Shown here one piece after another: positions 1 to 64,000 of a stretch of 64,000 bases of DNA. The notes under the pieces are model-generated. The model did not search any database. It was given only the letters and a program-made list of their open reading frames with translations, and had not been told where the DNA came from. Origin of the DNA: Candidatus Saccharimonadales bacterium (GTDB lineage Bacteria; Patescibacteriota; Saccharimonadia; Saccharimonadales; UBA10212); NCBI GenBank assembly GCA_035717985.1, contig DASTHW010000016.1, forward strand, positions 65,859 through 129,858. Direction: 5' to 3'. Both the position numbers and the translations under genes were made by a program. Positions within the stretch are counted from its first letter, which is position 1; every line of letters begins with the position of its first letter.

Positions 1-1167
1 CAGAAGACTCCAATGGAAATAGCCAATCAGCTGAACCCCTTCGCTGATCGCTCTCTCCATGGCTATAATGGTCTCCTCTATCCACCAGCGGCGGTACTGG
101 TCTTTACGGTCGGCTACGCCGTTTTCGGTAATAATAATCGGCTTTTTGTAATGCGCCCAGACCCTTAGCAGAAGCGGGTATATGCCTTCCGGCTCCATAT
201 ACCAGCCTAGATCATTTAGCGGCAGTTTAGGGTCAACCGGCTTAAACGGTAGCTTCAGCCGGTAATAATCCGTAAAATAGTAATTTACACCTATAAAGTC
301 CTGCTCTTTTCTGATCTTTTGTAAAAACCACCAGTTCCAAAAATAGCGCATCCACTCGGTAATGAACTCATCCAGCACACTGTGAGCCCGCTTGGCCTGA
401 ATATTAGCCAGCTGGGAGGCAATGCCCACCTGCAGGCTGGGTTTTCGGGCTTTTAAAAGATAATAGGATTGGCGGTGGGCCCGAGCTAAGTTGGCGTAAA
501 CCCGGTTAAAGGCTATAAAATTGCGCTTCTGCGGCGGATACTCGCCCATCAGATAGCCAAAACTGGTATAGACATTTGGCTCGTTGATGGTGATGACGTA
601 GCGTACATCATCGGTCAGTTCGTGGGCCACTTTGTGAACGAAGCGCTCAAAGTAAAAGACATTGCGCCGCTTTTCAAAGCCGCCGCGCTTGGTAAACCAG
701 ACCGGCATAGTCCAGTGCCAAATATTTAAAACCGGCTCTAAATTCCGCTTTTTTAGCTCGGCAATGTAGTTTTTGTAGTGCTCGAGAGCTTCTTTGTTCC
801 AGTGCCCTTCTTCGGGCTCGATCCTGGACCACTCGATGGTAAATCGGAAGGCGTTGAGGTTCATTGATTTAGCGATGTCAAAATCGTGCTTATAAAGGTT
901 GTAGTGGTCGACGCCGCGGCCGGAGATATAATTTGACGGGCTCCGGGCCTCACGAGCAATATCCTTCCAAACCGGCAGTTGATCTATGCGGCTATAGGCG
1001 CCGCTATTGGGTGACTTGGCCCCGGTAATTTTGGCCAGCTTCTTGGCACTAGCTTTCTCCCACTCGGTCCATTGATTGTGGTTTCCGCCCTCCACCTGGT
1101 GAGCGGCCGTGCTGACGCCCCACATAAAATCCGGCGGGAACGCCGATTTATCTATCTCTTCAGGCAT
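1..1167 (-). CDS. Glycoside hydrolase family 1 beta-glucosidase (C-terminus runs off the window start)
   Basis: Absent from the ORF track because there is no stop in the window. Hand translation of the minus strand from ATG at 1167-1165 gives MPEEIDKSAFPPDFMWGVSTAAHQVEGG...FRFTIEWSRIEP...VITINEPNVY...IIITENGVAD. It shows the GH1 N-terminal signature, the NEP acid/base motif and the TENG nucleophile motif. The frame stays open to base 1. Confidence 0.85.
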   Translation of the reverse strand, partial: MPEEIDKSAFPPDFMWGVSTAAHQVEGGNHNQWTEWEKASAKKLAKITGAKSPNSGAYSRIDQLPVWKDIAREARSPSNYISGRGVDHYNLYKHDFDIAKSMNLNAFRFTIEWSRIEPEEGHWNKEALEHYKNYIAELKKRNLEPVLNIWHWTMPVWFTKRGGFEKRRNVFYFERFVHKVAHELTDDVRYVITINEPNVYTSFGYLMGEYPPQKRNFIAFNRVYANLARAHRQSYYLLKARKPSLQVGIASQLANIQAKRAHSVLDEFITEWMRYFWNWWFLQKIRKEQDFIGVNYYFTDYYRLKLPFKPVDPKLPLNDLGWYMEPEGIYPLLLRVWAHYKKPIIITENGVADRKDQYRRWWIEETIIAMERAISEGVQLIGYFHWSLL

Positions 1168-1334
1168 AGAATAACTCTCTTCGGGCTTATAGACATTTAT
1201 TCTTATTTTAGCAAAAGCGGTTTTAGAATCGGCTGTCGATAAAATCACTACTAACTAAACCTTTACATCTTAGAGATTCGTTAGTTTAATTAAGGTAAAT
1301 ATTAGGGATCTTTTCTAGATAGAAAGGAGGGGTT

Positions 1335-2870
1335 TTGCTTTCGTTCAAAGAGCCGCCTCTCCAAGAGCGCTCTGAAAATCCCAATTCTCTTTTCCAGGAC
1401 GTAAAAAATTTGTTTGTTGAGTACGGGCTGGCAAGCGGCGGTCTAATGCCTAGCCGGGGCAATTTAGCCGCGCTCCATCGGCACGGCTATCTTTCTCTAT
1501 CGCCGGCGGAGGCGCTAAAAGCCTGCCAGTGCGATGACTATGATGAACTGGCGGAGCTTATGCGGCCGTGGTACGAAGACGAAGTGGCTAGCCGGCAGGC
1601 TGAGGAATCAGCAATTTTATTAGAAATCGAACAGGCTCGAGTCGACAAATTAGTGCCTGAAATCCTATTTAAAAAAATTCTGAAACAAAAGAGCCCCGAG
1701 CGGCAGGCCATTATCGATTCCGGCGGTAAGGATAAAAACGACATTGGGCTAATCACCGAAGAGGAAGTATCACCTCTGGAAAAAATTGAACGCTATAAGA
1801 AATACCAGCTGGTCCAGCGTCTGTTGGCCGACGTAGAAACTAATGAGACCTCTACTAGCTGGACCGAACGAAGAAAGCTCGGCATCGTACTGGGCTTATA
1901 TTTGGACGACAGTTTGGCCCAGGGAAAACTACAGGAGAGAAGCTTCACTAAAGAGCTATGTAAGGCAAACGCCAGCATTGACGACGGCTTTGTTGAATTT
2001 GAGGCTGGTAACGACTTTGACTACATATTTCCGCAGGTTGTCCGAGAAGGCTGTGACCAGTTACTGTCGTCGGCCAATGATAAAGAATATTTTTACGACA
2101 AAATTGACAAGGTAGCGCTAGTCGGCAAGCTGGCCGTAAAGGAATATAAAGAAGCCAGCGGACGACAAAAAGGTATAACCAAGCTTGGCGAACTGCTGGT
2201 TAAGAAAAGTGTTGATATCAATATCGCCTTTAAGAACAGGGCTAAATACCGGCATTGGGAGCGTGAAGATTTCATCGACTACGGCTACTGGTTATTAGAA
2301 ATGCTAACACCTGGTCACAAGCTTGATTTAGCCGTCTTAACCCGCGCCAGCCAACTGGGAATCGGACCGGGGCCAACTGTAATTCGCGGAGCCTTTAACG
2401 GGCTAGCCAACTTTTATCAGCAGTTACCAATGGAGGGTAGCCACCATGGGCTGTTTGCCGACTGGTCATTCAAAGATTATGTGGTCCACGTGGCTAAAAT
2501 TGCCGCTGAGAATGGCGGTAAAGTGTCTCGAGAGATTATAGAACAGCGAATCGCAGACGGAGCGGTTGAGCCGTCTTTTAGCCACATATGCCGGGAGGCT
2601 GGCCCACTGGAAGTACTGTTACCTGCGGCAAGCCTAGAGCCGCCCGCCAATACAAAAATGACGCGCCAGCAGTGCCTGGAAATAGGCCTCAGATACGCCA
2701 ATGAGCACGGCGTTCCCTCTTACGCAGATATAGAGGCTTCCCCGGACCTGCCTAGCGAGACCCCGATAAGGCGGTGTTTTGGCACTACGGCCGAATACCA
2801 AAGACTGTTAAGGGCTATTTTGGACGCCAGAGCTCAAATTGACGCCTTGCCGCTGGAACTGGCGGCTTAA
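1335..2870 (+). CDS. Hypothetical 511-aa soluble protein with three C-terminal ~55-aa tandem repeats
   Basis: Long ORF with a TTG start directly after AAAGGAGGGG (1323-1332). No TM or signal peptide, and no family recognised. The repeat pattern is described in the findings. Confidence 0.65.
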   Translation: MLSFKEPPLQERSENPNSLFQDVKNLFVEYGLASGGLMPSRGNLAALHRHGYLSLSPAEALKACQCDDYDELAELMRPWYEDEVASRQAEESAILLEIEQARVDKLVPEILFKKILKQKSPERQAIIDSGGKDKNDIGLITEEEVSPLEKIERYKKYQLVQRLLADVETNETSTSWTERRKLGIVLGLYLDDSLAQGKLQERSFTKELCKANASIDDGFVEFEAGNDFDYIFPQVVREGCDQLLSSANDKEYFYDKIDKVALVGKLAVKEYKEASGRQKGITKLGELLVKKSVDINIAFKNRAKYRHWEREDFIDYGYWLLEMLTPGHKLDLAVLTRASQLGIGPGPTVIRGAFNGLANFYQQLPMEGSHHGLFADWSFKDYVVHVAKIAAENGGKVSREIIEQRIADGAVEPSFSHICREAGPLEVLLPAASLEPPANTKMTRQQCLEIGLRYANEHGVPSYADIEASPDLPSETPIRRCFGTTAEYQRLLRAILDARAQIDALPLELAA

Positions 2871-2960
2871 AAACTTGCCCGCCCTACCTTTTTTTGGTTA
2901 AATTGAGTCTAAGCGTGAAAAGTGGAAAGACACCAACTGCTAGCTTAAAAACGGATCAAA

Positions 2961-2986
2961 AGAGCTCCGCCAGGAGCTCTTTTTTT
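2961..2986 (+). terminator. Rho-independent terminator / possible carA attenuator
   Basis: Perfect 8-bp stem AGAGCTCC (2961-2968) / GGAGCTCT (2973-2980) with a GCCA loop and a T-run at 2981-2986 that abuts the carA ATG at 2987. The 3' arm contains the only SD-like AGGAG (2972-2976). Confidence 0.7.
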
Positions 2987-4009
2987 ATGAGAAAAAAAGC
3001 CTACTTAACTTTAGCCGGCGGCCAGGTTTTTCCCGGCTGGGGTGAAGTGAGTCAACTAGCCGCCGGTGAAGTAGTCTTCAATACCGGCATGACTGGCTAC
3101 GTAGAGTCGTTAACAGACCCTAGCTATGCCGGCCAGATCTTAGTATTCACCTATCCGTTAATCGGCAATTACGGTGTTCAGCTAGAAGCTAGTGAGTCTA
3201 AAAAAATCCAGGTTAGCGGCGCCGTAGTCTCTGAGAGTGCCCCGCATTTCAGCCACAGCCGGGCTGAACTGTCTCTAGCTGATTGGCTAGCTAGCCAAAA
3301 TGTGCCTTTACTGTCAGGAGTAGATACCCGTGCGCTGACTAAATATCTACGTACCCGCGGCACTACGCCGGGCGCTATTACCAGCCAGCCCATGACCGAT
3401 GTGCCGGGCTTTAGCCTCCAGCTATTCTCAGCTAATCCACCAAAAGTCTATAACCGCCAGCACTCAAAAAAAGTAATTCTGGTAGACTGCGGCGCTAAAG
3501 CCAATATCTTGCGCAGTCTTTTGACCCTGCCCGTGCAAGTAAAATTAGTGCCCTATGACTATGACTACACCACCGAGCCCTACGACGCCGTTTTAATATC
3601 TAACGGCCCCGGCGACCCGGTGGACTATAAAAAGACCATTGCGGTTACGGCCAAAGCTCTAAAGCGAGGTAAGCCGGTATTTGGCATATGCCTAGGTAAT
3701 CAAATTATGGCCCTAGCCGCCGAAGCTAAAACTTATAAATTGCTGTTCGGCCACCGCGGCCATAACCAGCCGTGCCAGGAAACTGCCAGCGGTAAGTGTT
3801 TTATTACCAGCCAAAATCATGGCTATGCCATTACCGAAAAAAGTCTGCCGGCCGACTGGCAAATAACATTTCGTAATCTCAATGACGGCTCGGTAGAGGG
3901 TATAGCCCATAAAACTAAGCCGTTTTTCTCTGTCCAATTCCACCCCGAGGCCTGCCCAGGCCCCACCGACACCGCCTGGCTATTTAAAAAATTTTATCAA
4001 CTGATATGA
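2987..4009 (+). CDS. carA: Carbamoyl-phosphate synthase small (glutaminase) subunit
   Basis: Same frame as track ORF 2894..4009. I moved the start to ATG 2987 (MRKKAYLTLAGGQVFPG), which matches CarA N-termini. Motifs: EVVFNTGMTGYVESLTDPSY, GICLGNQ, FHPE. The TGA stop overlaps the carB ATG (ATGA at 4006-4009). Confidence 0.93.
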   Translation: MRKKAYLTLAGGQVFPGWGEVSQLAAGEVVFNTGMTGYVESLTDPSYAGQILVFTYPLIGNYGVQLEASESKKIQVSGAVVSESAPHFSHSRAELSLADWLASQNVPLLSGVDTRALTKYLRTRGTTPGAITSQPMTDVPGFSLQLFSANPPKVYNRQHSKKVILVDCGAKANILRSLLTLPVQVKLVPYDYDYTTEPYDAVLISNGPGDPVDYKKTIAVTAKALKRGKPVFGICLGNQIMALAAEAKTYKLLFGHRGHNQPCQETASGKCFITSQNHGYAITEKSLPADWQITFRNLNDGSVEGIAHKTKPFFSVQFHPEACPGPTDTAWLFKKFYQLI

Positions 4010-7000
4010 CAAAGTCTATTAAAGTACGCAAAGTTGTTCTGCTGGGCTCGGGCGGACTGCGGATTGGCCAGGCTGGCGAGTTTGATTATTCTGGTTCGCA
4101 GGCCATCAAAGCTCTGCGCGAAGCCGGCGTTTACACGGTGCTTGTTAATCCGAATATTGCTACCGTCCAAACAGATACCGACATGGCCGATAAGGTCTAC
4201 TTTCAGCCGCTCAGCTTAACTAGCGTCACTAAAATTTTGCAAAAAGAGCGGCCGGATAGTATTTTGCTGAGCTTTGGCGGACAGACGGCCTTGAATTTGG
4301 GATTAGAACTTAACGATAAGGGCATCCTTGAAAAACTGGGTATTAGGGTGCTGGGCACACCGGTGCGCTCTATTAAATTAACTGAAGACCGCGAGCTATT
4401 TAAGCACACTCTTACTAAAATCGATGTCAAGACCGCCAAAAGCCAGGCTGTCTATGATTTAAAGTCAGCCCTACGCGCGGCTAACAAAATTGGCTATCCG
4501 GTCATGATGCGCTCCGGCTTCTCTCTGGGCGGACTGGGCTCTGGGCGGATCGATAATCCAGCTATGCTCAAAAAACGGGCCAGCGAGGCACTATCGGCCG
4601 TACCGCAGATTTTAATCGAAGAGTTCTTAGCCGGCTGGAAGGAAGTTGAGTATGAAGTGGTCCGCGATGGCAGTGGCAATGCTATCACCGTTTGCAATAT
4701 GGAGAATCTCGATCCTATGGGTATCCACACCGGCGAAAGCATTGTGGTGGCGCCCAGCCAGACGCTGACCAACGAGGAATATCACCGCCTGCGCGAAATC
4801 GCCATCAAAACTATTAGCCATCTAGGTATTATCGGTGAGTGCAATATCCAATACGCCTTGAACCCGGCTAACGGCGACTACCGCGTGATCGAGGTCAATG
4901 CCCGCCTGAGCCGCTCCAGTGCTTTGGCCTCCAAGGCCACCGGCTATCCCCTGGCTTACGTAGCCGCCAAGCTGGCCCTGGGAGCTAGTCTAAATGAACT
5001 AAAAAATTCGGTTACCGGCACTACGCCAGCCTTTTTCGAGCCGGCCCTTGATTATATAGCCGTTAAAATCCCCCGCTGGGATTTAAGTAAGCTAAAATCT
5101 AGCGACCACCAAATCGGTTCGGAAATGAAAAGTGTCGGCGAGGTGATGGCCCTGGGCCGGTCCTTCCCTGAGGCTCTGCAAAAAGGCCTGAGGATGTGCA
5201 ATATAGGGGCCCAAGGCTTAACCGACCATCCTTTCACCTTCGGCGACCCCTTGAGCGAAGTGGCCGACGCCACCGATAGACGAATCTTTGCGCTTTATGA
5301 AGCGCTGGCTCAAGGCGCCAGCGTTGAGCGCCTGCACCGGCTATCGGGCATTGATAGCTGGTTTTTGCAACACCTAGCCTTAATTACTGATTTTTATAGC
5401 TTTTTGTCAGCTAAACCTTTGAGTAAAGAGTTGTTAGCTGAGGCGAAAGAGCTGGGCTTTTCAGACAGTGTGATAGCTAAAGCTAAAAATCTCAGTGAGA
5501 CCGCCGTCAAAAGTAAACGTCTGGCCTGGGGTATACGCCCGGTGGTTAAGCAAATTGATACGCTAGCCGGCGAATTTGAGGCCGCTACCAACTACCTTTA
5601 TATGACTTACCACGGCCAGCAGGACGACGTAAAACCACTGAGCAAGAAAGCCATCACCGTAGTCGGCTCGGGGCCATACTGTATCGGCTCGTCGGTAGAG
5701 TTTGACTGGTGTGCCGTAAATACGGCCAAGACACTGAGCGAAAACGGCTGGCAGACCATTATGGTCAACTCTAACCCAGAGACCGTGTCTACGGATTTTG
5801 ACCGTTCTAGCCGGCTTTATTTTGAAGAACTAACCCTGGAGCGGCTACTTGATATTGCTGAGTTTGAAAAACCCCATGGCCTAATCGTATCGGTCGGCGG
5901 ACAGATTGCTAACAATTTAGCTTTGCCTCTAGCCCGTGCCGGCCAGAACATTCTGGGCACGCCGGCCGAGCAAATAGACCGCGCCGAGGACCGCCAAAAA
6001 TTCTCCAGTCTGCTAAATAAGCTTGGTATTGATCAACCGCTTTGGCAAGAAGTTACCAGCCTGGCTAGTGCTAAAAAGTTTGCCGCCCGGGTAGGCTACC
6101 CGGTATTAATTAGACCATCATATGTGCTGTCCGGTGGCGCTATGAATGTGGTGGCCGGTGAGGAGGATCTCGAAATTTATCTGCAGGCGGCCGCTAAATT
6201 ATCACCAGAACATCCGGTAGTAATATCGCAGTTTATCAGTCATTCCAAAGAACTAGAAATTGACGGCGTCGCCGAGAACGGCCAGCTGGTTATTTACGCT
6301 ATTTCCGAGCATGTTGAGAATGCCGGCGTGCACTCCGGCGACGCTACAGTAGTTTTCCCGGCTCAGACGCTTTATTTAGAGACGGTCCGCCGGGCAAAGC
6401 AAATTACCCGCCAAATTGTCAAAAATCTAAATATCACTGGACCATTTAACATCCAGTTCATTGCCAAAGATAACGAACTAAAAGTTATTGAATGCAATGT
6501 GCGGGCTTCGCGGTCCTTCCCTTTTGTTTCTAAAGTCTCTGGCCATAATTTTATCCAGATTGCCGCCGAGGCCATGCTGGGAATCAAAAACGAGCGCCAT
6601 TATCAGACCTTGGAATACGACTACGTGGGCGTAAAGAGCCCGCAGTTTTCCTATAATCGGCTTAAGGGTGCCGACCCGGTGGCCGGCGTAGAAATGGCAA
6701 GCACCGGCGAAGTGGCCTGTTTTGGCGATAATTTGCAGGAGGCTTTTTATGCTTCATGGCTGGCTACCGAGCAAAAAGTCAGGGGTAAAAACCTACTCAT
6801 TAGTCTACCGGCCGAACAACAGCCCCGCTTCATCGACGAACTTGCTCAGCTAATTAAACAGGGCTGGCAAGTCTTTGCCACCCCAGGTACCCATAAATTT
6901 ATGGCCGAGTTTAACCTAGCGACTAAGCCGCTTTATAAAATCAGTGAGAAGAAAGAGCCCAGTGTGCTGAGCGCCATCATCGGCCAAAAGCTGGATTTGA

Positions 7001-7194
7001 TTATCAATGTGCCCTCCACGGCTACCCTTAATAGTGACGGCTATAAAATCCGCCGGGCTGGAATAGATAATCACATTCCGCTAATGACCAACCCGGAGAC
7101 TGCCCGGCTTTTGTTACGATGCCTCGCTGAAAACACACAAGCCAGCGCCGAGCCGCATTCTTGGCAGGAATATTTAAGTTTAAATAATGCCTAA
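4006..7194 (+). CDS. carB: Carbamoyl-phosphate synthase large subunit
   Basis: 1062 aa with LGSGGLRIGQAGEFDYSG at the N-terminus, duplicated ATP-grasp halves (second half VGSGPYCIGSSVEFDW) and a C-terminal MGS-like allosteric domain. Confidence 0.97.
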   Translation: MTKSIKVRKVVLLGSGGLRIGQAGEFDYSGSQAIKALREAGVYTVLVNPNIATVQTDTDMADKVYFQPLSLTSVTKILQKERPDSILLSFGGQTALNLGLELNDKGILEKLGIRVLGTPVRSIKLTEDRELFKHTLTKIDVKTAKSQAVYDLKSALRAANKIGYPVMMRSGFSLGGLGSGRIDNPAMLKKRASEALSAVPQILIEEFLAGWKEVEYEVVRDGSGNAITVCNMENLDPMGIHTGESIVVAPSQTLTNEEYHRLREIAIKTISHLGIIGECNIQYALNPANGDYRVIEVNARLSRSSALASKATGYPLAYVAAKLALGASLNELKNSVTGTTPAFFEPALDYIAVKIPRWDLSKLKSSDHQIGSEMKSVGEVMALGRSFPEALQKGLRMCNIGAQGLTDHPFTFGDPLSEVADATDRRIFALYEALAQGASVERLHRLSGIDSWFLQHLALITDFYSFLSAKPLSKELLAEAKELGFSDSVIAKAKNLSETAVKSKRLAWGIRPVVKQIDTLAGEFEAATNYLYMTYHGQQDDVKPLSKKAITVVGSGPYCIGSSVEFDWCAVNTAKTLSENGWQTIMVNSNPETVSTDFDRSSRLYFEELTLERLLDIAEFEKPHGLIVSVGGQIANNLALPLARAGQNILGTPAEQIDRAEDRQKFSSLLNKLGIDQPLWQEVTSLASAKKFAARVGYPVLIRPSYVLSGGAMNVVAGEEDLEIYLQAAAKLSPEHPVVISQFISHSKELEIDGVAENGQLVIYAISEHVENAGVHSGDATVVFPAQTLYLETVRRAKQITRQIVKNLNITGPFNIQFIAKDNELKVIECNVRASRSFPFVSKVSGHNFIQIAAEAMLGIKNERHYQTLEYDYVGVKSPQFSYNRLKGADPVAGVEMASTGEVACFGDNLQEAFYASWLATEQKVRGKNLLISLPAEQQPRFIDELAQLIKQGWQVFATPGTHKFMAEFNLATKPLYKISEKKEPSVLSAIIGQKLDLIINVPSTATLNSDGYKIRRAGIDNHIPLMTNPETARLLLRCLAENTQASAEPHSWQEYLSLNNA

Positions 7195-7218
7195 AACTAG
7201 TATGCTGATGGAGTAATT

Positions 7219-8316
7219 ATGGCAAACAAGAATCTAGTCAAACCGTTTTATGATCCGGCCAAATCTTATGATGATAATTTCGATAACGGTCCGTTTGGTG
7301 CCAGCAAGGTAGAGCCTTATGTTAATCAGGGCGAGCCGCAGTTTAGCTTTCTAGGCATTCCGTTATATGCGCCTTTTGGTATTGCCGCCGGCCCCTTGCT
7401 TAACAGCCGGTTCGTAAAATTTGCGCTGGAAGCCGGCTTTGACGTACCGGTTTATAAAACTCAAAGGAGCATTCAGTTCCCGGCTAACCAATTTCCTAAT
7501 GTTCTTTATATCAATATTGACGGCGACCTAACGCTCGATAGGGCGGCTAAGCCGCTAATCGGCAGACGCTCAGCGAGTAAGCCGGTCAAAGAGTTAACTA
7601 TAACCAATTCTTTTGGTAATCCGTCGCGCGGGCCGGATTTTTGGACAACCGATTTAAAAAAAGTCCGGGCCTGTCAGGGCAAAGGTCAATTAGTTATTGG
7701 CAGTGCCGTAGGCAGTATTAAAGAGGGGTTCTCTAGCGAAGATTATTTTGACGACTTTGCCCTGGCGGCTGAAATGGTAACCAAAACCGGTGTGGATGTA
7801 GTCGAAATCAATCTATCTTGCCCTAATGTAGCCACCGAGGGCGTTCTCTGCTATACGCTAAACTCGGTAGTAGCAATCTGCCAGAAGGTTAGAGCCAAAA
7901 TCGGCAATAAGCCGCTAGTCATTAAGCTAGGCTATTTTTCGCCTGAGCAGGAGCCACTATTGGTGAAGGTTCTAAAAGAGGCAGCCGACTATATAAATGC
8001 CATTTCGGCTATCAATACCATACCGGCGCCGGTGGTTGATGAATCGGGTCGGCAGGCTCTGCCCGGCCCCAACCGGCTGAGCTCGGGTATTTGCGGCCAC
8101 GCCATTAAATGGGCTGGTCTGGATATGGTCAGCCGGCTGGCCGCTATCCGCAAAAAGCTAGGTCTTAAATTTGAGATTATTGGCGTGGGCGGCGTTATGA
8201 CGCCGGCAGATTTTAAAGACTACCGCGGTGCCGGCGCTGATCTAGTTCAGACTGCTACCGGCGCCATGTGGAACCCCGGGCTAGCCGCCGAAATTAAGAA
8301 AAGCCTGAAAGTTTAA
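7219..8316 (+). CDS. pyrD: Dihydroorotate dehydrogenase, class 1-like
   Basis: EINLSCPNV (class 1 catalytic Cys context), PLVIKLGYF and IIGVGGV are TIM-barrel DHOD motifs. There is an unusual ~45-aa N-terminal extension. A GGAG SD lies before the ATG. Confidence 0.85.
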   Translation: MANKNLVKPFYDPAKSYDDNFDNGPFGASKVEPYVNQGEPQFSFLGIPLYAPFGIAAGPLLNSRFVKFALEAGFDVPVYKTQRSIQFPANQFPNVLYINIDGDLTLDRAAKPLIGRRSASKPVKELTITNSFGNPSRGPDFWTTDLKKVRACQGKGQLVIGSAVGSIKEGFSSEDYFDDFALAAEMVTKTGVDVVEINLSCPNVATEGVLCYTLNSVVAICQKVRAKIGNKPLVIKLGYFSPEQEPLLVKVLKEAADYINAISAINTIPAPVVDESGRQALPGPNRLSSGICGHAIKWAGLDMVSRLAAIRKKLGLKFEIIGVGGVMTPADFKDYRGAGADLVQTATGAMWNPGLAAEIKKSLKV

Positions 8317-8322
8317 GATTCT

Positions 8323-9429
8323 CTAAAGCTGGTCCCCCCGGTTAATAAGTCGGCCAGTTTTAGCCATAATTTTGCCGTCAGCGACTAGCACCTGCTTGCC
8401 GATAACCACTTTTTTAACTTTGCCGGCGGCTAGCTTGCCAAGATACGGTGTCCAGCCGGAGCCAGACAGTCTAGTTTTTTCGTCGCCGATGCGGTGAATC
8501 TCCATCTGCCAAGTGACTTTAGTCGAGCCAGACAATTTCAAACCTATAATCTTCGCTGGTTTAGTAGATGTAATCTCGATAAGACGCTCCCGGCTAATGC
8601 GGCCTTTTACCATCTGGTAAAGCAGTAGCGGCAAAGCAAATTCGATACCTGGCACACCCCAGCAGGAACCGCCGGCATTTTCGGCTGTCCACTTAGCGCC
8701 AGCGCTGTGTGGTGCATGATCGGTCTCGACTATGTCTATAGCACCATTTACCAGCAGTTCGAAAAGCTTCTCGGCCTCTTCCTGGCGGGCCAGCGGCGGT
8801 TTCATGCGGGCAAACCAGCCCTCGCTCAGTGGGTCATGAGAAGTTTTAAATAAATGGTGCGGACAGACGCCGCAGGTTACCGGCAGGCCGTCGGCTTTGG
8901 CCTTTTCCACTAGCTCTACTTCTCGGCTGGCATTAACATGGCAGACATGGAGATGGTGACCAAATTTCCCCGCTATCAGTTCGATCAGGCCCGGCAGGTT
9001 GGTCTGCCCGGCGTGAAGCATGATGGGTTTAGCCGGCGCCGACTCGTGCCAAGCGCTAACAATTTTAGTGAAGTCTTTGGCGGTGTAATCTTTATCACTG
9101 CCAGTGGTGGGCGCACTATAAAGCTTTAGGCCAATGGCAGGCTTAGCCATAGCCGGCAGTTGGTCTAAATTATTTGATTCCGGCTGAGCGCCGGCGTAAA
9201 GGCCAACCGGCACATACGCGCTCTTTCTAATAAGCCTTTGTTTTTCGATCAATCTATGGGCGCTCCAGGTGGGCCGGCCTGGGTTATTTGGCATGTCGCA
9301 AATTGCTGTAAACCCGCCCAGCAGAGCCGCCCGCGTGCCGCTGGCAATAGTCTCGGCTTTATTGTCGCCAGGCTGACGCAAGTGCACGTGTATATCCACC
9401 GCTCCGGGAATTTCCAAAATCTCGGTCAT
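8323..9429 (-). CDS. pyrC: Dihydroorotase
   Basis: VDIHVHLRQPG metal-binding motif and amidohydrolase-fold histidines (HVCHV, DHAPH). Its start overlaps the pyrB stop by 1 nt. Confidence 0.88.
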   Translation of the reverse strand: MTEILEIPGAVDIHVHLRQPGDNKAETIASGTRAALLGGFTAICDMPNNPGRPTWSAHRLIEKQRLIRKSAYVPVGLYAGAQPESNNLDQLPAMAKPAIGLKLYSAPTTGSDKDYTAKDFTKIVSAWHESAPAKPIMLHAGQTNLPGLIELIAGKFGHHLHVCHVNASREVELVEKAKADGLPVTCGVCPHHLFKTSHDPLSEGWFARMKPPLARQEEAEKLFELLVNGAIDIVETDHAPHSAGAKWTAENAGGSCWGVPGIEFALPLLLYQMVKGRISRERLIEITSTKPAKIIGLKLSGSTKVTWQMEIHRIGDEKTRLSGSGWTPYLGKLAAGKVKKVVIGKQVLVADGKIMAKTGRLINRGDQL

Positions 9430-10352
9430 TAATTACTGCTTAAAACGTAATCTATCAGAGCCATCCGCACAAACAGGCCGTTGGCCGCCTGCTGAAAATA
9501 AATGGCCCGCGGGTCGCTGTCCGTTTCAGGGGTGATTTCATCAATCCTCGGTAGCGGATGCATAATCACAGCTGATTTTTTAAGGCTTTTTAGAGACTGC
9601 TTATTGATGGTAAAGCCAGCCGGAATAGAGTTAGGGTCTCTTAAATATTCTTTTTGTAGACGAGTCCAGTAAACTACGTCGGCGCCGGCTAGGGCACTAG
9701 GCACATCGGTCGTCTCGCTATAGCTGGTTCCCTTTTGGTCTAAATATTTTTTGATGTCGGCTGTCACTTTAAGTTCTGGTATAGACACAAAAGTTATCCT
9801 GTTATTCGGGTAAAGCGCCAGGATTTTTGATAGCGAGCGCACCGTCCGGCCAAAGCGTAAATCACCGCCAAAAGTTATATCTAGATTATCAAGCCGACCG
9901 TGAGCTTTATATATAGTGTAAGCATCCAACAGCGACTGAGAGGGGTGCTCGCCCATGCCATCGCCGGCGTTAATTATCGGCGTCTTGCAGACGGCCGCCG
10001 CCCGGGCGGCGGCACCAGCCTCGTAATGACGCATAACAATAACATCGTATTTATAGCCGTCGAGTATTTTAAAGGTATCATCTATGGTTTCGCCTTTGGC
10101 GGAGCTGGAGTGCTCGCGGGCGTTCTCGGTACTAATAACGCCCATACCTAGTCTGACGGCGGCCGTCTCGAAGCTAAGACGAGTGCGCGTTGATGGCTGG
10201 AAAAAGATGCTGGCCAGCTGATGGTAGGCATAGAGCTGGGCTGTTTTTTTGCGCCCAGCCTTATAATCCGCCTGGGACTTAAAATAATCGGCCCGCTCAA
10301 AAATTTTTTCTAATTGCTTTTTGTCAATTTGACTGGCCGATATCAAATGCAT
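9429..10352 (-). CDS. pyrB: Aspartate carbamoyltransferase catalytic subunit
   Basis: STRTRLSFE, HPSQ and HPLPR motifs. I moved the start to ATG 10352 (MHLISASQIDK), preceded by GGGAG. The track's longer ORF would overlap the NYN gene. Confidence 0.95.
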   Translation of the reverse strand: MHLISASQIDKKQLEKIFERADYFKSQADYKAGRKKTAQLYAYHQLASIFFQPSTRTRLSFETAAVRLGMGVISTENAREHSSSAKGETIDDTFKILDGYKYDVIVMRHYEAGAAARAAAVCKTPIINAGDGMGEHPSQSLLDAYTIYKAHGRLDNLDITFGGDLRFGRTVRSLSKILALYPNNRITFVSIPELKVTADIKKYLDQKGTSYSETTDVPSALAGADVVYWTRLQKEYLRDPNSIPAGFTINKQSLKSLKKSAVIMHPLPRIDEITPETDSDPRAIYFQQAANGLFVRMALIDYVLSSN

Positions 10353-10362
10353 TGCTCGCTCC

Positions 10363-11013
10363 CTACTTTTTGTCGTCAGGTTTTCTGAATCGTTTATAAT
10401 AGGCCAGCTGGCGACGCTTTTGATCGAGGCGGATAATATATTTATCAAACTGCCTCAGCAAAGTTGAATACTGGCGATTAGGCACCAGCAGGTGGGCCAG
10501 CTTATTTTTATCGATCAAATACTCGATTAAGCCGTAAAAGTCACCGTCGCCCGAAATAATGACAGCCTTAGAATACCTAGGCATTTCTTTAACCGCCCAG
10601 AGCACCAGCTCTACATCAACATTACCCTTCACTGTCCGCTGGGCGGCGGCTGAGTGGCCGTTTTCCGGATCTGCCGATGTTGGCACTAGCGACTCGGCGG
10701 CCCGTTCACCAAAAGTCTTAAAAGGTTCGTGTCCGTTACTGCTAGCATTCTCGGCCGGCTCCGGCGCCGGCACCTTAAACATCTCTAGCGTCGGCTTTAG
10801 AACCACCAGATAGCCGGCGTCATGCATCTGGTTATACAAATCCTCGTTTTCCGGCATATAGCCGATAAACATGTAGGCCTTTTCTACTCCCAGCTCTTTA
10901 CGCAGGTAAGATCGGAATTTGCGCCAATCCATCTTCCAGCCCAGCTTCTGGATGCCCAGATTCAAGTTTTGATTGTCTATAAAAGCGTAGTTATGCTTTG
11001 ATTTTTGATTCAT
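10363..11013 (-). CDS. NYN/LabA-like domain protein with a ~50-aa low-complexity insertion
   Basis: N-terminal AFIDNQNLNL and C-terminal KGNVDVELVLWA...VIISGDGDFYGLIEYL match NYN (PIN-like) motifs. They are separated by the insert PAPEPAENASSNGHEP...ENGHSAAAQ. Confidence 0.7.
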   Translation of the reverse strand: MNQKSKHNYAFIDNQNLNLGIQKLGWKMDWRKFRSYLRKELGVEKAYMFIGYMPENEDLYNQMHDAGYLVVLKPTLEMFKVPAPEPAENASSNGHEPFKTFGERAAESLVPTSADPENGHSAAAQRTVKGNVDVELVLWAVKEMPRYSKAVIISGDGDFYGLIEYLIDKNKLAHLLVPNRQYSTLLRQFDKYIIRLDQKRRQLAYYKRFRKPDDKK

Positions 11014-11116
11014 AAAATATTTAAAATTGTAAAAAGTGCGTTTTTGCCCGCCGGCCTGCCACTCTAGACTATTGTATCAGTGTTTTTATGTTTTTATTAC
11101 GTCAAACCAGCTTGCT

Positions 11117-11557
11117 TTAGTCCACTGCGTTAGAGCTATCTAGGATATTGTGCTTGCTGGTAAAGCGTAAGTAGTAGCCAAACGGATCGGCTGTCCGAAA
11201 GTCTTGACTGCCCCAAGGCCGCAGAACCAGCGGCTCCACCACGTTAGCAAAATATTTCATTTTTTTATAATAGGCTTCGACATCTTCTACCATGATTACC
11301 AGCTCCACGCCGTAACCCCGAGGAGTGTCTTTAGGAAACCTTTTAAAATATGTTTGTTCGTAAACATGGCCGGTGCCGGGCCAGAAGCAAATGATGGTTT
11401 TGTCCATTTCCATAACAAGATATCCCTTATCTGCTTCATATGGCCGCTCCCATACAACTTTAAAACCAAGCTTTCCATAATAATCTTTTACCGGGCCAAA
11501 GTCCGGCACGTGTAGTTCTAACTGCAGATGGTTGTTAGCTGGGGATTTATCTCTCAT
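11117..11557 (-). CDS. VOC (glyoxalase/bleomycin-resistance) family protein
   Basis: The size and the LELHVPDFGPVKDYYGKLGFKVVWE beta-alpha-beta-beta-beta module are typical of the VOC fold. Confidence 0.6.
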   Translation of the reverse strand: MRDKSPANNHLQLELHVPDFGPVKDYYGKLGFKVVWERPYEADKGYLVMEMDKTIICFWPGTGHVYEQTYFKRFPKDTPRGYGVELVIMVEDVEAYYKKMKYFANVVEPLVLRPWGSQDFRTADPFGYYLRFTSKHNILDSSNAVD

Positions 11558-11586
11558 TTTGTTTTAGTGTTTCGAGCTTGATATTA

Positions 11587-12009
11587 CTATAAATCTTTCC
11601 AAAAAGCTGTAAAGTCATGGCCTTTATTCATACCCAGTTTCTGCCAACGCTCATTTAATTTTTGATTGCCTGCTGGACTGTAGACTAGGACCTGGCTATG
11701 GCCGCGCTGTTTAAAAATGGCGGCCGCTTTCCGATATAACGCCTCGGCTACTAGCTGGTCGTTGTCTTTGACAGCAAAGCGGAAAAGCCAGGCCACCCGG
11801 CCGTCTTCAATTAATGAAACGCTGGCTAGCAGACGGCCGTCTTTTTCATATAACCAAATGCTCTCGGGGTCTTGGGCAATTTTATCCGCCAGCCTCTGCC
11901 GGCCGTCCCGCGCCTTATCAAACTGGCCGCCGTACCACTCGCTGTGCTCATAAAGCTGTTTGAGATTTTCGTAGTCGGCGTCTTTATAAGGTCTAATTTG
12001 GCCGTTCAT
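11587..12009 (-). CDS. GNAT family N-acetyltransferase
   Basis: 140 aa with an acetyl-CoA-binding-like segment (FAVKDNDQLVAEALYRKAAAIFKQRGHSQVLVY). Its start overlaps the upstream stop by 1 nt. Confidence 0.6.
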   Translation of the reverse strand: MNGQIRPYKDADYENLKQLYEHSEWYGGQFDKARDGRQRLADKIAQDPESIWLYEKDGRLLASVSLIEDGRVAWLFRFAVKDNDQLVAEALYRKAAAIFKQRGHSQVLVYSPAGNQKLNERWQKLGMNKGHDFTAFWKDL

Positions 12010-12422
12010 TAAAATTTAAACTCCTCAATTTGCCAGGGTCTCTTACTGACGTCTGAATATCTAAGCCAACTGGGCTTGATGGCAAAGTAGGCAATCTCTG
12101 GCCGGTCTGCCCACTTTTTAGCCCGCGGGTTTTTAGTGAAATAAGCCTGCTTAGCCCGCTCTAGCTCGGCACCAGACAGCTCTGTGGCCATGCCGTCCAG
12201 CTGGAGAGTTTTATCCTCATCCCAGCCAATGACTACTGCTGTTTTAGGGTTGGCCCGCCAGTTTTGATACTTCCTAGACGTCTTTAAGGTATCAATGATG
12301 ACTGTTAGGTCGTCCAGCTGGCCAAATTCCACTACGGCGGCCTGCGGTTTGTCGCCGTCTACTGTAGCTACAACCGCCAAGTTGTGCGATTTTAAAAACT
12401 CTAAAATATCACCTTTTGTCAT
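12009..12422 (-). CDS. Pyridoxamine 5'-phosphate oxidase-like FMN-binding protein
   Basis: Split-barrel pattern: LAVVATVDGDKPQAAVVEF...TAVVIGWDE. Confidence 0.6.
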   Translation of the reverse strand: MTKGDILEFLKSHNLAVVATVDGDKPQAAVVEFGQLDDLTVIIDTLKTSRKYQNWRANPKTAVVIGWDEDKTLQLDGMATELSGAELERAKQAYFTKNPRAKKWADRPEIAYFAIKPSWLRYSDVSKRPWQIEEFKF

Positions 12423-12489
12423 TATTTTTATTTTAGCCTGTTTTGCTAATTGTTAGCGAGCATGTCTGGGACTTCGGCTTGTCGGCACT

Positions 12490-13089
12490 TCACAATACTT
12501 CAGCTTTTCTAGTCAACTTTAGACCGGCTTTATATTGAATCAAGGCCACAAAGATAACATTCACTAGAAATATATAGATAGGAAAACCGTAGTGGGCCAC
12601 TGTCCAGTTCTTGATTGCCAGCAGTGTTATTCCGGCGTTGATGATGGCTACCCAGTAGGCCTCTACGCTCTCGGTCTCTGGGTGTCTAAACGATTTTATA
12701 AGTGTAGGTGCACCAGCCGCTAGATCGGCCGCTATGTTTAGGATAATGGCAATGTTGCCGTCACTATAAACCAGCCAAAGTACTAAGCCTAAGATTGATA
12801 AAAATCCGCAAATATAGTCCGTCCTGCGCAGGCGCCAGTAGGACTTTTTATTGACAAAAGAAACAGCTAAAACCATAAGCGGGCCTAAGCCCACCGACAA
12901 GGTCATTAAAGACACAAGCCCAACACCTTTGTTGATTTCGGCCGCAAAGGCTACCGCCGGGGCCAAAAACCACAAAAACCAAGTAACCCGGTTAGGCTTG
13001 GCTTTACCCGAAAGGGTATCTTTAGCATAAACAAAACAACCCCATAGCTGGATAATTGCGCCAATAATTACAAACTTATCACTAATCAT
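12490..13089 (-). CDS. Integral membrane protein (about 6 TM), unknown function
   Basis: Uniformly hydrophobic 199-aa ORF. It overlaps the upstream gene end by 8 nt. Confidence 0.6.
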   Translation of the reverse strand: MISDKFVIIGAIIQLWGCFVYAKDTLSGKAKPNRVTWFLWFLAPAVAFAAEINKGVGLVSLMTLSVGLGPLMVLAVSFVNKKSYWRLRRTDYICGFLSILGLVLWLVYSDGNIAIILNIAADLAAGAPTLIKSFRHPETESVEAYWVAIINAGITLLAIKNWTVAHYGFPIYIFLVNVIFVALIQYKAGLKLTRKAEVL

Positions 13090-13777
13090 TGGGGTCCAGG
13101 CACAGCCATTCGCCCTCTGTAACTACTTCTACATTGCCGTCAACAATTTTTAGTGCTGACATGTCATCAAGGGCATAAACTGGATATCTTAAGCCCAGCC
13201 CCCTTACTTTTTCCTCAAGAATGTCTTTTCTGACCATAGAGAAATATCTTGAGTTTAAGTGCGGCCGGAAAATTAAATCAACTAACTTTAGGGCCTGGCC
13301 GGCTGACTGGCCTTTGGGGCCCAGCTCATCATAATAATCATCCTTGAAAGCCCGATCATTATTAAGTGCTTGTGAGGACAAAACTAGGCTTTGGCCGGCC
13401 ACCATGCTTCCGGCGCTGATGCCGGCATAGACCGTGGTATTTAAAAGCTCGGATAAAATATCAAAAAGACCTGCCTTCTGCATCCAGTAACTAAGATAAA
13501 ATGTATTGCCGCCGCCAACAAAAACAGCATCAACTGCCTGTAAAACTCTGATTTCTTCCGGCTTTAGAGCGGTTAACTCAACAACGTCCACCTCGTAACC
13601 GCGGTCTAAAATTCTCTTCATGTCATTTATCAGCCAATCTTTGTTCCCGCGCTCTGGGTTAGCGGCTGTGGGAATAAAAGCTACTTTTGAGTCTTTAGGC
13701 TCTTTGCCAATAAGCTCCGCAAAAGCCTGAGCAATCGAATCGTTTGAAAGCCCATTAGAAGTAAGCAGAAGTTTCAT
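13082..13777 (-). CDS. Peptidase S51 (dipeptidase E-like) family protein
   Basis: VFVGGGNTFYL and the YAGISAGSMV nucleophile-elbow motif are typical of S51 / class-I GATase-like peptidase E. Confidence 0.6.
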   Translation of the reverse strand: MKLLLTSNGLSNDSIAQAFAELIGKEPKDSKVAFIPTAANPERGNKDWLINDMKRILDRGYEVDVVELTALKPEEIRVLQAVDAVFVGGGNTFYLSYWMQKAGLFDILSELLNTTVYAGISAGSMVAGQSLVLSSQALNNDRAFKDDYYDELGPKGQSAGQALKLVDLIFRPHLNSRYFSMVRKDILEEKVRGLGLRYPVYALDDMSALKIVDGNVEVVTEGEWLCLDPND

Positions 13778-13783
13778 AAAAAT

Positions 13784-14527
13784 TTAGCCGTTCAGGAAAA
13801 AGCCGCCGTTAACACTAACCACCTCGCCGGTCATGGCCTCGTTATTGATTATCGCCATAACCATTTGAGCGATTTCATCTGGCTGGATGAATCGCCCGAT
13901 TTTATTGGGTCTTTTCATTTCATCTTGTTCCGCCGGGCTCATCTTTTCGTAGGGTAAAGTAAAAGTCCTGCCGGGAGAAACGGAGTTTACTAGAATTTTA
14001 GGGGCGACTTGTTTTGCTAAGGTCTGCGTAAAGCTGATAACAGCCGCTTTCGAAGCAGAATACGCAATTATGCCCGGCCGGCCTCCCCGTAGTTCGCCTA
14101 GCACAGAGCTAATATTAATAATTTTTCCGATCCCCTTTTGCATATTCATAATTTTTACCACTTCTTGAGCGCATAAAACTGTAGAGAAAAAATTAGCGTC
14201 AAAATTCTTAAGCCAATAATCATAGGTGGTATCCGGTACAGACCGCTCGCCGATAACTCCGCCGGCTACATTAACCAAAACATCTAGCCGGCCGAGCTCA
14301 GATTTGATTTTAGAAAAAATGTCAGCAACTAGCTTTTCATCGGCTAGATTACCGTTAAAGCACAAAGCCTTGCGGCCGGTTTCATTGACCTCGTTAATAG
14401 TCTTTTCAAATTCTTCTTTATTTTGGTAATAGCTAAGTGCCAGATCGTACCCTTCTTGAGCCATCGCTATAGCCACTGCTCTGCCAATGCCACTGGAGGC
14501 ACCAGTCACAAAGGCCGTCTTACTCAT
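13784..14527 (-). CDS. Short-chain dehydrogenase/reductase (SDR)
   Basis: TGASSGIGRAVA cofactor motif and YSASKAAV catalytic motif. I moved the start to ATG 14527 (MSKTAFVTGASSGIG). It overlaps the upstream stop (ATGAGTAA). Confidence 0.85.
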   Translation of the reverse strand: MSKTAFVTGASSGIGRAVAIAMAQEGYDLALSYYQNKEEFEKTINEVNETGRKALCFNGNLADEKLVADIFSKIKSELGRLDVLVNVAGGVIGERSVPDTTYDYWLKNFDANFFSTVLCAQEVVKIMNMQKGIGKIINISSVLGELRGGRPGIIAYSASKAAVISFTQTLAKQVAPKILVNSVSPGRTFTLPYEKMSPAEQDEMKRPNKIGRFIQPDEIAQMVMAIINNEAMTGEVVSVNGGFFLNG

Positions 14528-14987
14528 TTTTACCTGGCTTCCATTCCTGGCGGGTTTCGTCGGGAAAATTAATAGGGTCAAACAATACAAAAAGATTTGG
14601 CTTAAGCCTGTAGAATTTATGCGGCTTATCAGGGTTAGCCATTAAGCCATCGATTGTTTTAGCGTCAAAAATCCGGCCTTCGTAAACCGAGCGGGCCGCG
14701 GCTATATCTTCTTGGTCATTCAATTGTTCAGCTACGCCCTGAATCTGCAAGCCCACACCAGTTTCACCTGCCGGATCGTGCTGAGTGACGATGGCCGCCG
14801 CTACATTTGGATTTTTAGCTACCTCTTGACTATGGCGGCGAGTGGTCGAGCTAAACCAGTAAATATTAAGGCTGTCATCGGCCGCAAACCACACATTGCA
14901 GACCCAAGGCTGATTATCGGCTGAGGTCGCCAATTGTAGCATCTTGGCTTCAGCTAGATATTTTTTGATTAAATCGCTAATTTCCAT
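14520..14987 (-). CDS. Pyridoxamine 5'-phosphate oxidase-like / general-stress-protein-26-like FMN-binding protein
   Basis: MLQLATSADNQPWVCNVWFA...NVAAAIV split-barrel pattern. It is a paralog-like counterpart of 12009..12422. Confidence 0.6.
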   Translation of the reverse strand: MEISDLIKKYLAEAKMLQLATSADNQPWVCNVWFAADDSLNIYWFSSTTRRHSQEVAKNPNVAAAIVTQHDPAGETGVGLQIQGVAEQLNDQEDIAAARSVYEGRIFDAKTIDGLMANPDKPHKFYRLKPNLFVLFDPINFPDETRQEWKPGKNE

Positions 14988-14988
14988 C

Positions 14989-16350
14989 TTATTTTAAGCG
15001 GGCCGGTAGGTCGGATTTTTTAACTCTTGTCTGCTCGGTGGTGTCGCGATTGCGGACGGTGACGGTGTCGTCTTCCAGAGTTTGAAAATCAATGGTTACG
15101 CATTGCGGGGTGCCGATTTCATCTTGGCGGCGGTAGCGCTTGCCTATGTTGCCGTTGTCGTCCCACATCACCTCGCCGCTTTCCTGCTTTTGCAAAGATT
15201 TATAAACTTCGCGGGCTTTAGCTACCAATTCCGGTTTGTTTTTAAGTAGCGGAAAGACAGCCACCTTAACCGGCGCCAGGTGAGCTGGCAGTTTTAGAAA
15301 GACCCGTTCCTCCCCTCCCTGCTCGTCCTTACTGTAGGCGTTAGAAAGTACCGCCATGATATGCCTATCTAGCCCAAAAGTCGGCTCGATAACATGCGGG
15401 GTAAATGGCTTGCTACCATCTTTGGGCCGGTACTCCAGGTTTTTGCCGGACTTTTCTTGATGATTTTTCAGGTCAAAGTCGGTCCGGTAGGCTAGCCCTC
15501 CAATCTCGTCAAAGCCAAGGCTTGGAAAATCAAAATAAAAATCGACCGTGCGTTTTGAGTAGTGCGCCCTATCCTGCTCCGGCACCTCATGAACTTTAAT
15601 CTTAGCCTCATCTAGTCCCAGCTTTTTAAACCAGCTGAGCATATCTTTTTGCCATTTTTCAAAGTACTTTTCCCAATCTTCCGGCCGAATAAACCACTCA
15701 AACTCCATAATCTCAAGCTCCCGAACACGAAAAATAAAGTCCCGCGGGCTAATCTCGTTACGGAAAGATTTACCAACCTGGGCGATGCCAAACGGAATAT
15801 CCGGATAAAAACTATCAACTACGTTTTTAAAATTAGTAAACATGCCTTGAGCGGTCTCACCGCGTAGGTAAGTGTATGATTCATCGTCCTCAACCGCGCC
15901 GACTGACGTTTTAAACAGCATATTAAACTGCGCCGGGTTACCCAGTTCATTGCCGTCGGGGCTTTTAATATTTTTATCTTTGAGGGTTTGGACCATTTGC
16001 TCAAAGCTGAGCTTATCTACGTCTTCGACGCCATTTTCTGCCAGCAGGTGGTCCAGACGGTAGCGTTTTTTAGTCTTTATATCTTCGATTAGCGGATCGT
16101 TGAATGTCTCGGTGTGCCCAGAGGCCTGCCAGACTTTAGGATTCATTAAGATAGCGGAGTCTATCTGGTACATGTCTTCCCAGCCGTCCACAAAAAACTT
16201 TAACCACTCTTTAACGATATTGCGCTTGAGCAGTGTACCTAGCGGGCCGTAGTCCCAAGTGCCGGCTAGACCGCCGTAAATATCACTGCCCTGATAGATA
16301 AACCCCCGGCGTTTACATAGGCTAACAACGTCCTCTAAAGAAGTGCTCAT
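14989..16350 (-). CDS. glyQS: Glycine--tRNA ligase (homodimeric class II type)
   Basis: 453 aa beginning MSTSLEDVVSLCKRRGFIYQGSDIYGGLAGTWDYGPLG. Class II motifs are present (FRNEISPR, GLDR), followed by an anticodon-binding domain. Confidence 0.95.
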   Translation of the reverse strand: MSTSLEDVVSLCKRRGFIYQGSDIYGGLAGTWDYGPLGTLLKRNIVKEWLKFFVDGWEDMYQIDSAILMNPKVWQASGHTETFNDPLIEDIKTKKRYRLDHLLAENGVEDVDKLSFEQMVQTLKDKNIKSPDGNELGNPAQFNMLFKTSVGAVEDDESYTYLRGETAQGMFTNFKNVVDSFYPDIPFGIAQVGKSFRNEISPRDFIFRVRELEIMEFEWFIRPEDWEKYFEKWQKDMLSWFKKLGLDEAKIKVHEVPEQDRAHYSKRTVDFYFDFPSLGFDEIGGLAYRTDFDLKNHQEKSGKNLEYRPKDGSKPFTPHVIEPTFGLDRHIMAVLSNAYSKDEQGGEERVFLKLPAHLAPVKVAVFPLLKNKPELVAKAREVYKSLQKQESGEVMWDDNGNIGKRYRRQDEIGTPQCVTIDFQTLEDDTVTVRNRDTTEQTRVKKSDLPARLK

Positions 16351-16358
16351 TGTTAACG

Positions 16359-16364
16359 ATTATA
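16359..16364 (-). promoter_or_regulatory. -10 box (TATAAT) 8 nt upstream of the glyQS ATG; candidate leaderless promoter
   Basis: The minus strand reads ggcTATAATcgttaacaATG. There is no SD and no good -35. Confidence 0.4.
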
Positions 16365-16412
16365 GCCGAAAGGTAGCAAGGGGCATAGATAGATGGTGGT
16401 CAGAGGTGTATA

Positions 16413-16826
16413 ATGGCGAAGCTTATGAGAGGTGTAGAAAATACCGGTTATACCGGCGAATTTGACGACTGGCCGAATCAGTACGAAGATTTTCGGCTGG
16501 CTCAGGCTAAATTTTATCAAAACACTGGCCGACCAGACGAGGCTTTTGCCGTCTATAACGAGGCCATTTATGAGGCCAGCAGTGATGTGCGCCTGCAAGC
16601 CAGACTGCTGTATGAGCGAGCCAAATTGTTTATAGAAAGTCAGGCTTACCGCCAAGCCATTGAAGATTTAAACGCCAGCTGGCAGAGGCTGGATAAAAGT
16701 GACCCAGAGGAAACAGAGGCCATGGCCGGCCTCTTTCAGTCGCAGTACAGCCGGGCGGCCCACGGCCTAGCTAGGCACCTAGCCAGCCAGCTAAAAATGC
16801 CCGGTGACCAGAAACTATCGGCCTAA
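16413..16826 (+). CDS. TPR-like repeat protein (hypothetical)
   Basis: GAGGTG SD 4 nt before the ATG. Helical-repeat pattern (AQAKFYQNTGRPDEAFAVYNEAI / YERAKLFIESQAYRQAIEDL). Confidence 0.45.
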   Translation: MAKLMRGVENTGYTGEFDDWPNQYEDFRLAQAKFYQNTGRPDEAFAVYNEAIYEASSDVRLQARLLYERAKLFIESQAYRQAIEDLNASWQRLDKSDPEETEAMAGLFQSQYSRAAHGLARHLASQLKMPGDQKLSA

Positions 16827-16829
16827 ATA

Positions 16830-17474
16830 TTAGATTTTATAAGCTCTAAGCTCTTCGATAACCGGCGCGGTAGATTCATCTGTAATGTCAGTCGGTTTAA
16901 TTTTACAATTTTCAAAAATTTGCGATTCTAAATCGTGGCAGGCCTGACTCAATTCTTGCCACTTCTCCGGCGATATCCATCTTTCAGGCCGGTCTTTGTA
17001 GCGGCGGCGGCCATCTTCTAGCCTTTGCTCTATAGAAACAATCCCGTGCGGCCCTACCCGCAGGTCGGCGTGGTCGCAAATTTTTGGTTCGATATCCGAG
17101 CGGCTAATATTATTAAGAGCTTGGCCGAAATCAACACTATCAATACAGTCTAAAACTTTTTGGCTAGCCCCTAACTCTTTAGCTATATCCAGGCTGGCCT
17201 GATGCTCGTCCGGGCCGTATTCATTAATGAACTCTTGCTGAACTTTCCTCCAGTAATCCACGCCTTCCGGCTCGTAAAACTCCGGAAACTGCGATAGGTC
17301 AAACTTAATGATATTGCCCATGTCGTGCAAGAGACAGGCGGTGATTACCGATGAACTATCTACCGGCACGGTCAGGTTATCGCAAATTTGTCTAGCTACA
17401 GCGGCGACCCGCAGTTGATGCTCCTGCAGGTTGGGCATAATTTTATACTGTTTATAAATTTCCTGAATCGTCAT
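16830..17474 (-). CDS. HD-domain phosphohydrolase
   Basis: H...HD signature (EHQLRVAAVA...LLHDMGN...D). Confidence 0.7.
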   Translation of the reverse strand: MTIQEIYKQYKIMPNLQEHQLRVAAVARQICDNLTVPVDSSSVITACLLHDMGNIIKFDLSQFPEFYEPEGVDYWRKVQQEFINEYGPDEHQASLDIAKELGASQKVLDCIDSVDFGQALNNISRSDIEPKICDHADLRVGPHGIVSIEQRLEDGRRRYKDRPERWISPEKWQELSQACHDLESQIFENCKIKPTDITDESTAPVIEELRAYKI

Positions 17475-17494
17475 TCAAAAATTAGAATAGCAAT

Positions 17495-18196
17495 TTAAAG
17501 GCGAACGAAGCTAGCCAGCATAGCGCCGACCAAGGGCTGGACGGGAACAGTCAGCTGGGGTGCCGCACTAACCCGCTGGATAACGTTAGGGCTAGCCGAT
17601 GAAAAACCTAGCCGCAAAAACTTAATATGGTCAGCCCCAAAGTCGCCTTGCCTCTCGGGCGAAGTCCGAAAACGCATGTGCTCAATCTCGAAATAATATT
17701 TTCTATCGACGCTCAGTTTCTTACCTGAGGCGTCAGTCTCTAAGTTGGGCATGTGGCCGGCTAGTCTAAGTAGGCGCATATCAAACCAAAGCTTGGTAAT
17801 TCCCGGTGAAATAGCAAAATCATCTAGCGCCTGCAGGGCTAATTCCAGCAGATCAAAATAAGCCGGCTCGGTGTTATCTTCAGTAGCTTTATTTAAAATC
17901 CTGATAAGCTCATAAGCCATTTGGGTGCGCTCCAAGTCTTTAACTATATTGCCGAAATGCTTGATTAGCCGGCTGGACGTCAGAGTATTAATGTCTCCCT
18001 TGCCAAGCACATAACAAATTTCGCTAACGCTAAACAGCTCTACACCGCCGGCTAGTTTGCTGGTACTTTTACGCACCGCCTTGGCGATGGTTTTAATCTT
18101 GCCGTTATCGAGAGTCAGCCAAGTTAAAATCCGGTCTGCCTCACCAAAGTCAACGCGGCTAATAATAATTCCTTTGGTCTTAACTTGGCGGGCCAT
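17495..18196 (-). CDS. recO: DNA repair protein RecO
   Basis: N-terminal OB-fold pattern (GIIISRVDFGEADRILTWLT), and the length and architecture are typical of RecO. Confidence 0.8.
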   Translation of the reverse strand: MARQVKTKGIIISRVDFGEADRILTWLTLDNGKIKTIAKAVRKSTSKLAGGVELFSVSEICYVLGKGDINTLTSSRLIKHFGNIVKDLERTQMAYELIRILNKATEDNTEPAYFDLLELALQALDDFAISPGITKLWFDMRLLRLAGHMPNLETDASGKKLSVDRKYYFEIEHMRFRTSPERQGDFGADHIKFLRLGFSSASPNVIQRVSAAPQLTVPVQPLVGAMLASFVRL

Positions 18197-18205
18197 AGCT
18201 ATATT

Positions 18206-18592
18206 TTAAACTGCCGTAGCGGCCAAACAGTCTAAAACCGAAAAACTAAGCCCGGCCAGCGTGGTAGCCGGCTTATAAAGATAGGCGCTAACTCCTAGCT
18301 GGCCCAGGCTATCAGCGCAGTCGGCCAGCTGGCCGGGAGGCACGCTGGTGTAAATAATAACCGGCAGATTTTGCCAGTCGGGGTAGCTTCTAAATTCGTA
18401 CAGAAATTCAATGCCGGAGCGGTTGGCTAGAACCAAATCCATAATGACTAAGTCCACTGGGCGCTCATCTACAGCCGTAACGGCGGCCTGGGGCTCCACC
18501 TGCCAATCTACCTCTAGCCCTTTAGCGCGTAGTGCTTTAGATACGTTTTTGGCGAGCAAATTGTCGGTTTCTAGTAGGAGTACTCTTGGCAT
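18206..18592 (-). CDS. Stand-alone response-regulator receiver domain
   Basis: I moved the start to ATG 18592 (MPRVLLLETD). It has the phospho-acceptor context DLVIMDLVL, then IIYTS and LYKP (conserved T and K). There is no output domain. Confidence 0.75.
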   Translation of the reverse strand: MPRVLLLETDNLLAKNVSKALRAKGLEVDWQVEPQAAVTAVDERPVDLVIMDLVLANRSGIEFLYEFRSYPDWQNLPVIIYTSVPPGQLADCADSLGQLGVSAYLYKPATTLAGLSFSVLDCLAATAV

Positions 18593-18596
18593 AATT

Positions 18597-19346
18597 TTAG
18601 ACAAACTGTAGCTGTTTACTGGCCGGAACACCCACTACTAAACCGGACATATGCCGATGGGCGGCAGACCTCAGTGGCTTCCACATGGCCGCACAAAGCA
18701 CATCGGCAATCAGCACGCCGCTGACGGCACCATCCGGCAAAGCCGGCAAAGGCTGGCGGGCTTGCCCTGCCAGCGAGCGGGCGGCCCGCAGGGTGCGGTC
18801 GCTTAATCCCTGCATATTAGTGAACACACCGGCGGCAATTTCATTACCGCGGGCCCGGTGGGCACCTAGTATCAAGCGGTGACTTCCCTGTTTGGCCTGG
18901 GCGGCCTGGGCCCTGATAAGGCTGGTGCTAAGGCAATTTAAGGCGGCGTCTAGGCTGGCCCGGTTAGCTAAGACCGGAGTTAGATGGGTCTGGACGTCGA
19001 CCTCCAGCTGGGTAGAATACTCTTTGGCATAAGCATAAAGCTGGTGAGCTACTTCGTCTAAAACGGCACCGATGGCAATAGGCTCGAGCGGCAGTTCATG
19101 AAGTTTATCAACCTGCAAAACCATGCGGTAGGCCTCAGTCAACTGCAGTCCATTGTCGGCAGACAGGGCCATTAGTCTGGCCTGGTTGGCTACCATTTTT
19201 TTGGGATAATCAGCTTGAGCTAACAGCTCTAGTGAAGAGCGAATTTGAAGCAGAGGCAAAGTTAAATCGTTGGATAACGCCGTAAGGAGTGCTTTTTGCT
19301 CGGCCAAATAGGCCGAGGAGCCGCGCAAAATTTGTTTTTTCATCAC
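18597..19346 (-). CDS. Degenerate histidine-kinase-like protein (HisKA/HATPase-like, H-box His replaced by Asn)
   Basis: The H-box-like LSNDLTLPLLQI compares with canonical SHELRTPL (Asn26 in place of His). The N, G1 and G2 box equivalents are degenerate. There is no TM or sensor domain. Confidence 0.55.
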   Translation of the reverse strand: MMKKQILRGSSAYLAEQKALLTALSNDLTLPLLQIRSSLELLAQADYPKKMVANQARLMALSADNGLQLTEAYRMVLQVDKLHELPLEPIAIGAVLDEVAHQLYAYAKEYSTQLEVDVQTHLTPVLANRASLDAALNCLSTSLIRAQAAQAKQGSHRLILGAHRARGNEIAAGVFTNMQGLSDRTLRAARSLAGQARQPLPALPDGAVSGVLIADVLCAAMWKPLRSAAHRHMSGLVVGVPASKQLQFV

Positions 19347-19423
19347 CCTCTTCTAGTAAACAGTGCTTAATCAAAATTATAGCACCGAGCCGGCCGGCCG
19401 GGTCCTTAAAATCTAGTAAAAAA

Positions 19424-20101
19424 TTACGGCGCAAAGGTTAGGCTGGGTAAAATTATGTTGTCGAACTCCTGTAGGGACGACGTGGTCTGTGTATAAATCT
19501 CCAAAGTTTTATCGCGAACTTTAAGAATAACCATGGAGCCTTTTAGCGGGTTATTGTTATTATCCTGCCCTATTATGCCATCGAGCCTAACACCTGCCTG
19601 GACATTGGCAGAATTTTTTAGCTTGGCCGGCATAAAGGCCGCGGAAGTTAAACTACCCTGCGATACTTGAGGTTCAAACTGGTTAACTACATCGCTATAA
19701 TCACTATCGACTAGCTCTACCCTCAGCGGAAAGGCTGTGTCGCTTTGAATACCTGGGACTACGTCGGGTGCAAAATAGCCGTCAACCGGCTCGTTAGCAC
19801 TGGTTTCGTCCACGTAGGCGCTCCAGTTTTTTGGATAGCTAAACGTCACCGAGCCGTAGGTGGACGGCCCGCTAAAGGTCTTGTACGGCTGTTCGGCCAG
19901 CTGAGTGTAATAGGTTTTATCGGTGGCCGATTGCTGGCTTTTGGCTTGGCTGACGGCGCTGGCTACCTTGGTATTAACATTATTTTTATAATCCTGCCGG
20001 CCCGAGAAGGCCCAAAAACCAAAAATCAAACTGATGATTAAAAGCACAGCCAAAACCGCGATGATTGCGGTTTTGCGAGACCGGTTAGCCTGCGGATCCA
20101 T
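19424..20101 (-). CDS. Membrane-anchored extracytoplasmic protein, unknown function
   Basis: N-terminal TM (AIIAVLAVLLIISLIFGFWAF) followed by a beta-rich domain. Confidence 0.6.
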   Translation of the reverse strand: MDPQANRSRKTAIIAVLAVLLIISLIFGFWAFSGRQDYKNNVNTKVASAVSQAKSQQSATDKTYYTQLAEQPYKTFSGPSTYGSVTFSYPKNWSAYVDETSANEPVDGYFAPDVVPGIQSDTAFPLRVELVDSDYSDVVNQFEPQVSQGSLTSAAFMPAKLKNSANVQAGVRLDGIIGQDNNNNPLKGSMVILKVRDKTLEIYTQTTSSLQEFDNIILPSLTFAP

Positions 20102-20140
20102 ACCATGCTTATGGTAAACGAACAGCGGGCGGCGTGCAAG

Positions 20141-20641
20141 CTAAGGTAAGAGGTAAAGCAAGACGGCGTTTTGTTTTTTGAGTGGCTTTTTGCCAGGAAT
20201 CTGAAAAGCATGACTGGCAATTTTAATTTTTCTATCAGGAGCGTCTTTTTTAATCTTGGCCTCCAGCCGCTTCATAGACCGGTCCATTTGAAAAACAAAG
20301 ACGCCGTCAGCTTTGGCAAAATCAGCACTCCAAAAATTACCCCAAACCACTTTTATCTGGCCAGGATAGCGCCTGGCCCGCCAGCGGGCAATTAAGACCA
20401 AAAACGGGTTAAGTTCCCAGCCGATAGCCTTTAAACCACGCTCAGCCGCATCGATCAGTAAACTGCCGTCGCCGCTACCCAGCTCGTATAGCGTCTGGCC
20501 TTTTTTAAGATCTAATAAATCTAGTGCCGTTTGCCTTTGGGCTTTAAGCGTCGGTACATACGGCGCACCAAAAATAATCACAAAAACGAAAACGAAAAAA
20601 ATGAGTATCAAAGCGATCACTAATATGCCGATGATCACCAT
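20141..20641 (-). CDS. Class I SAM-dependent methyltransferase with an N-terminal TM anchor
   Basis: LYELGSGDGSLLIDAAERG motif I after a hydrophobic N-terminus. Confidence 0.7.
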   Translation of the reverse strand: MVIIGILVIALILIFFVFVFVIIFGAPYVPTLKAQRQTALDLLDLKKGQTLYELGSGDGSLLIDAAERGLKAIGWELNPFLVLIARWRARRYPGQIKVVWGNFWSADFAKADGVFVFQMDRSMKRLEAKIKKDAPDRKIKIASHAFQIPGKKPLKKQNAVLLYLLP

Positions 20642-20644
20642 CTG

Positions 20645-21700
20645 CTAAGATTTCCTCCGGCCGCCCAGGCCCTCGCGCACGGCTTTTTGATAAAAATAGT
20701 AGCCCGGCGTTAGCTGAATAACCATATTAATAACGCGGTACATGATTGTAACCGGGATACTCAAAGAAGCCGAGATGCCAGCAATTGCCAGCACGGCAGT
20801 CATCAGCCCTTCGTATATACCAATACCGGCCGGCAAAATTGACACTAGGCCAGCGAAGTTAGCAATGGCGTAGGCTAAAATCACAGCCCCGACATTAACC
20901 AGCCGGCCAAAAGCTATATAGACTACGTAGACGGCGGCTACCTCTGTAAGATTGGCGATTATCATGTACAAAAATGGTTTTTTAAGCTGGCGCCACTTCT
21001 CTTTCAAGACAACATAATTGTCATGTAGCTCCATAAAGGTGGACTGAGCGTTCTCAATGTTAATGGTCTCTGGGTGGCGCCGGCGGACTAGGTGTATGAG
21101 CCAGTTCAGCCAACGGGTTATGACTGTCAGTGAAGAGTTTATTCGCTGTCGACTTTCCAGCACATAAAGAGCCACGAAAGTTCCAACAATCATTAGGGTG
21201 ATTAGCGAACCAGCCACTAGAATCACCAGATTATTAACGTGCCCGCGCAGAGCCAGCAGAAAAATACCAACCACTAAAATCGGCTGAAAACTAAGATATA
21301 GCAAAAACAGCTTTAGAAATTGTGCCAATGTAGCTTTGGCGCCACTAACGCCTTGGCTTCTCATTCTCACCGTAAAGTAGCTGATACCGCTGACGCCACC
21401 GCTGGGCAAAATATGATTAACAAAGTTAAGCTCCAGCGTTAGCCTAAACATTGGTTTATAGGGTACCTTTTCGCCCAAGATGCGGAAAACTTCCCGGTAG
21501 AGACGAGCATAAGAGTCATAATTGATAATCTCAATCGGGATTATTAAAAGAAGTGCCCAGGCGTTAACCTTACCTAGATTAGTAATGACCGAGCCGATTT
21601 GCCGGCGCAGGCTGTAGATTAAAATTATTAACGCCACGAAGGTGGCCAGCGTTAATACCAGCTTCCAGCGGGACTGCCGAGGGGCCGACTCTTGATTCAT
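20645..21700 (-). CDS. Flippase-like / lysylphosphatidylglycerol-synthase TM-region (UPF0104) family membrane protein
   Basis: About 8 TM, 351 aa, with conserved-looking PSGGVSGISYF and ILPAGIGIYE segments. Confidence 0.5.
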   Translation of the reverse strand: MNQESAPRQSRWKLVLTLATFVALIILIYSLRRQIGSVITNLGKVNAWALLLIIPIEIINYDSYARLYREVFRILGEKVPYKPMFRLTLELNFVNHILPSGGVSGISYFTVRMRSQGVSGAKATLAQFLKLFLLYLSFQPILVVGIFLLALRGHVNNLVILVAGSLITLMIVGTFVALYVLESRQRINSSLTVITRWLNWLIHLVRRRHPETINIENAQSTFMELHDNYVVLKEKWRQLKKPFLYMIIANLTEVAAVYVVYIAFGRLVNVGAVILAYAIANFAGLVSILPAGIGIYEGLMTAVLAIAGISASLSIPVTIMYRVINMVIQLTPGYYFYQKAVREGLGGRRKS

Positions 21701-21736
21701 ACTTTATGGCCTATTATAGCCTATACTAACAGTCAG

Positions 21737-22969
21737 ATGAGTGAGGCCGATTTTAAGACAATTTGCATTTTAGGCCGCCAGCCAGCGCTAGGCCTAGCTG
21801 AGCTAGAGAGGTTGTACGGTGCCGAGGCCGTGCGGCCAGCCGGCTCATCGGCTCTGCTAGCGCTGGAGCCGGAAACCGTTGAATTTAAGCGGCTAGGCGG
21901 GGTTATTAAAACCGGCCGGGTTTTAGCTATCTTACCGACTACCAAATGGCCCGACCTACTAGCCTATCTACGCCAAAATATACCGAACCACTTAAAGCAA
22001 TTGCCGGCGGGTAAATTTACTTTAGGAGTGAGCTTTTACGGGTTGAGCCTGCCCACGGCCCAGTTAAATAAAGATGTTCTTGGCCTGAAAAAAATCATTC
22101 AAGCTTCCGGCCGGCCGGCACGGATAGTGCCCAATAAGACACTAGAGCTTAACAGCGCTCAGGTTCTGCATAATAAGCTCACCAGCCGCGGAGGCTGGGA
22201 GCTATTACTCGTCAAAGACGGCCAGCGGACCATCCTAGCCCAGACACTATTTGTTCAAGATATTGAGGCCTACGCCGCCCGCGACCAGGCCCGCCCAGCC
22301 CGCGACGCCCGGGTTGGCATGCTCCCGCCCAAACTGGCCCAAATTATGGTTAATTTAGCCGTCGGCCCGCTTGAGCAAAAACTGGTGAGTGAGAATAAAG
22401 ATAACCTATCTTCGGCCCGATTAAGAGTTAGAGTTCTCGATCCATTCTGCGGCACGGGAGTAATTTTGCAGGAAGCTCTGCTGGCCGGCTATAGCGCGCT
22501 TGGTACCGATATTGAACCGCGGATGGTGCAGTACAGTAAAACCAACATCGACTGGCTGGTTAAGGAGAATCCTCAGATACAAGGCATGGCGGTTATCGAA
22601 CAGGCCGACGCCACACGCGCCCGCTGGCCGGGTTTTAGCGCTATAGCCAGCGAAGCCTACCTGGGCCGGCCACTGGCTACCCTGCCCCCGCCGGAGAAGC
22701 TAGGGCCAATTGTTAACGACGTTAATACCATTATCAGTAAATTTCTTCGTAGCTTAGCCGGGCAAATTAAGCCTGGACGCCAGATTTGTCTGGCTGTGCC
22801 GGCTTGGCGGGCTCCAGGCGGCCAGCTTACCAACCTGCCCCTACTTGCTAAATTAACAGATATGGGCTACAATATTTTGGATCTAAAACATGTGCGGCAC
22901 CAAGATTTAATCTACTTTAGAGAAAATCAGGTAGTCGCCCGACAATTATTAATTCTGGAGAAGCGATAA
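21737..22969 (+). CDS. Putative RNA methyltransferase (UPF0020/Trm11-like; class I SAM MTase domain)
   Basis: I moved the start to ATG 21737. It has LDPFCGTGVILQEA motif I and an N-terminal THUMP-like region. Its stop overlaps the rpmA ATG. Confidence 0.5.
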   Translation: MSEADFKTICILGRQPALGLAELERLYGAEAVRPAGSSALLALEPETVEFKRLGGVIKTGRVLAILPTTKWPDLLAYLRQNIPNHLKQLPAGKFTLGVSFYGLSLPTAQLNKDVLGLKKIIQASGRPARIVPNKTLELNSAQVLHNKLTSRGGWELLLVKDGQRTILAQTLFVQDIEAYAARDQARPARDARVGMLPPKLAQIMVNLAVGPLEQKLVSENKDNLSSARLRVRVLDPFCGTGVILQEALLAGYSALGTDIEPRMVQYSKTNIDWLVKENPQIQGMAVIEQADATRARWPGFSAIASEAYLGRPLATLPPPEKLGPIVNDVNTIISKFLRSLAGQIKPGRQICLAVPAWRAPGGQLTNLPLLAKLTDMGYNILDLKHVRHQDLIYFRENQVVARQLLILEKR

Positions 22970-23241
22970 TGAGTCATGTTAAGGCTGGCGGAACCAGCAA
23001 AAATAACCACGACAGCCCAGGTCAGCGCCTAGGCGTTAAGATATTTGGCGGCGCAAAAGTTAAGACCGGCCAGATAATTGTCCGCCAAATTGGCATGACC
23101 AAGCGCGCCGGCGACGGTACCTTTATGAGCCGTAATTTTTCAATTCATGCCGCCCGTGACGGCGTAGTTAAATTCAACAAGCGCCGTGTCAAAAGCTTTA
23201 GCGGCCGTAGCATCCCCCGCACCGAAGTCACCGTAGAATAA
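22969..23241 (+). CDS. rpmA: 50S ribosomal protein L27
   Basis: MSHVKAGGTSKNNHDSPGQRLGVKIFGG.... Confidence 0.97.
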   Translation: MSHVKAGGTSKNNHDSPGQRLGVKIFGGAKVKTGQIIVRQIGMTKRAGDGTFMSRNFSIHAARDGVVKFNKRRVKSFSGRSIPRTEVTVE

Positions 23242-23248
23242 TAAATTT

Positions 23249-23803
23249 ATGGAGCCAAAGCCCGGTAACCATGGCTTAAGAACTGCCCGCCAGGAAGCCG
23301 TGCGCGGCAATGCTGACATAGCGAACGTCCTAGCCGGATGGCAAATTGTACCAAAGGCCGAATTTACTGTAGAGCCATCCCGGCTATTAGAAAAACCGGC
23401 ACTAGCTACTGAGGAGGAGCAAGTCGGGGCGGTAGCTCAGGCTCTAAATAGGGCTGTTAATCATATATACGAAGCCGAGGAGCATCGATCTCAGCCTTTG
23501 GCCGGCATGAAGACTTTCGGTGTGGCAATATTGGTCGAAACTTTTGGCTTAACGCCGGAGGATATAGCTCAAGACACGGGCGCCCTGTCCGACCTAGTTG
23601 AGTATCTCTCAGAGATGGTCTATAAGGAAAGAGGAATTGACGTCAGAAAAGACGTTTTAGGTGACGCTGAGCTTGCAGAACCCAGCGTGGGCCTCATTAT
23701 GAAAATCCGCCATACCTGGAACTTACCGGACAATGAATTCGGCCGCCCAGCAATGTACGAGCGGGTTGACTGGCGCAAGGTCAATCCTGCTGAGGGTAAT
23801 TAG
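23249..23803 (+). CDS. Hypothetical protein (184 aa, acidic, no recognised domain)
   Basis: ORF beginning 7 nt after rpmA. No SD, no TM. Confidence 0.5.
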   Translation: MEPKPGNHGLRTARQEAVRGNADIANVLAGWQIVPKAEFTVEPSRLLEKPALATEEEQVGAVAQALNRAVNHIYEAEEHRSQPLAGMKTFGVAILVETFGLTPEDIAQDTGALSDLVEYLSEMVYKERGIDVRKDVLGDAELAEPSVGLIMKIRHTWNLPDNEFGRPAMYERVDWRKVNPAEGN

Positions 23804-23813
23804 AGACTAAGTA

Positions 23814-24086
23814 TTAGCGTTGAGGCTGAACATCACCTCGGGAAGGTGACTTGCCGAGCTTAGCACGTAGTTCGTGCCATTCTGTAGTCGTCAGGCCCAG
23901 CTCACCAGCGGCTTTAGCAATATTACCCCTTCCAGCCGCATAGAGATCAATCTGACGATGACTTTCATTAGCGTAGTGCCTCTCGTGCGCAAACGGAAGC
24001 GGAGCCGCTTCGATACGCCGATCGACCTCCCAGGCGGCGGCGCGCGCCGGATCGCCTAAATTTGCTGGGTATTGTTCATCTTTCAT
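23814..24086 (-). CDS. Small protein with a C-terminal Fis-type helix-turn-helix
   Basis: GNIAKAAGELGLTTTEWHELRAKLG resembles the GN..AA..LGI.R.TL..KL HTH_8 motif. It is convergent with 23249..23803 across a 10-nt gap. Confidence 0.45.
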   Translation of the reverse strand: MKDEQYPANLGDPARAAAWEVDRRIEAAPLPFAHERHYANESHRQIDLYAAGRGNIAKAAGELGLTTTEWHELRAKLGKSPSRGDVQPQR

Positions 24087-24156
24087 ATTTTTCTTTCTTT
24101 ATTTTTTGATTAACTAGAATCACTATATCACAAGTTTTGCCTAAAGTCAATAAGGT

Positions 24157-25770
24157 CTAGCTGTTGGCAATGGATGCCCGGATGAAGCCGCCGAACAGCG
24201 GATGCGCCCGGTTGGGCCGGGAGCGAAATTCCGGATGCGCCTGGGTGGCCAAGAAATAAGGATGATCCAGTGCCTCAATAACTTCTACCAGGTGGCCGTC
24301 AGGGCTAAGGCCGCTAGCTGTTATTCCCCAGTCGGCGTATTGGTCGCGGTAGGCGTTATTGCACTCACAGCGGTGGCGATGCCGCTCAATTATCTCGCCC
24401 TGACCGTAGGCTTTTCTGGCCTTAGTGCCGCTAGCTAAAGCCGTAGGATAGTCGCCCAGGCGCATGGTACCGCCGGTATTTTTTTTATCAGCCTGGTCGG
24501 CCATGTAATCAATAACTTTATGCGGGCTATCCGGATCCAGCTCAACAGTGGTGGCACTAGTCAGCCCTGCCCGCCGGGCGGCGGCAATAACCGCCATCTG
24601 TAGACCCAGACAAAGCCCCAGATAAGGAATTTTATTATCCAGGCAGTAACCAGCGGCCGCAATTTTGCCCTCTAGACCGCGCTCGCCAAAGCCGCCCGGC
24701 ACCACCACGCCGTCCAGTTCTTCCAGTATGCCTAGCGATTTTTGACTTTTGCCTAAATCCTCGGCGCTAATCCAAACAATATCGACATTGACGCTCGCCG
24801 ACCAGCCGGCGGCCCGCAAGGCCTCAAACACGCACATATAGGTGTCTTGATTGTCTACATACTTAGCAATAATGCCTATACGGACGGTTTTAGGATATTT
24901 TTTAATGGCGCTTTCCACCATCCGCCGCCAAGAACTAAGGCTAGCCGGCGCTCGGCGCAGATCTAATCTGTCAGTAATAATGCCGCCAATGCCGCTGTCC
25001 TCTAGCGTCAGCGGTACCTGATAAATCGTCTTAGCATTAGGCAGTAGCACAATAGCCTCCGGCTCCACGCCGCTAAAGATACTGAGTTTTTGAATAACCG
25101 AGCGCGGCGGCTTTAGTTCTGAGCGGCCAATTAAAATATCCGGCACAATCCCAAGTCCGCGCAGTTCATGCACGCTGTTTTGAGCCGGCTTGGTTTTAAA
25201 TTCCTGGCTGGTACCCAGATAAGGCAGATAAACCACGTGCACAAACAGACAGTTGTCCGGGCCTAAGCGCATAGCCATTTCGCGGATAGCCTCCAGAAAA
25301 CTGCGCGACTCAATGTCGCCGATGGTGCCGCCAATCTCGACGATATGCACGTCAAAACCTTGGCCGGTCTGAGCTATAGCTTCCTGGATGTGATTGGTGA
25401 CATGCGGGATAATTTGTACGGTCTTACCCCTATATTTGCCGGCCCGCTCGGCGCTAATCACATCACGCAGTACCCGCCCGCTCATCAGCGAGCTGGCCTG
25501 CGTCAGCTCGACATCCAAAAACCGCTCATAGTGGCCAACGTCCAGGTCGGTTTCGGCACCGTCACGGGTGACAAAACATTCACCATGCTCAGCGGGGTTT
25601 AAGAGCCCGGCGTCAACGTTTAGATAAGGATCGCACTTTTGGATGTTTACCGTCAGCCCCCGGGCTTTAAGGATAGTTCCAATAGAGGCGGCGGTGATGC
25701 CTTTACCGACACCAGACAGCACACCGCCTGTCACAAAAATATACTTAGCTGACTTGGCTTTAACCGCCAC
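24157..25770 (-). CDS. pyrG: CTP synthase
   Basis: YIFVTGGVLSGVGKG and the GATase domain GLCLGLQ...HPEF. GTG start with GGGAGG upstream. Confidence 0.97.
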   Translation of the reverse strand: MAVKAKSAKYIFVTGGVLSGVGKGITAASIGTILKARGLTVNIQKCDPYLNVDAGLLNPAEHGECFVTRDGAETDLDVGHYERFLDVELTQASSLMSGRVLRDVISAERAGKYRGKTVQIIPHVTNHIQEAIAQTGQGFDVHIVEIGGTIGDIESRSFLEAIREMAMRLGPDNCLFVHVVYLPYLGTSQEFKTKPAQNSVHELRGLGIVPDILIGRSELKPPRSVIQKLSIFSGVEPEAIVLLPNAKTIYQVPLTLEDSGIGGIITDRLDLRRAPASLSSWRRMVESAIKKYPKTVRIGIIAKYVDNQDTYMCVFEALRAAGWSASVNVDIVWISAEDLGKSQKSLGILEELDGVVVPGGFGERGLEGKIAAAGYCLDNKIPYLGLCLGLQMAVIAAARRAGLTSATTVELDPDSPHKVIDYMADQADKKNTGGTMRLGDYPTALASGTKARKAYGQGEIIERHRHRCECNNAYRDQYADWGITASGLSPDGHLVEVIEALDHPYFLATQAHPEFRSRPNRAHPLFGGFIRASIANS

Positions 25771-25876
25771 TTTTGGCTCTTTCCTCCCTAGCCGGGCACG
25801 CCGGTAGTTACTTGCTTATGATACTAACGGACAAGCGGCCCCACTGGCTATAGTTTATTCAGCAACAGTTAGCGCT

Positions 25877-27112
25877 CTAGGTACCAATTTTGCTTTGGAC
25901 TATCTGGTAGGCTTTACCTTTTTGCGGATCTTTGCCGGCTTTAACATCGCTGTCGCTGATTGAGACCGGCACATCCGGTGTAATACCCTGTTTATCAATA
26001 TTCTTGCCGGCCGGCGTATACCAGTGGGCGATTGTTACTTTCATCTCACTGCCATCCGGCAAATTCACTACCTGCTGGACGCTACCTTTACCAAAACTTT
26101 TAGCGCCTACCAGCGTAGCGTCGCCATTGTCGTGTAGGGCACCGGAGGTAATTTCGCTAGCACTGGCGCTCCCGCCGTCAATCAGCACAGCCGTCGGTAA
26201 GCCTTTAAGGATGTCATTGCCGGTGGCATATTCGGTGCTGGTGATGGTACTGCCTCGGCGCTCTGAGACTACAGTTTGGCCTTGATTTAGCCACAAACTG
26301 GATACGTTAACAGCCGCCGTTAGATAGCCGCCGGGGTTACCGCGTAGATCAAGAACAACCCCTTTTACACCTTTGGCCTTAAACTCTTGGGCCGCCTTTT
26401 GGGCAAGATCGGAAGTATCGTTAGTGAATTGGCTGATCTTCATATAGCCGATGTCGCCGTCCTCTTTCCAGGTTACGCTAGGGACAGTTATTTTCTCTCT
26501 AGTAATCGTTACATTAAAGGCATTGCCGCCGTTTCTAACAATTGTCAGAGTGACTTTAGTCCCCTCCTGGCCGCGGATTTTACTGACGGCTGTATCTATG
26601 CTAATGCCGGCGGTTGATTTGCCGTTGATGCCGGCAATGATATCATTAGGTTTTAGACCGGCCTTTTGTGCCGGATAGCCGTCTAGCGGCGAGACCACTA
26701 CGATATTGTTGTCGCTATCGGTGCCTAGTTCGGCGCCGATACCGGTAATGGTCCCTGACAGTTCTTGATTGAACTGCTTGGCCTGAGTTGGATTAAAGTA
26801 TTCGGTATATGGGTCACCAGTGGCACTAACCAGACCGCCCTTGGCGCCGTTAATCAAACTTGTTGAATTTAGATTGCCGTCAAAATCCTGCTTTAAGATT
26901 TTATATATCTGATTGACTGAGGCAAAATTTAAGCCGCTAGCGGCGGCGGCCTGTTTATGAATGAATAAATCGCGGTTACCGCTAACCCAGCCGGCACCAA
27001 ATAACAAAGCCGCAAAAATTACAGTCAGGACGATTTTCTTCAGCGCCCAAGTAGACCTTCTAGGCCGGCGGCCTGGGGGCTGAAACTGCATGTTTGATTG
27101 GTCTTCCACCAC
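25877..27112 (-). CDS. ctpA: S41 carboxy-terminal processing peptidase
   Basis: N-terminal TM, a PDZ domain, GVVLDLRGNPGG, GGSASASE (Ser) and SFGKGSVQ (Lys) motifs. The exact start is uncertain (GTG 27112). Confidence 0.9.
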   Translation of the reverse strand: MVEDQSNMQFQPPGRRPRRSTWALKKIVLTVIFAALLFGAGWVSGNRDLFIHKQAAAASGLNFASVNQIYKILKQDFDGNLNSTSLINGAKGGLVSATGDPYTEYFNPTQAKQFNQELSGTITGIGAELGTDSDNNIVVVSPLDGYPAQKAGLKPNDIIAGINGKSTAGISIDTAVSKIRGQEGTKVTLTIVRNGGNAFNVTITREKITVPSVTWKEDGDIGYMKISQFTNDTSDLAQKAAQEFKAKGVKGVVLDLRGNPGGYLTAAVNVSSLWLNQGQTVVSERRGSTITSTEYATGNDILKGLPTAVLIDGGSASASEITSGALHDNGDATLVGAKSFGKGSVQQVVNLPDGSEMKVTIAHWYTPAGKNIDKQGITPDVPVSISDSDVKAGKDPQKGKAYQIVQSKIGT

Positions 27113-27165
27113 TCCCTCTTTTAGTTTTGGACTTTGGCTTAAGCTTTAATTATAACTGGTTAGTC

Positions 27166-28335
27166 TTAACCACCAAAGTAGATAAAGGTATTAATTAGAC
27201 TGCTACTGATCCACATCGTGCTGTATTGGCCCGGTGCACTGAAATTGTACTGACTGACCAATATTTGACTCCCGCTGACGGCCTCTACCCACATGGCATG
27301 CCCCACTGGGCCAAAGTAGTAAGGGTTAGTACCGATGGCCACCGAGCCGACTTTAGGCGTTGAACCGGTAGGAATGTTATAGCTAGCGGCGTCGCCAGGC
27401 CATTGGTCGGCGTTACCTTCTCCGCCCCAGTAAGGCATATTGCCGTAGGCTTGGCTAACCCGCCAGGCGGTGTAGCTAACACATTCACGGTTTAACATCC
27501 CCCAGTTATCTATGGTGTTGTCCTGGGAGTAATCACAGCCCCAGTGCCCGTATGGCCCTAGAGCGTCGCCGGGATAGCCGCCGCCGCAGTTACCGGTGGA
27601 TACAATGCTGACGTTACCGCTACCAACTAGCCGGCGGTTAGCGGCAATTTGCTGGGCCCGCAAGCTGGCAATCTGAGAATTATTAGCGCTAATCTGCTGG
27701 TTGTAGGCGGCAATCTGACCCTCGGTATAAGCCAGCATACTGTTTTCCTGGCTCTGTTTGTTATAGAGATCGGACTGCTGAGCCTGTAGGCTCTTTAACT
27801 GGATAGACAAGTCATTTTGTTGTTTTACCAGCTGAACTTTAAGCGCGGTAATGGTGTCTACCGTGGTTTTTACCTTATCCTGGACAGCGTTACGGTACTC
27901 CTGCTTATTAACGAAGTCGCTAAGGTTTTGACTACTAGCTAGCACCTCTAGGGTGGACATCTGGCCCTCTAGGTACATAGCTTTAATATCTTCGCCTAAA
28001 GTCTTCTTTTCCTGGTCTATCTGGGCCTGGGCCTGAGTAATTTGGGTTTTAAGGTCGTCTACCTTTGATTGAGTGCTGACGATATTTTGCTGAAGACCAT
28101 TAATTTCGGTGGCTAGCTGGTTAATAGCGTCTTGATAACTGGTGGCCGTGGAGGCCAAAGAGTCAGACTGAGCCTGCAGGCCGCTGTTTTGGTTTTGCAG
28201 GGCCTTAATCTGATCATCATATTGGTCGGCGCGGACCTTACCATAGCCCAGACTGGCCACTGTTAAAACAGTGGCTGAAAGCAGAATTAGCGCCAATCTA
28301 TTAGCAAAAAGGACTTTTTTAAATTTTTGAGCCAT
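27166..28335 (-). CDS. Secreted coiled-coil + CHAP-domain peptidoglycan hydrolase (PcsB/CwlO/RipC-like)
   Basis: Signal peptide, then about 200 aa of Q-rich heptad-like coiled coil, then a C-terminal CHAP domain (NRECVSYTAWRV Cys ... GHAMWVEAV His). Confidence 0.85.
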   Translation of the reverse strand: MAQKFKKVLFANRLALILLSATVLTVASLGYGKVRADQYDDQIKALQNQNSGLQAQSDSLASTATSYQDAINQLATEINGLQQNIVSTQSKVDDLKTQITQAQAQIDQEKKTLGEDIKAMYLEGQMSTLEVLASSQNLSDFVNKQEYRNAVQDKVKTTVDTITALKVQLVKQQNDLSIQLKSLQAQQSDLYNKQSQENSMLAYTEGQIAAYNQQISANNSQIASLRAQQIAANRRLVGSGNVSIVSTGNCGGGYPGDALGPYGHWGCDYSQDNTIDNWGMLNRECVSYTAWRVSQAYGNMPYWGGEGNADQWPGDAASYNIPTGSTPKVGSVAIGTNPYYFGPVGHAMWVEAVSGSQILVSQYNFSAPGQYSTMWISSSLINTFIYFGG

Positions 28336-28490
28336 TTTTTGTTTTGGTAAGAACGACGTAATAATACCATACCCTCCGTTTAAACGCTAGCTTTTTAGTC
28401 CCAATTTACCGGGTCATCAAATTAGCGGAACTAGCACCGCTTTTACGAGTTTTAAGTATTTTTATTAGCTGGTTTGGTGGGCTAAAGCGC

Positions 28491-29432
28491 TTAACGGTTT
28501 AGCCTAAGATACCGCCGTGTGGCTGTCAGTGAGGAAACGGCACCAATGAGTATACCAACCAGAATCTGTAAAATCAAAATTTCGGCTAGATGCGAATTAA
28601 AGAAACTATTGGAATAGCTGATATCAAGTAGGCCCAGGCTACTGGCCTGCAAGGTCGAGCTGGCTACTTTAAACAGGGCGCCGCAAATTATTAGCGACAC
28701 CGCCGCCGCGACTGCTCCGTAAAGCATAGTCTCGACCACAAACGGCCCCCTAATATAAGAGGTGCTAGCACCCAGCAGGCGCATAATTATCAGCTCGTCG
28801 CGGCGGTTGAAAATGGCCATACGGATAGTGTTTAGAATAATCAGCATTGAGATGATGATGAAAACAATAATGCCGACTATGCCGGCTTCCTGGAAAAAGT
28901 GAGTGGCGCTGGTGATGTTATCAATCGCTTTTTTACGGTCGCCACTATAGCTGGTGGGGTCAGACTGTAGAGATTGCACCTGCGGTTTATCTAAGAAAGT
29001 TTTGATCGACTGTAGGTTATTGGGATCTTTAGGCTTAATGGTCAGTGAGGCCGGCAGAGGGTTATCGGTTTCCGAAATAGCGGCCAGCAGGTCGGAGTTG
29101 CCGGCGTTTTGGGCCTCGTATTGCTTTAGGGCCTCCTCTTTACTTAGATAGGTCACCGACTGCACATTATCTAAATGCTTGATTTGGTTTTCTAGTTTGA
29201 CCCTCTGGGTAGTGGTAACAGAATCTTTTAAATAGACTGAGACGTCAATATGGCTGGTAATATCGGCTACTGTGTGATTAAAGGTAGCGTTTGCCACTAC
29301 GGCGAATAACAAAATGGTCAGCGTTATGGCCATCATGGCAATGGCGGCGATGGCCAGCCAGATATTACGGCCAAAACTGACAAAGCCGTTTTTTATAATC
29401 CGCTCAAAGGTTATAAACTTACGGCTTTTCAT
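28491..29432 (-). CDS. ftsX: Cell-division ABC transporter permease-like protein FtsX
   Basis: 4-TM FtsX architecture with a large extracytoplasmic loop. It overlaps ftsE by 4 nt. Confidence 0.9.
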   Translation of the reverse strand: MKSRKFITFERIIKNGFVSFGRNIWLAIAAIAMMAITLTILLFAVVANATFNHTVADITSHIDVSVYLKDSVTTTQRVKLENQIKHLDNVQSVTYLSKEEALKQYEAQNAGNSDLLAAISETDNPLPASLTIKPKDPNNLQSIKTFLDKPQVQSLQSDPTSYSGDRKKAIDNITSATHFFQEAGIVGIIVFIIISMLIILNTIRMAIFNRRDELIIMRLLGASTSYIRGPFVVETMLYGAVAAAVSLIICGALFKVASSTLQASSLGLLDISYSNSFFNSHLAEILILQILVGILIGAVSSLTATRRYLRLNR

Positions 29433-30112
29433 ACGGCTTTATATTTACCTTGAGCCTTGTCACTGACGATGTGGCCGGCGCTAATAGTCACTACCCGGCG
29501 CTTGAGGGTATTAACGATATCTTGGTTATGAGTGGTTAAAAGAACGGTGGTGCCGTATTTATTAATCTTTTCCAGAACTTTAATAACGTCCCAGGCGTGC
29601 TTGGGGTCTAGGTTGCCGGTGGGCTCATCGGCTATCAAGATTTTGGGCTGACGGACTACGGCCCGGGCAATAGCCACCCGCTGGCGCTCGCCGCCGGATA
29701 GCTCCATCGGGTAATTATCGGCTTTACCTTTAAGGCCGACCATATCCAACACTCGGGGTACGGTGTGCTTAATCTCGTTATTGGAGATGCCGGCAATCTC
29801 TAGAGCAAAAGCTACATTTTCATAAACCGTTTTGTTGTTTAATAGCTTAAAGTCCTGAAAGACCACGCCAATTTTACGCCTAAGGAGCGGTATGTCTTTG
29901 TCACGCAGGTGCTCATAGTCCATGCCGCCAACGATGATTTTGCCGCTGGTAGGCTTCTCTTCTCTGGTCAGTAGCTTAAAGATGGTAGTTTTGCCCGAGC
30001 CACTGGGGCCGACAATTATAACGAACTCTTTTGGCTCAACATGAAGGCTAATGCGCTCCAGCGCCGTACCGCGGCGGTTATAATTTTTGCTTACCCTGTC
30101 GAGCAAAATCAT
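29429..30112 (-). CDS. ftsE: Cell-division ATP-binding protein FtsE
   Basis: GPSGSGKTT Walker A, LSGGERQRVAIARA signature and ILIADEPTGNLD Walker B. Confidence 0.93.
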   Translation of the reverse strand: MILLDRVSKNYNRRGTALERISLHVEPKEFVIIVGPSGSGKTTIFKLLTREEKPTSGKIIVGGMDYEHLRDKDIPLLRRKIGVVFQDFKLLNNKTVYENVAFALEIAGISNNEIKHTVPRVLDMVGLKGKADNYPMELSGGERQRVAIARAVVRQPKILIADEPTGNLDPKHAWDVIKVLEKINKYGTTVLLTTHNQDIVNTLKRRVVTISAGHIVSDKAQGKYKAV

Positions 30113-30120
30113 CGGTTTTT

Positions 30121-30126
30121 AGTATA
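30121..30126 (-). promoter_or_regulatory. -10 box (TATACT) 8 nt upstream of the ftsE ATG; candidate leaderless promoter
   Basis: The minus strand reads gaTATACTaaaaaccgATG. There is no SD. Confidence 0.35.
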
Positions 30127-30167
30127 TCAGATAGCGTTTGCGCTTATATAAGATAAGCTGGCTAAGG

Positions 30168-31259
30168 CTATTTAACCGAGACTCCATGCTCCAGCCAGGC
30201 GTTGATTAGTGCGTCGAGCGCACCGTCTAAAACTTTTTCAACCTCGCTGGATTCATAACCAGAACGCAAATCTTTTACCTGCTTATAAGGATGTAGTACG
30301 TAGTTTCTAATCTGACTTCCCCACTCCGCCGATTGACTTGGTCCTTTTAGCTCGGCCAAGGTCTCGGCGTGTTGCTCTAGGGCCAGCGAGGCTAGCCGAC
30401 CACGCAAGATATTAAGCGCCGTTTCTTTATTTTGTAACTGTGACCGCTCATTTTGGATAGCCACGCTCAGACCGGTCGGCAAGTGCGTTACCCGCACAGC
30501 TGAGTCAGTGGTATTGACGGACTGGCCGCCGTGGCCGCCAGCCCGAAAAACATCAATTTTCAAATCTTTGTCGTCCAGTTGAACTTCACTAGGCTGGTCA
30601 ATCAGCGGTAAAACGTCAACTTTAGCAAAGCTGGTCTCGCGGCTAGCGGCCGAGTTAAACGGGCTAAGACGCACCAGCCGATGCACACCGTGCTCGCCGG
30701 CTAACTTACCAAATAAATAACTGCCGCCGGTAATCTCCAGCGTGGCACTTTTAATGCCGGCCTCCTCGCCAGCAGAGCGGTCTAGGACCTTGGTTTTTAA
30801 GCCTTGGCTTTCGGCCCAACGCAGGTACATGCGCTCTAGCATCTCGGCCCAATCTTGAGCGTCAGTACCGCCGGCGCCGGCATAGATAGATAGGATAACG
30901 TCGTGGTCGTCATAGGGCCCCTTAAAGCGGTTTAGTTTTTTAATGTCTTGATATTCTTTTTCCAGCTCGTCGAGTTTAGCTGATATTTCCCCACTTAAAG
31001 AACCATCGTTTAAATCAATCAGCTCTTGGAGTTCTTTGGCACTATCTAACAACTTTTTCCAGGGTTCAGTTTCTTTACCTAACTTATCTTCCTTTTTACT
31101 GAGTTCTTGGGCCCGGCCGGTATCTGACCAAAAATCCGGGCTTTTCATCTGCTCCCTTATTTGTTCGAGTTCAGCTAGCTTTTCACTAATCTTTAAGTTT
31201 TGGCTATCCCGATTAATATCAAGGCTGAGCTGACTTATTCTGGTTTTTAGCTGTTCCAT
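30168..31259 (-). CDS. prfB: Peptide chain release factor 2 (single uninterrupted frame)
   Basis: SPF tripeptide (RLSPFNSA) and GGQ ([17 protein letters not shown]). The N-terminus is intact in the same frame. Confidence 0.95.
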   Translation of the reverse strand: MEQLKTRISQLSLDINRDSQNLKISEKLAELEQIREQMKSPDFWSDTGRAQELSKKEDKLGKETEPWKKLLDSAKELQELIDLNDGSLSGEISAKLDELEKEYQDIKKLNRFKGPYDDHDVILSIYAGAGGTDAQDWAEMLERMYLRWAESQGLKTKVLDRSAGEEAGIKSATLEITGGSYLFGKLAGEHGVHRLVRLSPFNSAASRETSFAKVDVLPLIDQPSEVQLDDKDLKIDVFRAGGHGGQSVNTTDSAVRVTHLPTGLSVAIQNERSQLQNKETALNILRGRLASLALEQHAETLAELKGPSQSAEWGSQIRNYVLHPYKQVKDLRSGYESSEVEKVLDGALDALINAWLEHGVSVK

Positions 31260-32539
31260 AACGGTTGGACCTGGGCGTACAGCTGATCAGCCAGCTCGCG
31301 GCTTCGGCCGCCGCCGCCCAGGATTCCCAGGCCGCCGACCTTCTCGTCAAACATGGCTCGGGCGCTCTCTACTATCCTCTCCCTAGTGACGGCTTTAATG
31401 CGGGCCGGGATGGCGTCGTAGTCGTTAATCACTTCATCAAAATAATAGCGGCCGCTATAGCCGGCCATAGTGCCGCTGACGGTTTGAGCGCCCCGTTGGT
31501 GACGGCCTAGCCAATAAAGCTTAGCGGCTTCCAGGTCGTGGTCGGTGATGTCGCCGGCTTTAACTCTTGTTAGTTCGCGAACCATTATCTCAAACAGGGC
31601 CGGCGCGTTTTTGGCAATAACTTGGGCGCTAAACCACCAGCCGGTAGCATTTTTCATAATGTCTATACCCGAGCCCATGCTGTAAACCAGCCCGCGCTCG
31701 CGGGCTTCGCCCAAAATCCGCGAATAAAGTGTAGCCGTCAGCATGCTGTTAACTAGCTCCAGAGCGTCCATGTCAGCGTCATTAAACCGGCGGCGGGCAA
31801 AGGTTGCCATATCAAAGTAAACGTTTTTAACCGATGGGCGGGCCACGAAAACCGGAGCGTCCAAATTTTTAGGCTGTTCGTCCGGCAAGTCAAACAAACC
31901 CCTGCCCTTAGGCAGTTGGATGCTCTCAAGTAGTTCTTTGATTTTGGCACGCCGGCCGTTTAAGTTGCCAGCAATGACAAAGCGCATATTGCTGGTAGTG
32001 TGGGTGCGCTTATAATGCTCTTCAATGTTCTTTTTGGAGACGTTTTTCATCATCTTCAGGCGCTCGCGGTCGGTCATGCCCAGCAGGCCGTGAGCCTCGC
32101 GGGCGGTGATACTGAGCGTACGGAAGTGATTATTAGATCGAGCTACCAGCTCATCACGCACATTGCCAAACTCAGCTTTAAATTCGCCCGGCAAGAATAT
32201 TGGCATACTGATAGCTACCATCATTAGCTCGAGTATGCGCTTCCACTCAAAATCTGCAGCCTCGGCCTCATAAGTAATGTAATAAAGGCCGGTGCTGGCA
32301 TTATTGGCGGCGCCGTTTTTTTCAAACTCGGCCTGAAAAGCCCGGGCCTTAGGAATCATTTGGTTGGCACCCAGTACGACGTGCTCCATCAGGTGCGGCA
32401 CTTCCCATTTTTCACGAGGGACTAGGTACTCGCCGGCCCGAAAATTAAATTCAAAGTCCATAACCGTGGCGTCTGGTACATGTATTAACAGGCCTTTAGC
32501 GCCGTTTTTTAGAGTAATCTGACTGGTTTTATGAACCAT
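31247..32539 (-). CDS. M16 (pitrilysin/insulinase) family zinc peptidase
   Basis: Inverted zinc motif HLMEH (HxxEH), 430 aa, two-domain architecture. Confidence 0.85.
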   Translation of the reverse strand: MVHKTSQITLKNGAKGLLIHVPDATVMDFEFNFRAGEYLVPREKWEVPHLMEHVVLGANQMIPKARAFQAEFEKNGAANNASTGLYYITYEAEAADFEWKRILELMMVAISMPIFLPGEFKAEFGNVRDELVARSNNHFRTLSITAREAHGLLGMTDRERLKMMKNVSKKNIEEHYKRTHTTSNMRFVIAGNLNGRRAKIKELLESIQLPKGRGLFDLPDEQPKNLDAPVFVARPSVKNVYFDMATFARRRFNDADMDALELVNSMLTATLYSRILGEARERGLVYSMGSGIDIMKNATGWWFSAQVIAKNAPALFEIMVRELTRVKAGDITDHDLEAAKLYWLGRHQRGAQTVSGTMAGYSGRYYFDEVINDYDAIPARIKAVTRERIVESARAMFDEKVGGLGILGGGGRSRELADQLYAQVQPLWNS

Positions 32540-32542
32540 AAG

Positions 32543-35164
32543 CTACCTCTTCTTCCTTTTACCTCGAGCTGGTTTTTTCTTCCTTTGGCGCTCAGCCTTG
32601 CGGGCCTTTTTAGCCTTGGCGTGGGCCCTGGCGGTTTGAGCCTCTTCGATTTGTTTTGGCTTGAAGTCAGTCTCCTCATAATTCTCAGCGCTGGTAACTT
32701 GGCCGGCATTATCTACCGAAGCCCTAGCCGCCCGGGTTAACTCAGTCTCGACTACTTTATCAGTAACTACCGAGTCCAGTGGCTGGGCGTGGGTTAGTGT
32801 GCGCACAATCTCGTGCCGCAAAAGCTCCTGCATGTCATCAAACAGCCGCTGGCCTTGGCGGCGGTACTCCACCAGTGGGTCGCGCTGGCCGACGCTTATC
32901 CAGTGAATGCCTTCGCGCAGATGATCCATATTCTCTAGGTGCTCCATCCAAAGATTGTCCAGCACCTGCAGAAATACATCGCGCTCCACTTTACGCATAA
33001 TTTCAGCGCCAAATAATTTTTCCTGCGATTCATATAGGTTCGCCGCCGCAGTTTCTAGTTCGGTTTGGAATTTGTCGGCTGGGCTGTCGAATAATTTGTC
33101 CATGGTTTTATCGCTAAACGGAAAAATCTGGTTGATGATGGCCTCATAGCTTTCGCTCAGCGATTCAGGGTGGTTGGTCAGCCACTCTACTTCTTCAGCG
33201 ATTAATTTTTTAATGCGCGGGCTAATGTCTTCAGCGCGCAGGATTTCACTGCGCATAGCATAAATTGCCCGGCGATGGCGGTTCATCACATCGTCATACT
33301 GGACAACGTTTTTACGGGCATCAAAGTTAAAGCCCTCCACTTTTTTCTGGGCGCCTTCCAGACTCTTGCTAATCATGCGGCTTTCAATCGGCGTGTTTTC
33401 GTCTACTTTGAGCCTGTCCATCAAGCCGGCTATGCGCTCGCCGCCGTAAATCCGCATCAAATCATCCTCACAGGAAACATAAAACTGAGTCCGGCCAGGG
33501 TCGCCTTGGCGGCCGGAGCGGCCTCGAAGCTGGTTGTCAATCCGCCGCGACTCGTGCCGCTCACTGCCCAGCACAAACAGGCCGCCTAATTTAGCAATAC
33601 CGTCACCCAAAATGATATCGGTACCGCGGCCGGCGATGTTGGTAGCTAGGGTAACTGCGCCCTTTTGACCGGCCCGGGCGACGATAGCGGCCTCGCGTTC
33701 GTTGTTTTTAGCGTTAAGTACCTCGTGCGGAATTTTGGCCGCTTTTAAAAGCGAGCTTAGCCGCTCATTTTTCTCAATACTGGCCGTACCAAGTAAGACC
33801 GGCTGGCCGCTAGTGTGAAGTTCCTGAACCTGCCGGATGATAGCCCGGAATTTGCCGGTCTCGGTTTTATAGATTCGGTCCGGCTCGTCGACGCGGACCA
33901 TCGGCTTATTGGTTGGCACTTCAACGACATCCATTTTATAAACCTGATGAAATTCTTCGCTTTCAGTTAGGGCGGTGCCGGTCATACCGGCCAGCTTGTC
34001 ATATAGCCTAAAGTAATTTTGAAAAGAAATAGTAGCTAGCGTCATTGATTCTTCCTGAACCTCAACGCCCTCTTTGGCCTCGATAGCTTGGTGCAGGCCC
34101 TCGTTATAACGCCGGCCGGCCAGTAGGCGGCCGGTAAACTCATCGACTATCACAATCTCGCCGCCCTTAGTCACGACATAATCTTTGTCGCGCTTAAATA
34201 GTGTCTGGGCCCGCAGGGCTTGCTCTAGGTGGTAAATAGTCCGTAGATTATCAGTGGAATAAAGGTTTTTAATGCCTAGAATTTTCTCGACCAGCTCTAC
34301 GCCGGCGTCGGTTAATATAACACTCCGGCGCTTCTCGTCCTTTTCAAAATGCTCAGTCTCGCGCAAGGAGCGGACTACCTTAGCAAACTGCTGGTAGGCG
34401 GCGGCGCTGGCCGTAGCCGGCGCGCTAATAATCAGCGGCGTGCGGGCTTCGTCAATTAAGATGGAGTCTACTTCGTCAACGATGGCGTAATTTAAATCGC
34501 GCTGGCGCAGTTGGTCTACCTCGCGCACCATGTGGTCGCGTAGGTAGTCAAAGCCAAACTCGTTATTGGTTCCATAAGTAATGTCGGCCTGGTAGGCCTC
34601 CTGCCGGCTGGCTGGCCTTAGGTGATGTAAGCGTTCATCAAAGTGTTCTTTATTGGTGTAACTTGGGTCATATATAAAAGACTCATCCGGAATAACTACG
34701 CCCACAGATAAGCCCAAAAAATGATAAATTTGGCCCATCCAACCGGCATCGCGCTGGACTAGGTAGTCGTTTACTGTAACCAGGTGAGCGCCTTTACCAG
34801 CTAAGGCATTTAAATATAGCGGCAGAGTAGCCACCAGAGTTTTACCCTCACCGGTTTTCATCTCAGCCACCTTGCCCTCATGCAAAATCATGCCGCCGAT
34901 TAGCTGAACGTCATAATGCCGCTGGCCCAGCGTCCGGCTGGCCGCCTCGCGCACTACGGCGAAAGCCTGGGGCAAAAGCTGATCCAGCGTCTTACCGTCA
35001 GCTAACTGTTTTTTAAGTTCGCCTGTTTGAGCGGCCAGCTGTTTATCGGTCATTTTTTGATACTTTTCAGCTAGGGCATTTACCTCGCGGACACGCTTTT
35101 TTAGCCGCTTGATGGTAGCGGCCTGAGGATCGCCAAGAACTCTTTTAATAAATTTCGTATTCAC
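32543..35164 (-). CDS. secA: Preprotein translocase ATPase SecA
   Basis: MKTGEGKT Walker A and a DEVDSILIDEARTPLIIS DEAD-like motif, 873 aa, GTG start. The C-terminus is a poly-basic tail (KAKKARKAERQRKKKPARGKRKKR) with no Cys-rich zinc motif. Confidence 0.97.
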   Translation of the reverse strand: MNTKFIKRVLGDPQAATIKRLKKRVREVNALAEKYQKMTDKQLAAQTGELKKQLADGKTLDQLLPQAFAVVREAASRTLGQRHYDVQLIGGMILHEGKVAEMKTGEGKTLVATLPLYLNALAGKGAHLVTVNDYLVQRDAGWMGQIYHFLGLSVGVVIPDESFIYDPSYTNKEHFDERLHHLRPASRQEAYQADITYGTNNEFGFDYLRDHMVREVDQLRQRDLNYAIVDEVDSILIDEARTPLIISAPATASAAAYQQFAKVVRSLRETEHFEKDEKRRSVILTDAGVELVEKILGIKNLYSTDNLRTIYHLEQALRAQTLFKRDKDYVVTKGGEIVIVDEFTGRLLAGRRYNEGLHQAIEAKEGVEVQEESMTLATISFQNYFRLYDKLAGMTGTALTESEEFHQVYKMDVVEVPTNKPMVRVDEPDRIYKTETGKFRAIIRQVQELHTSGQPVLLGTASIEKNERLSSLLKAAKIPHEVLNAKNNEREAAIVARAGQKGAVTLATNIAGRGTDIILGDGIAKLGGLFVLGSERHESRRIDNQLRGRSGRQGDPGRTQFYVSCEDDLMRIYGGERIAGLMDRLKVDENTPIESRMISKSLEGAQKKVEGFNFDARKNVVQYDDVMNRHRRAIYAMRSEILRAEDISPRIKKLIAEEVEWLTNHPESLSESYEAIINQIFPFSDKTMDKLFDSPADKFQTELETAAANLYESQEKLFGAEIMRKVERDVFLQVLDNLWMEHLENMDHLREGIHWISVGQRDPLVEYRRQGQRLFDDMQELLRHEIVRTLTHAQPLDSVVTDKVVETELTRAARASVDNAGQVTSAENYEETDFKPKQIEEAQTARAHAKAKKARKAERQRKKKPARGKRKKR

Positions 35165-35242
35165 TACTAATAAATGCTTAGTTTTAAGCCCTCTTTTACC
35201 AATTAAAACGTTCCTATTATTTTAGCCTAAATCGAGCTGATT

Positions 35243-36574
35243 TTAAATTTGGGTTTGACCGGACATATACGGCTGAAGAACCTTGGGTATACCAACATGG
35301 CCGTCTTTGGTTTGGTAATTTTCAATTATAGTGGCCATAGTGCGCCCCATAGCCAGAGCCGTGGCGTCATTGGTGTGAATAAAAACTGTCGGTGGATTGC
35401 CGGCGGCTGATTCAGGGGCCGATGCCGAGTTAGTTTTTATTCCCAGCCGGCGGGCTTGATAATCGGTCATAAAATCAGCCGTGTGAGTCTCCATATATTT
35501 ACCGGCGCCGGGCAGACAAGCTTCCAGATCAATGCCGCGGGCGTTGGGCTTACCGATATCAGCTGTACACTTTTGCAAAACCCGATACGGAATCTTGATT
35601 TGCTGAAGCAAGTACTCTTGGACAGCAATCAAAAATAAATGTTCGCTCAAACCATTTTGAGGTGAGCTAAAGCTCTCCATTTCTAATTTGTCGAACTGAT
35701 GCATACGGATAATACCCTCGGTATCTTTACCGTAGGTGCCGGCCTCACGGCGAAAGCTGGTGGCATAGCCTAGATAGCGAATCGGCAGTTCAGCAAGCGG
35801 CAAGAGTTCGCCGGCGTGCATTGGCCCAAGCGTATGCTCGGCACTGCCCTCCAGCCATAGTTCGTCCTCATCGGCCCCCACTCTGTAGCGATCGTCGCGG
35901 GGCTCCAGCCGGTCCATGGCGTCAAATACCTCGGTCCGTATCATAAAGGGTGGCAAAACCGGGATAAATGGTTTAGCTGATACGTCCTTCAGCCCGCTAG
36001 CTTGAATAATTTTTTTGAGCGTTTCCTCACTGGTTAAGGTGTCGATTACAAAGTTAATTAAGGCAAACTGCAGACGCACCAAGTCGCCTTTTATGTAGGC
36101 AAAGCGGCTCCCCGCCACTTTAGCCGCCCGTTTTTTATCAATCAAATTCCGGCTTTCCGCGATTTCCCAGTGAGTTTTAGGCTCAAAATCAAACTTAGGT
36201 TTTTCGCCCCACTCTTTGACTGATTTATTTTCAGCCTCGCTGGCGCCAAGCGGCACATCTTCAGCCGGCATGTTGGGCACTGCCTTTAAAAGCTTTAGGT
36301 ATTCATCTTCAATCGGCTTTAGTTTAGCTTCTAATTCCGCCAGCTGGGCTTTAAGCTCTTTGCCCCGCTCTATCTGCTGGGCAGTAGGTTTAGCCGATTT
36401 TAAACTTTCAGACAGCTGATTACGCTGAGCCCGGATGATCTCGGCTTTTGTTAACAGGTTTTTACGCTCATCGTCTAGCTGTAATAATTTCTTAATATCA
36501 ACTTCATAACCTTTTTGTTTTGACTTTTCGGCTACCAACTCGGGGTTATCCCTAATAAAGCGAATATCTAGCAT
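35243..36574 (-). CDS. serS: Serine--tRNA ligase
   Basis: N-terminal coiled-coil arm (MLDIRFIRDNPE...) and class II motifs (FRREAG, GSAL-like). Confidence 0.95.
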   Translation of the reverse strand: MLDIRFIRDNPELVAEKSKQKGYEVDIKKLLQLDDERKNLLTKAEIIRAQRNQLSESLKSAKPTAQQIERGKELKAQLAELEAKLKPIEDEYLKLLKAVPNMPAEDVPLGASEAENKSVKEWGEKPKFDFEPKTHWEIAESRNLIDKKRAAKVAGSRFAYIKGDLVRLQFALINFVIDTLTSEETLKKIIQASGLKDVSAKPFIPVLPPFMIRTEVFDAMDRLEPRDDRYRVGADEDELWLEGSAEHTLGPMHAGELLPLAELPIRYLGYATSFRREAGTYGKDTEGIIRMHQFDKLEMESFSSPQNGLSEHLFLIAVQEYLLQQIKIPYRVLQKCTADIGKPNARGIDLEACLPGAGKYMETHTADFMTDYQARRLGIKTNSASAPESAAGNPPTVFIHTNDATALAMGRTMATIIENYQTKDGHVGIPKVLQPYMSGQTQI

Positions 36575-36582
36575 TTGCTTTG

Positions 36583-36588
36583 ATTATA
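36583..36588 (-). promoter_or_regulatory. -10 box (TATAAT) 8 nt upstream of the serS ATG; candidate leaderless promoter
   Basis: The minus strand reads cgTTATAATcaaagcaaATG. There is no SD. Confidence 0.45.
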
Positions 36589-36645
36589 ACGGCGAACTAG
36601 CAGTTTTGCATTCTAAAAAAGCTGTTTATAATCAGGCGAGTAACC

Positions 36646-37263
36646 ATGAAAATAAAAAACTTTAAAAGACACCCGTATAAGATTACTACCCTTCTGCTGG
36701 CAGTTCTGGTCCTGCTCCTTCTGATTGTACTTATTGGCTATGGCTATAAAATCCGCGATTTGGACAACGAGCTTAACGGCGTTGGCAGTGACACCCAAAA
36801 ACAAGAAAACGGATTGGCCATGTTTCCGCTTAAAGTCTACATTCAAAACGCCCTTAAGGGCTTTTATCACGAGGCCGGTGTGGCCTCGGCTACCGACAAC
36901 CGGGTTTATTTCCCCGAGATGAAATTTTATTTGCCGCTGAATGATCAGACTAGGTCTCTGCGCTATCTTTATACATCCGGCGATAAAACCGCTCACCTGC
37001 CGGCCCAGGCCCAGTTCACAACGGTATTTTTCTTAAACCGCCTGGTTGATTCTTTCAACGATGTGCCGTGTCAGCAAAGATTAACTGCTGTGGGAATTAA
37101 TAATAAGATCGGCACTGACCTAACAACGGCTGGCAGTCTAAAAATGAGCGACGGCCGGACCCTATATTTTTATAAAAATACCGAGCCGGCTTGCAGGCAA
37201 TTCTATCAAGTCAGCGTCCCCCAGCAGATCATTAATCTGCTTAAAGAGGCTAAGCCTTACTAG
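36646..37263 (+). CDS. Membrane-anchored hypothetical protein
   Basis: N-terminal TM (ITTLLLAVLVLLLLIVLIGYGY) followed by a soluble domain. Its 3' end overlaps the convergent nuclease gene by 14 nt. Confidence 0.55.
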   Translation: MKIKNFKRHPYKITTLLLAVLVLLLLIVLIGYGYKIRDLDNELNGVGSDTQKQENGLAMFPLKVYIQNALKGFYHEAGVASATDNRVYFPEMKFYLPLNDQTRSLRYLYTSGDKTAHLPAQAQFTTVFFLNRLVDSFNDVPCQQRLTAVGINNKIGTDLTTAGSLKMSDGRTLYFYKNTEPACRQFYQVSVPQQIINLLKEAKPY

Positions 37264-38068
37264 CTAGTTTCGCACTCTTTGATTTAGTAGTCTTGAGAGC
37301 GTCAATTGTTAACTGGGTGCGGGACCGAGCGTAATCGCAAAATTCACAGGGCCTAGCGGGATTCATGACGTTTTTGCCGACCGGCGGAATTTCATCACTA
37401 TCCAGGCAAGCCTTAATCTTTAAGATAGTTGGCTCTACCCAGCTGTCATCACCTTTATAAGGAATTATCTTGGTTTTAAATTCCAGCACATCAGCAAAAC
37501 TTTCGGCGTCTAGCCGGGCATTGGTGTAAACAAAATAGCCGGTACTGCTGACATCAAAGCCGTTTTGGCGTAGAAGCCATTGATAGACCTCGATCTGGCG
37601 TTTATAGCCAATTTGCCAGTCGGCATCAAGGCTGACTTCACCATTTTTAGCAGTGGCCTTATAGTCCACTACCGTAAGCTCATTCTTCTTTAAATCTACC
37701 CAAACGTCGTCAATACCGCCGCGGACCAGCAGATTAGTCGGTTCATGTAAAAACTGCACGCCGCGGCTTAGAGCGTCCCGCCACTCATCAATTCTTTCAT
37801 GTTTAAAGGGCACTAAATCAAGACCGAGGCTCACGCATAGCGGATGCGGCGTCTGAGCCGAGCGGTGGACATCGAACTCCTTTTTAAACAGCTCGTCGAT
37901 GGCGCTATTGATGCGAAACGGCGGGCTGGAGGGGCGGCCTATTTTAAAGCGGGCATCCAGCCAAAAACAACGGGCGCACTGCATAAATAAATCAATCTTA
38001 CTGCGGCTAATCTTATACGGCTCGGTTTGCCCGGGACTGTATGGCTTTGACCGATAACTACGCTCCAT
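37250..38068 (-). CDS. PD-(D/E)XK nuclease with Cas4/AddB-like Fe-S cysteines
   Basis: GGIDD...VVDYKAT (D...DxK) and QIEVYQWLL (QxxxY) motifs, with CARC near the N-terminus and C...CEFC near the C-terminus. Confidence 0.7.
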   Translation of the reverse strand: MERSYRSKPYSPGQTEPYKISRSKIDLFMQCARCFWLDARFKIGRPSSPPFRINSAIDELFKKEFDVHRSAQTPHPLCVSLGLDLVPFKHERIDEWRDALSRGVQFLHEPTNLLVRGGIDDVWVDLKKNELTVVDYKATAKNGEVSLDADWQIGYKRQIEVYQWLLRQNGFDVSSTGYFVYTNARLDAESFADVLEFKTKIIPYKGDDSWVEPTILKIKACLDSDEIPPVGKNVMNPARPCEFCDYARSRTQLTIDALKTTKSKSAKLASKA

Positions 38069-38110
38069 TACCCCTATTTTAGCAAGCTCCGAGCCGCTTA
38101 GCCTACTTTA

Positions 38111-38905
38111 TCAATGCAGAGTGCCGGCAAAAATTTGCCAAGCTAGAGCCGTCTGGGCGATGAGATTTAGCACAATCGACATTTTTTCACCGAATAAATA
38201 ATTTTCCCAGTGGCCGATTTTTTGCCGCTGAAAGCCGGTATTGACTATTAAGCTGGCGAACAGCAAAACCATGGTTATTAACAGCCAGTAGATATAAACC
38301 GGCAGAGAGCTACCATAGGCGTAAGCTCCCCAAAGGTAAAGAATTATTACCACCCAAGGTAAAACGATGGCCCCTGCCCCAAACCAAAAACTTAGCCAGT
38401 TGGCCGGCCGGACCACTTCCAGCAGTAGCCCCAGCAGGGCCGCCAGCGCTGTTAAGCCGGCAATCAATATTAGGCTAGGTAAGTCATAAATGCCAACCAG
38501 TAGAGCAATGGTGGCCATCATAAGCGCCGTACTGACAGCTAAGCCTATCCAGCGCTGACGATTGTAATTTACCTGCAGGTCCTCTTTATAGGTCCGGTTA
38601 AAGATGGTGGCTGACAGGAAATAGCTGACGCCGCTAACTAATAAGAATGCCGCCACTAAATACAGCAGGTTTATTGATACTAAATGATGGCTGGCTTGAG
38701 CCAGCACGGATTGACCTTGGGCCCGGGAGGCTAGATTATCCTTAGTCAGGTAGCTGATTGTAACCGGCCTTACACCGCTTGAGCCACGACCGATAAACAG
38801 CAAAATTATCGCCTGGATAATTAGCACTAAAGAGGCAAAAACATTAAACCGTCTAAGACTGAATCTAAATATACGCCAAGCCATAAGTGGAATATTGCTC
38901 TCCAT
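38111..38905 (-). CDS. Heliorhodopsin-like 7-TM protein lacking the Schiff-base lysine
   Basis: Seven hydrophobic helices. The C-terminal GHWENYLFGEKMSIVLNLIAQTALAWQIFAGTL, LSFWFGAGAIVLPW and RQRWIGLAVS match heliorhodopsin motifs recalled from memory. Gln251 sits at the Lys position. The start could be M1 (38905) or M8 (38884). Confidence 0.65.
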   Translation of the reverse strand: MESNIPLMAWRIFRFSLRRFNVFASLVLIIQAIILLFIGRGSSGVRPVTISYLTKDNLASRAQGQSVLAQASHHLVSINLLYLVAAFLLVSGVSYFLSATIFNRTYKEDLQVNYNRQRWIGLAVSTALMMATIALLVGIYDLPSLILIAGLTALAALLGLLLEVVRPANWLSFWFGAGAIVLPWVVIILYLWGAYAYGSSLPVYIYWLLITMVLLFASLIVNTGFQRQKIGHWENYLFGEKMSIVLNLIAQTALAWQIFAGTLH

Positions 38906-38940
38906 TATACTGCACGGCTATTTGAAATTTAAAATCGGAT

Positions 38941-38970
38941 AACAAAAACGGGCCTTTTATTGGCCCGTTT
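38941..38970 (-). terminator. Rho-independent terminator downstream of the YggT-like gene
   Basis: 9-bp stem AAACGGGCC (38946-38954) / GGCCCGTTT (38962-38970). On the minus strand it is followed by TTTTTGTT. Confidence 0.7.
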
Positions 38971-38992
38971 CCTTGCTCTTTATTTTATGAGC

Positions 38993-39334
38993 TTACTTGC
39001 GAGTGCGGCCGACCCAGCCGAGCCAGCTAGCAAAGCCTACAGCGGCTAGAAAGACCACCGCGTAAGCCGCCATGGCGAACAGGGCTACCCAGTCCACAAA
39101 CCAGTGGGTGGGAGGCGTACCGCCGTTAGCAGTTTGAGGGAACAGGCCCCTAAACGGCGCTAACGCGGAGTCCGTCGTAGCGTATATCCAGTGAAAGAAA
39201 CTGCCACTGGCAACAGTAAAGAAGAATTTAAAGAACACTCTCGCGAGTAGTAGGACTTCTACTAGCACGATAAAGAGGTTCACTGAGCTCTCCACCATAG
39301 CTCGTAGATTGACCCTAGTCAAAGAGAAATTCAT
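38993..39334 (-). CDS. YggT-like small membrane protein
   Basis: I moved the start to ATG 39334, 4 nt after AAAGGAGG. LLLARVFFKFF...IYATTDSALAPFRGLFP resembles the YggT pattern. Confidence 0.5.
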   Translation of the reverse strand: MNFSLTRVNLRAMVESSVNLFIVLVEVLLLARVFFKFFFTVASGSFFHWIYATTDSALAPFRGLFPQTANGGTPPTHWFVDWVALFAMAAYAVVFLAAVGFASWLGWVGRTRK

Positions 39335-39413
39335 CTTTCCTCCTTTAGTTGTTAATAAGCTCATAATATAACCGTACTAGTAATTTAGCAAGGAATTTTC
39401 CACAGCTAAAAAG

Positions 39414-39806
39414 CTACAGCTTAGGACGGGCATTTTTATACTCCAGCTCGTGAATCCGGGCATGATCTAAACCGTAGTAATGGGCGACTTCGTGCCAAAT
39501 AGTGTGGGCGAGCTTCTTTTTGAAATCCTCCAAATTAGCGCTAGCGCGGGTTAGCGGCAGGCGAAAAAGGGTAATTTTATCAGGCAGGATTTTGGCCGCC
39601 CCGCCCCGCTGGGGTAGTGGTACGCCTTCATAAAGACCAAACAGGGTCTCGTTGACGTAGAGATTAAGCCGCCGCCGCTGGTCAGGGGTTGGCTCGTCCT
39701 CAATTAAAAAGGCCACGTTATCCAGGTGCCGTCTGTAAAGATCCGGGATATTATCTATCGCTTTAGCGACATACGCCTCAAAATCTTTCTCGCTTATGTC
39801 TACCAT
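39414..39806 (-). CDS. Minimal zincin-like metallopeptidase family protein
   Basis: HEVAHYYG (HExxH) near the C-terminus of a 130-aa protein, with the layout typical of the small metallopeptidase family. Confidence 0.65.
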   Translation of the reverse strand: MVDISEKDFEAYVAKAIDNIPDLYRRHLDNVAFLIEDEPTPDQRRRLNLYVNETLFGLYEGVPLPQRGGAAKILPDKITLFRLPLTRASANLEDFKKKLAHTIWHEVAHYYGLDHARIHELEYKNARPKL

Positions 39807-39894
39807 ATTCCCTATTTTATCAGCCGTCTGCCTGCGTTAGATTGTTAACAGAACTAACTCAGCACAGCGCGGTAGGGTTAAGATGGAGGATTTT

Positions 39895-40368
39895 ATGAAT
39901 TCAGCCGGCGACAGCGGCCTTAGATTAACTAGTACAGCGTTCAGAGAGGGGCAAACTATCCCTGAGCAATATACCTGCAAGGGTCAAAACATTAACCCGC
40001 CCTTAAATATCGTCAACCCTCCGGCTGGTACTCAAGGCTTTGCAATAATCATGCATGATCCGGACGCGCCGGTGGGTGACTACCTGCACTGGCTGATCTG
40101 GGATATCCCGCCCTCGACTGAGGGGATCAACGCTAACAGCTCGCCGGTTGGCGCAGTCGCGGGCTATAATCAATCCGATTCTCAGGGATATATGGGTCCC
40201 TGCCCGCCAGCCGGCTCCGGCACGCATCGCTATCAATTTGAACTTTATGCGCTTGATACTACCTTAGGTTTAGAGCGTAGCGCCAACCGTGAAAAGCTAG
40301 AGGCGGCCATGAGCGGCCACATCCTTGATCAAACTACTCTTACCGGTGTCTTTGCGGCCAGCTCTTAA
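39895..40368 (+). CDS. YbhB/YbcL (PEBP, Raf-kinase-inhibitor-like) family protein
   Basis: HWLIWDIP and GTHRYQFELYALD motifs. I chose the start at ATG 39895, 4 nt after GGAGGA; the track start is 39883. Confidence 0.8.
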   Translation: MNSAGDSGLRLTSTAFREGQTIPEQYTCKGQNINPPLNIVNPPAGTQGFAIIMHDPDAPVGDYLHWLIWDIPPSTEGINANSSPVGAVAGYNQSDSQGYMGPCPPAGSGTHRYQFELYALDTTLGLERSANREKLEAAMSGHILDQTTLTGVFAASS

Positions 40369-40853
40369 ACTGGCGCATAGTCTACGTGGCAAGCGCCCCG
40401 GCCAGTGCGCTCGGTAAATTTTTGATGATAAGCTTCAGCCGGCCAAAATTTACCGGCCGGTTCGAGGCTAGTTACTATTTGGCCCTTGAACTGAGACTTA
40501 TTAAGTCGGTCAATTATATCTTGAGCTGTTTGCTTTTGGCTGTCGCCCTCATAAAAGATAGCTGAGCGGTAATTGTCGCCTACGTCCGGGCCTTGCCTAT
40601 TTAGCTGGGTGGGGTCATGAAGCCTGAAAAAGTGCCTTAAAAGAGTCTGATAACTGACTTTAGCCGGATCGTATGTAATTTTGACGGCTTCAGCGTGGCC
40701 GGTAGTATGCGCACAGACTTGCTCGTAAGTAGGGTTACCGGTGTGGCCGCCGCTGTAGCCGGCTAAAGTCTCTATCACACCCGGTACTTGATCAAAATAG
40801 TATTGGACTCCCCAGAAACAGCCTGCCGCAAAAATAGCCGTAGCTTTAGCCAT
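40365..40853 (-). CDS. msrA: Peptide methionine (S)-sulfoxide reductase MsrA
   Basis: AGCFWGVQYYF active-site motif. Confidence 0.92.
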   Translation of the reverse strand: MAKATAIFAAGCFWGVQYYFDQVPGVIETLAGYSGGHTGNPTYEQVCAHTTGHAEAVKITYDPAKVSYQTLLRHFFRLHDPTQLNRQGPDVGDNYRSAIFYEGDSQKQTAQDIIDRLNKSQFKGQIVTSLEPAGKFWPAEAYHQKFTERTGRGACHVDYAPV

Positions 40854-40938
40854 TAGCTACTCCATTACGCGCTGAACCGGTTTCTTGCACTGCCAACAAG
40901 CACGAGTGCCGCTGGTTTAAGTATCGAGCAAACATATA

Positions 40939-41250
40939 TCACTCAACCTTTACGTCGCGCCAAAAAGCAATATAACCTGAAAAGTCCTTACCCGAGCTTT
41001 TTTTAACAATTTCAATGGCCGATGGTTTAGGCGACGGATAACTCCAGGCGCTGTCTTTTGACCAATTATCACCGCCACCGACATCAAAATACTGGCACTC
41101 GCCCTTCCATGGGCAGGTATAGGGTGTGTCACTTTTACGCAGAAAGTCTTCTTTAACGGATGAAGGCGAAAAGTACCAATTGCCTTCTATATAAATCAGC
41201 TCATCCTTCTGGGCTTCGGCTATAACTTCATCATTCCAAATGGCTTTCAT
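40939..41250 (-). CDS. DUF427-domain protein
   Basis: YTCPWKGECQYFDV...AWSYPSP...IAFW pattern. Confidence 0.6.
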   Translation of the reverse strand: MKAIWNDEVIAEAQKDELIYIEGNWYFSPSSVKEDFLRKSDTPYTCPWKGECQYFDVGGGDNWSKDSAWSYPSPKPSAIEIVKKSSGKDFSGYIAFWRDVKVE

Positions 41251-41681
41251 AGTTTTATCTTAGCAAGGTCGCCGCCCAACACCGTAGCCGTCAGCGCCTC
41301 TTCCCAATAGTTAGAATCTTTAGACACAGCGTTTAGGATAAAAACCGGCTTGCCCAAGTAAGCCGCCAGGCCCCACTCCATGAAACCGTTCGGCCCGATG
41401 TAGCCGGGCAGGCCGGGCTTGTCATCATTAATAAGTAAAATTGCGTCGCCCTTATCGACCTCTTTAAAATGCCCGCGCATTTTGCTGACCTTAACCGGCG
41501 CCTGACTCGGGTCTTGATACCAGGTTTTAACCTTAGAGATATCGTAATCACCGCTAGCTTTCATTTGGCGAGCCGTCGCCGGTACCACCGCTTTAAAGCC
41601 CAGCTTCTCCAGCTCGTCAGCTACCTGATTAGCGTGCTCATAAAAAGCGCCGCTTGAACAAATAACAATAACTTTGCTCAT
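41247..41681 (-). CDS. Nucleoside 2-deoxyribosyltransferase-like (Rossmann-like) protein
   Basis: The small flavodoxin-like pattern VIVICSS...ILLIND...EWGLAAYLGKPVFIL supports a tentative family call only. Confidence 0.35.
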   Translation of the reverse strand: MSKVIVICSSGAFYEHANQVADELEKLGFKAVVPATARQMKASGDYDISKVKTWYQDPSQAPVKVSKMRGHFKEVDKGDAILLINDDKPGLPGYIGPNGFMEWGLAAYLGKPVFILNAVSKDSNYWEEALTATVLGGDLAKIKL

Positions 41682-41692
41682 CTTAGCCTTAA

Positions 41693-42274
41693 TTATAGCT
41701 TGGATACGTACGGGTTGGCTCGAATATAAAAACGGGCCAAAGCTTCAGCCGCCCGGCTAACTCCGACCCGCGGGCCGATAACGATATCAGCTTTCTTAAT
41801 TGGTTCTTTTGGCGGCTCCAGCCAAATTGCAGTTTTACCTAGCGGCTGACCGGATAGTTTCGTATCCCTAATGCCTAGAGCCTGGGCTAATTTTCCCGGC
41901 CCACTGGCCAGATTTTTAGTAACTTGGGTTCCACGGTTTTTTATCATGATGTCGATTCCAGACACCGGCTCGCCGGCCCGGACTAGCACGCCTTCGCCCA
42001 CTCCCTTGGCCCCGGTGACAATATTAAGCGCATAGTGCATGCCGTAAGTAAAATAAACATAAAGGTGGCCGCCGGCCTCAAACATCGGCCAGGTCCGGCC
42101 CGTATTACCGCGGTATGAATGGCTAGCCGGGTCATCCTGATGGTAGGCCTCAGTCTCGACAATTTTTAGCTTGATAGTACCGTCTGGAGTTTGGCGGCAT
42201 AGGTGCCAGCCCAAAAGTAACGGCGCCGCCGCCAGCGACGGCAGTTTAACGATAGAAGCAGTTTTAAGATTCAA
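41693..42274 (-). CDS. mpg: DNA-3-methyladenine (alkylpurine) glycosylase, Mpg/AAG family
   Basis: IVETEAYHQDDPASHSYRGNTGRTWPMFEAGGHLYVYFTYGMHYALNIV. Confidence 0.88.
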   Translation of the reverse strand: MNLKTASIVKLPSLAAAPLLLGWHLCRQTPDGTIKLKIVETEAYHQDDPASHSYRGNTGRTWPMFEAGGHLYVYFTYGMHYALNIVTGAKGVGEGVLVRAGEPVSGIDIMIKNRGTQVTKNLASGPGKLAQALGIRDTKLSGQPLGKTAIWLEPPKEPIKKADIVIGPRVGVSRAAEALARFYIRANPYVSKL

Positions 42275-43793
42275 GTTTTAGACGCTTAACTAACCAATCC
42301 CTGGGCAAAATCGACAAAAACCAGCCAGCCCGCGGGCCTTGGTTTTTAGCTATAAGGGCCTGATAGATAGCCGAGAAAATATCCGGCGGTGGCAAGCTGT
42401 TTTGGTCTTTTAAGTCGTAGATGGCTTTATGAAACCATTCGCCGTCGGCGTCGGCTGGAGCCTCGGCGATTTTGCCGGCCAAGGCTTTTAAGAAATCTAT
42501 TTGCTTAGAGTTTAGTCCGGTCGGCGGCTTATCGGCTAGTTCAAATTTAACCTCGTCAGGCGCCCAAGCCGCCAGCCACCTGCCAATAAAGCTAAACTCC
42601 TGCTCAATCACCGCTTTTTGGCTGTTAACTTTCGAGCCGTGCTCACTGCGCCGAATAATTTCTAGTGCTCGGGCTGGGTCTTTCAAGCCAGCCTGGTAAC
42701 TACTGACCAACAGCGAGAATGGTACGGAGCTGACCACTGTTTGCTCAATCCCGTGGGTGCAGACGGCGAGTAGCTGAGCTTCATCCGGCGTTTTATCAGT
42801 TTTAGCCAAAAAGGCCGCAAACTCATCGATCAACTTAGTGACGCCGCCCACCGGATCAAAATATAGAGTCTTATCCGGCGGTGTAGACAGCACAAAATAG
42901 CGCACCACTTCCGGCGGCAAAACAGACACTACCTCGCTCATCAAAATGCCAGTACCGGCACTGGCGCTCATTTTCTTACTTTCACCTGCCCGGTTGATAA
43001 ATTCATACGGGACCGGCAAAGGCGCCGGCGCCTTAAATACTTTATCCATCAGAGCCTTGCCGGTATCATAACTGCCGCCGCGGGTAGCGTGATCCCGGCC
43101 AAACGGTTCAATACCAACTTTTAACAGCCACCAGCGGGCCGGCCAGTCCAGCCGCCAGTCTAGCTTGACCTGGCCTTTATCGTAAGCCGTTGTTTGCTGG
43201 TTACCATCTTTGTCGATGTAGCGGATCTCTTTAGAAGCTTTGTCGATACCTAAAAAGGCCCGTTTTTTTAAATATCCATCCTCATTAACCTGAATCGGCG
43301 ACCACTGCTCGTCCAGCTGGCGGCCGGAGACATCTTCCAGAACAGACTTAACCTCAGCCAAGTTATCCAGCACTCTTTCAATAGCCGGCACAAAAAAGCC
43401 TTGGCCGTATTTTTGATGGCTTCTGATAACGTCCATCTCAATACCCAGCGCTTTTACGCTATCTAAAAACGGCTCAAGCGCGTAATCGGCGTATGAGCGG
43501 CCCGAGTCATCCGGCGCCGGCATATCACAAAGCGGCCGACCCAGATATTTTTCATAAGCGGCCGGCAGGCCTTTAGGCACTTTTCTAAAACCGTCTTGGT
43601 CATCAACAAAATGCACATGCCGCGAGGCTCGGCCTTTTTGCTCTAGGCCAATGACTATTGCGTCGCAAATCAAAAGCTCACGCAGGTAGCCCATGTGGTA
43701 ACTGCCCGACGGCGAGATGCCGGACTCAACTAAAATTTCGCCTTCCGGAGCAAGCCGGCAGGCTGACTCGACTATGTCATTCAGCCACTGCAT
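42264..43793 (-). CDS. lysK: Lysine--tRNA ligase, class I
   Basis: SGISPSGSYHMGYLRE (HIGH-like), WRLDWPARW, EPFGRDH and KMSAS (KMSKS). This is the class I LysRS architecture, not class II. Confidence 0.9.
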   Translation of the reverse strand: MQWLNDIVESACRLAPEGEILVESGISPSGSYHMGYLRELLICDAIVIGLEQKGRASRHVHFVDDQDGFRKVPKGLPAAYEKYLGRPLCDMPAPDDSGRSYADYALEPFLDSVKALGIEMDVIRSHQKYGQGFFVPAIERVLDNLAEVKSVLEDVSGRQLDEQWSPIQVNEDGYLKKRAFLGIDKASKEIRYIDKDGNQQTTAYDKGQVKLDWRLDWPARWWLLKVGIEPFGRDHATRGGSYDTGKALMDKVFKAPAPLPVPYEFINRAGESKKMSASAGTGILMSEVVSVLPPEVVRYFVLSTPPDKTLYFDPVGGVTKLIDEFAAFLAKTDKTPDEAQLLAVCTHGIEQTVVSSVPFSLLVSSYQAGLKDPARALEIIRRSEHGSKVNSQKAVIEQEFSFIGRWLAAWAPDEVKFELADKPPTGLNSKQIDFLKALAGKIAEAPADADGEWFHKAIYDLKDQNSLPPPDIFSAIYQALIAKNQGPRAGWFLSILPRDWLVKRLKLES

Positions 43794-43830
43794 TACTAAA
43801 AATTATACTTTAGATTGCAGATAACTGGGT

Positions 43831-44289
43831 CTAAGAGATGTCGACGATGGTGTATTTCACTAAATCAGCCGAATTTTTGAGCTCTACCTTATCACCGGCC
43901 TTTTTGCCGATCAGAGCCATACCGATAGGCGACTCGTCGCTGATTTTACCGTCCATTGGGTCGGCTTCCATGGTGCCGACAACCTGGAACTGTTTAGTTG
44001 AACTGCCGGCCTTCAATTTAACAGTCGAACCCAGGCGGACAGAGCCGTTAGTTTTGGGCTTTTTGATAATCTGAACATTCTGCAGGATATGCTCCAGCTC
44101 ACTAATCCGGGCCTCTAGGCGGTCTTGCTCCTCACGGGCAGTCTGATACTCGGCGTTTTCACTCAAGTCACCCAGCTCACGGGCCTGTTTAATCCGCTCT
44201 GCTACGGCGCCCCGCTGGCTAGTTAAACCAGCTAGCTCCGTCTTCAGCTCATCGGCTCCCTGCTTAGTTAAATTGAATAGTTTTTTCAT
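43831..44289 (-). CDS. greA: Transcription elongation factor GreA
   Basis: N-terminal coiled coil with DLSENAEY, and a C-terminal FKBP-like domain. Confidence 0.92.
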   Translation of the reverse strand: MKKLFNLTKQGADELKTELAGLTSQRGAVAERIKQARELGDLSENAEYQTAREEQDRLEARISELEHILQNVQIIKKPKTNGSVRLGSTVKLKAGSSTKQFQVVGTMEADPMDGKISDESPIGMALIGKKAGDKVELKNSADLVKYTIVDIS

Positions 44290-44359
44290 AATTCTTCATC
44301 CGCCCGGGGCTTACTTGCCCCTGTTACATATCTCCGCAGTTAACTTGGATTTTGGTAGA

Positions 44360-45631
44360 TTATACCAGACCGCTCAGCCTGTCAACTATCAACTGCTTTA
44401 CAGAATCTGCTGGCACAATTTGGGTATCATCTTTTGTCCGGCTTTTTAGCTCCAGGCCGCCGCCGGCTATGCTTTTTTCGCTAACAATAAGCCGTAAAGG
44501 CATGCCTAAAAGGTCGGCATCGGCAAATTTTTCACCGGGCCGCTCGTCTCTATCATCATATAGCACACTAATCCCAGCAGAAGTAAGCTCTGAATAGACG
44601 GAGTCGCTTAGCTTTTTAACCTCAGGCTTATCCTCTAGGCAGGCTAGGTAAACGGCGTACGGCGCCACCGACACCGGCCAAACCAGGCCCCGCTCGTCGG
44701 CAAAGTGCTCAGCCAGCAGTCCGGCCAGGCGGCTGACGCCTATGCCGTAACAGCCCATAATCACAGACTGGCGCTGGCCGTGCTCATCAGTAAAATATAA
44801 TCCTAGCGCGTCAGAATAGCCTGAGCCCAGCGGAAAAATATTGCCGACTTCTACCGCTTTAACCTCTTCCAAACCGTCTTTTGATAGGCCCAAATCGTTT
44901 AGCACTTCGTCGCTATAAACCTCTTTGTTGACGGCTAAGCGCTTGGTCTTATCGAGATAAATAGTGTCCTCGCCAACCTCGCTCAAAGTTTGAAATTCCA
45001 GGCTGAATTTACTGAAGTAGCCGCCGCTGGCGAAAGTTTTGTAGGTAATGTCGCCCAGGTCTAGCCGCCTGTAAACTTCAAAGTAAGCGTTTGGTGCAAT
45101 ATCGTTATAGAACTTATCGTGCTCTTTTTGCGAGCGGCTAAAGCTGTAAAGATCCTTCATTAAAAATTCCCGGCCCCGCATTAGGCCGGACTTAGCCCTC
45201 AGCTCGTTTCTAAATTTGGTCTGTATTTGATAAGGGTAAATCGGCAGATCTTTATAAGAGCTGACAAAATTCTTAATAGCATTTATCAGCGGCTCTTCAT
45301 GAGTTAAGCCAACCCCAACGTCGGTGCCGTTTGCTAGCTTAGTCTTGAACCAATTATCAACTTTTTTATCATCCCAGCGGCCGGTAATTTCCCAAATTTC
45401 TTTATTTTGCAGAGTACTCATTAACACTTCTAGACCGCCAATTTTATTCATTTCCTCACGGACAATCTGGCTAATCTTCTCAATGACTATTTTGCCCAGC
45501 GGTAAATAGCTATAAACACCGGCCATTTCTTTATGGATGTAGCCGGCCCGGATGAGTAACTGGGCGTTTTTAGCCGTCTCGTCGGCCGGGGCCTGTTTTT
45601 TGGTTTTAATAAATAACTGCGATCGCCTCAT
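44360..45631 (-). CDS. proS: Proline--tRNA ligase (short form, no INS editing domain)
   Basis: I moved the start to ATG 45631 (MRRSQLFIKT). It has class II motifs and an anticodon-binding domain, 423 aa. Confidence 0.9.
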   Translation of the reverse strand: MRRSQLFIKTKKQAPADETAKNAQLLIRAGYIHKEMAGVYSYLPLGKIVIEKISQIVREEMNKIGGLEVLMSTLQNKEIWEITGRWDDKKVDNWFKTKLANGTDVGVGLTHEEPLINAIKNFVSSYKDLPIYPYQIQTKFRNELRAKSGLMRGREFLMKDLYSFSRSQKEHDKFYNDIAPNAYFEVYRRLDLGDITYKTFASGGYFSKFSLEFQTLSEVGEDTIYLDKTKRLAVNKEVYSDEVLNDLGLSKDGLEEVKAVEVGNIFPLGSGYSDALGLYFTDEHGQRQSVIMGCYGIGVSRLAGLLAEHFADERGLVWPVSVAPYAVYLACLEDKPEVKKLSDSVYSELTSAGISVLYDDRDERPGEKFADADLLGMPLRLIVSEKSIAGGGLELKSRTKDDTQIVPADSVKQLIVDRLSGLV

Positions 45632-45644
45632 AAATACTAGCCAA

Positions 45645-46454
45645 TTATAGATTAATCCCGTGGAACATAACAGCAAAGGCGATGGCATTATTAAGCGCGT
45701 GCACCATCATGCCCGCATAAAGTGCGCCGGTTTTTTCCCGAAGATAGACTAACACCAAAGATAATATAAATGTATTAACACCGGCGGCCCAAAGCAGGCC
45801 CGGCCCGGCGCCGGTCAGCAGATGGGCGGCCCCAAATAGCAGGCTGGTTATAAGGCCGGCCTGCACGAAACTTAGCCGCGCCCGCAGGCCCGAAAACAGA
45901 TAACCGCGCATTAGTGTTTCTTCGCCAATCGGCGGCAAAACGACTAGCGCGATAAAAGCTAGCACGTCGCTGGCTGGACCATGGAGATTATTAAAGCCCA
46001 GATCCTGAGTGCCATTGTTGTAACCTTTAAAAATGGCGCTGGCAATTATACTAACGATAATCAAAAGGATATAAAAAACTAAAAAGCCGACACCGGCCCG
46101 GCCAACATCGCCTAATTTTGGCCGCCGGCCAAGGCCTATAAATGGTAGCTTTAAGCCCCGCTTTTTAACTGCCCAGATGGCTAGTAGTGCCGATAAACCC
46201 TCAGCTAAAAGCACATAAAAGAACTGGGCCGTTACCGAATTATCTAAACTGCCGCTGGAAGCATGCGCCAGGCCCAGAATTATTTCTAAAATAAGGGCGG
46301 CAATAAACTGGCTGACGATGAAAATAACCACCACCACGCCAAAGACAAACCATGGACCGCCTAGGTCGCTAGGCGGCTGAGCTCGCAGTGGTTTGAACAA
46401 TTTTAGTTTTCGCTTTTGAGCGGGCGAATCTTTTTGTTTAGCGCCGGACATCAA
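45645..46454 (-). CDS. CPBP (CAAX protease/bacteriocin-processing) family intramembrane metalloprotease
   Basis: EETLMRGY, FGAAH and HALNN motifs in a polytopic membrane protein. Confidence 0.8.
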   Translation of the reverse strand: MMSGAKQKDSPAQKRKLKLFKPLRAQPPSDLGGPWFVFGVVVVIFIVSQFIAALILEIILGLAHASSGSLDNSVTAQFFYVLLAEGLSALLAIWAVKKRGLKLPFIGLGRRPKLGDVGRAGVGFLVFYILLIIVSIIASAIFKGYNNGTQDLGFNNLHGPASDVLAFIALVVLPPIGEETLMRGYLFSGLRARLSFVQAGLITSLLFGAAHLLTGAGPGLLWAAGVNTFILSLVLVYLREKTGALYAGMMVHALNNAIAFAVMFHGINL

Positions 46455-47796
46455 CTATGGTTATTAGGACAACCAGAGCCAGCAGTAAAGCCATGCCAGT
46501 GGCTACGGCTCTTTCCTCTGCCAGCTTGCTAAGTGGCCGGCGAAGGATGAGCCTGGAGAATAAAATCATGAACAATCGTCCACCGTCCAGCGCCGGAATC
46601 GGTAAAACATTGAAGACGGCTAAGCTCAGCGAGACAACGGCGATTATGGCCAGCATATATTGATAGCCAATTAGACCGGCACCCCAAAGGATTTTAACTA
46701 TAATTACCGGGCCGCCCACCTGGCTGGTGGCCTCGGCCTGACCGTTTTGACGAGCTTGACTGTTACCGGTCGTCGCCCCGGCAATTAGTGAGCCCAGGCC
46801 GGCTAGGGCGTGGCCGATCCCTAAAACTGTTAATTTAATCAACTGCCAGGTAAAGCCAATAGCTGTAATCGGCGCGCTCCAGCCGGAGCGTGTAAAAGTT
46901 AGCTGATAAGGCTCGACGCCTAAATAGCCCTCAGCATTTAGAGTAACTTTTTTAGTCAGCTCTTGACCGGCATTCTTATATTTGATGAGCACCGGCGTGC
47001 CGGAAAGATACTGCGCCGTCTTTAAAAAGTCTGACGAGTTGTTAATATGATAGATCCGCGGCTTTTGGCCCGGCACCTCAATACTGGTTACCTGAGAAGC
47101 TGATTTTAAGCCGGCCTGCTTAAGTAAATTGGCCGTAATATCGGTTTTGGAGCGCAGTTTTACTGTTTTAGATTCCGCTTTAGTGTTGTGAGTATAGTTT
47201 AGCCTCACAGTTTCGCCGGCAAATTCATCAGTGGCCTGCTTTAGCTTGTCGGCGGTATTGGTTTTTATAACTCGGCCGCCGCTATCTATAGAGGTAATCT
47301 TGTCGAGCGAACTCAGGCCGGCCCTGGCCGCGGGAGAATTCTTCTCGACATAGATGGCTAAAACATCTTGTTTACTGATGTGGGTATCGCTTTTAACACT
47401 ATACTGGCCTTGCCCAAATTCGTTTTTAGTAATCAGCTGGGGCATGCCGATTAAGGCCAAAATGGTCAATATAACCACCGCCGCCACTAAATTGGCAAAG
47501 ACTCCGGCCAGCAAAATACGGGTTTTGGCACCCAGGCTGGCCGAACCAAAACTGCCGTGAGAGCGGTCACCGTCGTGCTCCCCTTTAAGCTTGACAAAGC
47601 CGCCCACCGGAAGCCAGTTAAGACTTAAGACCATGCCGCTAGTTAGCCGCTTGGCCCAAGCCCGCGGCGGAAAGCCGAGGCCGAATTCTTCTACCGATAC
47701 ACCGCTAAGCCTGGCGGCTAAAAAATGACCGCCTTCGTGCACCAGCACCAAGCCGGCGAACAGTAAAATAGCAATGATAAATAAGAAGATTTGCAT
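46438..47796 (-). CDS. rseP: Site-2 (M50) intramembrane zinc metalloprotease RseP/RasP
   Basis: HEGGHF in TM1, PDZ region(s) and PIPALDGG in the C-terminal TM. The start is probably ATG 47796; the track start is 47814. Confidence 0.88.
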   Translation of the reverse strand: MQIFLFIIAILLFAGLVLVHEGGHFLAARLSGVSVEEFGLGFPPRAWAKRLTSGMVLSLNWLPVGGFVKLKGEHDGDRSHGSFGSASLGAKTRILLAGVFANLVAAVVILTILALIGMPQLITKNEFGQGQYSVKSDTHISKQDVLAIYVEKNSPAARAGLSSLDKITSIDSGGRVIKTNTADKLKQATDEFAGETVRLNYTHNTKAESKTVKLRSKTDITANLLKQAGLKSASQVTSIEVPGQKPRIYHINNSSDFLKTAQYLSGTPVLIKYKNAGQELTKKVTLNAEGYLGVEPYQLTFTRSGWSAPITAIGFTWQLIKLTVLGIGHALAGLGSLIAGATTGNSQARQNGQAEATSQVGGPVIIVKILWGAGLIGYQYMLAIIAVVSLSLAVFNVLPIPALDGGRLFMILFSRLILRRPLSKLAEERAVATGMALLLALVVLITIVDVRR

Positions 47797-47847
47797 TACT
47801 TTGCATTCTATCATGCCGCCTGGGCCGGACAGCTGATAATTAAGGGG

Positions 47848-48411
47848 TTAGATGGTCAGAATTTCCTGCTCTTTAGCTTTAGCCAGAGCTTCAACCTCTT
47901 GTTTTTGCTCAGCCAGCAGATCATCGACCTGTTTCTCTAGACGCAAACGGTCATCTTTGCTAATCTGTTTGTCTTTCTCGGCCTGCTCGGTGCGGCGCAT
48001 AGCCTCATGGCGGATTTGGCGGCCGCTAATTAAACATTCTTCCAGCTTCTGACCCACAATTTTCACCATCTGGCCTCTGGTCTCCTCTGTCAGAGGCGGA
48101 ATTTGGATCCGCACGACCCGGCCGTCGTCAGCCGGATTCAGTCCCAGGGACTGGTCGTCTCTAATGGCGGTTGAGATGGCTTTTAAATTAGCCGGGTCAA
48201 ACGGCGAAACCTGAATTAACTGAGCTTCGGGCGTAGTGATAGTGGCGACTGCTTTTAAGGGCATAGTTTGCCCGTAGGCCTCTACCATTACCCCGTCCAG
48301 CATTCCGGGGTGGGCCCGGCCGGTGCGGATCTTACTCAGCTCCTCACGAAGGTGGTCCGAAGTAGCGGCTAATCTACGCTTAGTCTCCTCGACTGCCTGA
48401 TTTGAATTCAT
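47848..48411 (-). CDS. frr: Ribosome recycling factor
   Basis: KIRTGRAHPGMLDGVMVEAYG...LGLNP...IRIQIPPLTEE. I chose the start at ATG 48411, giving 187 aa; the track TTG at 48426 lies inside a TATAAT box. Confidence 0.95.
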   Translation of the reverse strand: MNSNQAVEETKRRLAATSDHLREELSKIRTGRAHPGMLDGVMVEAYGQTMPLKAVATITTPEAQLIQVSPFDPANLKAISTAIRDDQSLGLNPADDGRVVRIQIPPLTEETRGQMVKIVGQKLEECLISGRQIRHEAMRRTEQAEKDKQISKDDRLRLEKQVDDLLAEQKQEVEALAKAKEQEILTI

Positions 48412-48417
48412 TTTAAA

Positions 48418-48423
48418 ATTATA
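48418..48423 (-). promoter_or_regulatory. -10 box (TATAAT) 6 nt upstream of the frr ATG; candidate leaderless promoter
   Basis: The minus strand reads ttgTATAATtttaaaATG. The -35 is poor. Confidence 0.4.
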
Positions 48424-48478
48424 CAATATTCACTACCCTTGAAGAATAAGCATTTAAATGTTATAAATTATTCTGGCC

Positions 48479-48507
48479 TTGACACTATAACCCTGCCAAC
48501 TTTAAGT
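48479..48507 (+). promoter_or_regulatory. Sigma70-like promoter of cassette module 1
   Basis: TTGACA (48479-48484), a 17-nt spacer, then TTAAGT (48502-48507). AAAGGAGA SD at 48523-48530. Confidence 0.45.
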
Positions 48508-48533
48508 CTCGCACCTATTGTCAAAGGAGAAAA

Positions 48534-48719
48534 ATGTCCTCAGCCGACTGGCTCAAGGTGGCCGGGACCTACGCCGTCTTGGCGTTGGCCGGATTCAAGA
48601 CGTACAGGTCTCTGGAGCGCGGCGAAATCGTCCGGTCCATGAGCCTGGCGAGCGTGCTGGCCTCTGTCGGGGTCTGCGTCTACTCAGCGTTGGCGGCAAT
48701 TGCCGTTACGAACTCCTAG
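48534..48719 (+). CDS. Small two-TM membrane protein (61 aa)
   Basis: ATG 4 nt after AAAGGAGA, GC3-rich codons, and two hydrophobic helices (WLKVAGTYAVLALAGF / LASVLASVGVCVYSALAAIAV) joined by a basic loop. Confidence 0.6.
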   Translation: MSSADWLKVAGTYAVLALAGFKTYRSLERGEIVRSMSLASVLASVGVCVYSALAAIAVTNS

Positions 48720-48726
48720 GGAGGGG

Positions 48727-48807
48727 ATGATGAGCCGTAGTGAAACGGCCCTCCGCTGGCTGATGGTGATGGTAGCCCTGGCTACCATCCTCGTCCTGGC
48801 CCGTTAG
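48727..48807 (+). CDS. Micro-ORF, 26-aa single-TM peptide
   Basis: Not in the ORF track (<60 aa). GGGAGGGG SD lies right before ATGATG. It translates to MMSRSETALRWLMVMVALATILVLAR and has GC3-rich codons. Confidence 0.45.
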   Translation: MMSRSETALRWLMVMVALATILVLAR

Positions 48808-48909
48808 CGGACAGGCGCTGGAGGTGTTAACCCTCCGGCAAGCGGCCGACACTTAGTCGGTCCCGGGTAAGTGCGGGGTTGAAGCGCGTCTTAGAGCGCT
48901 CCCCCGCTG

Positions 48910-48954
48910 GCGGCATGAACCGCTCGCAGTATTTTTTACTCGCGGTCATGCCGC
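48910..48954 (+). terminator. Long imperfect inverted repeat; putative terminator of cassette module 1
   Basis: GCGGCATGA-ACCGC-TCGCAGTA / TACT-CGCGG-TCATGCCGC gives about 18 bp with three bulges and a TTTTT loop, followed by CTCTTTCATT. Confidence 0.4.
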
Positions 48955-48979
48955 TCTTTCATTAAATAATCCCTGCCAT

Positions 48980-49008
48980 TTGATAATGGCTCAATAAAAT
49001 TTTATAAT
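48980..49008 (+). promoter_or_regulatory. Near-consensus sigma70 promoter of cassette module 2
   Basis: TTGATA (48980-48985), a 17-nt spacer, then TATAAT (49003-49008), within a ~30% GC spacer. Confidence 0.65.
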
Positions 49009-49075
49009 TCGCCTCAGTTTACGTCCCCGTACACCCATGCGAGCGTAGGCTCGCTCCTCAACAAGGAGGTACCTC

Positions 49076-49729
49076 TTGACGGCTATCGCCGTACCAGCTC
49101 CGCAGGAGCCGGTTGATCCGGTCAGAGCGTTCATCGACCGCACTGCCGGCCGGCTGTTCGCGGCCGCGGGCTTCACGCCCAACCAGGTGACCGTTCTGGG
49201 CACCCTGGTGGCCCTGAGCGGGTGCGCGGTCTGGACCCAGCAGACGCACTCGCCCAAGCTGTACTGGGTGGGCTGGGGCCTGACGCTCGGCGGCACGGGG
49301 CTCGACGCTCTTGACGGTTCAGTCGCGCGGGTGAGAAACATGCACACCCGGTTCGGCGGCCTGCTGGACTCGCTGACCGACCGGGTCGTCGAGACTGCCA
49401 TCTGGGCGGCTCTGTTCTGGCTCTGCTCCGCCGACTGGGGCCGGCTGGGCTGTCTGCTGGCCCTGGCTGGTTCGTTCATGGTCAGCTACACGCGGGCCAA
49501 GGCGGAGCTGGACGGCCTGCGCGGCACGGCTGGCTGGGGATCGCGCCAAGTGCGCCTGCCCCTGCTGGCTGTCTGCGTGCTGGCGGCCCACTGGACCGGC
49601 TACAACTGGGTCGGCTGGCCGGTGGCCGTGCTGGCCTGGCTGACGGTCATCCAGCGCGCCGGTTCGATCAATCGTCAACTGAGCCCGTCCGACGATCCCA
49701 CTAGCTGGGGTCACGGTGGACAGCTCTAA
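49076..49729 (+). CDS. CDP-alcohol phosphatidyltransferase (PIP-synthase/PgsA-like, ~6 TM)
   Basis: TTG start 6 nt after AAGGAGG (49063-49069). It has the full motif D77-x2-D80-G81-x2-A84-R85-x8-G94-x3-D98-x3-D102 (LDALDGSVARVRNMHTRFGGLLDSLTD, nt 49304-49381). Confidence 0.9.
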   Translation: MTAIAVPAPQEPVDPVRAFIDRTAGRLFAAAGFTPNQVTVLGTLVALSGCAVWTQQTHSPKLYWVGWGLTLGGTGLDALDGSVARVRNMHTRFGGLLDSLTDRVVETAIWAALFWLCSADWGRLGCLLALAGSFMVSYTRAKAELDGLRGTAGWGSRQVRLPLLAVCVLAAHWTGYNWVGWPVAVLAWLTVIQRAGSINRQLSPSDDPTSWGHGGQL

Positions 49730-49744
49730 CCGAGAGGAGGGCTT

Positions 49745-49942
49745 TTGAGTCCGTTCGAACGCTGGCTGATCGCCGTCAGCTTGAACCTGCTCGGTGCGGC
49801 GTCGGCCATCTTCTGGCGTCAGTGCCGAAACGGCGGCGTGGTGTCCCTTGGGCGGTTCTCCGTCAGCGGGGTGGTGCCAGCTCTGGTGGGCGCCGGCGGA
49901 GTCGCTCTCATGACGGGCGACATCCTCTACATCTACGCATAG
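49745..49942 (+). CDS. Small two-TM membrane protein (65 aa)
   Basis: TTG start 4 nt after GAGGAGG (49734-49740). Two helices (WLIAVSLNLLGAASAIFW / VVPALVGAGGVALMTGDILYIY) joined by a basic loop, with GC3-rich codons. Confidence 0.55.
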   Translation: MSPFERWLIAVSLNLLGAASAIFWRQCRNGGVVSLGRFSVSGVVPALVGAGGVALMTGDILYIYA

Positions 49943-49955
49943 AGAAGGAGGAGAC

Positions 49956-50060
49956 GTGCTGGAGTGGCTGTGGGCCAGCCTGGTGTGGTCCGGTGTCGGG
50001 CTGGCGTTTGGCGGCCCGCTCGCCGCCCACGCCCTGCTGGAAGCTCAGCCGGGGCCATGA
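49956..50060 (+). CDS. Micro-ORF, 34-aa single-TM peptide
   Basis: Not in the ORF track. GTG start 4 nt after AAGGAGGAG. It translates to MLEWLWASLVWSGVGLAFGGPLAAHALLEAQPGP, with almost every third codon position G/C. Confidence 0.45.
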   Translation: MLEWLWASLVWSGVGLAFGGPLAAHALLEAQPGP

Positions 50061-50085
50061 CGCCGGCTTTCCGGTACCTCCAAGC

Positions 50086-50152
50086 AGAACCCCGCCCGAG
50101 GCACGCCTCGGGCGGGGTTCTCCGTGCGGCCGATGGGTACGGCCGCTTTTTT
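50086..50152 (+). terminator. Tandem terminators closing the cassette
   Basis: Hairpin 1 is a perfect 16-bp stem, AGAACCCCGCCCGAGG-CACG-CCTCGGGCGGGGTTCT (50086-50121), with no U-tract. Hairpin 2 is GCGGCCG-ATGGGTA-CGGCCGC (50126-50146) followed by T6 (50147-50152). The pair lies 9 nt from the convergent tsf stop. Confidence 0.8.
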
Positions 50153-50160
50153 AATTTAGA

Positions 50161-50760
50161 TTAGCTAACTTCGCCTAAAACCATGCGCGAAAAGCGCCTT
50201 ACAACAATGTTTTCGCCCAGTTTAGCAATGTGCTCTTTAATGTAATCGCCAACCTTAATATCTGGGTTTTTGATGAAGGCCTGATCACTCAAGCACTTCT
50301 CGGCAAAATATTTGGCTAGCTGACCCTCGACTATTTTATCTATCATTTCGGATGGTTTACCCTCGGCTTTGGCCTTGTCGCTAAACTCAGCTGAGACTGT
50401 CTTTTTGACGCTGGCCGGCACGTCGCCTGCTGAAATATATTCTGGCCCAGCGGCCGCTATGTGCAGGCAAATATCTTTAACTAACTCCTTAAATTCATCA
50501 GTCTTAGCTACAAAATCGGTCTCGCAGTTTACCTCGCAGATGACACCAATGCGGCCGTCGTGCACATAGGAGCCGATTAAGCCGGCCCGGGCCTCGCGTT
50601 CGCCGCGCTTCTCGGCTTTGGTTAGGCCTTTTTTACGCATTGCTGAGAGAGCTTTGTCGAAATCACCTTTAGCCTCTACTAGGGCCTGCTTAGCGTCGGT
50701 TATGCCGACGCCGGTCAGGCTCCGCAGGCGTTTAATTTCGTCGATTGATATGTCGGCCAT
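50161..50760 (-). CDS. tsf: Elongation factor Ts (short ~200-aa form)
   Basis: N-terminal UBA-like IKRLRSLTGVGITDAKQALVEAKGDFDKALSAMRKKG and VNCETDFVAKT. Its start overlaps the rpsB stop (TAATG). Confidence 0.95.
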   Translation of the reverse strand: MADISIDEIKRLRSLTGVGITDAKQALVEAKGDFDKALSAMRKKGLTKAEKRGEREARAGLIGSYVHDGRIGVICEVNCETDFVAKTDEFKELVKDICLHIAAAGPEYISAGDVPASVKKTVSAEFSDKAKAEGKPSEMIDKIVEGQLAKYFAEKCLSDQAFIKNPDIKVGDYIKEHIAKLGENIVVRRFSRMVLGEVS

Positions 50761-51581
50761 TAGTCTTTGCCCTCTTTTACGGCTGGGGCTTTAGCTTTGG
50801 CCGCTGGTTTAGCCGGTTCTTCTTTAGTGTTTGCTTTAGCTACCGGCTTGGCTGGTTTATCGGCATCCGGCTTCTCGGCGGCTGGTTTTTTAACTTTGGC
50901 TTTGCCTTCTTCGATAGCCTGAGCCACACAGTCTAGTATTAAATTAATGGTCTTAGCGGCATCGTCATTAGCCGGAATCGGAAACTTTATAGATGTTGGG
51001 TCGGTGTTGGTATCTACTAGAGCAATTACTGGGATTTTTAGCTTATTAGCTTCACGTACAGCGTTAACATCGTTGAGTATATCCACCACGAAGACGGCTC
51101 CTGGTTTGGCAGCCATCTCTTTAATGCCCCCGTAAAGCTTGTTCATCTCATCAATTTCTTCGCTCATCCGCTGAACTTCCAGCTTGCTGTAGCGGTTAGC
51201 CAGCTCGCCGCTTATCATGCGGCTTTCCAGATCTTTTAGATGACGGATACGTGAGCCGATAGTAGTTTGGTTGGTCAGCATACCGCCTAGCCAACGCTGG
51301 GAAACATAGGGCATACCGGCGGCCTCGGCCACTTCTTTAACCTTGTCTTTAGCCTGACGCTTGGTGCTAACCAATAAAACTTGCTTCCCGGCGGCGGCTG
51401 TCTCGCGGATAAAGCTTAGAGCCTCATCTAACGCGTTCACAGTTTTGGTTAAATCAATAATGTGGCTACCGTCGCGCTTGCTGTGAATATAGGGCGCCAT
51501 TTTGGGGTGCCAGCGGCTGGTTTTGTGCCCAAAGTGAGCCCCGGCCTCTAGCAATTCTTTAATATCTACGGCATTAGCCAT
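50760..51581 (-). CDS. rpsB: 30S ribosomal protein S2 with a K/A/P-rich C-terminal tail
   Basis: LLEAGAHFGHKTSRWHPKM..., with a ~50-aa tail KVKKPAAEKPDADKPAKPVAKANTKEEPAKPAAKAKAPAVKEGKD. Confidence 0.97.
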   Translation of the reverse strand: MANAVDIKELLEAGAHFGHKTSRWHPKMAPYIHSKRDGSHIIDLTKTVNALDEALSFIRETAAAGKQVLLVSTKRQAKDKVKEVAEAAGMPYVSQRWLGGMLTNQTTIGSRIRHLKDLESRMISGELANRYSKLEVQRMSEEIDEMNKLYGGIKEMAAKPGAVFVVDILNDVNAVREANKLKIPVIALVDTNTDPTSIKFPIPANDDAAKTINLILDCVAQAIEEGKAKVKKPAAEKPDADKPAKPVAKANTKEEPAKPAAKAKAPAVKEGKD

Positions 51582-51699
51582 CTAAAATAATCCTTTCTCA
51601 CCAGACTAAGTTAACTTTTTAGGTTCGGAGCCGAGATTCTAAAAAGAGGATTCTTGCTTAGCCTTGTTTAATAATTTAGCTTGTTAATTGTACCTCTAT

Positions 51700-51728
51700 T
51701 TGACGGTGTTTTGCAATAAGCCTAGTAT
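51700..51728 (+). promoter_or_regulatory. Sigma70-like promoter upstream of ORF 51739
   Basis: TTGACG (51700-51705), 17 nt, then TAGTAT (51723-51728). The ATG is 10 nt downstream with no SD. Confidence 0.4.
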
Positions 51729-51738
51729 CTGAATTGCC

Positions 51739-52020
51739 ATGAACGCCAAAAAAGGCATAGACAGCCACTTTTGTGATTTGCGCGAAAGTTTAACTGATGA
51801 GGCCGCCCAGGCATACGTCGTTTTGGGCGGCGAGCACAACCAAGATGTTGTGCTTTGGGAAACTATGGCGATAGCGGCCGAACGTAGCCGGGCTCTAAAT
51901 AGACTGCTAAAGAACCCTGGCTGGTTCATCGGAGCCCTGTACAACACCTATGGTGAAGGCGAGTATCAACTTTGGCGCGATGAAGTTACCAGGAAAGCCA
52001 AAGACCTACAGGACGGTTGA
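51739..52020 (+). CDS. Hypothetical 93-aa protein
   Basis: ORF with its own candidate promoter. No recognised domain. Confidence 0.45.
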   Translation: MNAKKGIDSHFCDLRESLTDEAAQAYVVLGGEHNQDVVLWETMAIAAERSRALNRLLKNPGWFIGALYNTYGEGEYQLWRDEVTRKAKDLQDG

Positions 52021-52045
52021 CCAACAGAGGTAAATTAGTTACAAT
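52017..52045 (+). promoter_or_regulatory. Sigma70-like promoter of rpmE
   Basis: TTGACC (52017-52022), 17 nt, then TACAAT (52040-52045). Confidence 0.55.
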
Positions 52046-52058
52046 AGCCAGGCTATGA

Positions 52059-52138
52059 ATCCCGTTAGAAATTCCGGCTTACCTAATCAGGCAAGGAATG
52101 AATACGGGGTAATCGTAAGAAAGGATTCCTAACGGGAT
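52059..52138 (+). promoter_or_regulatory. Structured rpmE 5' leader that sequesters the SD and start codon (candidate L31 autoregulatory element)
   Basis: ATCCCGTTAG (52059-52068) pairs with CTAACGGGAT (52129-52138, which includes the AT of the ATG). AATTC (52070-52074) pairs with GGATT (52123-52127, the SD region). Confidence 0.4.
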
Positions 52139-52478
52139 GAAAAAAGGTTTACACCCCGATAATTACCGGCCAGTAGTCTTTCAGGATTTGAATGACAACA
52201 CTACTTTTCTGACCCGCTCCACCGTGTCCAGTGATGAGACTATCGAGCTAGACGGCGTTACTTACCCTTTGGTTAAAGTTCACATTAGTTCAAGCTCACA
52301 CCCGTTTTTTACCGGCGAAGAGCGCATCGTTGACGTTGAAGGCCGGGTAGATAAATTTAAAGCCCGCCAAGCCGCCGCCCGTAAAGCCCGTGAAACGCGG
52401 GCCTCGTCCAAGCCCAAATCTAAAAAGTCTAAGGCTCAGGCTCAAAAGCTGGGCACAAAGACCAGCGCTAGCCGCTAA
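52137..52478 (+). CDS. rpmE: 50S ribosomal protein L31, type B (no CxxC), with a basic C-terminal tail
   Basis: [17 protein letters not shown]...[10 protein letters not shown], with the tail [30 protein letters not shown]. Confidence 0.93.
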
Positions 52479-52491
52479 CTAGTTAACCAAA

Positions 52492-52521
52492 ACCCTTCGT
52501 TTGTTAACCAGACGAGGGGTC
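52492..52521 (+). terminator. Putative terminator after rpmE
   Basis: ACCCTTCGT (52492-52500) / ACGAGGGGT (52512-52520) form a 9-bp stem including one G-U pair, with an 11-nt loop and T-rich downstream sequence. Confidence 0.45.
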
Positions 52522-52528
52522 TTATAAT
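52501..52528 (+). promoter_or_regulatory. prfA promoter; the -10 box is 8 nt from the ATG (candidate leaderless)
   Basis: TTGTTA (52501-52506), 16 nt, then TATAAT (52523-52528), then ttaaactt and ATG 52537. There is no SD. Confidence 0.5.
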
Positions 52529-52536
52529 TTAAACTT

Positions 52537-53595
52537 ATGGACTCACAGGAAAATAATTTACGGCAAGAGTATCAAGCTCTAAGCGAAAAGCTAAAAGAGC
52601 CGTCTATTTATGCGTCTAAAGACTACCCGGCGCTAGCCCGCCGGGAAAGCGAGCTGAAAAAAATTCTCGATCTTTACAGCGAACTTGGTGCTCTCAACTC
52701 CCAACTGTCGGAAGCTAAAGTTATGGCCGGCGCCAGCGAGCTGGAGCTAGCCGAGCTAGCCCGTGCAGAAATTGAAGAGCTAGAGTCGAAAATCCCAAAC
52801 CTCAATTCACAATTGTCCGAACTGCTCCTGCCCAAAGATCCAAATGACGAGCGGGACTGTATTATGGAAATTCGAGCCGCCGCCGGCGGCGATGAAGCCA
52901 GTCTGTTTGCCGGAGAGCTTTACCGGATGTACGCCCGTTTCTGCGAGGCCCAGGGCTTTAAACTAGAGCTAGTCAGCCAAAGCCCGGCCGAGGCTGGCGG
53001 TTATAAAGAAATTATTTTTGAAGTTCACGGTCAGCAAGCTTATAAGATGCTCAAGTTTGAGGCCGGCGTGCACCGCGTACAAAGAGTCCCGGTCACCGAA
53101 AGTCAAGGCCGAATACACACTAGCACCGCTACTGTAGCGGTCTTACCAGAGGCCGAGGAGTCAGATGTCGAGATTAGACCCGAAGATATCCGGGTCGATG
53201 TGTTCCGAGCCAGTGGCCACGGCGGCCAATCGGTAAATACCACAGACAGTGCCGTACGCATTACTCACCTGCCAACCGGCATTGTAGTCAGCCAGCAGGA
53301 TGAAAAAAGTCAGATTAAAAACCGTGATAAAGCTATGAGCGTTTTGCGGGCGCGGCTTCTGCAAAGAAAAATTGAACAAGAGCAAAGCCAGATGAGCGCC
53401 GCGCGGCGGGCGCTAATTGGAAGCGGCGACCGTAGCGAGAAAATTCGCACCTATAATTTCCCGCAGGACCGCATTACCGACCACCGCGTCAATTATTCTC
53501 GCAGTAACTTGCCGTCGGCCATGGACGGGCAAATTGACGATTTGATCGAAAAACTGCAGGAGGCTGAGCTAGAGCTAATTAAAAATGAGCCATGA
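52537..53595 (+). CDS. prfA: Peptide chain release factor 1
   Basis: [12 protein letters not shown] (PxT region) and [23 protein letters not shown] (GGQ). Confidence 0.96.
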
Positions 53596-54401
53596 TGAAC
53601 GTTGGCGCCTTTTTAGCTTTAGCGACGGCTAAACTGCAAAAAGCTGGAATCGGTTCGGCGCGGCTGGATAGCTTAATACTGCTGGAGGAAGTATTGGGCA
53701 AAGACCGCTCTTACATACTAGCCCACCTCGACCAACCCCTTAGCGGCCGGCAATTAGGCCGCCTAAATCAGCGGCTGGACCGGCGCTCTAGCCATGAGCC
53801 GCTAGCCTACATCCGCGGCTGGAGCGAGTTTTACGGCCGCATTTTTAAAATAAATAAACGGGTGCTGGAACCACGGCCGGAATCAGAAACGATGATTGAT
53901 TTACTGAAAAAGCTAGCCTTGCCGGCAAAAACTAAAATAGCCGACATCGGTACTGGTTCCGGCTGTCTGGGTATTACCGCCGCCCTGGAAATTACCGCCA
54001 GCACGGTCGATCTTTACGACATTGACAGCGCCGCCCTTGCCGTCGCCCGGCATAATGCCCACCTACATGAGCTGACGGTTGGCGTACATAAAAGAGATTT
54101 ACTAAACCGGCCCGCTAGAGACTACGATGTGATTTTAGCCAACCTGCCCTATATTCCCAGCCATTGGCGTTTGCACCCCTCTATTTTGATGGAGCCCAGA
54201 ATTGCTTTTTTAGGCGGTAAGGACGGACTAGATTTATATCGCCGCATGTTCGCCCAGGCGGCCGGCCGGCCCCGCCCGCCTAAATTTATTCTGACTGAAT
54301 CTATGCCGCCACAACATAGGGGCTTAGAAAAAATTGCTAATGGAAGTAGCTACCAAAAGCAGTCATCCAAAGATTTTATCCAGGTATTTGAGTTGAGATA
54401 G
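53592..54401 (+). CDS. prmC: Release-factor glutamine N5-methyltransferase
   Basis: [10 protein letters not shown] motif I and the NLPYIP motif IV. It overlaps prfA by 4 nt. Confidence 0.9.
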
Positions 54402-54405
54402 GGCC

Positions 54406-55689
54406 TTAAGAGTTCGGGGCGGCCGCCAAAACAGCATTTAAGCTAATCGTTTTTGAGCCGCGCACTACCGTTAAATTCACCGCTTGGCCAACTTTGAACT
54501 GAGTCAGCACGCTAGTTAAACTGTTTTGGCTGTTAATCGAAATGTTATTAACTTTGGTAATTATGTCTTTTTCCTGCAGGCCGGCCTTGTCGGCTGGACT
54601 GCCGGGAATAACCGACGGCGTACCGTCAGGGCTAGGCACAATATAAGCACCTTGATCAACGTTCAAATTGTACTGATAGGCTAGATCCGGCGTCAACGAC
54701 ACGTAACGCACGCCCAGGTACGTCTGCTGGAGCTTACCGGAGGCCAAGACTGAATTTATCAAACCTTTTACGTCATTAATCGGAATGGCAAAACCAATAT
54801 TTTGAGCGCCGCTGGCCACAGCCGTATTAAGGCCAATCACCTGGCCGTTAATGTTCACCAGAGGCCCGCCGGAATTGCCCTCATTTATAGCCGCATCGGT
54901 TTGGAATAGGTCGGTCAAATTTTCCGTGCTGTCACCGGACTGATCACCAGCCTGCACATCACGGCCGTGACCAGAAATAATCCCAGAGGTCACCGTATTT
55001 TGGAACTGGCCCAGAGCATTGCCGATGGCTACCACCTCGTCACCCACCTGCATTTTGGAAGAATCACCAAGAGTTACCGGCGTTAACTTCTTGCCTTTAA
55101 GGTCCCCGATTTTTAGAAAGGCTACATCTAGCGCGCTGGAGTCGCTAGTTCTGCCGATAACCTGAACGTTAGTATATTTAGTACCGTCGGATAGGGTAAC
55201 TGTAACGCTGTCCGTGCCGTCCGGTACTACGTGACGGTTAGTAATGATAATGCCGTCAGAGCTGACGATAAAGCCGGTACCGGCACTCTGCTGAGAGACC
55301 GGCTGGCTAAAACCGAAGAAATCTTGGCTGAGGGTCTGGCTGTTGACGTCAATACTGACCACGCTCTGCCCGACGTTTTTAGCAATGCTGGCAATCAACT
55401 GGCTTTGGTTGGAAATATATTGCTTTTGAGCGGCTATGCTAGTAGGAGAATTGTGACCGCCGTCGTAAATCGACGAACCAACCAGGCCACCCAGCAGACC
55501 TACCAAAAAGCAGATAATTACAATGATAGCTACTAGACCGCCACGCCAGCGCCGCGGATTCTTATCCCTAAACCGGCCTACTTTATCCCAGCTCGGCCGC
55601 GGGATAGTGATGCTGTAATGATCGGGCTTGGTAGTATATTTAGCCGGCTTTGGCTGGGGCCCTGATTGAGGTTTAGTTTGATCTTCCAC
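54406..55689 (-). CDS. htrA: HtrA/DegP-family trypsin-like serine protease with a PDZ domain
   Basis: N-terminal TM, TNRHV (His), the GNSGGPL catalytic Ser motif and a C-terminal PDZ domain. GTG start. Confidence 0.9.
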   Translation of the reverse strand: MEDQTKPQSGPQPKPAKYTTKPDHYSITIPRPSWDKVGRFRDKNPRRWRGGLVAIIVIICFLVGLLGGLVGSSIYDGGHNSPTSIAAQKQYISNQSQLIASIAKNVGQSVVSIDVNSQTLSQDFFGFSQPVSQQSAGTGFIVSSDGIIITNRHVVPDGTDSVTVTLSDGTKYTNVQVIGRTSDSSALDVAFLKIGDLKGKKLTPVTLGDSSKMQVGDEVVAIGNALGQFQNTVTSGIISGHGRDVQAGDQSGDSTENLTDLFQTDAAINEGNSGGPLVNINGQVIGLNTAVASGAQNIGFAIPINDVKGLINSVLASGKLQQTYLGVRYVSLTPDLAYQYNLNVDQGAYIVPSPDGTPSVIPGSPADKAGLQEKDIITKVNNISINSQNSLTSVLTQFKVGQAVNLTVVRGSKTISLNAVLAAAPNS

Positions 55690-55752
55690 TGCTATCTATA
55701 ATTTACTATAAAACTGAACGCCAGCTGAAAATAACTTAAATTTCACACGCTC

Positions 55753-56514
55753 TTAAACAGTGGCGCCGGACCAATCTGATAGTGCCAAGATTACCACCAG
55801 CACAGCCAGCATAATTAGCAAAAGCTGTCTCTTCAATAAAATGGTTAGGCGGTCTTTGGCTGACAGATAATAAAGAGCCGCCAGACCATAACCGACGGCC
55901 GTTAAGATAACAATTATCTGCGGGATGGTGCCGTAATAAAGTAGCCAGTGGCCTAAAAGAAAAGCCAGCGCCGCCGAAAAATAACCCCAGCTGTGCGCCA
56001 GCAATGCCGTATACGGCTCTTCAAAACTAGTTAAGAAATGCCTAGCCGACAAATATGTCACCAGCCAGGTACCGGCCGTCAACAGCAGGAGCGAGCTGTC
56101 GCCAAACTTTAAATATAAAACGAACAGTCCTAACAGCTGGCCTATCATGGCCTGAGCCGACACACTTAAAACATCGCTTTTGGGCTTAAGCCAAATAAGC
56201 CACACCCCGTAAAGAACTGCCCACAGAATTTGCCACCAAACCACCGAGGTGCTGGCCATAAACAATACTAAGGCTAGGCCCACCATTATATCCACGCCGT
56301 TAGCGGTTAAATTGGTCAGCCAGTACCGGGGGCGCACCGCAAACATCCGCCACTTGGCCAAAAAAATCAGAAGTATAGCTAGTCCGACAAAATCAATCCG
56401 GACTAATATGTAGGCCAAAATCGGCAAGAACGCCGATAAAATAATGTGAAAGACGTGAGAAAACCCGCGGGTCGGTCTAATTCGCCAATGAAGTTTGGCT
56501 GGAATCTGCAGCAT
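55753..56514 (-). CDS. Polytopic membrane protein, unknown function
   Basis: 253 aa with about 8 hydrophobic helices. Its start overlaps the LCP gene end by 38 nt. Confidence 0.55.
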   Translation of the reverse strand: MLQIPAKLHWRIRPTRGFSHVFHIILSAFLPILAYILVRIDFVGLAILLIFLAKWRMFAVRPRYWLTNLTANGVDIMVGLALVLFMASTSVVWWQILWAVLYGVWLIWLKPKSDVLSVSAQAMIGQLLGLFVLYLKFGDSSLLLLTAGTWLVTYLSARHFLTSFEEPYTALLAHSWGYFSAALAFLLGHWLLYYGTIPQIIVILTAVGYGLAALYYLSAKDRLTILLKRQLLLIMLAVLVVILALSDWSGATV

Positions 56515-58123
56515 CTCTACCTAAAATTATAACAAAGTTGGTGCCGGCCGGTGCCGAGATACCGGTTCCGGGGGGCATAGAATCAGTAGTAGTTATCTGG
56601 AATCTCTCCTCTAAATAGTGGGCCGTGTACTTATCCTTGCCGTGAGTTAAGTCAACGATAGTAGTCAGCTCTTGGTTGGTCGTATGCGGAGCATTATCAA
56701 CAGTAGTTACTGAATAACCGTAAGATTTTAGTACGTTAGCCGAATCGGCCGCCAGCCCAGAGATAGAAGTGGCATTATAGACGGCAATCTGAGCATTTTC
56801 CTTAGCGATGAAGCTATCGCGCAAGGTGTTACGGATATAGCTGGTTATATCGCTGTAATCAAACAGACCAGCTTTGGGCTTAACAATCGACAGGCCGTTC
56901 ATACTGCCCGTGGTCAACAGATCATGCGGCGGCGTAACTAAGTCCAGCGAAGTAATTTTATTAGATGGAATCTTATTAAAAATTTCTTGCAAGCGGCCCA
57001 CGTTTGATAGCGAGAAATCGGTATAGACATTATTGCCAAAACTATCCAGCAGTGATGATATTTTCACCGGGTTGGTGAAAGTGCCAAGAGATAAAGCCTT
57101 GTTTTTAATGGCTACGATAACGGCTCTTTGCCGCTGAGCCCGGGCAAAGTCAGAGCTGGTTTCTCGTGATCGGGCATAAAGTAGGGCCTGCGCGCCGTAC
57201 ATAGTTTGGACTCCCTGTTTGGCAATATAAGGATTCCAGTGGTTCTCCCAAGCAATAGTCGGATCATAAAGAGTTTCCGGGACATTTACCGTCACACCGC
57301 CCAGGGCGTCAACGGCCTGCTTGAAGGCCGAAAAATCAACTATAACGTGGTAATGAATCGGTATACCGATAATCGGCTCTAGTGTTTTATCCAACAGCGC
57401 TAGGCCGTCCTTCGTCTGGCCGGATACCGTTTTGGCAGTAGACTCGGCCTTGCCGTCAGGATAGGCGGCATTGATTTTTTGGTAGCCATTGCCGGGAATC
57501 TTAACCCACAAATCCCGGGGGATACTAAGCAGTGAGGCATTATTATTAATCGGATCGATGCTCATTATCATCATGGTGTCGGTTAGGTCTGGCCCGTCGT
57601 GTCCGGGCCCACCAATGCCCAGTAACAGTATGTTAACCCGCCCATCACCTTCGCCCTTCAGCTGATTAATATCCACCTGGGCGGCTAAAGCCGGCGCCCC
57701 GCCGCCGCCATGAAATAAATGCTTTTCAGTGGCGTAGAGCTTAACACCAAAGTAGGCCGCACCGATTATTACAAGGCTAAATAGCGCTAGCCCTGCCCTT
57801 TTTAGACGACGCTTAGCTCTTTGATGTTTGTTGACGGAGTGCGGTTTTCGCTTAGTACCTTCTAGCTCTTCACCAAGTAAAATTGGTTCATTAAGTAAAG
57901 CTTCCTCTTCGGCCTCTTCGGGCGTGTGGCTGACGTCCCTCGGTGCTTGGCGCAGAGGGTAAAAGCCGTCTGACCTAGCTCGGTAATTACCCAGCTCACT
58001 GTTAGCTGGATTGGAAGGCTGGTAAGACCGAGGCACAACTGCACCTAGTCCCCGCCCATCGGATACAAAACCATCTATAGAGACCGGGCGCTTTGGTCTC
58101 TGAAACTTTTTGTTATCTTCCAT
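56477..58123 (-). CDS. LytR-CpsA-Psr (LCP) family cell-wall glycopolymer ligase
   Basis: N-terminal TM, then NILLLGIGG...DTMMIMSIDP...LLSIPRDL, plus a C-terminal LytR_C-like domain. Confidence 0.88.
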   Translation of the reverse strand: MEDNKKFQRPKRPVSIDGFVSDGRGLGAVVPRSYQPSNPANSELGNYRARSDGFYPLRQAPRDVSHTPEEAEEEALLNEPILLGEELEGTKRKPHSVNKHQRAKRRLKRAGLALFSLVIIGAAYFGVKLYATEKHLFHGGGGAPALAAQVDINQLKGEGDGRVNILLLGIGGPGHDGPDLTDTMMIMSIDPINNNASLLSIPRDLWVKIPGNGYQKINAAYPDGKAESTAKTVSGQTKDGLALLDKTLEPIIGIPIHYHVIVDFSAFKQAVDALGGVTVNVPETLYDPTIAWENHWNPYIAKQGVQTMYGAQALLYARSRETSSDFARAQRQRAVIVAIKNKALSLGTFTNPVKISSLLDSFGNNVYTDFSLSNVGRLQEIFNKIPSNKITSLDLVTPPHDLLTTGSMNGLSIVKPKAGLFDYSDITSYIRNTLRDSFIAKENAQIAVYNATSISGLAADSANVLKSYGYSVTTVDNAPHTTNQELTTIVDLTHGKDKYTAHYLEERFQITTTDSMPPGTGISAPAGTNFVIILGRDAADSSQTSLAN

Positions 58124-58190
58124 TACGCAAAGACCAGTATACCATCCGAGGTAGGCAAAACGCTTATAGTCAACAGCCCCTGGCCGGGTT

Positions 58191-58196
58191 TATAAT
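58191..58196 (+). promoter_or_regulatory. -10 box (TATAAT) 9 nt upstream of the lepB ATG; candidate leaderless promoter
   Basis: gggttTATAATgattaacttATG. There is no SD. Confidence 0.4.
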
Positions 58197-58205
58197 GATT
58201 AACTT

Positions 58206-58871
58206 ATGGAACAAAACAAACCCGAAGATTCTGCCGGCGAATCGTCTAATTATGACCGGCACCCGCAGTTTAATCTAGCACCCGCCGGACCCTCCAGGTG
58301 GCAGGATTTTTACGGTATTCTTGCGGCTATTTTCACTTTTATAGTCATCCCTGTCGTCATTGCGCTATTTTTAACAGCCTTCGTCATCCAGTCGTATCAG
58401 GTCGACGGCTACAGCATGGAGAAAACTCTAGATAATCATGACCGGCTTATCGTTGATAAGTTACCGCGTAGCTGGGCCCGGATCACCGGTCACCCATACG
58501 TGCCGGCGAGAGGCAATATAATTGTCTTTAATCAAACCGGTTTATCCGACACGATTTATCAAAAACAACTTATTAAGCGGGTTATTGGTCTGCCCGGCGA
58601 ACGGGTTAAGATAGCCGGCGGCACAGTCACTATTTTTAATAAATCTCATCCCAAAGGCTTTGATCCAGACACCAGCGGTCTCTATACCATCAATGCAGAA
58701 GTAACCACCGGCAACGAGGATGTAACTCTAAGCTCCAACGAGATATTCGTAATGGGCGATAACCGCGGCAATTCTGAAGACTCGCGCTACTTTGGCCCCG
58801 TCAAATTAAATAATGTGGTCGGCGAATTAATTCTTCGAATTTTACCAATCGACCATGTTAAAGCATTTTAA
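58206..58871 (+). CDS. lepB: Signal peptidase I
   Basis: VDGYSMEKTL (Ser box), KRVIGLPGE (Lys box) and GDNRGNSEDSR. Confidence 0.92.
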   Translation: MEQNKPEDSAGESSNYDRHPQFNLAPAGPSRWQDFYGILAAIFTFIVIPVVIALFLTAFVIQSYQVDGYSMEKTLDNHDRLIVDKLPRSWARITGHPYVPARGNIIVFNQTGLSDTIYQKQLIKRVIGLPGERVKIAGGTVTIFNKSHPKGFDPDTSGLYTINAEVTTGNEDVTLSSNEIFVMGDNRGNSEDSRYFGPVKLNNVVGELILRILPIDHVKAF

Positions 58872-58897
58872 ATACTGAACAAATTATATACCCGGGC

Positions 58898-59755
58898 CTA
58901 GCCGCGAAGACTGTCCGCTAGGCGACCAAGTTCGGCCTCGTCCTTAAACGAAATAATTAATTGTCCGCCCTTGGCGGTGTGCCTAATGGCCACTTTGGTC
59001 TTTAAATTCTTACTTAGGTCAGCGGCTAAGGCCTGTTCATCAGACTTCAAATCACCTTGCGAGGCCTTTCTTAATTTGATTACATACTCTTCCGCCTGCC
59101 TAACGGTCCACCCGTTGTCTAAAATATAACGCAATAATTCTTCTTGCTTATCACTTTGGCCCCTGAGGGCTAAGATTGCCCTAGCGTGTCCCTCTACAAT
59201 CTTACTCTGTCGCAATGCCTCTCTAGCTGATTCCGGTAACTGTAGTAGTCTGGTTAAATTGCTGACCGTACTCGGAGCCTTACCTAACCTTTTAGCAATC
59301 TGCTCGATGGTCAAATTAAATTGATGTTGTAATTTTAATACCGCTAATGCTTGCTCCAGCGGCGACAAGTCAACTCTTTGGATATTTTCAATTAGAGATA
59401 CCTCTAATTGTTCCAGTTCTTCGAGGCTTCTAACTATAGCCGGCAGTTCTACTAGATTTGCAAGCTGGGCCGCCCGCCAGCGGCGCTCACCAGCCACAAT
59501 TAAGTACCGGTTTGGCGCCTTAGTAGACTTGGAAACTATAATCGGCTGTATCATTCCATGGCGCGCAATTGAAGCCGCCAGATCTTCCAGTGCCCCTTTT
59601 TCAAACTCCCGCCTGGGTTGATCGGGGTTAGGAGTAATATCGGTAATGAGTATTTTTTGTATTCTATCTTTATCTGTCTCCAGAATTCTAGTATCCAAAT
59701 CCTTGGGGATTAGTGCGTCAAAGCCTTTGCCCAATGTTTGTCTCTTAGCCATCAA
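58898..59755 (-). CDS. parB: Chromosome partitioning protein ParB/Spo0J
   Basis: IVAGERRWRAA ParB box and an HTH region. Confidence 0.92.
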   Translation of the reverse strand: MMAKRQTLGKGFDALIPKDLDTRILETDKDRIQKILITDITPNPDQPRREFEKGALEDLAASIARHGMIQPIIVSKSTKAPNRYLIVAGERRWRAAQLANLVELPAIVRSLEELEQLEVSLIENIQRVDLSPLEQALAVLKLQHQFNLTIEQIAKRLGKAPSTVSNLTRLLQLPESAREALRQSKIVEGHARAILALRGQSDKQEELLRYILDNGWTVRQAEEYVIKLRKASQGDLKSDEQALAADLSKNLKTKVAIRHTAKGGQLIISFKDEAELGRLADSLRG

Positions 59756-60507
59756 ACCCTCTTTTCCACTTCTTTGGCTAAAGCTTTATAGGCTCTAGCT
59801 CCTTTACTCCATTTATCGTGTTCATCTATAGTGCGGCCAAAGCTGGGAGCCTCCGCTAGCCGCACATTTCTAGGAATAACTGTAGCAAATACTTTATCGC
59901 CAAAATAGCTTTCAAGTTCCGCTTTTACCTGTCCAGAAAGAGCGTTCCGGTTGTCATAAAGTGTTATTGTCACACCTAAAATATTCAGATCCGGATTGAG
60001 GGCCTGCTTCACTTGGGCTATTACGCTTAATAGCTGGCTCAGTCCTTCCAAAGCATAATACTCCGCCTGGACCGGAATCAGCACGTCACTAGCCGCCGAT
60101 AAGGCGTTGACTGTCAGTAGGCCCAAGGAAGGCGGACAGTCAATAAATACATAGTCATAGTTTAAGCTTCCTAAGACTTGCTTTAGGCGCAGTTCTCTTT
60201 CGGCTAGGGGCACCATTTCGACTTCGGCGCCAGATAGGTTACGATTACTCGGCAGTAAAAACAAATTTTTTTTTGGCAGTTTTTGTATAACAATACTTGC
60301 CTCGGCTCGAGAAAACAGTACGTCGTACAATGTTTGCTTTAAGGAGTTCTTGTCAATGCCCAGACCGCTGGTAGCGTTTGCCTGTGGGTCGGCATCAACT
60401 ACTAAAACCCTATGGCCGGCCCGGGCTAAAAATGAGGCTAGGTTAATGCAGGTAGTAGTTTTGCCTACCCCGCCTTTTTGATTTAAAACAGCTATAATTT
60501 TAGTCAT
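59752..60507 (-). CDS. parA: Chromosome partitioning ATPase ParA/Soj
   Basis: NQKGGVGKTT deviant Walker A. It overlaps parB by 4 nt. Confidence 0.93.
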   Translation of the reverse strand: MTKIIAVLNQKGGVGKTTTCINLASFLARAGHRVLVVDADPQANATSGLGIDKNSLKQTLYDVLFSRAEASIVIQKLPKKNLFLLPSNRNLSGAEVEMVPLAERELRLKQVLGSLNYDYVFIDCPPSLGLLTVNALSAASDVLIPVQAEYYALEGLSQLLSVIAQVKQALNPDLNILGVTITLYDNRNALSGQVKAELESYFGDKVFATVIPRNVRLAEAPSFGRTIDEHDKWSKGARAYKALAKEVEKRV

Positions 60508-60628
60508 TTTTATTATTTAAACCTAACTAAAGATTAGCAGATTTACCTTTAGGGGTAAACGAGGAACCTTCAAGGTGTTCCATCTGTATAGTTTTATCCT
60601 ATAATATGGATGGGTTATAAGAATAAAA

Positions 60629-62545
60629 ATGAAAAAGACAAAAAGGATAAAAAGGATAGCTCAGCCGCTGGCGGCCGTATTGGTTCTTAGCGTCTTTGTT
60701 TTTAGCCTTATTTTATTTATATATAGGCCTTCTGCCCACGCTCAGCTTTTCCTTACCAGCGGCACTTCTTGGACAGTCCCATCGGACTGGAGCACTCTAA
60801 ATAACTCCATTGAGGTCATCGCTGGTGGTGGTGGTGGCGGCGGCGGTTATAGCGGCGGCACTGGTGCCGGCGGTGGTGGCGGTGGTGGTGGCTATACTAA
60901 AGTAATTAATGCTAAATTATCGGCCGGTGCGACAGTCACTATTAATATTGGTGCCGGAGGCGGCGGTGGCGCCACCGCCAGCAGTGGCACTAATGGTGGC
61001 GATACCTACCTATGTAACTCAAATAGAAACTGCTCCAGCTTAACTGATAGCGCCGTTATAGTTGCCGCCCAGGGGGGCGCGGGCGGCTCGCCTGGTAGTG
61101 GTAACTCTACTGGACCGGGCGGCGCGGGTGGCACCACCACCAATGCCACCGGCACCCTAGCATACTCTGGCGGTAACGGTGCAAATGGCGGCGGTGGTGG
61201 TGGCCCGACCGGTCTAGGTGGCGGTGGTGGTGGTGGTGCGGCTGGATTAAATGGAGCCGGTAATGCTGGCTCCTCTACGAGCTCTACCTCTGGTGGCATT
61301 GGTGGTAGTGGAGACACCGGTTTCGGCGGAGCTGGCGGGGCTAGCACCGGTGCCAACGGTAGCGCCGGCACGGAGTACGACGCTAGTCATGGTTCCGGCG
61401 GCGGCGGCGCTGGCGGGCTTGGAGATAATAACAGCAATGGTACCAATGGCGGTAGTGGTGGTACTTACGGTGCCGGTGGCGGTGGCGGCGGCGGGAGTAA
61501 AAAGCGGACCGGTGGTAGTGGCGCCAGCGGCCAACCCGGCCTAATAATAATAAAGTATAGCTACACCTCTCAATCAGATTACCGCTGGCGGCGCGACGAT
61601 GGTAGTGAGACAAGTGGCACTTCCCTAGCCGCACAAGACACACCGGCCACCACTGTTGGCACCAACCCTGTCCGCCTGCGCCTTTTAATAACCCATAAGG
61701 GCGATTCGGCCACTTACTCTTACCGGCTTGAATACACTCCTTATATTAGTAGCTGTGGCGCTAGCTGGACGGCTGTACCTGTTACCGCTACTACTGAGCA
61801 CTTCAATATGTATAATACGCCTAACTATACTGACCAAAGCGCCTCCACTAACGCAACCACCGGCTCAGGCGTAATTTCTGATCCAGCTGGCTATAGTTTT
61901 ACAGCCGGCAAGTTAGTAAAACCGCCGTCCAATAGCGCTAGTTCTATCACTTTAACGACTGGGCAATTTACAGAGCTGGAATACGCTATCCAGCCCAATT
62001 CTAATGCTACTTACCAATCTTACTGCTTTAGGGTAACCAATAACGGCACGCCGCTAGAAAATTATTCTAACTATCCAATCCTTTACTTAAACTTTCCCCC
62101 CGCCGCCCCAACTATCTATAGTGTGGCTAATGGTCAGACCGGCGTATCGCTAACTCCTCAGTACGAGCTAAAAGCCACTGACTTTAACAACGATTATTTA
62201 CAGTACGATGTTGAGGTCTGCCCGACTAACAGCTGGCCGTGCGGTTCCGGCGGCCACGTATATGCCGGCACCTCTTCGTGCTGGGTTGGTCTGGACGCTA
62301 ACAGCAATACCGCCTACAACTCAACTAGCTACCTTTCGGGGTCAGATATGGCCTACTGTTTTACACCAGCTACTGACCAACTCACCTCTAATACTACTTA
62401 TTATATGAGGGCTAGGGCCATTGACCCCGGCGGCAGTGATACCTATGGCCCATATTCTTCGACAGTCAGCTTCACTACCGGTAATTTGCATTTAGATATT
62501 ACTGGGGGTGCCAATATCACTGGCGGCAGTCAACTCGGTAACTAG
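60629..62545 (+). CDS. Secreted glycine-rich-domain protein with C-terminal beta-rich (jelly-roll-like and FN3-like) domains
   Basis: Signal/anchor ending AHA-Q. WTVPSDW...IEVIAGGGGGGGGYSGG...GQPGLIIIKYSY matches the glycine-rich domain pattern seen in phage-fibre-like proteins. This is followed by a YRWRRDDGSE domain and a TYYMRARAIDPGG domain. Confidence 0.7.
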   Translation: MKKTKRIKRIAQPLAAVLVLSVFVFSLILFIYRPSAHAQLFLTSGTSWTVPSDWSTLNNSIEVIAGGGGGGGGYSGGTGAGGGGGGGGYTKVINAKLSAGATVTINIGAGGGGGATASSGTNGGDTYLCNSNRNCSSLTDSAVIVAAQGGAGGSPGSGNSTGPGGAGGTTTNATGTLAYSGGNGANGGGGGGPTGLGGGGGGGAAGLNGAGNAGSSTSSTSGGIGGSGDTGFGGAGGASTGANGSAGTEYDASHGSGGGGAGGLGDNNSNGTNGGSGGTYGAGGGGGGGSKKRTGGSGASGQPGLIIIKYSYTSQSDYRWRRDDGSETSGTSLAAQDTPATTVGTNPVRLRLLITHKGDSATYSYRLEYTPYISSCGASWTAVPVTATTEHFNMYNTPNYTDQSASTNATTGSGVISDPAGYSFTAGKLVKPPSNSASSITLTTGQFTELEYAIQPNSNATYQSYCFRVTNNGTPLENYSNYPILYLNFPPAAPTIYSVANGQTGVSLTPQYELKATDFNNDYLQYDVEVCPTNSWPCGSGGHVYAGTSSCWVGLDANSNTAYNSTSYLSGSDMAYCFTPATDQLTSNTTYYMRARAIDPGGSDTYGPYSSTVSFTTGNLHLDITGGANITGGSQLGN

Positions 62546-62600
62546 ATAGCCGGCTTTTTCAGCTTGTGGATTATAACTATAAGAGCTATCTTAATAATCA

Positions 62601-63254
62601 ATGGACTATGAAGATCTGCGCCAAAGGTACCGGCACGATTACACCGGCGAACGGATCAATACGGCTCCACCCGCTAGCTCTCCTACCCCTATAATCCCAG
62701 ATGTCGCCGAACTACCGCAGGCCACTACCGTTGGTACCCAGAAGGTAAAAGTTAATAAATTTAGCCGGCTCAGTGCTAAGTTAATGGTACTTTCTATGGC
62801 TGTCCTATTACTGATCGCCGGAGCGGGTTTTGGCGCTCATTATTTTTTAGTCAAAAAGTCATCCCCCATACCTGTTAATATCAGCCGGTCGGTAAACTTC
62901 CCCTTGCTATATCCGGCTAAATTGCCAGCCGGGTATAAGATTGATCCCTCATCCTTTTCTAGCGCTAACGACGTGGTGCTCTTTTCAGCGCGCACTACCT
63001 CTGGTCAGAAGATAGTTTTTACGGTTCAGAAAAGACCGCCTACTTTTGACTTTGGGACTTTTTATCAGCAGGGTTTAGCCAGTGCCGCCGTCTTTAATAC
63101 CGGTGCCGGTCAGGCGGCTATCGGCCGGGCCAACGGTCAATTAATCGGCAGTTTGGCCACTGATCAAAGCTGGCTAATCGTTAGCCCCTCCAGGGGTAAT
63201 ATCTCAGCCGATAGTCTTAGACTAATCTTAAACAGCGTTAAAGCCTCTCATTAA
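62601..63254 (+). CDS. Single-pass membrane protein, unknown function
   Basis: Cytoplasmic N-terminus, a TM (LMVLSMAVLLLIAGAGFGAHYFL) and an extracytoplasmic beta-rich domain. Confidence 0.55.
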   Translation: MDYEDLRQRYRHDYTGERINTAPPASSPTPIIPDVAELPQATTVGTQKVKVNKFSRLSAKLMVLSMAVLLLIAGAGFGAHYFLVKKSSPIPVNISRSVNFPLLYPAKLPAGYKIDPSSFSSANDVVLFSARTTSGQKIVFTVQKRPPTFDFGTFYQQGLASAAVFNTGAGQAAIGRANGQLIGSLATDQSWLIVSPSRGNISADSLRLILNSVKASH

Positions 63255-63258
63255 CAAA

Positions 63259-64000
63259 CTAGTCGGCGGTGCGCCAGGTCATAACGGCGCCCGCCTTGAT
63301 TACCGGGTAGGCGTTTACGCTGGTAGTCTTTTGGGCAAACTGGAAGTTTAGGCTACCAGCTGTTGAGCCGTTACGGATAAAGCCTCTGACTTGGATGAAG
63401 TTAACTGCACTTGCTGTGACAAGTGAGCAGACCTGCCCAGATGAAATTATGTTACATGTAATATTGCCAGAGAGATTACTGTAGTTAGATGTTGAAATAT
63501 TGAGTGCGGCGCCCGTCGGAACCGTGAATGTATAGTTACCTAAAGAGTTATTTACGTCAGAGTCATCAACCGGTATCCAGGCGTCTATCACGTAATTGGT
63601 ATTGGCGGCCATGCTGAAACTCAGCGTATTATCATTCTGCATAGTGGTGCTGGTGGTAGACTGATCAGCTGTCTTGGTTATCTCGTTAAAGCCGGTCATA
63701 CAATCTCGCCAGGTGCCGTCGTAGCAACGGAACTTACCTTTGGTTGAGTTATAGTACATGGCGCCGGTCAACCCTGTTGGGTCAGCGGCGCTGGAGTAGT
63801 TATCAAGCACTAGAATAATTGGATTGCTGGAATGACCGGTGGAACTACCAATTTGAACACTATTATTGGCGGTTTCTACCGATAATAGCAGGCTACCTAG
63901 GCCGCCGGCATTACTGGCCCGAACACCAAATATCTCACCGGCCAGGGAGGTATCAGCATCTTGGATATCAAAACCGCCCCGAGTGCTATCGACTTTGACT
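63259..64000 (-). CDS. C-terminal part of a larger beta-rich surface protein (N-terminus beyond the window end)
   Basis: The track starts it at GTG 63810, but my hand translation shows the frame stays open to 64000 (...VKVDSTRGGFDIQDADTSLAGEIFGVRASNAGGLGSLLLSVETANNSVQIGSSTGHSSNPIILVLDNYSS...). Confidence 0.6.
   Translation of the reverse strand, partial: VKVDSTRGGFDIQDADTSLAGEIFGVRASNAGGLGSLLLSVETANNSVQIGSSTGHSSNPIILVLDNYSSAADPTGLTGAMYYNSTKGKFRCYDGTWRDCMTGFNEITKTADQSTTSTTMQNDNTLSFSMAANTNYVIDAWIPVDDSDVNNSLGNYTFTVPTGAALNISTSNYSNLSGNITCNIISSGQVCSLVTASAVNFIQVRGFIRNGSTAGSLNFQFAQKTTSVNAYPVIKAGAVMTWRTAD

Follow-up and report, generated by a model that had tools for sequence, protein, structure and literature searches.

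The window analysed here, that is, the whole stretch of DNA under study, comprises 64,000 nt of Candidatus Saccharimonadales bacterium (GCA_035717985.1, contig DASTHW010000016.1, forward-strand positions 65,859-129,858). It carries a gene for a lysine-less heliorhodopsin (HeR)-like protein, set among the following features:

38111..38905, minus strand: coding sequence of the lysine-less heliorhodopsin-like protein (open reading frame and translation; PF18761; NF038020; AlphaFold2 model with Foldseek)
38904..38933, minus strand: promoter-like site TTTAAA-18 nt-TATAAT, with only 10 of 12 consensus matches, immediately upstream of the ATG of M1 and overlapping it
38946..38970, minus strand: hairpin of an intrinsic terminator behind the YggT gene, with a U run after a GC-rich stem of 10-11 bp (scan and fold)
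38993..39364, minus strand: YggT-like small membrane protein, upstream neighbour (PF02325, E=1.4e-5, just below the gathering score)
39414..39806, minus strand: Zincin_1 metallopeptidase-like gene, part of the slot (PF06262, E=3.6e-23; synteny)
40365..40853, minus strand: MsrA (methionine sulfoxide reductase A), in a conserved position upstream of the HeR slot (62-73% identity to PF01625-called genes at related loci)
37250..38068, minus strand: PD-(D/E)XK nuclease, downstream neighbour (PF12705, E=1.5e-8; weak TIGR00372, Cas4-like similarity)

The HeR gene encodes 264 aa when read from the ATG at 38905, or possibly 257 aa from the ATG at 38884 (M8), the start used in the NCBI copy of the protein (257 aa). 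A first-pass annotation had recognised a seven-transmembrane (TM) heliorhodopsin scaffold in the product, and both profile searches and structure prediction bear this out. Pfam PF18761 (Heliorhodopsin) matches with high significance (E=1.2e-56; 192 bits, the cut-off being 26.7) and is covered from end to end (positions 1-242 of 242), NCBIfam NF038020 'HeR' reaches 183 bits where 100 are required, and phmmer searches of PDB sequences retrieve TaHeR (6is6/7clj, E~1e-36) and 48C12 (6su3/6uh3, E~1e-27). Bac_rhodopsin gave no Pfam match to the protein at E<=1. The AlphaFold2 model (pLDDT 84, pTM 0.80) contains seven TM helices along with the HeR-specific AB beta-hairpin (strands 45-55 and 68-79) and a short BC helix (103-111). 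Foldseek aligns it to TaHeR (7u55/6is6) with a TM-score of 0.83-0.89 and an rmsd of 2.0-2.9 Å, and to 48C12 (6su3) with a TM-score of ~0.8. A cytoplasmic N-terminus is predicted: by the positive-inside count the model loops carry 11 Lys and Arg on the N-in side and four, confined to the AB hairpin, outside. Among the ORFs of the 64-kb window, all of which were searched with HMMs and phmmer, there was no second HeR and no bacteriorhodopsin-like protein.

The gene occupies a conserved slot of the Saccharimonadia core genome, LysRS…MsrA–Zincin–YggT–HeR–PD-(D/E)XK–SerRS–SecA. Elsewhere the slot holds canonical Lys/Glu HeRs or lysine-less HeRs (Q, A, S, L, Y); K-type loci are L006, L011, L021, L039, L052, L053, L057, L069 and L074, and non-K loci are, besides the window, L001/L009, L002, L008, L010, L003, L007, L089, L090, L091, L092 and L108. 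The YggT-like and nuclease neighbours named in the first-pass annotation were both recovered, the latter as a PD-(D/E)XK enzyme. The YggT gene is syntenic in the window's clade and its Lys-type sister, with PF02325 called in L001, L002, L006, L008, L089 and L108. The nuclease gene starts 42 nt past the HeR stop with no terminator detected between the two, and it follows the HeR gene at almost every syntenic locus. In several relatives (L091, L092) MsrA directly adjoins the HeR gene with a gap of 28 nt. Because the strong terminator (-21.4 kcal/mol, z -4.7), which has equivalents at six related loci, separates the YggT and HeR genes, they are probably not co-transcribed, and YggT was downgraded as an operon partner. 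A TTAAAC-type box recurs in the YggT–HeR intergenic region of relatives. That the HeR gene lies next to MsrA, YggT and PD-(D/E)XK in a conserved order may reflect no more than the synteny of a housekeeping region.

The former retinal site of the window protein

The residues at the former retinal site, and one retained arginine, are encoded as follows:

38153..38155, minus strand: Gln251, codon CAG, at the Schiff-base Lys position (K241 of 48C12, K238 of TaHeR; HMMER, MAFFT column, DNA read)
38543..38545, minus strand: Gly121, codon GGC, at the counter-ion Glu107 position of 48C12 (HMMER, MAFFT, DNA read)
38822..38824, minus strand: Leu28, at His23 of 48C12 in the Schiff-base cavity (HMMER and MAFFT; coordinates from the CDS start)
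38621..38623, minus strand: Tyr95, at His80 of 48C12 in the Schiff-base cavity (MAFFT; coordinates from the CDS start)
38165..38167, minus strand: Asn247, at Ser237, the serine of the SxxxK motif, hydrogen-bonded to the Schiff base (MAFFT)
38552..38554, minus strand: Arg118, equivalent to Arg104 of 48C12, the retained TM3 Arg of the cytoplasmic polar cluster (MAFFT and conservation analysis)

In the HMMER alignment LNLIAQTALAWQ pairs with LSLVAKSALAWQ, which places Gln251 at Lys241 of 48C12, and RWIGLAVS pairs with RWVEYSLS, which places Gly121 at Glu107. A MAFFT alignment of 237 sequences gives the same placements and adds the replacement of H23 by L28, H80 by Y95, S237 by N247, Y108 by L122 and M141 by A155; further pocket changes, in 48C12 numbering, are I142A, N138T and Q213T. 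The SxxxK retinal-lysine motif of TM7, the counter-ion Glu of TM3 and the two Schiff-base-cavity histidines are thus all absent. The first-pass annotation had assigned the Gln, the Gly and the loss of both histidines from the letters alone, and each assignment stands. Arg118 occupies R104, the second position required in the survey of Chazan et al.

The protein has only four lysines: K55 in the AB hairpin, K107 in the BC-loop helix, K229 at the cytoplasmic end of TM6 and K241 at the cytoplasmic start of TM7. By AlphaFold2 secondary structure none of them lies in a TM core, and because of this the protein, as judged from its sequence, cannot form a retinylidene Schiff base or bind retinal covalently. 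K229 and K241, which the first-pass annotation had singled out as lysines that a proper alignment might bring to the site, are excluded, since Gln is aligned there and both lie outside the TM cores. A general precedent from engineered animal opsins, in which the lysine can be shifted to another position, is all that speaks for a misleading alignment and a protein still retinylidene through another lysine. We consider that reading exceedingly improbable and rejected a relocated retinal lysine: the HMMER comparisons with three PDB sequences, the Pfam and NCBIfam profiles and the 237-sequence MAFFT alignment agree, the motif flanking the lysine position (A-x-[ST]-A-L-A-W-Q) is unambiguous, all four lysines fall outside the TM cores, and the counter-ion and both histidines have been lost too.

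Lysine-less relatives and the pattern of constraint

The survey of relatives suggested in the first-pass annotation revealed many lysine-less HeRs, the window case being one of them. Of the 146 full-length representatives that rank nearest to a lysine-less query profile, about 80 have no such lysine; the family matches numbered 3352 in all. The residue in its place varies (Q, S, T, A, L, I, V, M, Y, N and others). Relatives in the Q-type clade, at 44-60% identity, all keep Gln, encoded by both CAG and CAA. The window protein is neither a one-off nor a pseudogene. A second homologue search with an 87-sequence lysine-less profile returned almost only the abundant Lys-type HeRs, added one non-K sequence (P0255, at L010) and yielded no census by taxon that could be used. 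A scan of genome contigs gave 78 Lys-type loci out of 80, since the back-translated motifs are common to both types, and was used for synteny and not for non-K counts.

Among slot orthologues the lysine was lost independently at least two to three times. A neighbour-joining (NJ) tree of the 237 distant representatives was too noisy for counting losses (35 parsimony changes), and 18 syntenic orthologues were used. In their bootstrap NJ tree the window's non-K clade has 90% support with the K-type L006 as sister (77%), the group of L007, L090 and the K-type L069 has 88%, and monophyly of all non-K sequences has 0%. The Q/G-type L003 and the K/E-type L011 have a common gene order, with neighbours 58-88% identical and HeR genes 64% identical; L003 looks like an early stage of loss because it still has H23, H80 and S237. 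The change of K to Q together with E to G is convergent, having arisen at least twice.

The lysine-less genes are under strong purifying selection, with constraint lost specifically at the retinal pocket. Two lysine-less orthologues, L001 and L009 (both Q/S), differ with dN 0.01 and dS 0.26 (dN/dS 0.04); this pair stands in for the window's own lineage, for which a scan of metagenome contigs with the window protein returned nothing above 37% identity. More distant pairs are saturated at synonymous sites (pS 0.76-0.89, pN 0.14-0.35). HeR identity divided by the identity of the neighbouring genes comes to 0.82 in non-K pairs and to 0.97 in K pairs, so that lysine-less orthologues evolve ~15% faster relative to their neighbours than Lys-type ones, and part of the original function is clearly gone.

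Could the gene be a functionless relic, en route to loss in a dark-living lineage? Its faster evolution would fit, HeR surveys regard such sequences as possible pseudogenes, and the nearest relatives come from soil. One of these (Ga0335070) is from Everglades soil, and the record name of L009 bears an 'SMAG' isolate label, which we take to denote a soil MAG catalogue. However, CPR genomes are streamlined, and dead genes would be expected to be deleted from them. In addition to the low dN/dS, each lysine-less relative examined, down to 30% and up to 60% identity to the window protein, has an uninterrupted ORF of full length, and the promoter-like site and upstream terminator are retained. The window HeR is 58% identical to that of L001, on par with neighbouring housekeeping genes (61-75%) and above YggT (38%) and PD-(D/E)XK (48%). 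We therefore hold decay to be very improbable.

Relaxation in the lysine-less relatives is confined to the pocket. Relative to Lys-type HeRs, entropy rises by 1.05 bits at 18 pocket positions and by 0.24 bits at 141 other TM positions (Mann-Whitney p=2.8e-6), the absolute values being complicated by a K-type set that spans many phyla and a non-K set that is apparently Saccharimonadia only. The former pocket might instead hold a non-covalent hydrophobic ligand (retinal, a carotenoid, a quinone or a lipid), making the protein a sensor, carrier or chaperone that is possibly light-related. Many pocket substitutions are indeed to smaller residues and not to fillers (E107G, Y108L, M141A, I142/N to A, N138T), and the pocket tryptophans W105 (97%) and W173 (84%) stay conserved in lysine-less relatives. 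In addition, a carotenoid-binding site is described in 91% of HeRs (2025 preprint, 10.1101/2025.11.27.691015) and Saccharibacteria have been proposed to obtain retinal from hosts (PMC9296517). Yet in these relatives the pocket varies as much as the ordinary TM positions do (2.34 vs 2.14 bits), which is unexpected for a conserved ligand site, the residue at the lysine position varies, and small residues may permit helix packing that shuts the pocket. A ligand-binding role thus appears unlikely.

The most conserved part of the lysine-less proteins is a cytoplasmic polar cluster (N16, Y92, N101, R104, E149, Y226 and E230 in 48C12 numbering; N21, Y106, N115, R118, E163, Y236 and E240 in the window protein), with Arg at the R104 position in 96% of them. 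The dimer-interface pair D127/Y179 and W246/Q247 of TM7 stay conserved, and the AB beta-hairpin retains conserved positions. This pattern also bears on a generic chromophore-free role of the opsin fold, such as phospholipid scrambling or membrane organisation. Scrambling would be useful to Saccharibacteria, which depend on host lipids, a retinal-independent scramblase activity has been reported for a proteorhodopsin (PMC10730872), and conserved positions occur across the scaffold, among them G124, L131, W246 and those of the dimer interface. Against this, the top conservation falls on the specific polar cluster and not on a lipid-facing groove, and no HeR is known to scramble lipids. The idea is speculative and, in our estimate, quite unlikely.

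Proposed role and significance

Altogether, the window gene is very probably a selected, non-retinylidene HeR orthologue. The first-pass annotation had envisaged a retinal-independent relative that keeps the HeR scaffold, and this view is strengthened by the clade of lysine-less orthologues, by the genomic slot in common with canonical Lys-type HeRs, by the low dN/dS of a lysine-less pair and by the pocket-confined relaxation. We favour, with some reserve, a light-independent 'apo-heliorhodopsin' that is no longer a retinal photoreceptor and was kept for a structural or partner-regulating role. Such a protein would be a membrane partner or regulator, probably dimeric, that preserves the chromophore-independent half of regulatory HeR action by binding cytoplasmic or membrane partners via its cytoplasmic face. 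Partner regulation as the actual mechanism is a tentative proposal; MsrA would be a candidate partner solely from its conserved adjacency. In the window's clade the cytoplasmic FG loop has changed from a GKWK type to GHWE, and the partner surface may have changed with it.

The existence of a large, well-conserved lysine-less group suggests that the HeR family also has a light-independent job. A broader and rather doubtful extension is that the HeR fold has a conserved light-independent core function, built on the R104/E230/Y92/N16/E149 cluster and the dimer, for instance regulating or anchoring a cytoplasmic partner such as MsrA, with retinal sensing as a modulatory add-on repeatedly shed by Saccharimonadia, at least by some soil members. 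If this were true, lysine-less orthologues would be natural 'dark-locked' HeRs, and the primary HeR function would be experimentally separable from photochemistry. The physiological role of HeRs is still debated, with sensor, enzyme regulator, transporter and antenna protein all proposed. Lys-type and lysine-less orthologues in one slot provide a natural experiment on which parts matter without retinal, and matched pairs such as L003/L011 suit biochemical comparison.

Our literature searches, which covered papers outside subscription-only access, found no paper describing or characterising lysine-less HeRs, and the TM7 motif strings are absent from the supplements of Chiriac et al. 2022. Published HeR surveys drop such forms, one survey requiring the lysine and one checking for it. 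Counts of 'rhodopsin-bearing' CPR genomes can accordingly be inflated or deflated by the filter used, and the NCBIfam 'equivalog' model labels lysine-less proteins 'heliorhodopsin HeR' though a photoreceptor role is impossible for them.

Comparison with known systems

Canonical HeRs (48C12, PDB 6su3/6uh3; TaHeR, PDB 6is6) belong to the same Pfam and NCBIfam family as the window protein, are 31-32% identical to it and match its model at TM-scores of 0.8-0.89. They have in common with it seven TM helices, the N-in charge bias, the long AB beta-hairpin and short BC helix, and residues R104, W105, Y92, N16, N101, E149, Y226, E230, D127, Y179, W246 and Q247. In contrast, their Lys241, Glu107, His23, His80 and Ser237 are Gln, Gly, Leu, Tyr and Asn in the window protein, whose pocket also carries Y108L, M141A, I142A, N138T and Q213T. 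The Lys-type slot orthologues (P0009/L006, L011, L021, L052) sit at the same position and are 40-45% identical to the window protein, but retain Lys, Glu (Asp in L069) and usually both His, and evolve more slowly relative to their neighbours (0.97 vs 0.82).

Loss of the lysine is itself a known theme, and by analogy the lysine-less HeR would be a variant parallel to the lysine-less type-1 opsins. These include the class described from haloarchaea and fungi by Becker et al. 2016 (PMC4915679), the freshwater FArhodopsins (PMC10308929) and Rh-noK; they are widespread, not sporadic, and non-light sensory or regulatory roles have been proposed for them (PMC4915679, PMC10308929). Like the window protein they kept the rhodopsin scaffold after losing the Schiff-base lysine, an analogy of process and not of family: they belong to Bac_rhodopsin and have the opposite membrane orientation, and type-1 structures match the window model only at E~1e-3 and TM-scores of ~0.55-0.62. 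Rh-noK reportedly regains pumping once the lysine is restored, whereas in the window protein the counter-ion and pocket are degraded too.

Canonical HeRs bind partners through cytoplasmic loops (PMC9529153, PMC11109279). In the regulatory examples glutamine synthetase is the partner of AbHeR, photolyase that of TfHeR and the OmrDE ABC transporter that of OcHeR (PMC9529153, PMC11109279, PMC9769723). These HeRs are retinal-bound and light-modulated, have their partners in the same operon and carry a Lys/Arg-rich FG loop, whereas the window protein has GHWE in that loop and neither a chromophore site nor those partner genes adjacent. They nevertheless offer a model for how a HeR scaffold may act without ion transport, through partner binding on its cytoplasmic side.

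The window protein as a heliorhodopsin

We confirmed the minus-strand ORF at 38111..38905, whose product is 264 aa. NCBI holds the same protein from Met8 under the name 'heliorhodopsin HeR [Candidatus Saccharimonadales bacterium]', on a 132-kb MAG contig; the order Saccharimonadales lies within the class Saccharimonadia. The first-pass annotation had recognized a heliorhodopsin (HeR) scaffold, and the profile search bore this out: the protein matches the Pfam family PF18761 (Heliorhodopsin) end to end (E=1.2e-56) and scores 183 bits against the NCBIfam equivalog NF038020, for which the cut-off is 100. Its phmmer matches among PDB sequences were heliorhodopsins only (TaHeR, E~1e-36; 48C12, E~1e-27). 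An AlphaFold2 model built from a 15-sequence alignment (pLDDT 84, pTM 0.80) displays the HeR hallmarks of seven TM helices, a long AB beta-hairpin and a short BC helix, and compares with TaHeR at a TM score of 0.83-0.89 (rmsd 2.0-2.9 A), with 48C12 at ~0.8 and with type-1 rhodopsins at only ~0.55-0.6. Loop charges counted on the model (K+R, 11 on the N-in side and 4 outside) fit the inverted HeR topology. By profile, fold and orthology, the window protein is a member of the heliorhodopsin family.

In HMMER alignments to TaHeR and 48C12, the Schiff-base Lys pairs with Gln251 and the counter-ion Glu with Gly121, as claimed earlier, and the minus-strand DNA reads CAG (38155-38153) and GGC (38545-38543) at these codons. 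We mapped the functional residues of 48C12 (Kovalev et al., PMC7049168) onto a 237-sequence alignment, in which the window protein has replaced H23 by L28, H80 by Y95, S237 by N247, Y108 by L122, N138 by T152, M141 by A155, I142 by A156 and Q213 by T223; the two histidines had likewise been described as not conserved. It retains N16, Y92, N101, R104, W105, E149, W173, Y179, D127, Q216, Y226, E230, W246 and Q247. The only lysines of the protein are K55, K107, K229 and K241, every one in a loop or at a cytoplasmic helix end, and the alignments place neither K229 nor K241 at the Schiff-base position. With its lysines so confined and Gln251 at the Lys position, the protein is predicted to be excluded from covalent retinal linkage, in keeping with the first-pass annotation; linkage through an alternative lysine is barely conceivable. 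The window protein fails the features that define a HeR as a photoreceptor (the Lys, the counter-ion and both His), and labelling it a functional rhodopsin would be wrong.

When every window ORF of 80 aa or more was searched with the HeR HMM and with bacteriorhodopsin (phmmer), only the HeR-like gene was found, and no second rhodopsin. The record name of L009, a related locus, carries the isolate label 'SMAG', which we take to be a soil MAG catalogue, and the closest lysine-less relative (P0002, on contig L001) comes from sample Ga0335070. That sample is Everglades soil (PMC8067648). A dark habitat would be in line with a loss of photoreception.

Repeated loss of the lysine and the remaining constraint

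Among the first 95 homologues, the Lys column holds Gln in P0001-P0008 and P0010, and Leu in P0018. P0002-P0008, all Q-type, share 44-60% identity with the window protein; the counter-ion Glu is kept in P0004-P0008 and is Ser or Gly in P0002, P0003 and the window protein. A profile of ten lysine-less proteins, run against a library of 1.84 billion representatives, gave 3352 family matches. Among the full-length proteins of the best 150 of these, Lys was absent in 80 of 146 and present in 65, a lysine-less fraction inflated by the lysine-less query profile. Lysine-less HeR relatives make up no fewer than 80 clusters at 50% identity, with Q, S, T, A, L, I, V, M, Y, N, E, R, H, G or P in place of the Lys. 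The lysine-less window protein is one of many.

The gene order in the window is LysRS(class I)–MPG–x–DUF427–MsrA–[PBP]–Zincin_1–YggT–HeR–PD-(D/E)XK–[x]–SerRS–SecA. Lys-type or lysine-less HeR genes occupy the same slot elsewhere, with small insertions (e.g., FMN reductase, HAD, TrmA), and all lysine-less representatives with retrievable context share this position.

HeR-family genes in the slot, by locus (residue at the Schiff-base Lys position/residue at the counter-ion position)
Lysine-less, Gln: L001 and L009, Q/S; L108, Q/G; L002, Q/E; L008, Q/E; L003, Q/G; L092, Q/Q
Lysine-less, other: L010, A/E; L007, L/G; L089, S/S (NCBI MBA3757600.1, Ca. Saccharibacteria); L090, A/G; L091, Y/E
Canonical Lys: L006, L011, L021, L039, L052, L053, L057 and L074, all K/E; L069, K/D

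L009 (DATKKU010000031.1) is labelled 'Candidatus Binatia bacterium SMAG_U14666', yet its gene order is that of Saccharimonadia and its HeR-like protein is nearly the same as that on the JGI contig L001 (dN 0.01); probably the contig was placed in the wrong bin or the MAG carries a wrong label.

To reconstruct the history of loss, we built an NJ tree from 18 slot orthologues, with bootstrapping. The lysine-less clade of the window received 90% support, Lys-type L006 as its sister 77%, and the group of L007, L090 and Lys-type L069 88%, while a single clade of all lysine-less forms received 0%. Since faster-evolving sequences are prone to attract each other in NJ-type trees, this non-monophyly is conservative. 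The genomes that carry L003 (Q/G) and L011 (K/E) are closely related and agree fully in local gene order; neighbours are 58-88% and the HeR genes 64% identical. The loss in L003 (8001-8855) looks recent, because H23, H80, S76 and S237 are still there. It follows from the tree topology and this comparison that the Lys disappeared on at least two to three occasions. The K->Q plus E->G change is convergent, having occurred once in the window's lineage and once in L003, and the genes of L003 and L011 (6001-6753) are an ideal matched pair for back-mutation.

Between L001 and L009 (both Q/S), dS was 0.26 and dN 0.01 (dN/dS 0.04). More distant lysine-less pairs, saturated at synonymous sites, gave pS 0.76-0.89 and pN 0.14-0.35, and differences at third codon positions were 2-6x those at second positions. 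Both Gln codons are in use at the Gln position among lysine-less relatives. Between the window and L001, identity is 58% for the HeR-like protein, as against 61-75% for ProRS, GreA, LysRS, MsrA and Zincin_1, 38% for YggT and 48% for PD-(D/E)XK; the HeR/neighbour identity ratio over all syntenic pairs was 0.97 for Lys-Lys, 0.82 for lysine-less and 0.79 for mixed pairs. The lysine-less HeRs show moderate acceleration rather than decay, and it is highly improbable that the window gene is a decaying relic.

Comparing Lys-type sequences from many phyla with lysine-less ones apparently from Saccharimonadia only, we found a mean entropy gain in the latter of 1.05 bits at 18 retinal/Schiff-base positions vs 0.24 at 141 other TM positions (Mann-Whitney p=2.8e-6). 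Pocket variability in the lysine-less proteins is close to the generic TM level (2.34 vs 2.14 bits), with the strongest relaxation at K241, E107, S237, Y108, S111, H80, F206, F72 and M115. In the window's clade, positions W174, W192, W207 and I220 have turned bulky, and the cytoplasmic FG loop has changed from G[KR]W[KR] to GHWE. Non-covalent binding of a ligand by the window protein is unlikely. Conservation is highest at G124, W105, Y92, R104, L253, W246, L131, E230, W223, G221, N16, E149, Q26, D127 and Y179; these positions are the cytoplasmic polar cluster, the dimer-interface pair and the TM7 Trp/Gln cluster, which are structurally important according to Kovalev et al. (PMC7049168). What stays under constraint in lysine-less HeRs is the scaffold, along with the dimer interface and the cytoplasmic polar cluster. 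We are highly confident that the window protein is a selected, intact HeR orthologue without covalent retinal binding.

Transcription unit and neighbouring genes

Features around the HeR-like gene in the window
36646-37263 (+): ORF of 205 aa, hydrophobic segment at the N-terminus, no Pfam/NCBIfam match; convergent with the nuclease gene, whose 3' end it overlaps by 14 nt
37250-38068 (-): PD-(D/E)XK nuclease with CxxC near both ends ('QCARCF', 'PCEFCDY') and weak Cas4 similarity
38884 (-): ATG of M8
38946-38970 (-): strong hairpin and U-run 3' of the YggT stop (-21.4 kcal/mol, z -4.7)
42264-43793 (-): class I LysRS (PF01921), after GreA

Terminators equivalent to that between YggT and the HeR-like gene occur in six related loci (L001, L002, Lys-type L006, L008, L089 and L108), and YggT probably does not share an operon with the HeR-like gene. 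Just upstream of the HeR-like gene lies a promoter-like TTTAAA-18-TATAAT; because its -10 box overlaps ATG M1, translation may really begin at M8, where the NCBI protein starts. Terminator and promoter-like site together occupy 38904-38970 (-). A TTAAAC/TATAAT-like box after the YggT terminator recurs in relatives before the HeR(-like) gene. With the terminator and the promoter-like site, the gene seems to have its own promoter, and its transcript may also cover the nuclease gene, which follows 42 nt downstream. An Fe-S cluster in this nuclease, assumed in the first-pass annotation, is plausible.

Class I LysRS also follows GreA in L001, L002, L008, L089 and L091, and a class-II-type synthetase of ~505 aa (PF01336+PF00152) takes the same position in L007 (2526-4043), L090 (4986-6536) and L092 (360-1868); it looks as if one class had been displaced in place by the other. 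MsrA stands immediately upstream of the HeR gene in L091 (5490-6888), L092 (4923-6258), L052 and L053, with a gap of 28 nt in L091 and L092, next to Lys-type as well as lysine-less HeRs. Zincin_1 and YggT are inserted between the two in the window's clade. The two genes may be functionally paired, or their adjacency may be simple synteny.

Possible function and comparison with known rhodopsins

The window protein would carry on a chromophore-independent HeR activity, most likely the binding or regulation of a partner at the cytoplasmic face. By analogy with other HeRs, we put forward partner regulation as a tentative mechanism that falls short of probable. AbHeR acts on glutamine synthetase and needs charged cytoplasmic-loop residues (PMC9529153), OcHeR is reported to act with an ABC transporter (PMC11109279), one account gives TfHeR a helper role for photolyase (PMC9769723), and HeRs were linked to oxidative stress by Bulzu et al., as relayed in PMC9166423. 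MsrA is the only stress-related gene consistently beside the slot, and as a candidate partner it is only a lead, because synteny extends over this entire housekeeping region. That the protein has a scramblase or membrane role is distinctly unlikely.

Full-text literature searches found no description of lysine-less heliorhodopsins. For CPR HeRs, Chiriac et al. checked SxxxK and gave just the commonest Lys motifs, and another published survey made the lysine a requirement; through such criteria, lysine-less HeRs have been systematically filtered out of surveys rather than studied. PGAP names non-retinal-binding proteins 'heliorhodopsin HeR' (e.g., P0001 and MBA3757600.1), because lysine-less proteins pass the cut-off of NF038020, an equivalog, by a wide margin. 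Lysine-less type-1 opsins have been described (Becker et al. 2016, PMC4915679; Rh-noK, freshwater FArhodopsins, PMC10308929), but they come from another family, whose topology is opposite to that of the window protein.

Follow-up and report, generated by a model that had tools for sequence, protein, structure and literature searches.

The high-GC block between tsf and frr in this genome appears to be an accessory cassette that has long resided in one clade of soil Saccharimonadales, and not a fresh insertion, a reading to which a probability of roughly 0.6 is given. The cassette stays GC-rich across a whole clade of soil Saccharimonadales, and homologous cassettes were found on at least 11 other related Saccharimonadales contigs, on seven of which the cassette is flanked by frr and tsf and read from the strand opposite to them (the other four contigs are short, with one flank or none). 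An earlier note on this DNA had considered a Saccharibacteria-type genome, in line with the NCBI name of the exact protein, and had read the block as a foreign cassette with the actinobacterial host as candidate donor. As homologous cassettes occupy the same locus in other species and the best matches of the central gene lie within the lineage (70%, 64%, 51%, 46% and 42% identity), a recent, one-off transfer from the present host had to be given up.

Composition and anatomy of the cassette

The window, i.e., the whole stretch of 64,000 nucleotides that was analyzed, contains the following features in and around the block.

46438-47814, minus strand: rseP (Pfam)
47848-48411, minus strand: frr (ribosome recycling factor), left flank; Pfam RRF E=5e-53, native GC3 0.57
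48418-48423, minus strand: TATAAT -10 box, leaderless-type promoter of frr without Shine-Dalgarno sequence (SD), 6 nt before the frr ATG
48506-48517, plus strand: GTCTCGCACCTA, the leader box of module 1, placed just before the orf61 SD
48534-48719, plus strand: orf61, small membrane protein; GC3 0.85, SD AAGGAG, no family match
48730-48807, plus strand: orf25, hypothetical 25-aa single-TM peptide; GC3 0.77, SD GGGAGGGG
48808-48954, plus strand: GC-rich (0.63) structured non-coding spacer between modules 1 and 2; four hairpins, the last terminator-like
48980-49008, plus strand: sigma-70-type promoter TTGATA-17-TATAAT (11/12) of module 2, in an AT-rich segment
49039-49059, plus strand: leader hairpin GCGAGC/GCTCGC and box GGCTCGCTCCTC of module 2, just 5′ of the SD AAGGAGG
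49076-49729, plus strand: 217-aa CDP-alcohol phosphatidyltransferase, PIP-synthase-like, clade A; TTG start, GC 0.69, GC3 0.85
49745-49942, plus strand: orf65, small protein of 65 aa, two-TM by hydropathy; GC3 0.83
49956-50060, plus strand: orf34, hypothetical 34-aa hydrophobic peptide; GTG start, SD AGGAGG
50081-50126, no strand assigned: GC hairpin 1 with a perfect 16-bp core
50126-50152, plus strand: hairpin 2, GCGGCCG..CGGCCGC (50126-50146) with TTTTTT behind it, an intrinsic terminator for the cassette transcript
50161-51581, minus strand: right flank with tsf (50161-50760) and rpsB (50760-51581); Pfam, native GC3 0.50-0.55

In 200-nt windows the GC content is 0.60-0.72 across 48500-50199, with a local dip to 0.505 at 48900-49099, and about 0.41-0.57 in the flanks. 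A scan of the entire 64 kb in 1-kb windows yielded 0.671 for the block versus 0.570 as the highest value anywhere else, which makes the block the sole deviation of this kind; overall, the block has 60-72% GC and the other parts of the window 44-57%. The GC3 of the CDP-alcohol phosphatidyltransferase gene (0.849) corresponds to z=7.7 against the 63 other ORFs of the window (mean 0.529, sd 0.041, maximum 0.640), and besides GC3 also GC1 and GC2 of the cassette are raised, with an amino-acid usage of the GC type. The high GC content and foreign-like composition described in the earlier note are thereby confirmed. The composition changes abruptly at the cassette boundaries, no GC3 gradient toward the cassette could be found in the flanks, and GC3 is ordinary in the genes of the membrane proteins RseP and CPBP as well as in the highly expressed rpsB and tsf. 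The block is not uniform. AT-rich promoter segments at 48412-48533 (GC 0.31) and 48955-49047 (GC 0.39) divide it into two modules, both on the strand opposite to frr and tsf, with together five ORFs, instead of one, that all possess a Shine-Dalgarno sequence. Antisense shadow ORFs, as noticed before, are present in the block.

For orf61 and orf25 of module 1 no homologues were found in the Saccharimonadales loci compared, nor in Pfam or NCBIfam. The GC content of the spacer that follows (0.63) can be set against an intergenic mean of 0.434 and maximum of 0.51 in the window; its minimum free energy is -75.8 kcal/mol (z=-4.4), it ends in a terminator-like site (48942-48954) and it is partly similar to the spacer of one relative, L170. 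Neither the leader nor the spacer had a credible Rfam match at E≤1. Each module opens with the family leader box GGCYCGYWCCT. On both strands of about 975 kb of Saccharimonadales loci, GGCYCGYWCCY is matched exactly 11 times, and ten of these matches stand before the first ORF of a module with elevated GC3 (0.71-0.97). For eight of the ten a tsf-frr slot is documented, the other two being on incomplete contigs (L168, with tsf off the contig, and L166, with both flanks off the contig). The leader hairpin of module 2 was discarded as a proven structure: its pairing is preserved in 83% of cells, the observed covariation score was reached by 60 of 500 shuffles and RNAalifold gave no consensus for it. 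Owing to this weak covariation the leader is treated here as a conserved sequence box.

In module 2, orf65 is homologous to a 71-aa ORF 3′ of the synthase gene in L002 and L005 (tblastn, 30-32% identity, E=4e-4). The perfect 16-bp GC hairpin reported earlier is indeed found within 50081-50126, where it corresponds in position and shape to an AAAACC[stem]GGTT hairpin of the relatives. There it is followed by a T-run on the minus strand, which is degenerate in this genome, and hairpin 1 is, judged from the sequence, probably the terminator of tsf. The neighboring hairpin 2, which had been overlooked, is an ordinary terminator. An integron-like array was considered and rejected, since the 3′ hairpins with their A/T tracts are convergent terminators and the slot contains no integrase ORF.

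The frame of leader box and terminators is common to all cassette types. The cassette is placed between convergent terminators 3′ of tsf and the ancestral leaderless-type frr promoter, with module 1 encoding two small membrane peptides and module 2 running from its TTGATA-17-TATAAT promoter through the putative genes of the synthase, the 65-aa two-TM protein and the 34-aa peptide up to the T-tract terminator.

The tsf-frr slot in related species

Pfam corroborated the earlier calls of frr, tsf, rpsB and rseP. The canonical order rpsB-tsf-pyrH-frr is not present, as pyrH is absent between tsf and frr, and the idea that the block occupies a pyrH slot could not be upheld. Among 78 related species in which both tsf and frr were found, 36 have a tsf-frr distance of at most 130 nt. 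The remaining slots hold diverse cargo (PLD-like proteins, GNAT, a protease, ORFans), and none of ten cargo proteins sampled from nine tsf-frr loci contains an AA_kinase/pyrH domain. The slot is a permissive site of variable content. Other ORFans of high GC3 lie nearby in relatives (L012 864-1403, L007 7657-8856). The TATAAT box of frr is real, but its attribution to the insertion did not survive: most of the 78 relatives, many of them with tsf-frr gaps of 6-36 nt only, likewise have a TAnAAT-like box without SD some 6 nt ahead of the frr start codon ATG, which makes the box ancestral in the lineage. The reported lack of mobility features was substantiated, with no integrase or transposase ORF in 48412-50160 (ORF list and Pfam), no tRNA and no direct repeats around the block, and searches of phage and plasmid sequences revealed no relatives of the cassette.

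The arrangement of frr, synthase with small ORFs on the opposite strand, and tsf was found in L002, L004, L009, L167, L171 and L172/L173, and as a partial view in L003, L005 and L168, whose contigs are short. On L170 frr is recognized only by manual reading of the first ~100 nt, and the L166 contig contains the cassette without any flank. Four cassette genomes could be placed on a tree of rpsB, tsf and frr, where they fall within one clade of ten species (100% bootstrap). The cassette is missing from most of 80 species and also from L006, L008, L013 and L016 of the same clade. The sister species L002 and L009 share housekeeping proteins of 86% identity (100% bootstrap), yet carry synthases of two different clades, A and X, respectively. 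Within frr, very close to its 5′ end, the nucleotide homology between the two stops, to restart 3 nt past the stop codon of the small ORF. The presence of A and X in sister species suggests that cassettes get replaced.

Predicted function and affinities of the synthase

The 217-aa product matches PF01066 with 51.9 bits (cutoff 22, E=1.5e-13) and exhibits an intact signature D-x2-D-G-x2-A-R-x8-G-x3-D-x3-D (D77, D80, G81, A84, R85, G94, D98, D102), the residues of which are invariant or near-invariant in two family alignments. The top two NCBIfam families were archin_ph_syn/AIPS NF040950 (119.7 bits, cutoff 180) and PIPSynth NF045883 (86 bits, cutoff 170), so that neither equivalog cutoff was reached. 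A PDB sequence search yielded PgsA1/PIPS (E about 1e-16), the nearest solved relatives being mycobacterial PIP synthases. The AF2 model (pLDDT 81.7) predicts seven helices, an N-terminal helix and six TM helices, and the best Foldseek match of this predicted structure was 6h59 (TM-score 0.72-0.79 to 6h59/6h53). The inositol-phosphate pocket of M. tuberculosis PgsA1 consists of R94, S132, Y133, K135, R137, R152, R155 and R195 (PMC6506517), to which R103, S137, Y138, R140, K142, R157 and R160 of the window protein align; the equivalents of R94, S132, Y133, R152 and R155 are conserved and the positions of K135 and R137 remain basic. The counterpart of R195, which lies outside the direct alignment, may be R194, as suggested by an invariant T-x-x-Q-R motif. 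From sequence and model, the enzyme most likely condenses CDP-diacylglycerol and inositol phosphate. As the equivalog cutoffs were missed and no ino1, PAP2 or GT4 partners were found in the window or the Saccharimonadales loci searched, we only infer this specificity. Such an enzyme would provide a lipid-auxotrophic epibiont with an inositol phospholipid head group of the actinobacterial type.

The suspected actinobacterial affinity was verified. Among the matches listed, those from beyond the lineage that come closest (36-46% identity, topping out at about 46%) belong to soil Actinomycetota of Gaiellaceae-like type, one of them being named Gaiellaceae, on contigs of uniformly 65-72% GC; the closest actinobacterial homologue in these matches is about 40% identical. 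These homologues sit in PAP2_3-PIPS-Inos-1-P_synth-GT4 clusters, with ino1 following in most loci, and without the small ORFs of the cassettes. The metagenome scan was supplemented by an exhaustive HMMER search of 1.84e9 representative proteins, only seven of which matched at E≤1e-30; the best match beyond the query's own cluster was 51% identical and itself located in a Saccharimonadales slot.

Neighbor-joining trees of the synthases (about 195 columns, long branches) supported clade A with 99.5% and clade X with 100% bootstrap, and made clade X and the actinobacterial clade sister groups (88%). A monophyletic group of all Saccharimonadales synthases received 1% support, and they branch outside, not within, the sampled actinobacterial clade. 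Clade A is large: 12 or more clusters formed at 50% identity group with it, and all its members with examinable flanks occupy a Saccharimonadales slot. The gene tree conflicts with the species tree, with A and X in sister species and the nearest relatives of X in another phylum. As the node joining clade A with the actinobacterial sequences has 53-60% support only, the direction of transfer can be given in the conditional alone: the synthase gene may have come from high-GC Actinomycetota or may share ancestry with their PIP synthases. Its acquisition would be ancient and would have occurred on two or more occasions (clades A and X), with cassettes later being swapped between lineages inside the conserved promoter/terminator frame.

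Origin and persistence of the high GC content

The flanks of species sharing the cassette differ by a pS of 0.69-0.77, i.e., at or near saturation. Across nine genomes the GC3 of the cassette is offset from that of its flanks by +0.29 (sd 0.05) and correlates with it (Spearman 0.83, p=0.005; n=9 including related pairs, no phylogenetic correction). L009 and L167 have flanks with a dS of 1.2-2.1, yet a GC3 of 0.93 in both cassettes, and the synthases of clade X exhibit the highest values (0.93-0.94). An apparent 8:1 excess of S-to-W changes in polarized W/S counts carries no weight here, since a saturated, high-GC outgroup such as the one used yields such an excess by itself. These data suggest that the high GC content is not a decaying foreign signal and would be held about 0.29 GC3 above the host by a persistent force. 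That this force is a long-lived, locus-restricted GC-favoring process, acting on one cassette of roughly 1-2 kb in these CPR bacteria through saturating synonymous turnover, is a distinctly doubtful proposition. Biased gene conversion with repeated cassette exchange, or recurrent, patchy conversion by high-GC DNA imported from the host, would be candidates; such a process would hold GC3 ~0.29 above the genome and speed protein evolution. A diffuse recombination-driven bias is not favored by the missing GC3 gradient.

It appears unlikely that PIP-synthase genes from unsampled high-GC donors (e.g., actinobacterial hosts) were captured into the same permissive slot repeatedly, independently and fairly recently, with a GC content that has not been ameliorated in each lineage. 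Two unrelated synthase clades in the slot of sister species, the position of clade X beside the actinobacterial clade together with its top GC3, the many kinds of cargo and the high-GC3 ORFans near the slot in relatives would fit with this idea. However, searches of 5.8e9 or 1.84e9 proteins, of plasmids and of phages did not yield a donor above 51% identity, the actinobacterial operon is different (PIPS, then ino1, without the small ORFs), the leader box and terminator frame is identical across cassette types, the synthases of Saccharimonadales lie outside the actinobacterial clade as sampled and cassette GC3 tracks that of the recipient.

Still less probable is a native, vertically inherited lipid gene of the lineage, the GC-rich codons of which would be kept by mRNA or translation selection (for example, for transcript stability or the pacing of membrane insertion) without horizontal transfer. 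The size of clade A, its confinement to the slot wherever flanks can be examined and the roughly constant, host-tracking GC3 offset speak for such a gene, whereas its patchy distribution, including absence from four species of the same clade, the ordinary GC3 of rseP, CPBP, rpsB and tsf, the GC-rich non-coding spacer and the raised GC1 and GC2 speak against it.

A single recent transfer from the current actinobacterial host that displaced pyrH is highly improbable: high GC and GC3, GC-type amino-acid usage and the actinobacterial affinity of the family would agree with it, but other species have the cassette, at 42-70% identity, in the same place, the closest actinobacterial homologue among the matches listed is about 40% identical, and the lineage as a whole has no pyrH at this position. 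An assembly artefact is likewise unlikely, and a binning chimera with a high-GC fragment stitched between tsf and frr is scarcely credible in spite of the abrupt composition step, the metagenomic origin of the genome and the evidently mis-binned taxon labels of several relatives, as a Logan assembly of SRR25158356, made with a second assembler, contains an identical 15-kb contig (the reads may be those of the MAG itself), at least ten other contigs from other species and samples show this architecture too, and the block itself contains AT-rich promoters of native type, SDs and terminators.

Inositol phospholipids are signature lipids of Actinomycetota. The long-resident, conserved PIP-synthase-like cassette points to Actinomycetota, possibly Gaiellales and relatives, as hosts of soil Saccharimonadales, and to head-group remodeling of scavenged lipids in an epibiotic lifestyle. 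With its bounded GC3 offset, saturated sites and host tracking it also offers a natural test case for amelioration versus biased conversion versus selection, and the locus teaches that a composition anomaly by itself cannot date a transfer.

Compared with known systems, the window synthase shares length class (217 aa), predicted fold, the four catalytic Asp residues and conserved or conservatively replaced pocket residues with the actinobacterial PIPS (PgsA1; enzymes of M. kansasii and Renibacterium salmoninarum; 6h53/6h59, 6wm5, 5d91), to which, among solved structures, it is closest in both sequence and fold, although identity in structural alignments is only 27-29%. Unlike these, it lacks linkage to ino1, PAP2 or pimA-type genes and is followed by lineage-specific small TM ORFs. 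A predicted CDP-diacylglycerol-inositol 3-phosphatidyltransferase and PIM genes are given for ‘Ca. Teamsevenus rhizospherense’ in the part of its description drawn on here (Starr et al., 2018, PMC6031116), likewise a soil Saccharibacterium of ~50% GC with predicted phosphatidylinositol-type lipids and a proposed link to Actinobacteria; that part of the paper makes no mention of the locus, an odd composition, conservation across species or cassette replacement. Of the marks of genomic islands, deviating composition and tree conflict were observed, mobility signatures were not, and the cassette is not absent from close relatives. It resembles genomic islets at core-gene hot spots in its variable slot, conserved bounds, atypical composition and tree conflict, but differs from them by having no integrase, tRNA or repeats, a composition that is not ameliorating and a frame of leader and terminator that is conserved between non-homologous alleles. 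Effects of GC-biased gene conversion on bacterial GC3 have been described (Lassalle et al., 2015, PMC4450053), and the locally raised GC3, GC1 and GC2 of the cassette, combined with signs of recombination and allele exchange, are similar to them. It is unlike the reported bacterial effects in its step of about +0.29 GC3, its sharp bounds and its flanks without gradient. To our knowledge, the bacterial effects reported so far are small and genome-wide, and a GC-favoring process at this locus would, if true, be a bacterial counterpart of the gBGC hot spots of eukaryotes.

Composition, anatomy and predicted enzyme of the cassette

The block between frr and tsf exhibits a GC content of 0.60-0.72 over positions 48500-50199, with a dip at 48900-49099, compared to approximately 0.41-0.57 in the neighbouring genes (200-nt windows). 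In 1-kb windows it peaks at 0.671, while the maximum elsewhere in the 64 kb is 0.570. The GC content at third codon positions (GC3) of its synthase ORF is 0.849, against a mean of 0.529 (sd 0.041) in the 63 other ORFs (z = 7.7). The high-GC excursion described in an earlier note was hence borne out, and it is the only one of its kind in the 64-kb window. Pfam agrees with the positions which had been assigned to frr, tsf, rpsB and rseP, neither a tRNA nor a flanking repeat was found in the window, as had been stated, and an Rfam search matched no family. It had been overlooked, however, that two AT-rich promoter segments split the block into two modules, and that the reported 16-bp GC hairpin, which is indeed present, is directly followed by a T-tract terminator (50126-50152). 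The features of the cassette are:

48506-48517, +, leader box of module 1 (motif)
48534-48719, +, orf61 of module 1, with Shine-Dalgarno sequence (SD)
48730-48807, +, orf25 of module 1, with SD
48808-48954, +, structured GC-rich spacer (GC 0.63 vs. a window intergenic mean of 0.434; folding z = -4.4)
48980-49008, +, module 2 promoter TTGATA-17-TATAAT (from sequence)
49039-49059, +, leader hairpin and box of module 2, downstream of the promoter
49076-49729, +, 217-aa CDP-alcohol phosphatidyltransferase of module 2, the synthase (PF01066)
49745-49942, +, orf65 of module 2, with SD
49956-50060, +, orf34 of module 2, with SD

All five ORFs possess an SD and have GC3 values of 0.77-0.85, and two hairpins are located at the 3′ end of the cassette. 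The inter-module spacers of the window (48808-48954) and of L170 (770-965), whose synthases belong to the divergent Saccharimonadales clades A and X, respectively, have a multi-hairpin fold and the short stretches GGGTTGA.GC, TTGGCGGCATG and TTTCAT in common.

The synthase matches PF01066 with E = 1.5e-13. Its top NCBIfam families are archaetidylinositol-phosphate synthase and phosphatidylinositol-phosphate (PIP) synthase, with scores below the equivalog cutoffs of both, and its closest solved structures are mycobacterial PIP synthases (E ~1e-16). An AlphaFold model (pLDDT 81.7) yielded TM scores of 0.72-0.79 to PgsA1 from M. tuberculosis, but of only ~0.48 to PGP synthase. Alignments revealed four intact catalytic Asp residues. 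When the residue list for PgsA1 (PMC6506517) was applied to the alignment with solved relatives, the equivalents of R94, S132, Y133, R152 and R155 were found to be kept, and the positions of K135 and R137 to be still basic. Based on family, structure, fold, catalytic Asp and pocket residues, PIP-synthase-like chemistry is the best inference for this predicted enzyme, although it falls short of strict family membership.

The tsf-frr junction in Saccharimonadales

When GTDB species representatives were scanned with tsf, 80 Saccharimonadales loci were obtained, 78 of which include both tsf and frr. In 36 of these 78 relatives the two genes are at most 130 nt apart. The remaining gaps contain varied cargo of up to 3.9 kb, including PLD-like proteins, GNAT, a trypsin-like protease and ORFans, and none of ten cargo proteins sampled from nine loci was an amino-acid kinase or PyrH. 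As gaps are short in 36 of 78 relatives and filled with diverse cargo in others, with no PyrH among the sampled proteins, this lineage has no pyrH slot, and the proposed replacement of pyrH has to be dismissed; what lies between tsf and frr varies, and the junction acts as a general hot spot. The TATAAT in front of frr had been regarded as a new promoter caused by the insertion. Yet, in most species of the scan, including many with gaps of 6-36 nt, a TAnAAT-like box lies about 6 nt 5′ of the frr ATG and no SD is present, which identifies this promoter as ancestral. It probably accounts for the tolerance of insertions at this junction.

In most Saccharimonadales (window, 48412-48423; GTDB-scan loci L006-L085) frr apparently has a promoter of leaderless type, whose box overlaps the end of tsf where the gap measures 6-36 nt. 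The slot of L006 (6604-8878, -), whose tsf is with 82% identity the closest to that of the window among the 80 loci, contains a pair of PLD-like (PLDc_2) proteins, encoded with normal GC on the opposite strand. These may be a further case of a phospholipid head-group enzyme at this position. Between frr and rseP, uppS is found in L004 (5421-6125) and, together with a polyprenyl synthase, in L171 (2220-3981), but not in the window (47815-47847) or L002. Five contigs with a Saccharimonadales-type rpsB-tsf-frr region (L006, L046, L052, L058, L081) were deposited under Binatia, Dormiibacterota, Limnocylindria, Verrucomicrobiia and Burkholderiaceae MAGs and are probably mis-binned.

Homologous cassettes and exchange of their cargo

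By NCBI naming, the exact synthase protein originates from a Candidatus Saccharimonadales MAG, and homologues in other assemblies share 70%, 64%, 51%, 46% and 42% identity with it. Wherever the contig carries the flanks (L002, L003, L005, L004, L171, L172/L173), the synthase is located in the frr-tsf interval on the opposite strand; the contig of L166 (synthase P0004, 46% identity) is without flanks. The same placement is seen for a second synthase group (L009, L167, L168/L169, L170). In a tree of rpsB, tsf and frr the four placeable cassette genomes fall inside one ten-species clade (100% bootstrap). As the cassette recurs at the same locus in relatives, an assembly chimera is very unlikely, and the recent private insertion suggested previously is contradicted by what the earlier note itself had counted against it.

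The cassettes share a frame. The leader box GGCYCGYWCCT lies directly 5′ of the SD, and the window has one before each of its two modules. Both strands of ~975 kb of Saccharimonadales loci contain 11 exact matches, ten of which stand in front of the ORF that opens a module with elevated GC3 (eight of the ten in a documented tsf-frr slot). At the 3′ side there are two successive hairpins, the first with an A-tract and a T-run on the tsf strand, the second with its T-run on the cassette strand, and a small ORF 3′ of the synthase is kept within types. The cassette of L004 is headed by a 38-aa ORF (6849-6965, +; GC3 0.97) with a prepilin-type N-terminal cleavage/methylation motif. The tsf-frr gap of L008, which has normal GC, includes a leader box at 7526 and a small TM ORF (~7314-7568, -; GC3 0.71) and may be a decayed cassette remnant.

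The sister species L002 and L009 (100% bootstrap; housekeeping proteins 86% identical) have a near-identical 3′ frame, but their synthases share 37% identity and belong to different clades. Nucleotide homology between the two species is lost close to the 5′ end of frr, still within the gene, and resumes 3 nt past the stop of the small ORF. Between L009 and L167 the flanks exhibit a dN of 0.05 and the synthases a dN of 0.33, and the distribution of small-ORF types conflicts with the species tree. The use of clades A and X in sister species, the homology break, the dN contrast and the small-ORF conflict all indicate, at the level of sequence, that cargo is swapped within a conserved frame.

Origin of the synthase and persistence of its GC offset

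The closest homologues outside the lineage share 36-46% identity. Among the matches listed from a metagenome scan, the contigs of all but one of 80 loci have a GC of 64-72%, and the homologues sit in PAP2_3-PIPS-ino1-GT4 clusters (ino1, inositol-1-phosphate synthase); one homologue is named Gaiellaceae at NCBI. Neighbour-joining trees supported clade A (window, L002, L005, L004, P0004; 99.5% bootstrap), clade X (L009, L167, L168, L170; 100%), an actinobacterial clade (90.5%) and the union of X with the latter (88%). All three clades group together with ~60%, while monophyly of all Saccharimonadales sequences received 1%. In 1.84e9 representative proteins searched exhaustively with HMMER, only seven matches reached E<=1e-30, the best of which beyond the query's own cluster (51% identity) again lies in a Saccharimonadales slot. 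A search for a phage or plasmid reservoir of the synthase found none. These sequence relationships are best read as an exchange with high-GC Actinomycetota that is ancient and probably happened twice. The high-GC contigs and the Gaiellaceae name speak in favor of the Actinobacteria-like source suspected before, but not for a recent acquisition, with at most 46% identity outside the lineage; every sampled donor is ruled out as the origin of a recent transfer.

Between cassette-sharing species, flank pS reaches 0.69-0.77, which is at or near synonymous saturation, so that neutral amelioration would be expected to have erased a foreign GC3 signal. Cassette GC3 nevertheless ranges from 0.77 to 0.94 across nine genomes and exceeds that of the flanks by a mean of 0.29 (sd 0.05). 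The GC3 values of cassette and flanks are correlated (Spearman 0.83, p = 0.005, n = 9, a statistic ignoring phylogeny). The cassettes of L009 and L167 both have a GC3 of 0.93 despite a flank dS of 1.2-2.1. A persistent, cassette-restricted force favouring GC appears more likely than repeated fresh capture. Pure codon-usage selection is argued against by GC2 being elevated in all nine cassettes, GC1 likewise in those of clade A, and by the equally GC-rich non-coding spacer. The lack of any GC3 gradient into the flanks speaks against a diffuse recombination effect. High-GC3 ORFans (0.78-0.84) without Pfam match or leader box also adjoin or lie inside the rpsB-tsf region of L012 (864-1403, -; 3087-3747, -), L007 (7657-8856, +) and L060 (4167-4964, +); one of those in L012 occupies the interval from rpmE to rpsB, which in the window harbours a 93-aa ORF (51739-52020).

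Genes for PI synthase and PIM have been predicted in a 50%-GC soil Saccharibacterium, with a link to Actinobacteria being noted (Starr et al., 2018; PMC6031116), and the idea is therefore not new at the level of function. A limited literature search, including parts of PMC6031116, revealed no description of a constant position between tsf and frr, of a leader and terminator frame that is conserved, of two clades of synthase replacing each other in sister species or of a GC offset which does not ameliorate. The strongest earlier claims, namely that pyrH was replaced, that the block was acquired recently and that frr gained a new promoter, are not upheld. The block is a real feature: an accessory cassette whose lipid gene was probably gained by HGT and which forms a variable islet, of a known general kind, but unusual in its evolutionary behaviour.

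Follow-up and report, generated by a model that had tools for sequence, protein, structure and literature searches.

Small membrane protein genes between frr and tsf of a Saccharimonadales genome: putative cassettes and a candidate partner of a phosphatidylinositol-phosphate-synthase-like transferase

CydX, CydS and CioY are operon-encoded small subunits of cytochrome bd, and they are positional equivalents that lack detectable sequence similarity (PMC12648545). Fast sequence divergence beside the gene of the partner has been described for operon-encoded small membrane subunits (PMC12648545, PMC4325964). Subunits of this type, to which KdpF of KdpFABC and AcrZ of AcrB also belong, cross the membrane once, and their physical association with the partner is proven. 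After a non-exhaustive literature search, we know of no small subunit described for any CDP-alcohol phosphatidyltransferase. A dependence on the host for membrane lipids is generally assumed for Saccharibacteria, as for other CPR bacteria, and our search of the literature for Saccharibacteria with a phosphatidylinositol-phosphate (PIP) synthase or micro-proteins found nothing relevant.

In a 64-kb stretch of a Candidatus Saccharimonadales metagenome-assembled genome (MAG), hereafter the window, four hydrophobic ORFs, each led by a Shine-Dalgarno sequence (SD), sit in a 1.7-kb island between frr and tsf (Table 1). The coordinates, lengths and translations of all four in the initial annotation matched exactly on recheck, and an SD was located ahead of every start: GGAG at 48526-29 for ORF1 (4 nt ahead of ATG 48534), GGAGG at 49736-40 for ORF3 (4 nt ahead of TTG 49745) and GGAGGAG at 49947-53 for ORF4 (2 nt ahead of GTG 49956). 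The SD of ORF2, GGAGGGG at 48720-26, lies 0 nt before ATG 48727 (2 nt from the GGAGG core) and 3 nt before ATG 48730 (5 nt from the core), and the true start may be the latter, giving 25 aa. On the plus strand of the island, five of the seven SD-like clusters are placed at the five gene starts. Hydropathy counts of 2, 1, 2 and 1 segments agreed with the proposed membrane topologies, that of ORF4 being marginal. As had been noted, two of the four ORFs fall under gene-calling cut-offs, and none matches a known family in Pfam, NCBIfam, PHROGs or PADLOC. An Rfam search of the island gave no match, and IMG/VR viral contigs yielded no relatives and no relevant match.

Table 1. Features of the frr-tsf region and their positions in the window.
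Feature	Position	Strand	Evidence
frr (ribosome recycling factor), bounds the variable locus on the left	47848..48426	-	PF01765, E 5e-53
Promoter-leader element copy 1, drives ORF1	48436..48533	+	nhmmer E 3.8e-12, a match by construction because the model was built from cassette starts including this copy
ORF1, 61-aa 2-TM hairpin micro-protein	48534..48719	+	phmmer homologues, omega, GC3 0.84
ORF2, 26-aa 1-TM micro-ORF, 7 nt past the ORF1 stop	48727..48807	+	SD, GC phase
Four hairpins in the structured 3' part of cassette A	48820..48955	+	MFE -68.7 kcal/mol, z -4.3
Promoter-leader element copy 2	48974..49075	+	nhmmer E 1e-14
CDP-alcohol phosphatidyltransferase, PIP/AIP-synthase-like, 217 aa, TTG start	49076..49729	+	PF01066
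ORF3, 65-aa 2-TM hairpin micro-protein, 15-nt gap to transferase	49745..49942	+	tblastn orthologues
ORF4, 34-aa marginal 1-TM micro-ORF, intact in this genome only	49956..50060	+	SD, GC phase
Cassette B terminators	50086..50156	+	z -5.2, terminator scan
tsf (EF-Ts), bounds the variable locus on the right	50161..50760	-	PF00889, E 7e-35

The GC3-rich codons claimed for the four frames were found again (0.84, 0.74, 0.82 and 0.83 for ORF1 to ORF4). GC3 in the island ranges from 0.74 to 0.85 against a window median of 0.53; the transferase, at 0.85, is the extreme outlier of the window, compared with 0.50-0.56 for frr, tsf and rpsB. In all four proposed frames the second codon position has the lowest or tied lowest GC content (0.59/0.44/0.74 by position in ORF2), and this coding-type phase is absent from the non-coding stretch at 48808-48948. 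GC-rich DNA also produces spurious ORFs, among them a 162-aa antisense shadow at 48991-49479. At locus L004 the gene caller picked an antisense shadow over a membrane gene with a GC3 of 0.90, and the variable frr-tsf locus is a blind spot of automated annotation.

We favor, with a probability of roughly 0.6, the reading that the frr-tsf gap is a variable locus with self-promoted cassettes of micro-membrane-proteins, in which ORF3 is a partner of the transferase, and ORF1 and ORF2 are separate from it. In this family-level group of Saccharimonadales the gap would hold one or two cassettes, here two in tandem, each with a promoter-leader of about 100 nt at its start and hairpin terminators at its end, and coding for small proteins integral to the membrane and, in some cases, an enzyme of lipid head-group type. 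Cassette A (48436-48955) would comprise ORF1, ORF2 and a terminator, and it probably works as a micro-protein module independent of the transferase, since the same module occurs elsewhere without one. Cassette B (48974-50156) would comprise the transferase, ORF3, ORF4 and a terminator. ORF3 would be co-produced with the transferase and attach to it within the membrane, as an accessory subunit of small size that stabilises, assembles or regulates the enzyme, and ORF1, probably with ORF2, would build a separate small helical-hairpin membrane assembly.

The architecture of the locus is recurrent. The gene order frr(-), cassette(s)(+), tsf(-), rpsB(-) was found in the window and at L001/L002, L003, L004 and L170; the frr flank is present also in L001, L004, L169 and L170, and the tsf flank in L001, L004, L167 and L170. 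One flank each is seen on the partial contigs L167-L169, L171 and L172, and L085 carries a cassette only. Genomes with the locus are roughly equidistant (70-78% amino acid identity in frr, tsf and rpsB), and they are a handful, represented by metagenomic contigs of which some are short. L086 is uninformative because of its 100% identity to the window, and the strain variants L168-L172 contribute nothing to dN/dS because their differences are confined to frr.

Both units of the island start with the same kind of element. Of the conserved leader hairpin, copy 1 has the 3' half, alongside a -35/-10 region, CACCT and the SD; copy 2 has a promoter TTGATA-17-TATAAT at 48980-49008 (11 of 12 consensus positions), the leader hairpin GCGAGC-GUAG-GCUCGC and the SD AAGGAGG. 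The hairpin is preserved across loci through G-U wobble or compensatory changes. Nine placements of the element were obtained with nhmmer (E 5e-20 to 1.7e-9), every one at a cassette start: two each in the window and L004, single ones in L001, L003 and L085, and another in the L170 strain, which is seen on L169 too. Since the training set included eight of the nine, and L169 is about 99% identical to L170, the search shows only the lack of further copies, none being found elsewhere in the window or the other loci searched. At the 3' side of cassette A the last hairpin (48909-48955) is followed by UCUUUCAUU and is terminator-like in the terminator scan; cassette B ends with a 16-bp GC hairpin and then GCGGCCG-loop-CGGCCGC with a T run after it. 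The transferase-ORF3 unit has one promoter and one terminator.

ORF1 is a genuine conserved gene of a new family under purifying selection. Word-seeded protein searches with ORF1 or ORF3 retrieved only the queries themselves, and exhaustive phmmer was required to find the ORF1 homologues P0124 and P0125 (E 4.5e-5 and 1.7e-4, 43-52% identity), with Smith-Waterman shuffle z values of 18-24. A further hit, P0123 (a repeat protein of 783 aa), was judged to be spurious. The family is represented in three lineages with 20 invariant residues, among them the motif G-x-I-x-RSMSLA-x3-AS-x-GV-x-VYS, and its NG86 omega is 0.21-0.44. A single-sequence AlphaFold2 model of ORF1 is a helical hairpin (pLDDT 73). 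Homologues occupy the frr-tsf gap in L167, where the contig is truncated upstream and a transferase may lie beyond its end, and in L170. There the order is frr, the ORF1 homologue, a 28-aa 1-TM ORF, a 58-aa 2-TM ORF, an EEP phosphatase/nuclease and tsf, with no transferase.

The transferase matched PF01066 with 51.9 bits (cut-off 22, E 1.5e-13), and a profile of its clade matched PgsA1 of M. tuberculosis (6H53) with an E of 5.6e-25. It belongs to the same family and size class (about 200-220 aa) as the PIP synthases PgsA1 (6H53/6H59) and M. kansasii PIPS (6WM5) and the archaetidylinositol-phosphate (AIP) synthase, and it has the full D-x2-DG-x2-AR...G-x3-D-x3-D motif (D77-A-L-D80-G-S-V-A-R...G94-G-L-L-D98-S-L-T-D102), D77, D80, D98 and D102 being aligned to D68, D71, D89 and D93 of PgsA1. 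Residues of the inositol-phosphate pocket are retained as well: R94, S132, Y133, K135, R137, R152 and R155 of PgsA1 correspond to R103, S137, Y138, R140, K142, R157 and R160, and for PgsA1 R195 the closest basic residue is R200, which is R or K throughout the five-member clade and which the HMM alignment places one position away. By its sequence the enzyme is PIP-synthase-like, and it may convert CDP-DAG (or CDP-archaeol) and inositol-1-phosphate to PIP. Unlike the known PIP and AIP synthases, however, it remains under both NCBIfam equivalog cut-offs (AIP synthase NF040950, 119.7 bits vs 180; PIP synthase NF045883, 86 vs 170), and, with a GC3 that is extremely offset, it is encoded in a CPR genome. 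Only four close relatives were found among 5.8 billion proteins, and scans of genome and metagenome contigs with the transferase profile added no clade member; identity outside the five-member clade, which was monophyletic in 100 of 100 bootstraps, is at most 41%. A myo-inositol-1-phosphate synthase (MIPS) gene stands beside the distant homologues in 51 of 80 loci, but was found neither in any Saccharimonadales locus examined nor in the window, where the neighbor is instead the downstream gene of a 2-TM micro-protein.

The GC3 of 0.82-0.85 against the window median of 0.53 might indicate that the whole island, micro-ORFs included, was acquired recently from a high-GC Actinomycetota host. The best outside tblastn relatives of the transferase are indeed MAGs of Actinomycetes, Thermoleophilia and Gaiellales (36-41% identity), and a neighbor-joining tree sets the clade beside them; this sister grouping, however, has a bootstrap support of only 28/100, Bathyarchaeotal sequences come similarly close, and the AIP-synthase model outscores the bacterial PIP-synthase model. 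The island is moreover not recent, since five lineages whose housekeeping proteins diverge by 22-30% have it at one and the same site; the GC3 of the ORF1 family is ordinary in L170, and the micro-ORFs occur in no evaluable locus of distant homologues, actinobacterial ones included. A recent transfer is therefore quite unlikely.

ORF3, annotated at NCBI as hypothetical protein VFP35_04495, is likewise a genuine conserved gene. Its orthologues at L001 (6653-6811) and L003 (929-1087) were detected by tblastn with E values of 2e-4 and 7e-4 and a shuffle z of about 11, and the reading frame, the SD, an N-terminal ER-x-LIA and a C-terminal GD-x-x-Y-x-Y are conserved. Homologues with conserved frames, a check named in the initial annotation, thus exist for both ORF1 and ORF3. 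A single-sequence AlphaFold2 model of ORF3 is again a hairpin (pLDDT 77). Co-occurrence with the transferase, another such check, was seen as well: in all five clade members a 2-TM ORF of 52-65 aa follows the enzyme with a spacing of -4 to +15 nt (gaps of 15 nt in the window and 13 nt in both L001 and L003; in L085 and L004 the two genes overlap by 4 nt), compared with none at the 69 evaluable loci of distant transferase homologues. Sequence homology of the downstream ORF is shown for only three of the five; those of L085 and L004 resemble ORF3 only in position and topology, so that part of the case for a single partner family in the whole clade is an argument from analogy. In comparisons of ORF3 with the 58-aa ORFs of L170 and L085 and the 55-aa ORF of L004, the best pair reached a z of 4.3 and profile p values were 0.03-0.9. 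By analogy with CydX and KdpF, we infer that ORF3 is a small partner in physical association with the transferase, and infer likewise any physiological role.

The micro-ORFs, some or all of them, might instead be non-functional, as chance ORFs or decaying remnants hitchhiking with the transferase in GC-rich DNA, which gives long spurious ORFs such as the antisense one mentioned above. The evidence differs between the ORFs. ORF4 appears from the sequences to be lineage-restricted and decaying, since its homologue in L003 retains the SD and ATG but carries an in-frame TAG at codon 6, and L001 has a clean deletion. Stops at homologous loci had been named in the initial annotation as refuting evidence, and this applies to ORF4; its marginal hydropathy points in the same direction. 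ORF2 has no sequence homologue. Its positional analogue in L170 (664-750), the SD-led 1-TM ORF after the ORF1 homologue, shows no similarity to it (z -0.5). For ORF3, omega is 0.5 between L001 and L003, a value based on only 13 codon changes; between the window and L001, near saturation, it is about 1. Against these points stand the invariant residues and low omega of ORF1, the conserved frame, SD and end motifs of ORF3, the coding-type GC phase and own SD of all four ORFs, missing in the intervening 140 nt, and the recurrence of an SD-led 1-TM ORF behind the ORF1 homologue. Taken for the set, non-functionality is thus unlikely.

The arrangement of a 2-TM and a 1-TM ORF on either side of an enzyme had suggested that the two pairs are diverged duplicates which jointly serve the bracketed transferase as a complex or regulatory set. 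Size order, topology and SD-led layout are equal on both sides, both units have a related promoter-leader, so that, formally, a tandem duplication in which one transferase copy was later lost could account for them, and the ORF1-family HMM scored the window ORF3 with p = 0.018 against shuffles. This signal, however, is missing in the ORF3 orthologues and, like the other profile tests, not significant after correction for 12 tests; ORF1 and ORF3 compare at chance level (shuffle z -0.14, hhalign probability 0.7%), as do ORF2 and ORF4 (z 0.31). The loop R-x2-R-x-G-x-(I/V)-V, said to be shared, is present in ORF3 as written, whereas ORF1 (R-S-L-E-R-G-E-I-V) needs a shift of one residue; the loop similarity is no better than that of shuffled sequences, and the motif of ORF3 falls in a 13-14-aa insertion that its L001 and L003 orthologues do not have. 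An origin of ORF1 and ORF2 by tandem duplication of the transferase unit and subsequent deletion was rejected, as ORF1 homologues stand behind the same promoter type in L170, and 48534-48955 and 49745-50156 share only short GC-rich chance repeats. Nor do the pairs bracket the transferase, because the ORF1 family is present at the same locus without it in L170 and L168, and the transferase module lacks ORF1 and ORF2 in L001, L003, L004 and L085. We consider the duplicate model very unlikely. The two pairs are not detectably paralogous, and their striking symmetry would be incidental, arising from the juxtaposition of two independent cassettes.

Exchange of modules can be taken further than in the preferred two-cassette reading. 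It is conceivable, though doubtful, that the gap is an undescribed integrase-free cassette array with modules swapped between lineages, and that ORF3-type hairpins are obligatory transferase subunits. Such modules, each self-promoted and headed by the shared promoter-leader hairpin element, would carry strongly GC3-biased genes for micro-membrane-proteins, a mini-pilin, a 4-TM protein, and the PIP-synthase-like transferase or the EEP phosphatase, and would pass between lineages through recombination; if so, lipid-auxotrophic epibionts may remodel their membrane or surface, for example with inositol lipids like those of actinobacterial hosts. The locus resembles integron cassette arrays and hot spots in having, at a fixed site, differing and apparently exchangeable short gene sets, each bounded by a repeated element. 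In contrast to integrons, the locus has frr, rseP, tsf and rpsB as neighbors, and what repeats is a promoter-leader placed 5' in each cassette. No integrase was found around the island, and scans for flanking direct repeats and tRNAs revealed neither these nor attI/attC-like sites. Module exchange, if any, more likely proceeds by homologous recombination via frr/tsf or the repeated leaders.

Peptides of 26-65 aa with one or two hydrophobic helices are also reminiscent of type I toxins and class II (2-TM) holins. The micro-proteins might accordingly form a toxin/immunity or addiction module, in which membrane-damaging peptides with small immunity partners stabilise the cassette or act on the host bacterium; the variable, apparently exchangeable locus would suit such a role, and TM2 of ORF1, rich in Ser, Ala and Gly, fits helix packing or pore formation. 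In contrast to these systems, however, no phage, lysin, lysis or antitoxin-type genes lie close by, PADLOC and PHROGs (E <= 0.01) gave no match, and viral relatives were not found in IMG/VR. The ORFs have strong SDs in a polycistronic, constitutive-looking operon of sigma-70 type, and, as far as a consensus promoter scan shows, they seem to lack the antisense-RNA layout typical of type I. A toxin function is thus improbable to a considerable degree.

Within the two-cassette reading, the closest parallel of ORF3 is found in CydX/CydS/CioY, KdpF and AcrZ, with which it shares the tiny size, the hydrophobic character and a gene that adjoins, and is co-inherited with, that of a putative partner; like the cytochrome bd subunits, it diverges fast and has positional equivalents without detectable similarity. 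It differs from these single-TM proteins of proven association in being a 2-TM hairpin, and its predicted partner is a lipid-synthesis enzyme. Neither the ORF1 nor the ORF3 family is represented in Pfam, NCBIfam or PHROGs, and both extend the poorly charted small membrane proteins of bacteria. To our knowledge, no candidate for a small subunit of a CDP-alcohol phosphatidyltransferase has been named before ORF3; if ORF3 is such a subunit, the pairing of a conserved PIP-synthase-like enzyme with its own micro-protein would offer a concrete, testable handle on how epibionts modify acquired lipids.

ORF1 and ORF3 are genuine and conserved genes, and ORF1/ORF2 (cassette A, 48436-48955) and transferase/ORF3(/ORF4) (cassette B, 48974-50156) are separate predicted transcription units, each of which is found elsewhere without the other. 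The initial annotation had described a real arrangement, but its reading of the two pairs of micro-proteins as a bracket around the transferase was wrong, since the ORF1 module and the transferase module occur independently in other genomes. The proposed coordinates and translations of all four small ORFs held. A GGAG-type Shine-Dalgarno (SD) sequence precedes each of them, and the plus strand of 48430-50160 has seven SD-like clusters, five of which lie directly 5' of the starts of ORF1, ORF2, the transferase, ORF3 and ORF4; the second ATG of ORF2 (48730) has a better SD spacing than the first. The frames are indeed GC3-rich (0.84, 0.74, 0.82 and 0.83 for ORF1 to ORF4) with GC2 lowest or tied lowest, the same pattern as in the transferase (GC phase 0.67/0.56/0.85), and this coding-type phase is absent from the 140 nt 3' of ORF2. 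Hydropathy gave two, one, two and one hydrophobic segments as predicted, that of ORF4 being marginal, and single-sequence AlphaFold2 models ORF1 (helices 4-28 and 38-60, pLDDT 73) and ORF3 (helices 3-29 and 35-64, pLDDT 77) as helical hairpins. The sole exception among these observations was the shared loop motif, which ORF1 matches only with a one-residue shift; the loop ascribed to ORF3 lies inside a 13-14-residue insertion missing from its orthologues. The micro-proteins have no match in Pfam, NCBIfam, PHROGs or PADLOC, in agreement with the view that they belong to no known family. We consider ORF1 functional with a probability of about 0.9 and ORF3 very probably so; for ORF2 the balance tips slightly towards function, and for ORF4 function is doubtful.

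The weak paralogy suggested for the two pairs found no support, with z values of -0.14 for ORF1 against ORF3 and 0.31 for ORF2 against ORF4, and an hhalign probability of 0.7%. Family HMMs tested against shuffles reached a best p of 0.018 with the window ORF3 only, a signal absent in the ORF3 orthologues and lost on correction for 12 tests. No paralogues occur elsewhere in the 64-kb window. No relationship between the two pairs is thus detectable from their sequences.

A word-seeded search with ORF1 returned only the self-match; exhaustive phmmer against 1.84 billion representatives gave protein matches P0124 (with P0126) at 49% and P0125 at 45% identity. Across the family 20 residues are invariant, among them G-x-I-x-RSMSLA-x3-AS-x-GV-x-VYS; the shuffle z is 18-31 and the NG86 omega 0.21-0.44, with synonymous sites near saturation. 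Its members occupy the same frr-tsf gap. In one ORF1-family locus (L170) the order is frr, promoter-leader element, ORF1 homologue, an SD-led 28-aa 1-TM ORF and a 58-aa 2-TM ORF, followed by an Exo_endo_phos protein with its own promoter and by tsf, and the gap contains no transferase. A strain variant of this locus (L168) carries an 82-nt deletion (L168 574-578 vs L170 582-663) that shortens the ORF1 homologue to 51 aa and makes its stop overlap the GTG that starts the 28-aa ORF. In another (L167), a 1-TM ORF and a 33-aa 1-TM ORF are followed by the ORF1 homologue, a terminator and tsf. In terms of position, then, the pairing of a 2-TM with a 1-TM ORF seen in ORF1/ORF2 recurs; no sequence homologue of ORF2 was found.

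The transferase is a CDP-alcohol phosphatidyltransferase (PF01066) that scores best with the NCBIfam models for archaetidylinositol-phosphate synthase and PIP synthase, in both cases under the equivalog cut-off. The profile of its clade matches Mycobacterium tuberculosis PgsA1 (E 5.6e-25), the four catalytic aspartates are conserved, and the inositol-phosphate pocket (PMC6506517) keeps equivalents of the PgsA1 lining residues R94, S132, Y133, K135, R137, R152 and R155, with R195 ambiguous by one position. In the nearest homologue outside the clade (L006) the gene is directly followed by myo-inositol-1-phosphate synthase (MIPS) and a GT4 glycosyltransferase, and MIPS lies within the fetched flanks of 51/80 genome loci. 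It is absent from all of the Saccharimonadales loci and from the 64-kb window, where no CDP-DAG synthase gene was seen either. Only four close relatives (70, 64, 46 and 42% identity) exist among 5.8 billion proteins, and scans of genome and metagenome contigs gave no more. The five transferases are monophyletic in 100/100 bootstraps; Actinomycetota appear as sister in only 28/100.

All these relatives share the order frr(-), transferase(+) plus small ORF(+), tsf(-). The small ORF is an ORF3 orthologue in two loci, with conserved N-terminal ER-x-LIA and C-terminal GD-x-x-Y-x-Y motifs. In L085 and L004 it is a 2-TM ORF of 58 and 55 aa, respectively, that overlaps the transferase stop and has no detectable similarity to ORF3. 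A tightly linked small hydrophobic ORF was present at 0/69 evaluable loci of distant transferase homologues. A 2-TM micro-ORF accompanies the transferase specifically in this clade; the expected co-occurrence is borne out for this ORF and fails for the ORF1 homologue of L170, which stands without a transferase. Conservation of the reading frames likewise extends to the homologues of ORF1 and ORF3, and not to ORF2, for want of a homologue, or to ORF4. The latter keeps its SD, ATG and about 25 homologous codons in L003, where TAG replaces the window TGG at codon 6, and is cleanly deleted in L001 from the ORF3 stop to the terminator.

A segment of 26 nt at the ORF4 start (49955-49980, VLEWLWASL) is 77% identical to transferase positions 49627-49652 (VLAWLTVIQ), part of its last TM helix. 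Chance among GC-rich Leu/Trp/Ala codons probably accounts for this likeness; it could also be a hint of an origin of ORF4 by partial duplication.

Every cassette in the frr-tsf gap opens with an element of about 100-120 nt, made up of a sigma-70-like promoter (TTGA-n-AAT, 17-nt spacer, TATAAT or TATAGT), a leader hairpin (GCGAGC-loop-GCUCGC, maintained via G-U and compensatory changes), CACCT and the SD. An nhmmer model was trained on eight of these elements, which match by construction because they built it; neither the remainder of the 64-kb window nor the other loci searched yielded an additional copy with it. The 3' region of cassette A (48820-48955) forms four stable hairpins on folding (-68.7 kcal/mol, z -4.3), the last terminator-like and followed by an 11/12 sigma-70 promoter for cassette B, which itself ends in two terminator hairpins. 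It has no Rfam match and could be nothing more than a terminator or structured 3' UTR/sRNA region.

Features of the cassette loci
Feature	Locus	Coordinates	Remarks
ORF1	window	48534-48719 (+)	
ORF2	window	48727-48807 (+)	
Transferase	window	49076-49729 (+)	
ORF3	window	49745-49942 (+)	
ORF4	window	49956-50060 (+)	
ORF3 orthologue	L001	6653-6811	tblastn E 2e-4, shuffle z ~11
ORF3 orthologue	L003	929-1087	tblastn E 7e-4, shuffle z ~11
Promoter-leader	window	48436-48534, 48974-49072	
Promoter-leader	L001	5876-5996	
Promoter-leader	L003	139-259	
Promoter-leader	L085	10-115	
Promoter-leader	L004	5727-5850, 6963-7082	
Promoter-leader	L170	313-427	same element in L169
First ORF, first cassette	L004	5854-5970	38 aa, between leader SD and transferase
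4-TM protein, second cassette	L004	7082-7459 (+)	125 aa, GC3 0.90
Small ORF, second cassette	L004	7471-7590 (+)	39 aa, GC3 0.85
Exo_endo_phos (PF03372) gene	L170	1061-1870	in the place of the transferase in other genomes
High-GC3 cassette genes	window	49076-50060	
High-GC3 cassette genes	L001	6001-6811	
High-GC3 cassette genes	L003	262-1087	
High-GC3 cassette genes	L004	5854-7590	

In L004, the public annotation has, in place of the 4-TM gene of the second cassette, a 212-aa ORF on the minus strand (6989-7627) that shows no coding-type GC phase and probably represents an antisense shadow. The 38-aa ORF of the first cassette carries a genuine type IV prepilin N_methyl motif (PF07963, E 1.4e-8) and would, from its sequence, be a 'mini-pilin' with little beyond signal and hydrophobic helix. 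Judged by frr, tsf and rpsB (70-78% identity), the genomes lie at roughly equal distances from one another, whereas the L004 transferase shares just 42% identity with that of the window, so cassette content and divergence are decoupled from genome divergence.

In the window, which derives from a Candidatus Saccharimonadales MAG, the ORFs lie in a 1.7-kb island flanked by frr (-) and tsf/rpsB (-), with a GC content of 0.56-0.72 in 200-nt windows (48500-50199), falling to 0.505 at the AT-rich promoter near 48900-49099, against about 0.49 in the rest. The transferase GC3 of 0.85 is the extreme outlier among the 56 window ORFs of at least 150 aa (median 0.53; next genuine gene 0.60). Cassette genes in the window, L001, L003 and L004 keep a GC3 of 0.8-0.95 against about 0.5-0.56 in housekeeping genes, and the bias is much weaker in L170 and L085. 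Since the high GC3 persists although synonymous divergence is near-saturated, the cassette genes have not ameliorated; possible causes are recurrent exchange with a GC-rich pool as the source, or a recombination hot spot subject to GC-biased gene conversion. In the window (46438-48426, 50161-51581) and in L001, the frr-tsf/rseP region lacks pyrH, uppS and cdsA, genes that normally lie there; L004 retains uppS beside frr (4426-5130). The locus showed no connection with phages, integrons or tRNA-targeted elements.

ORF1, with or without ORF2, may represent an autonomous hairpin membrane module. Operon-encoded small membrane proteins beside a membrane enzyme are of a known kind; what is unusual is their setting in a CPR bacterium, at a variable cassette locus bounded by promoter repeats. 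ORF3 would be a small membrane subunit or regulator of the PIP-synthase-like enzyme, a role suggested by the analogous CydX/CydS/CioY and KdpF, which likewise have positional equivalents lacking sequence similarity (PMC12648545).
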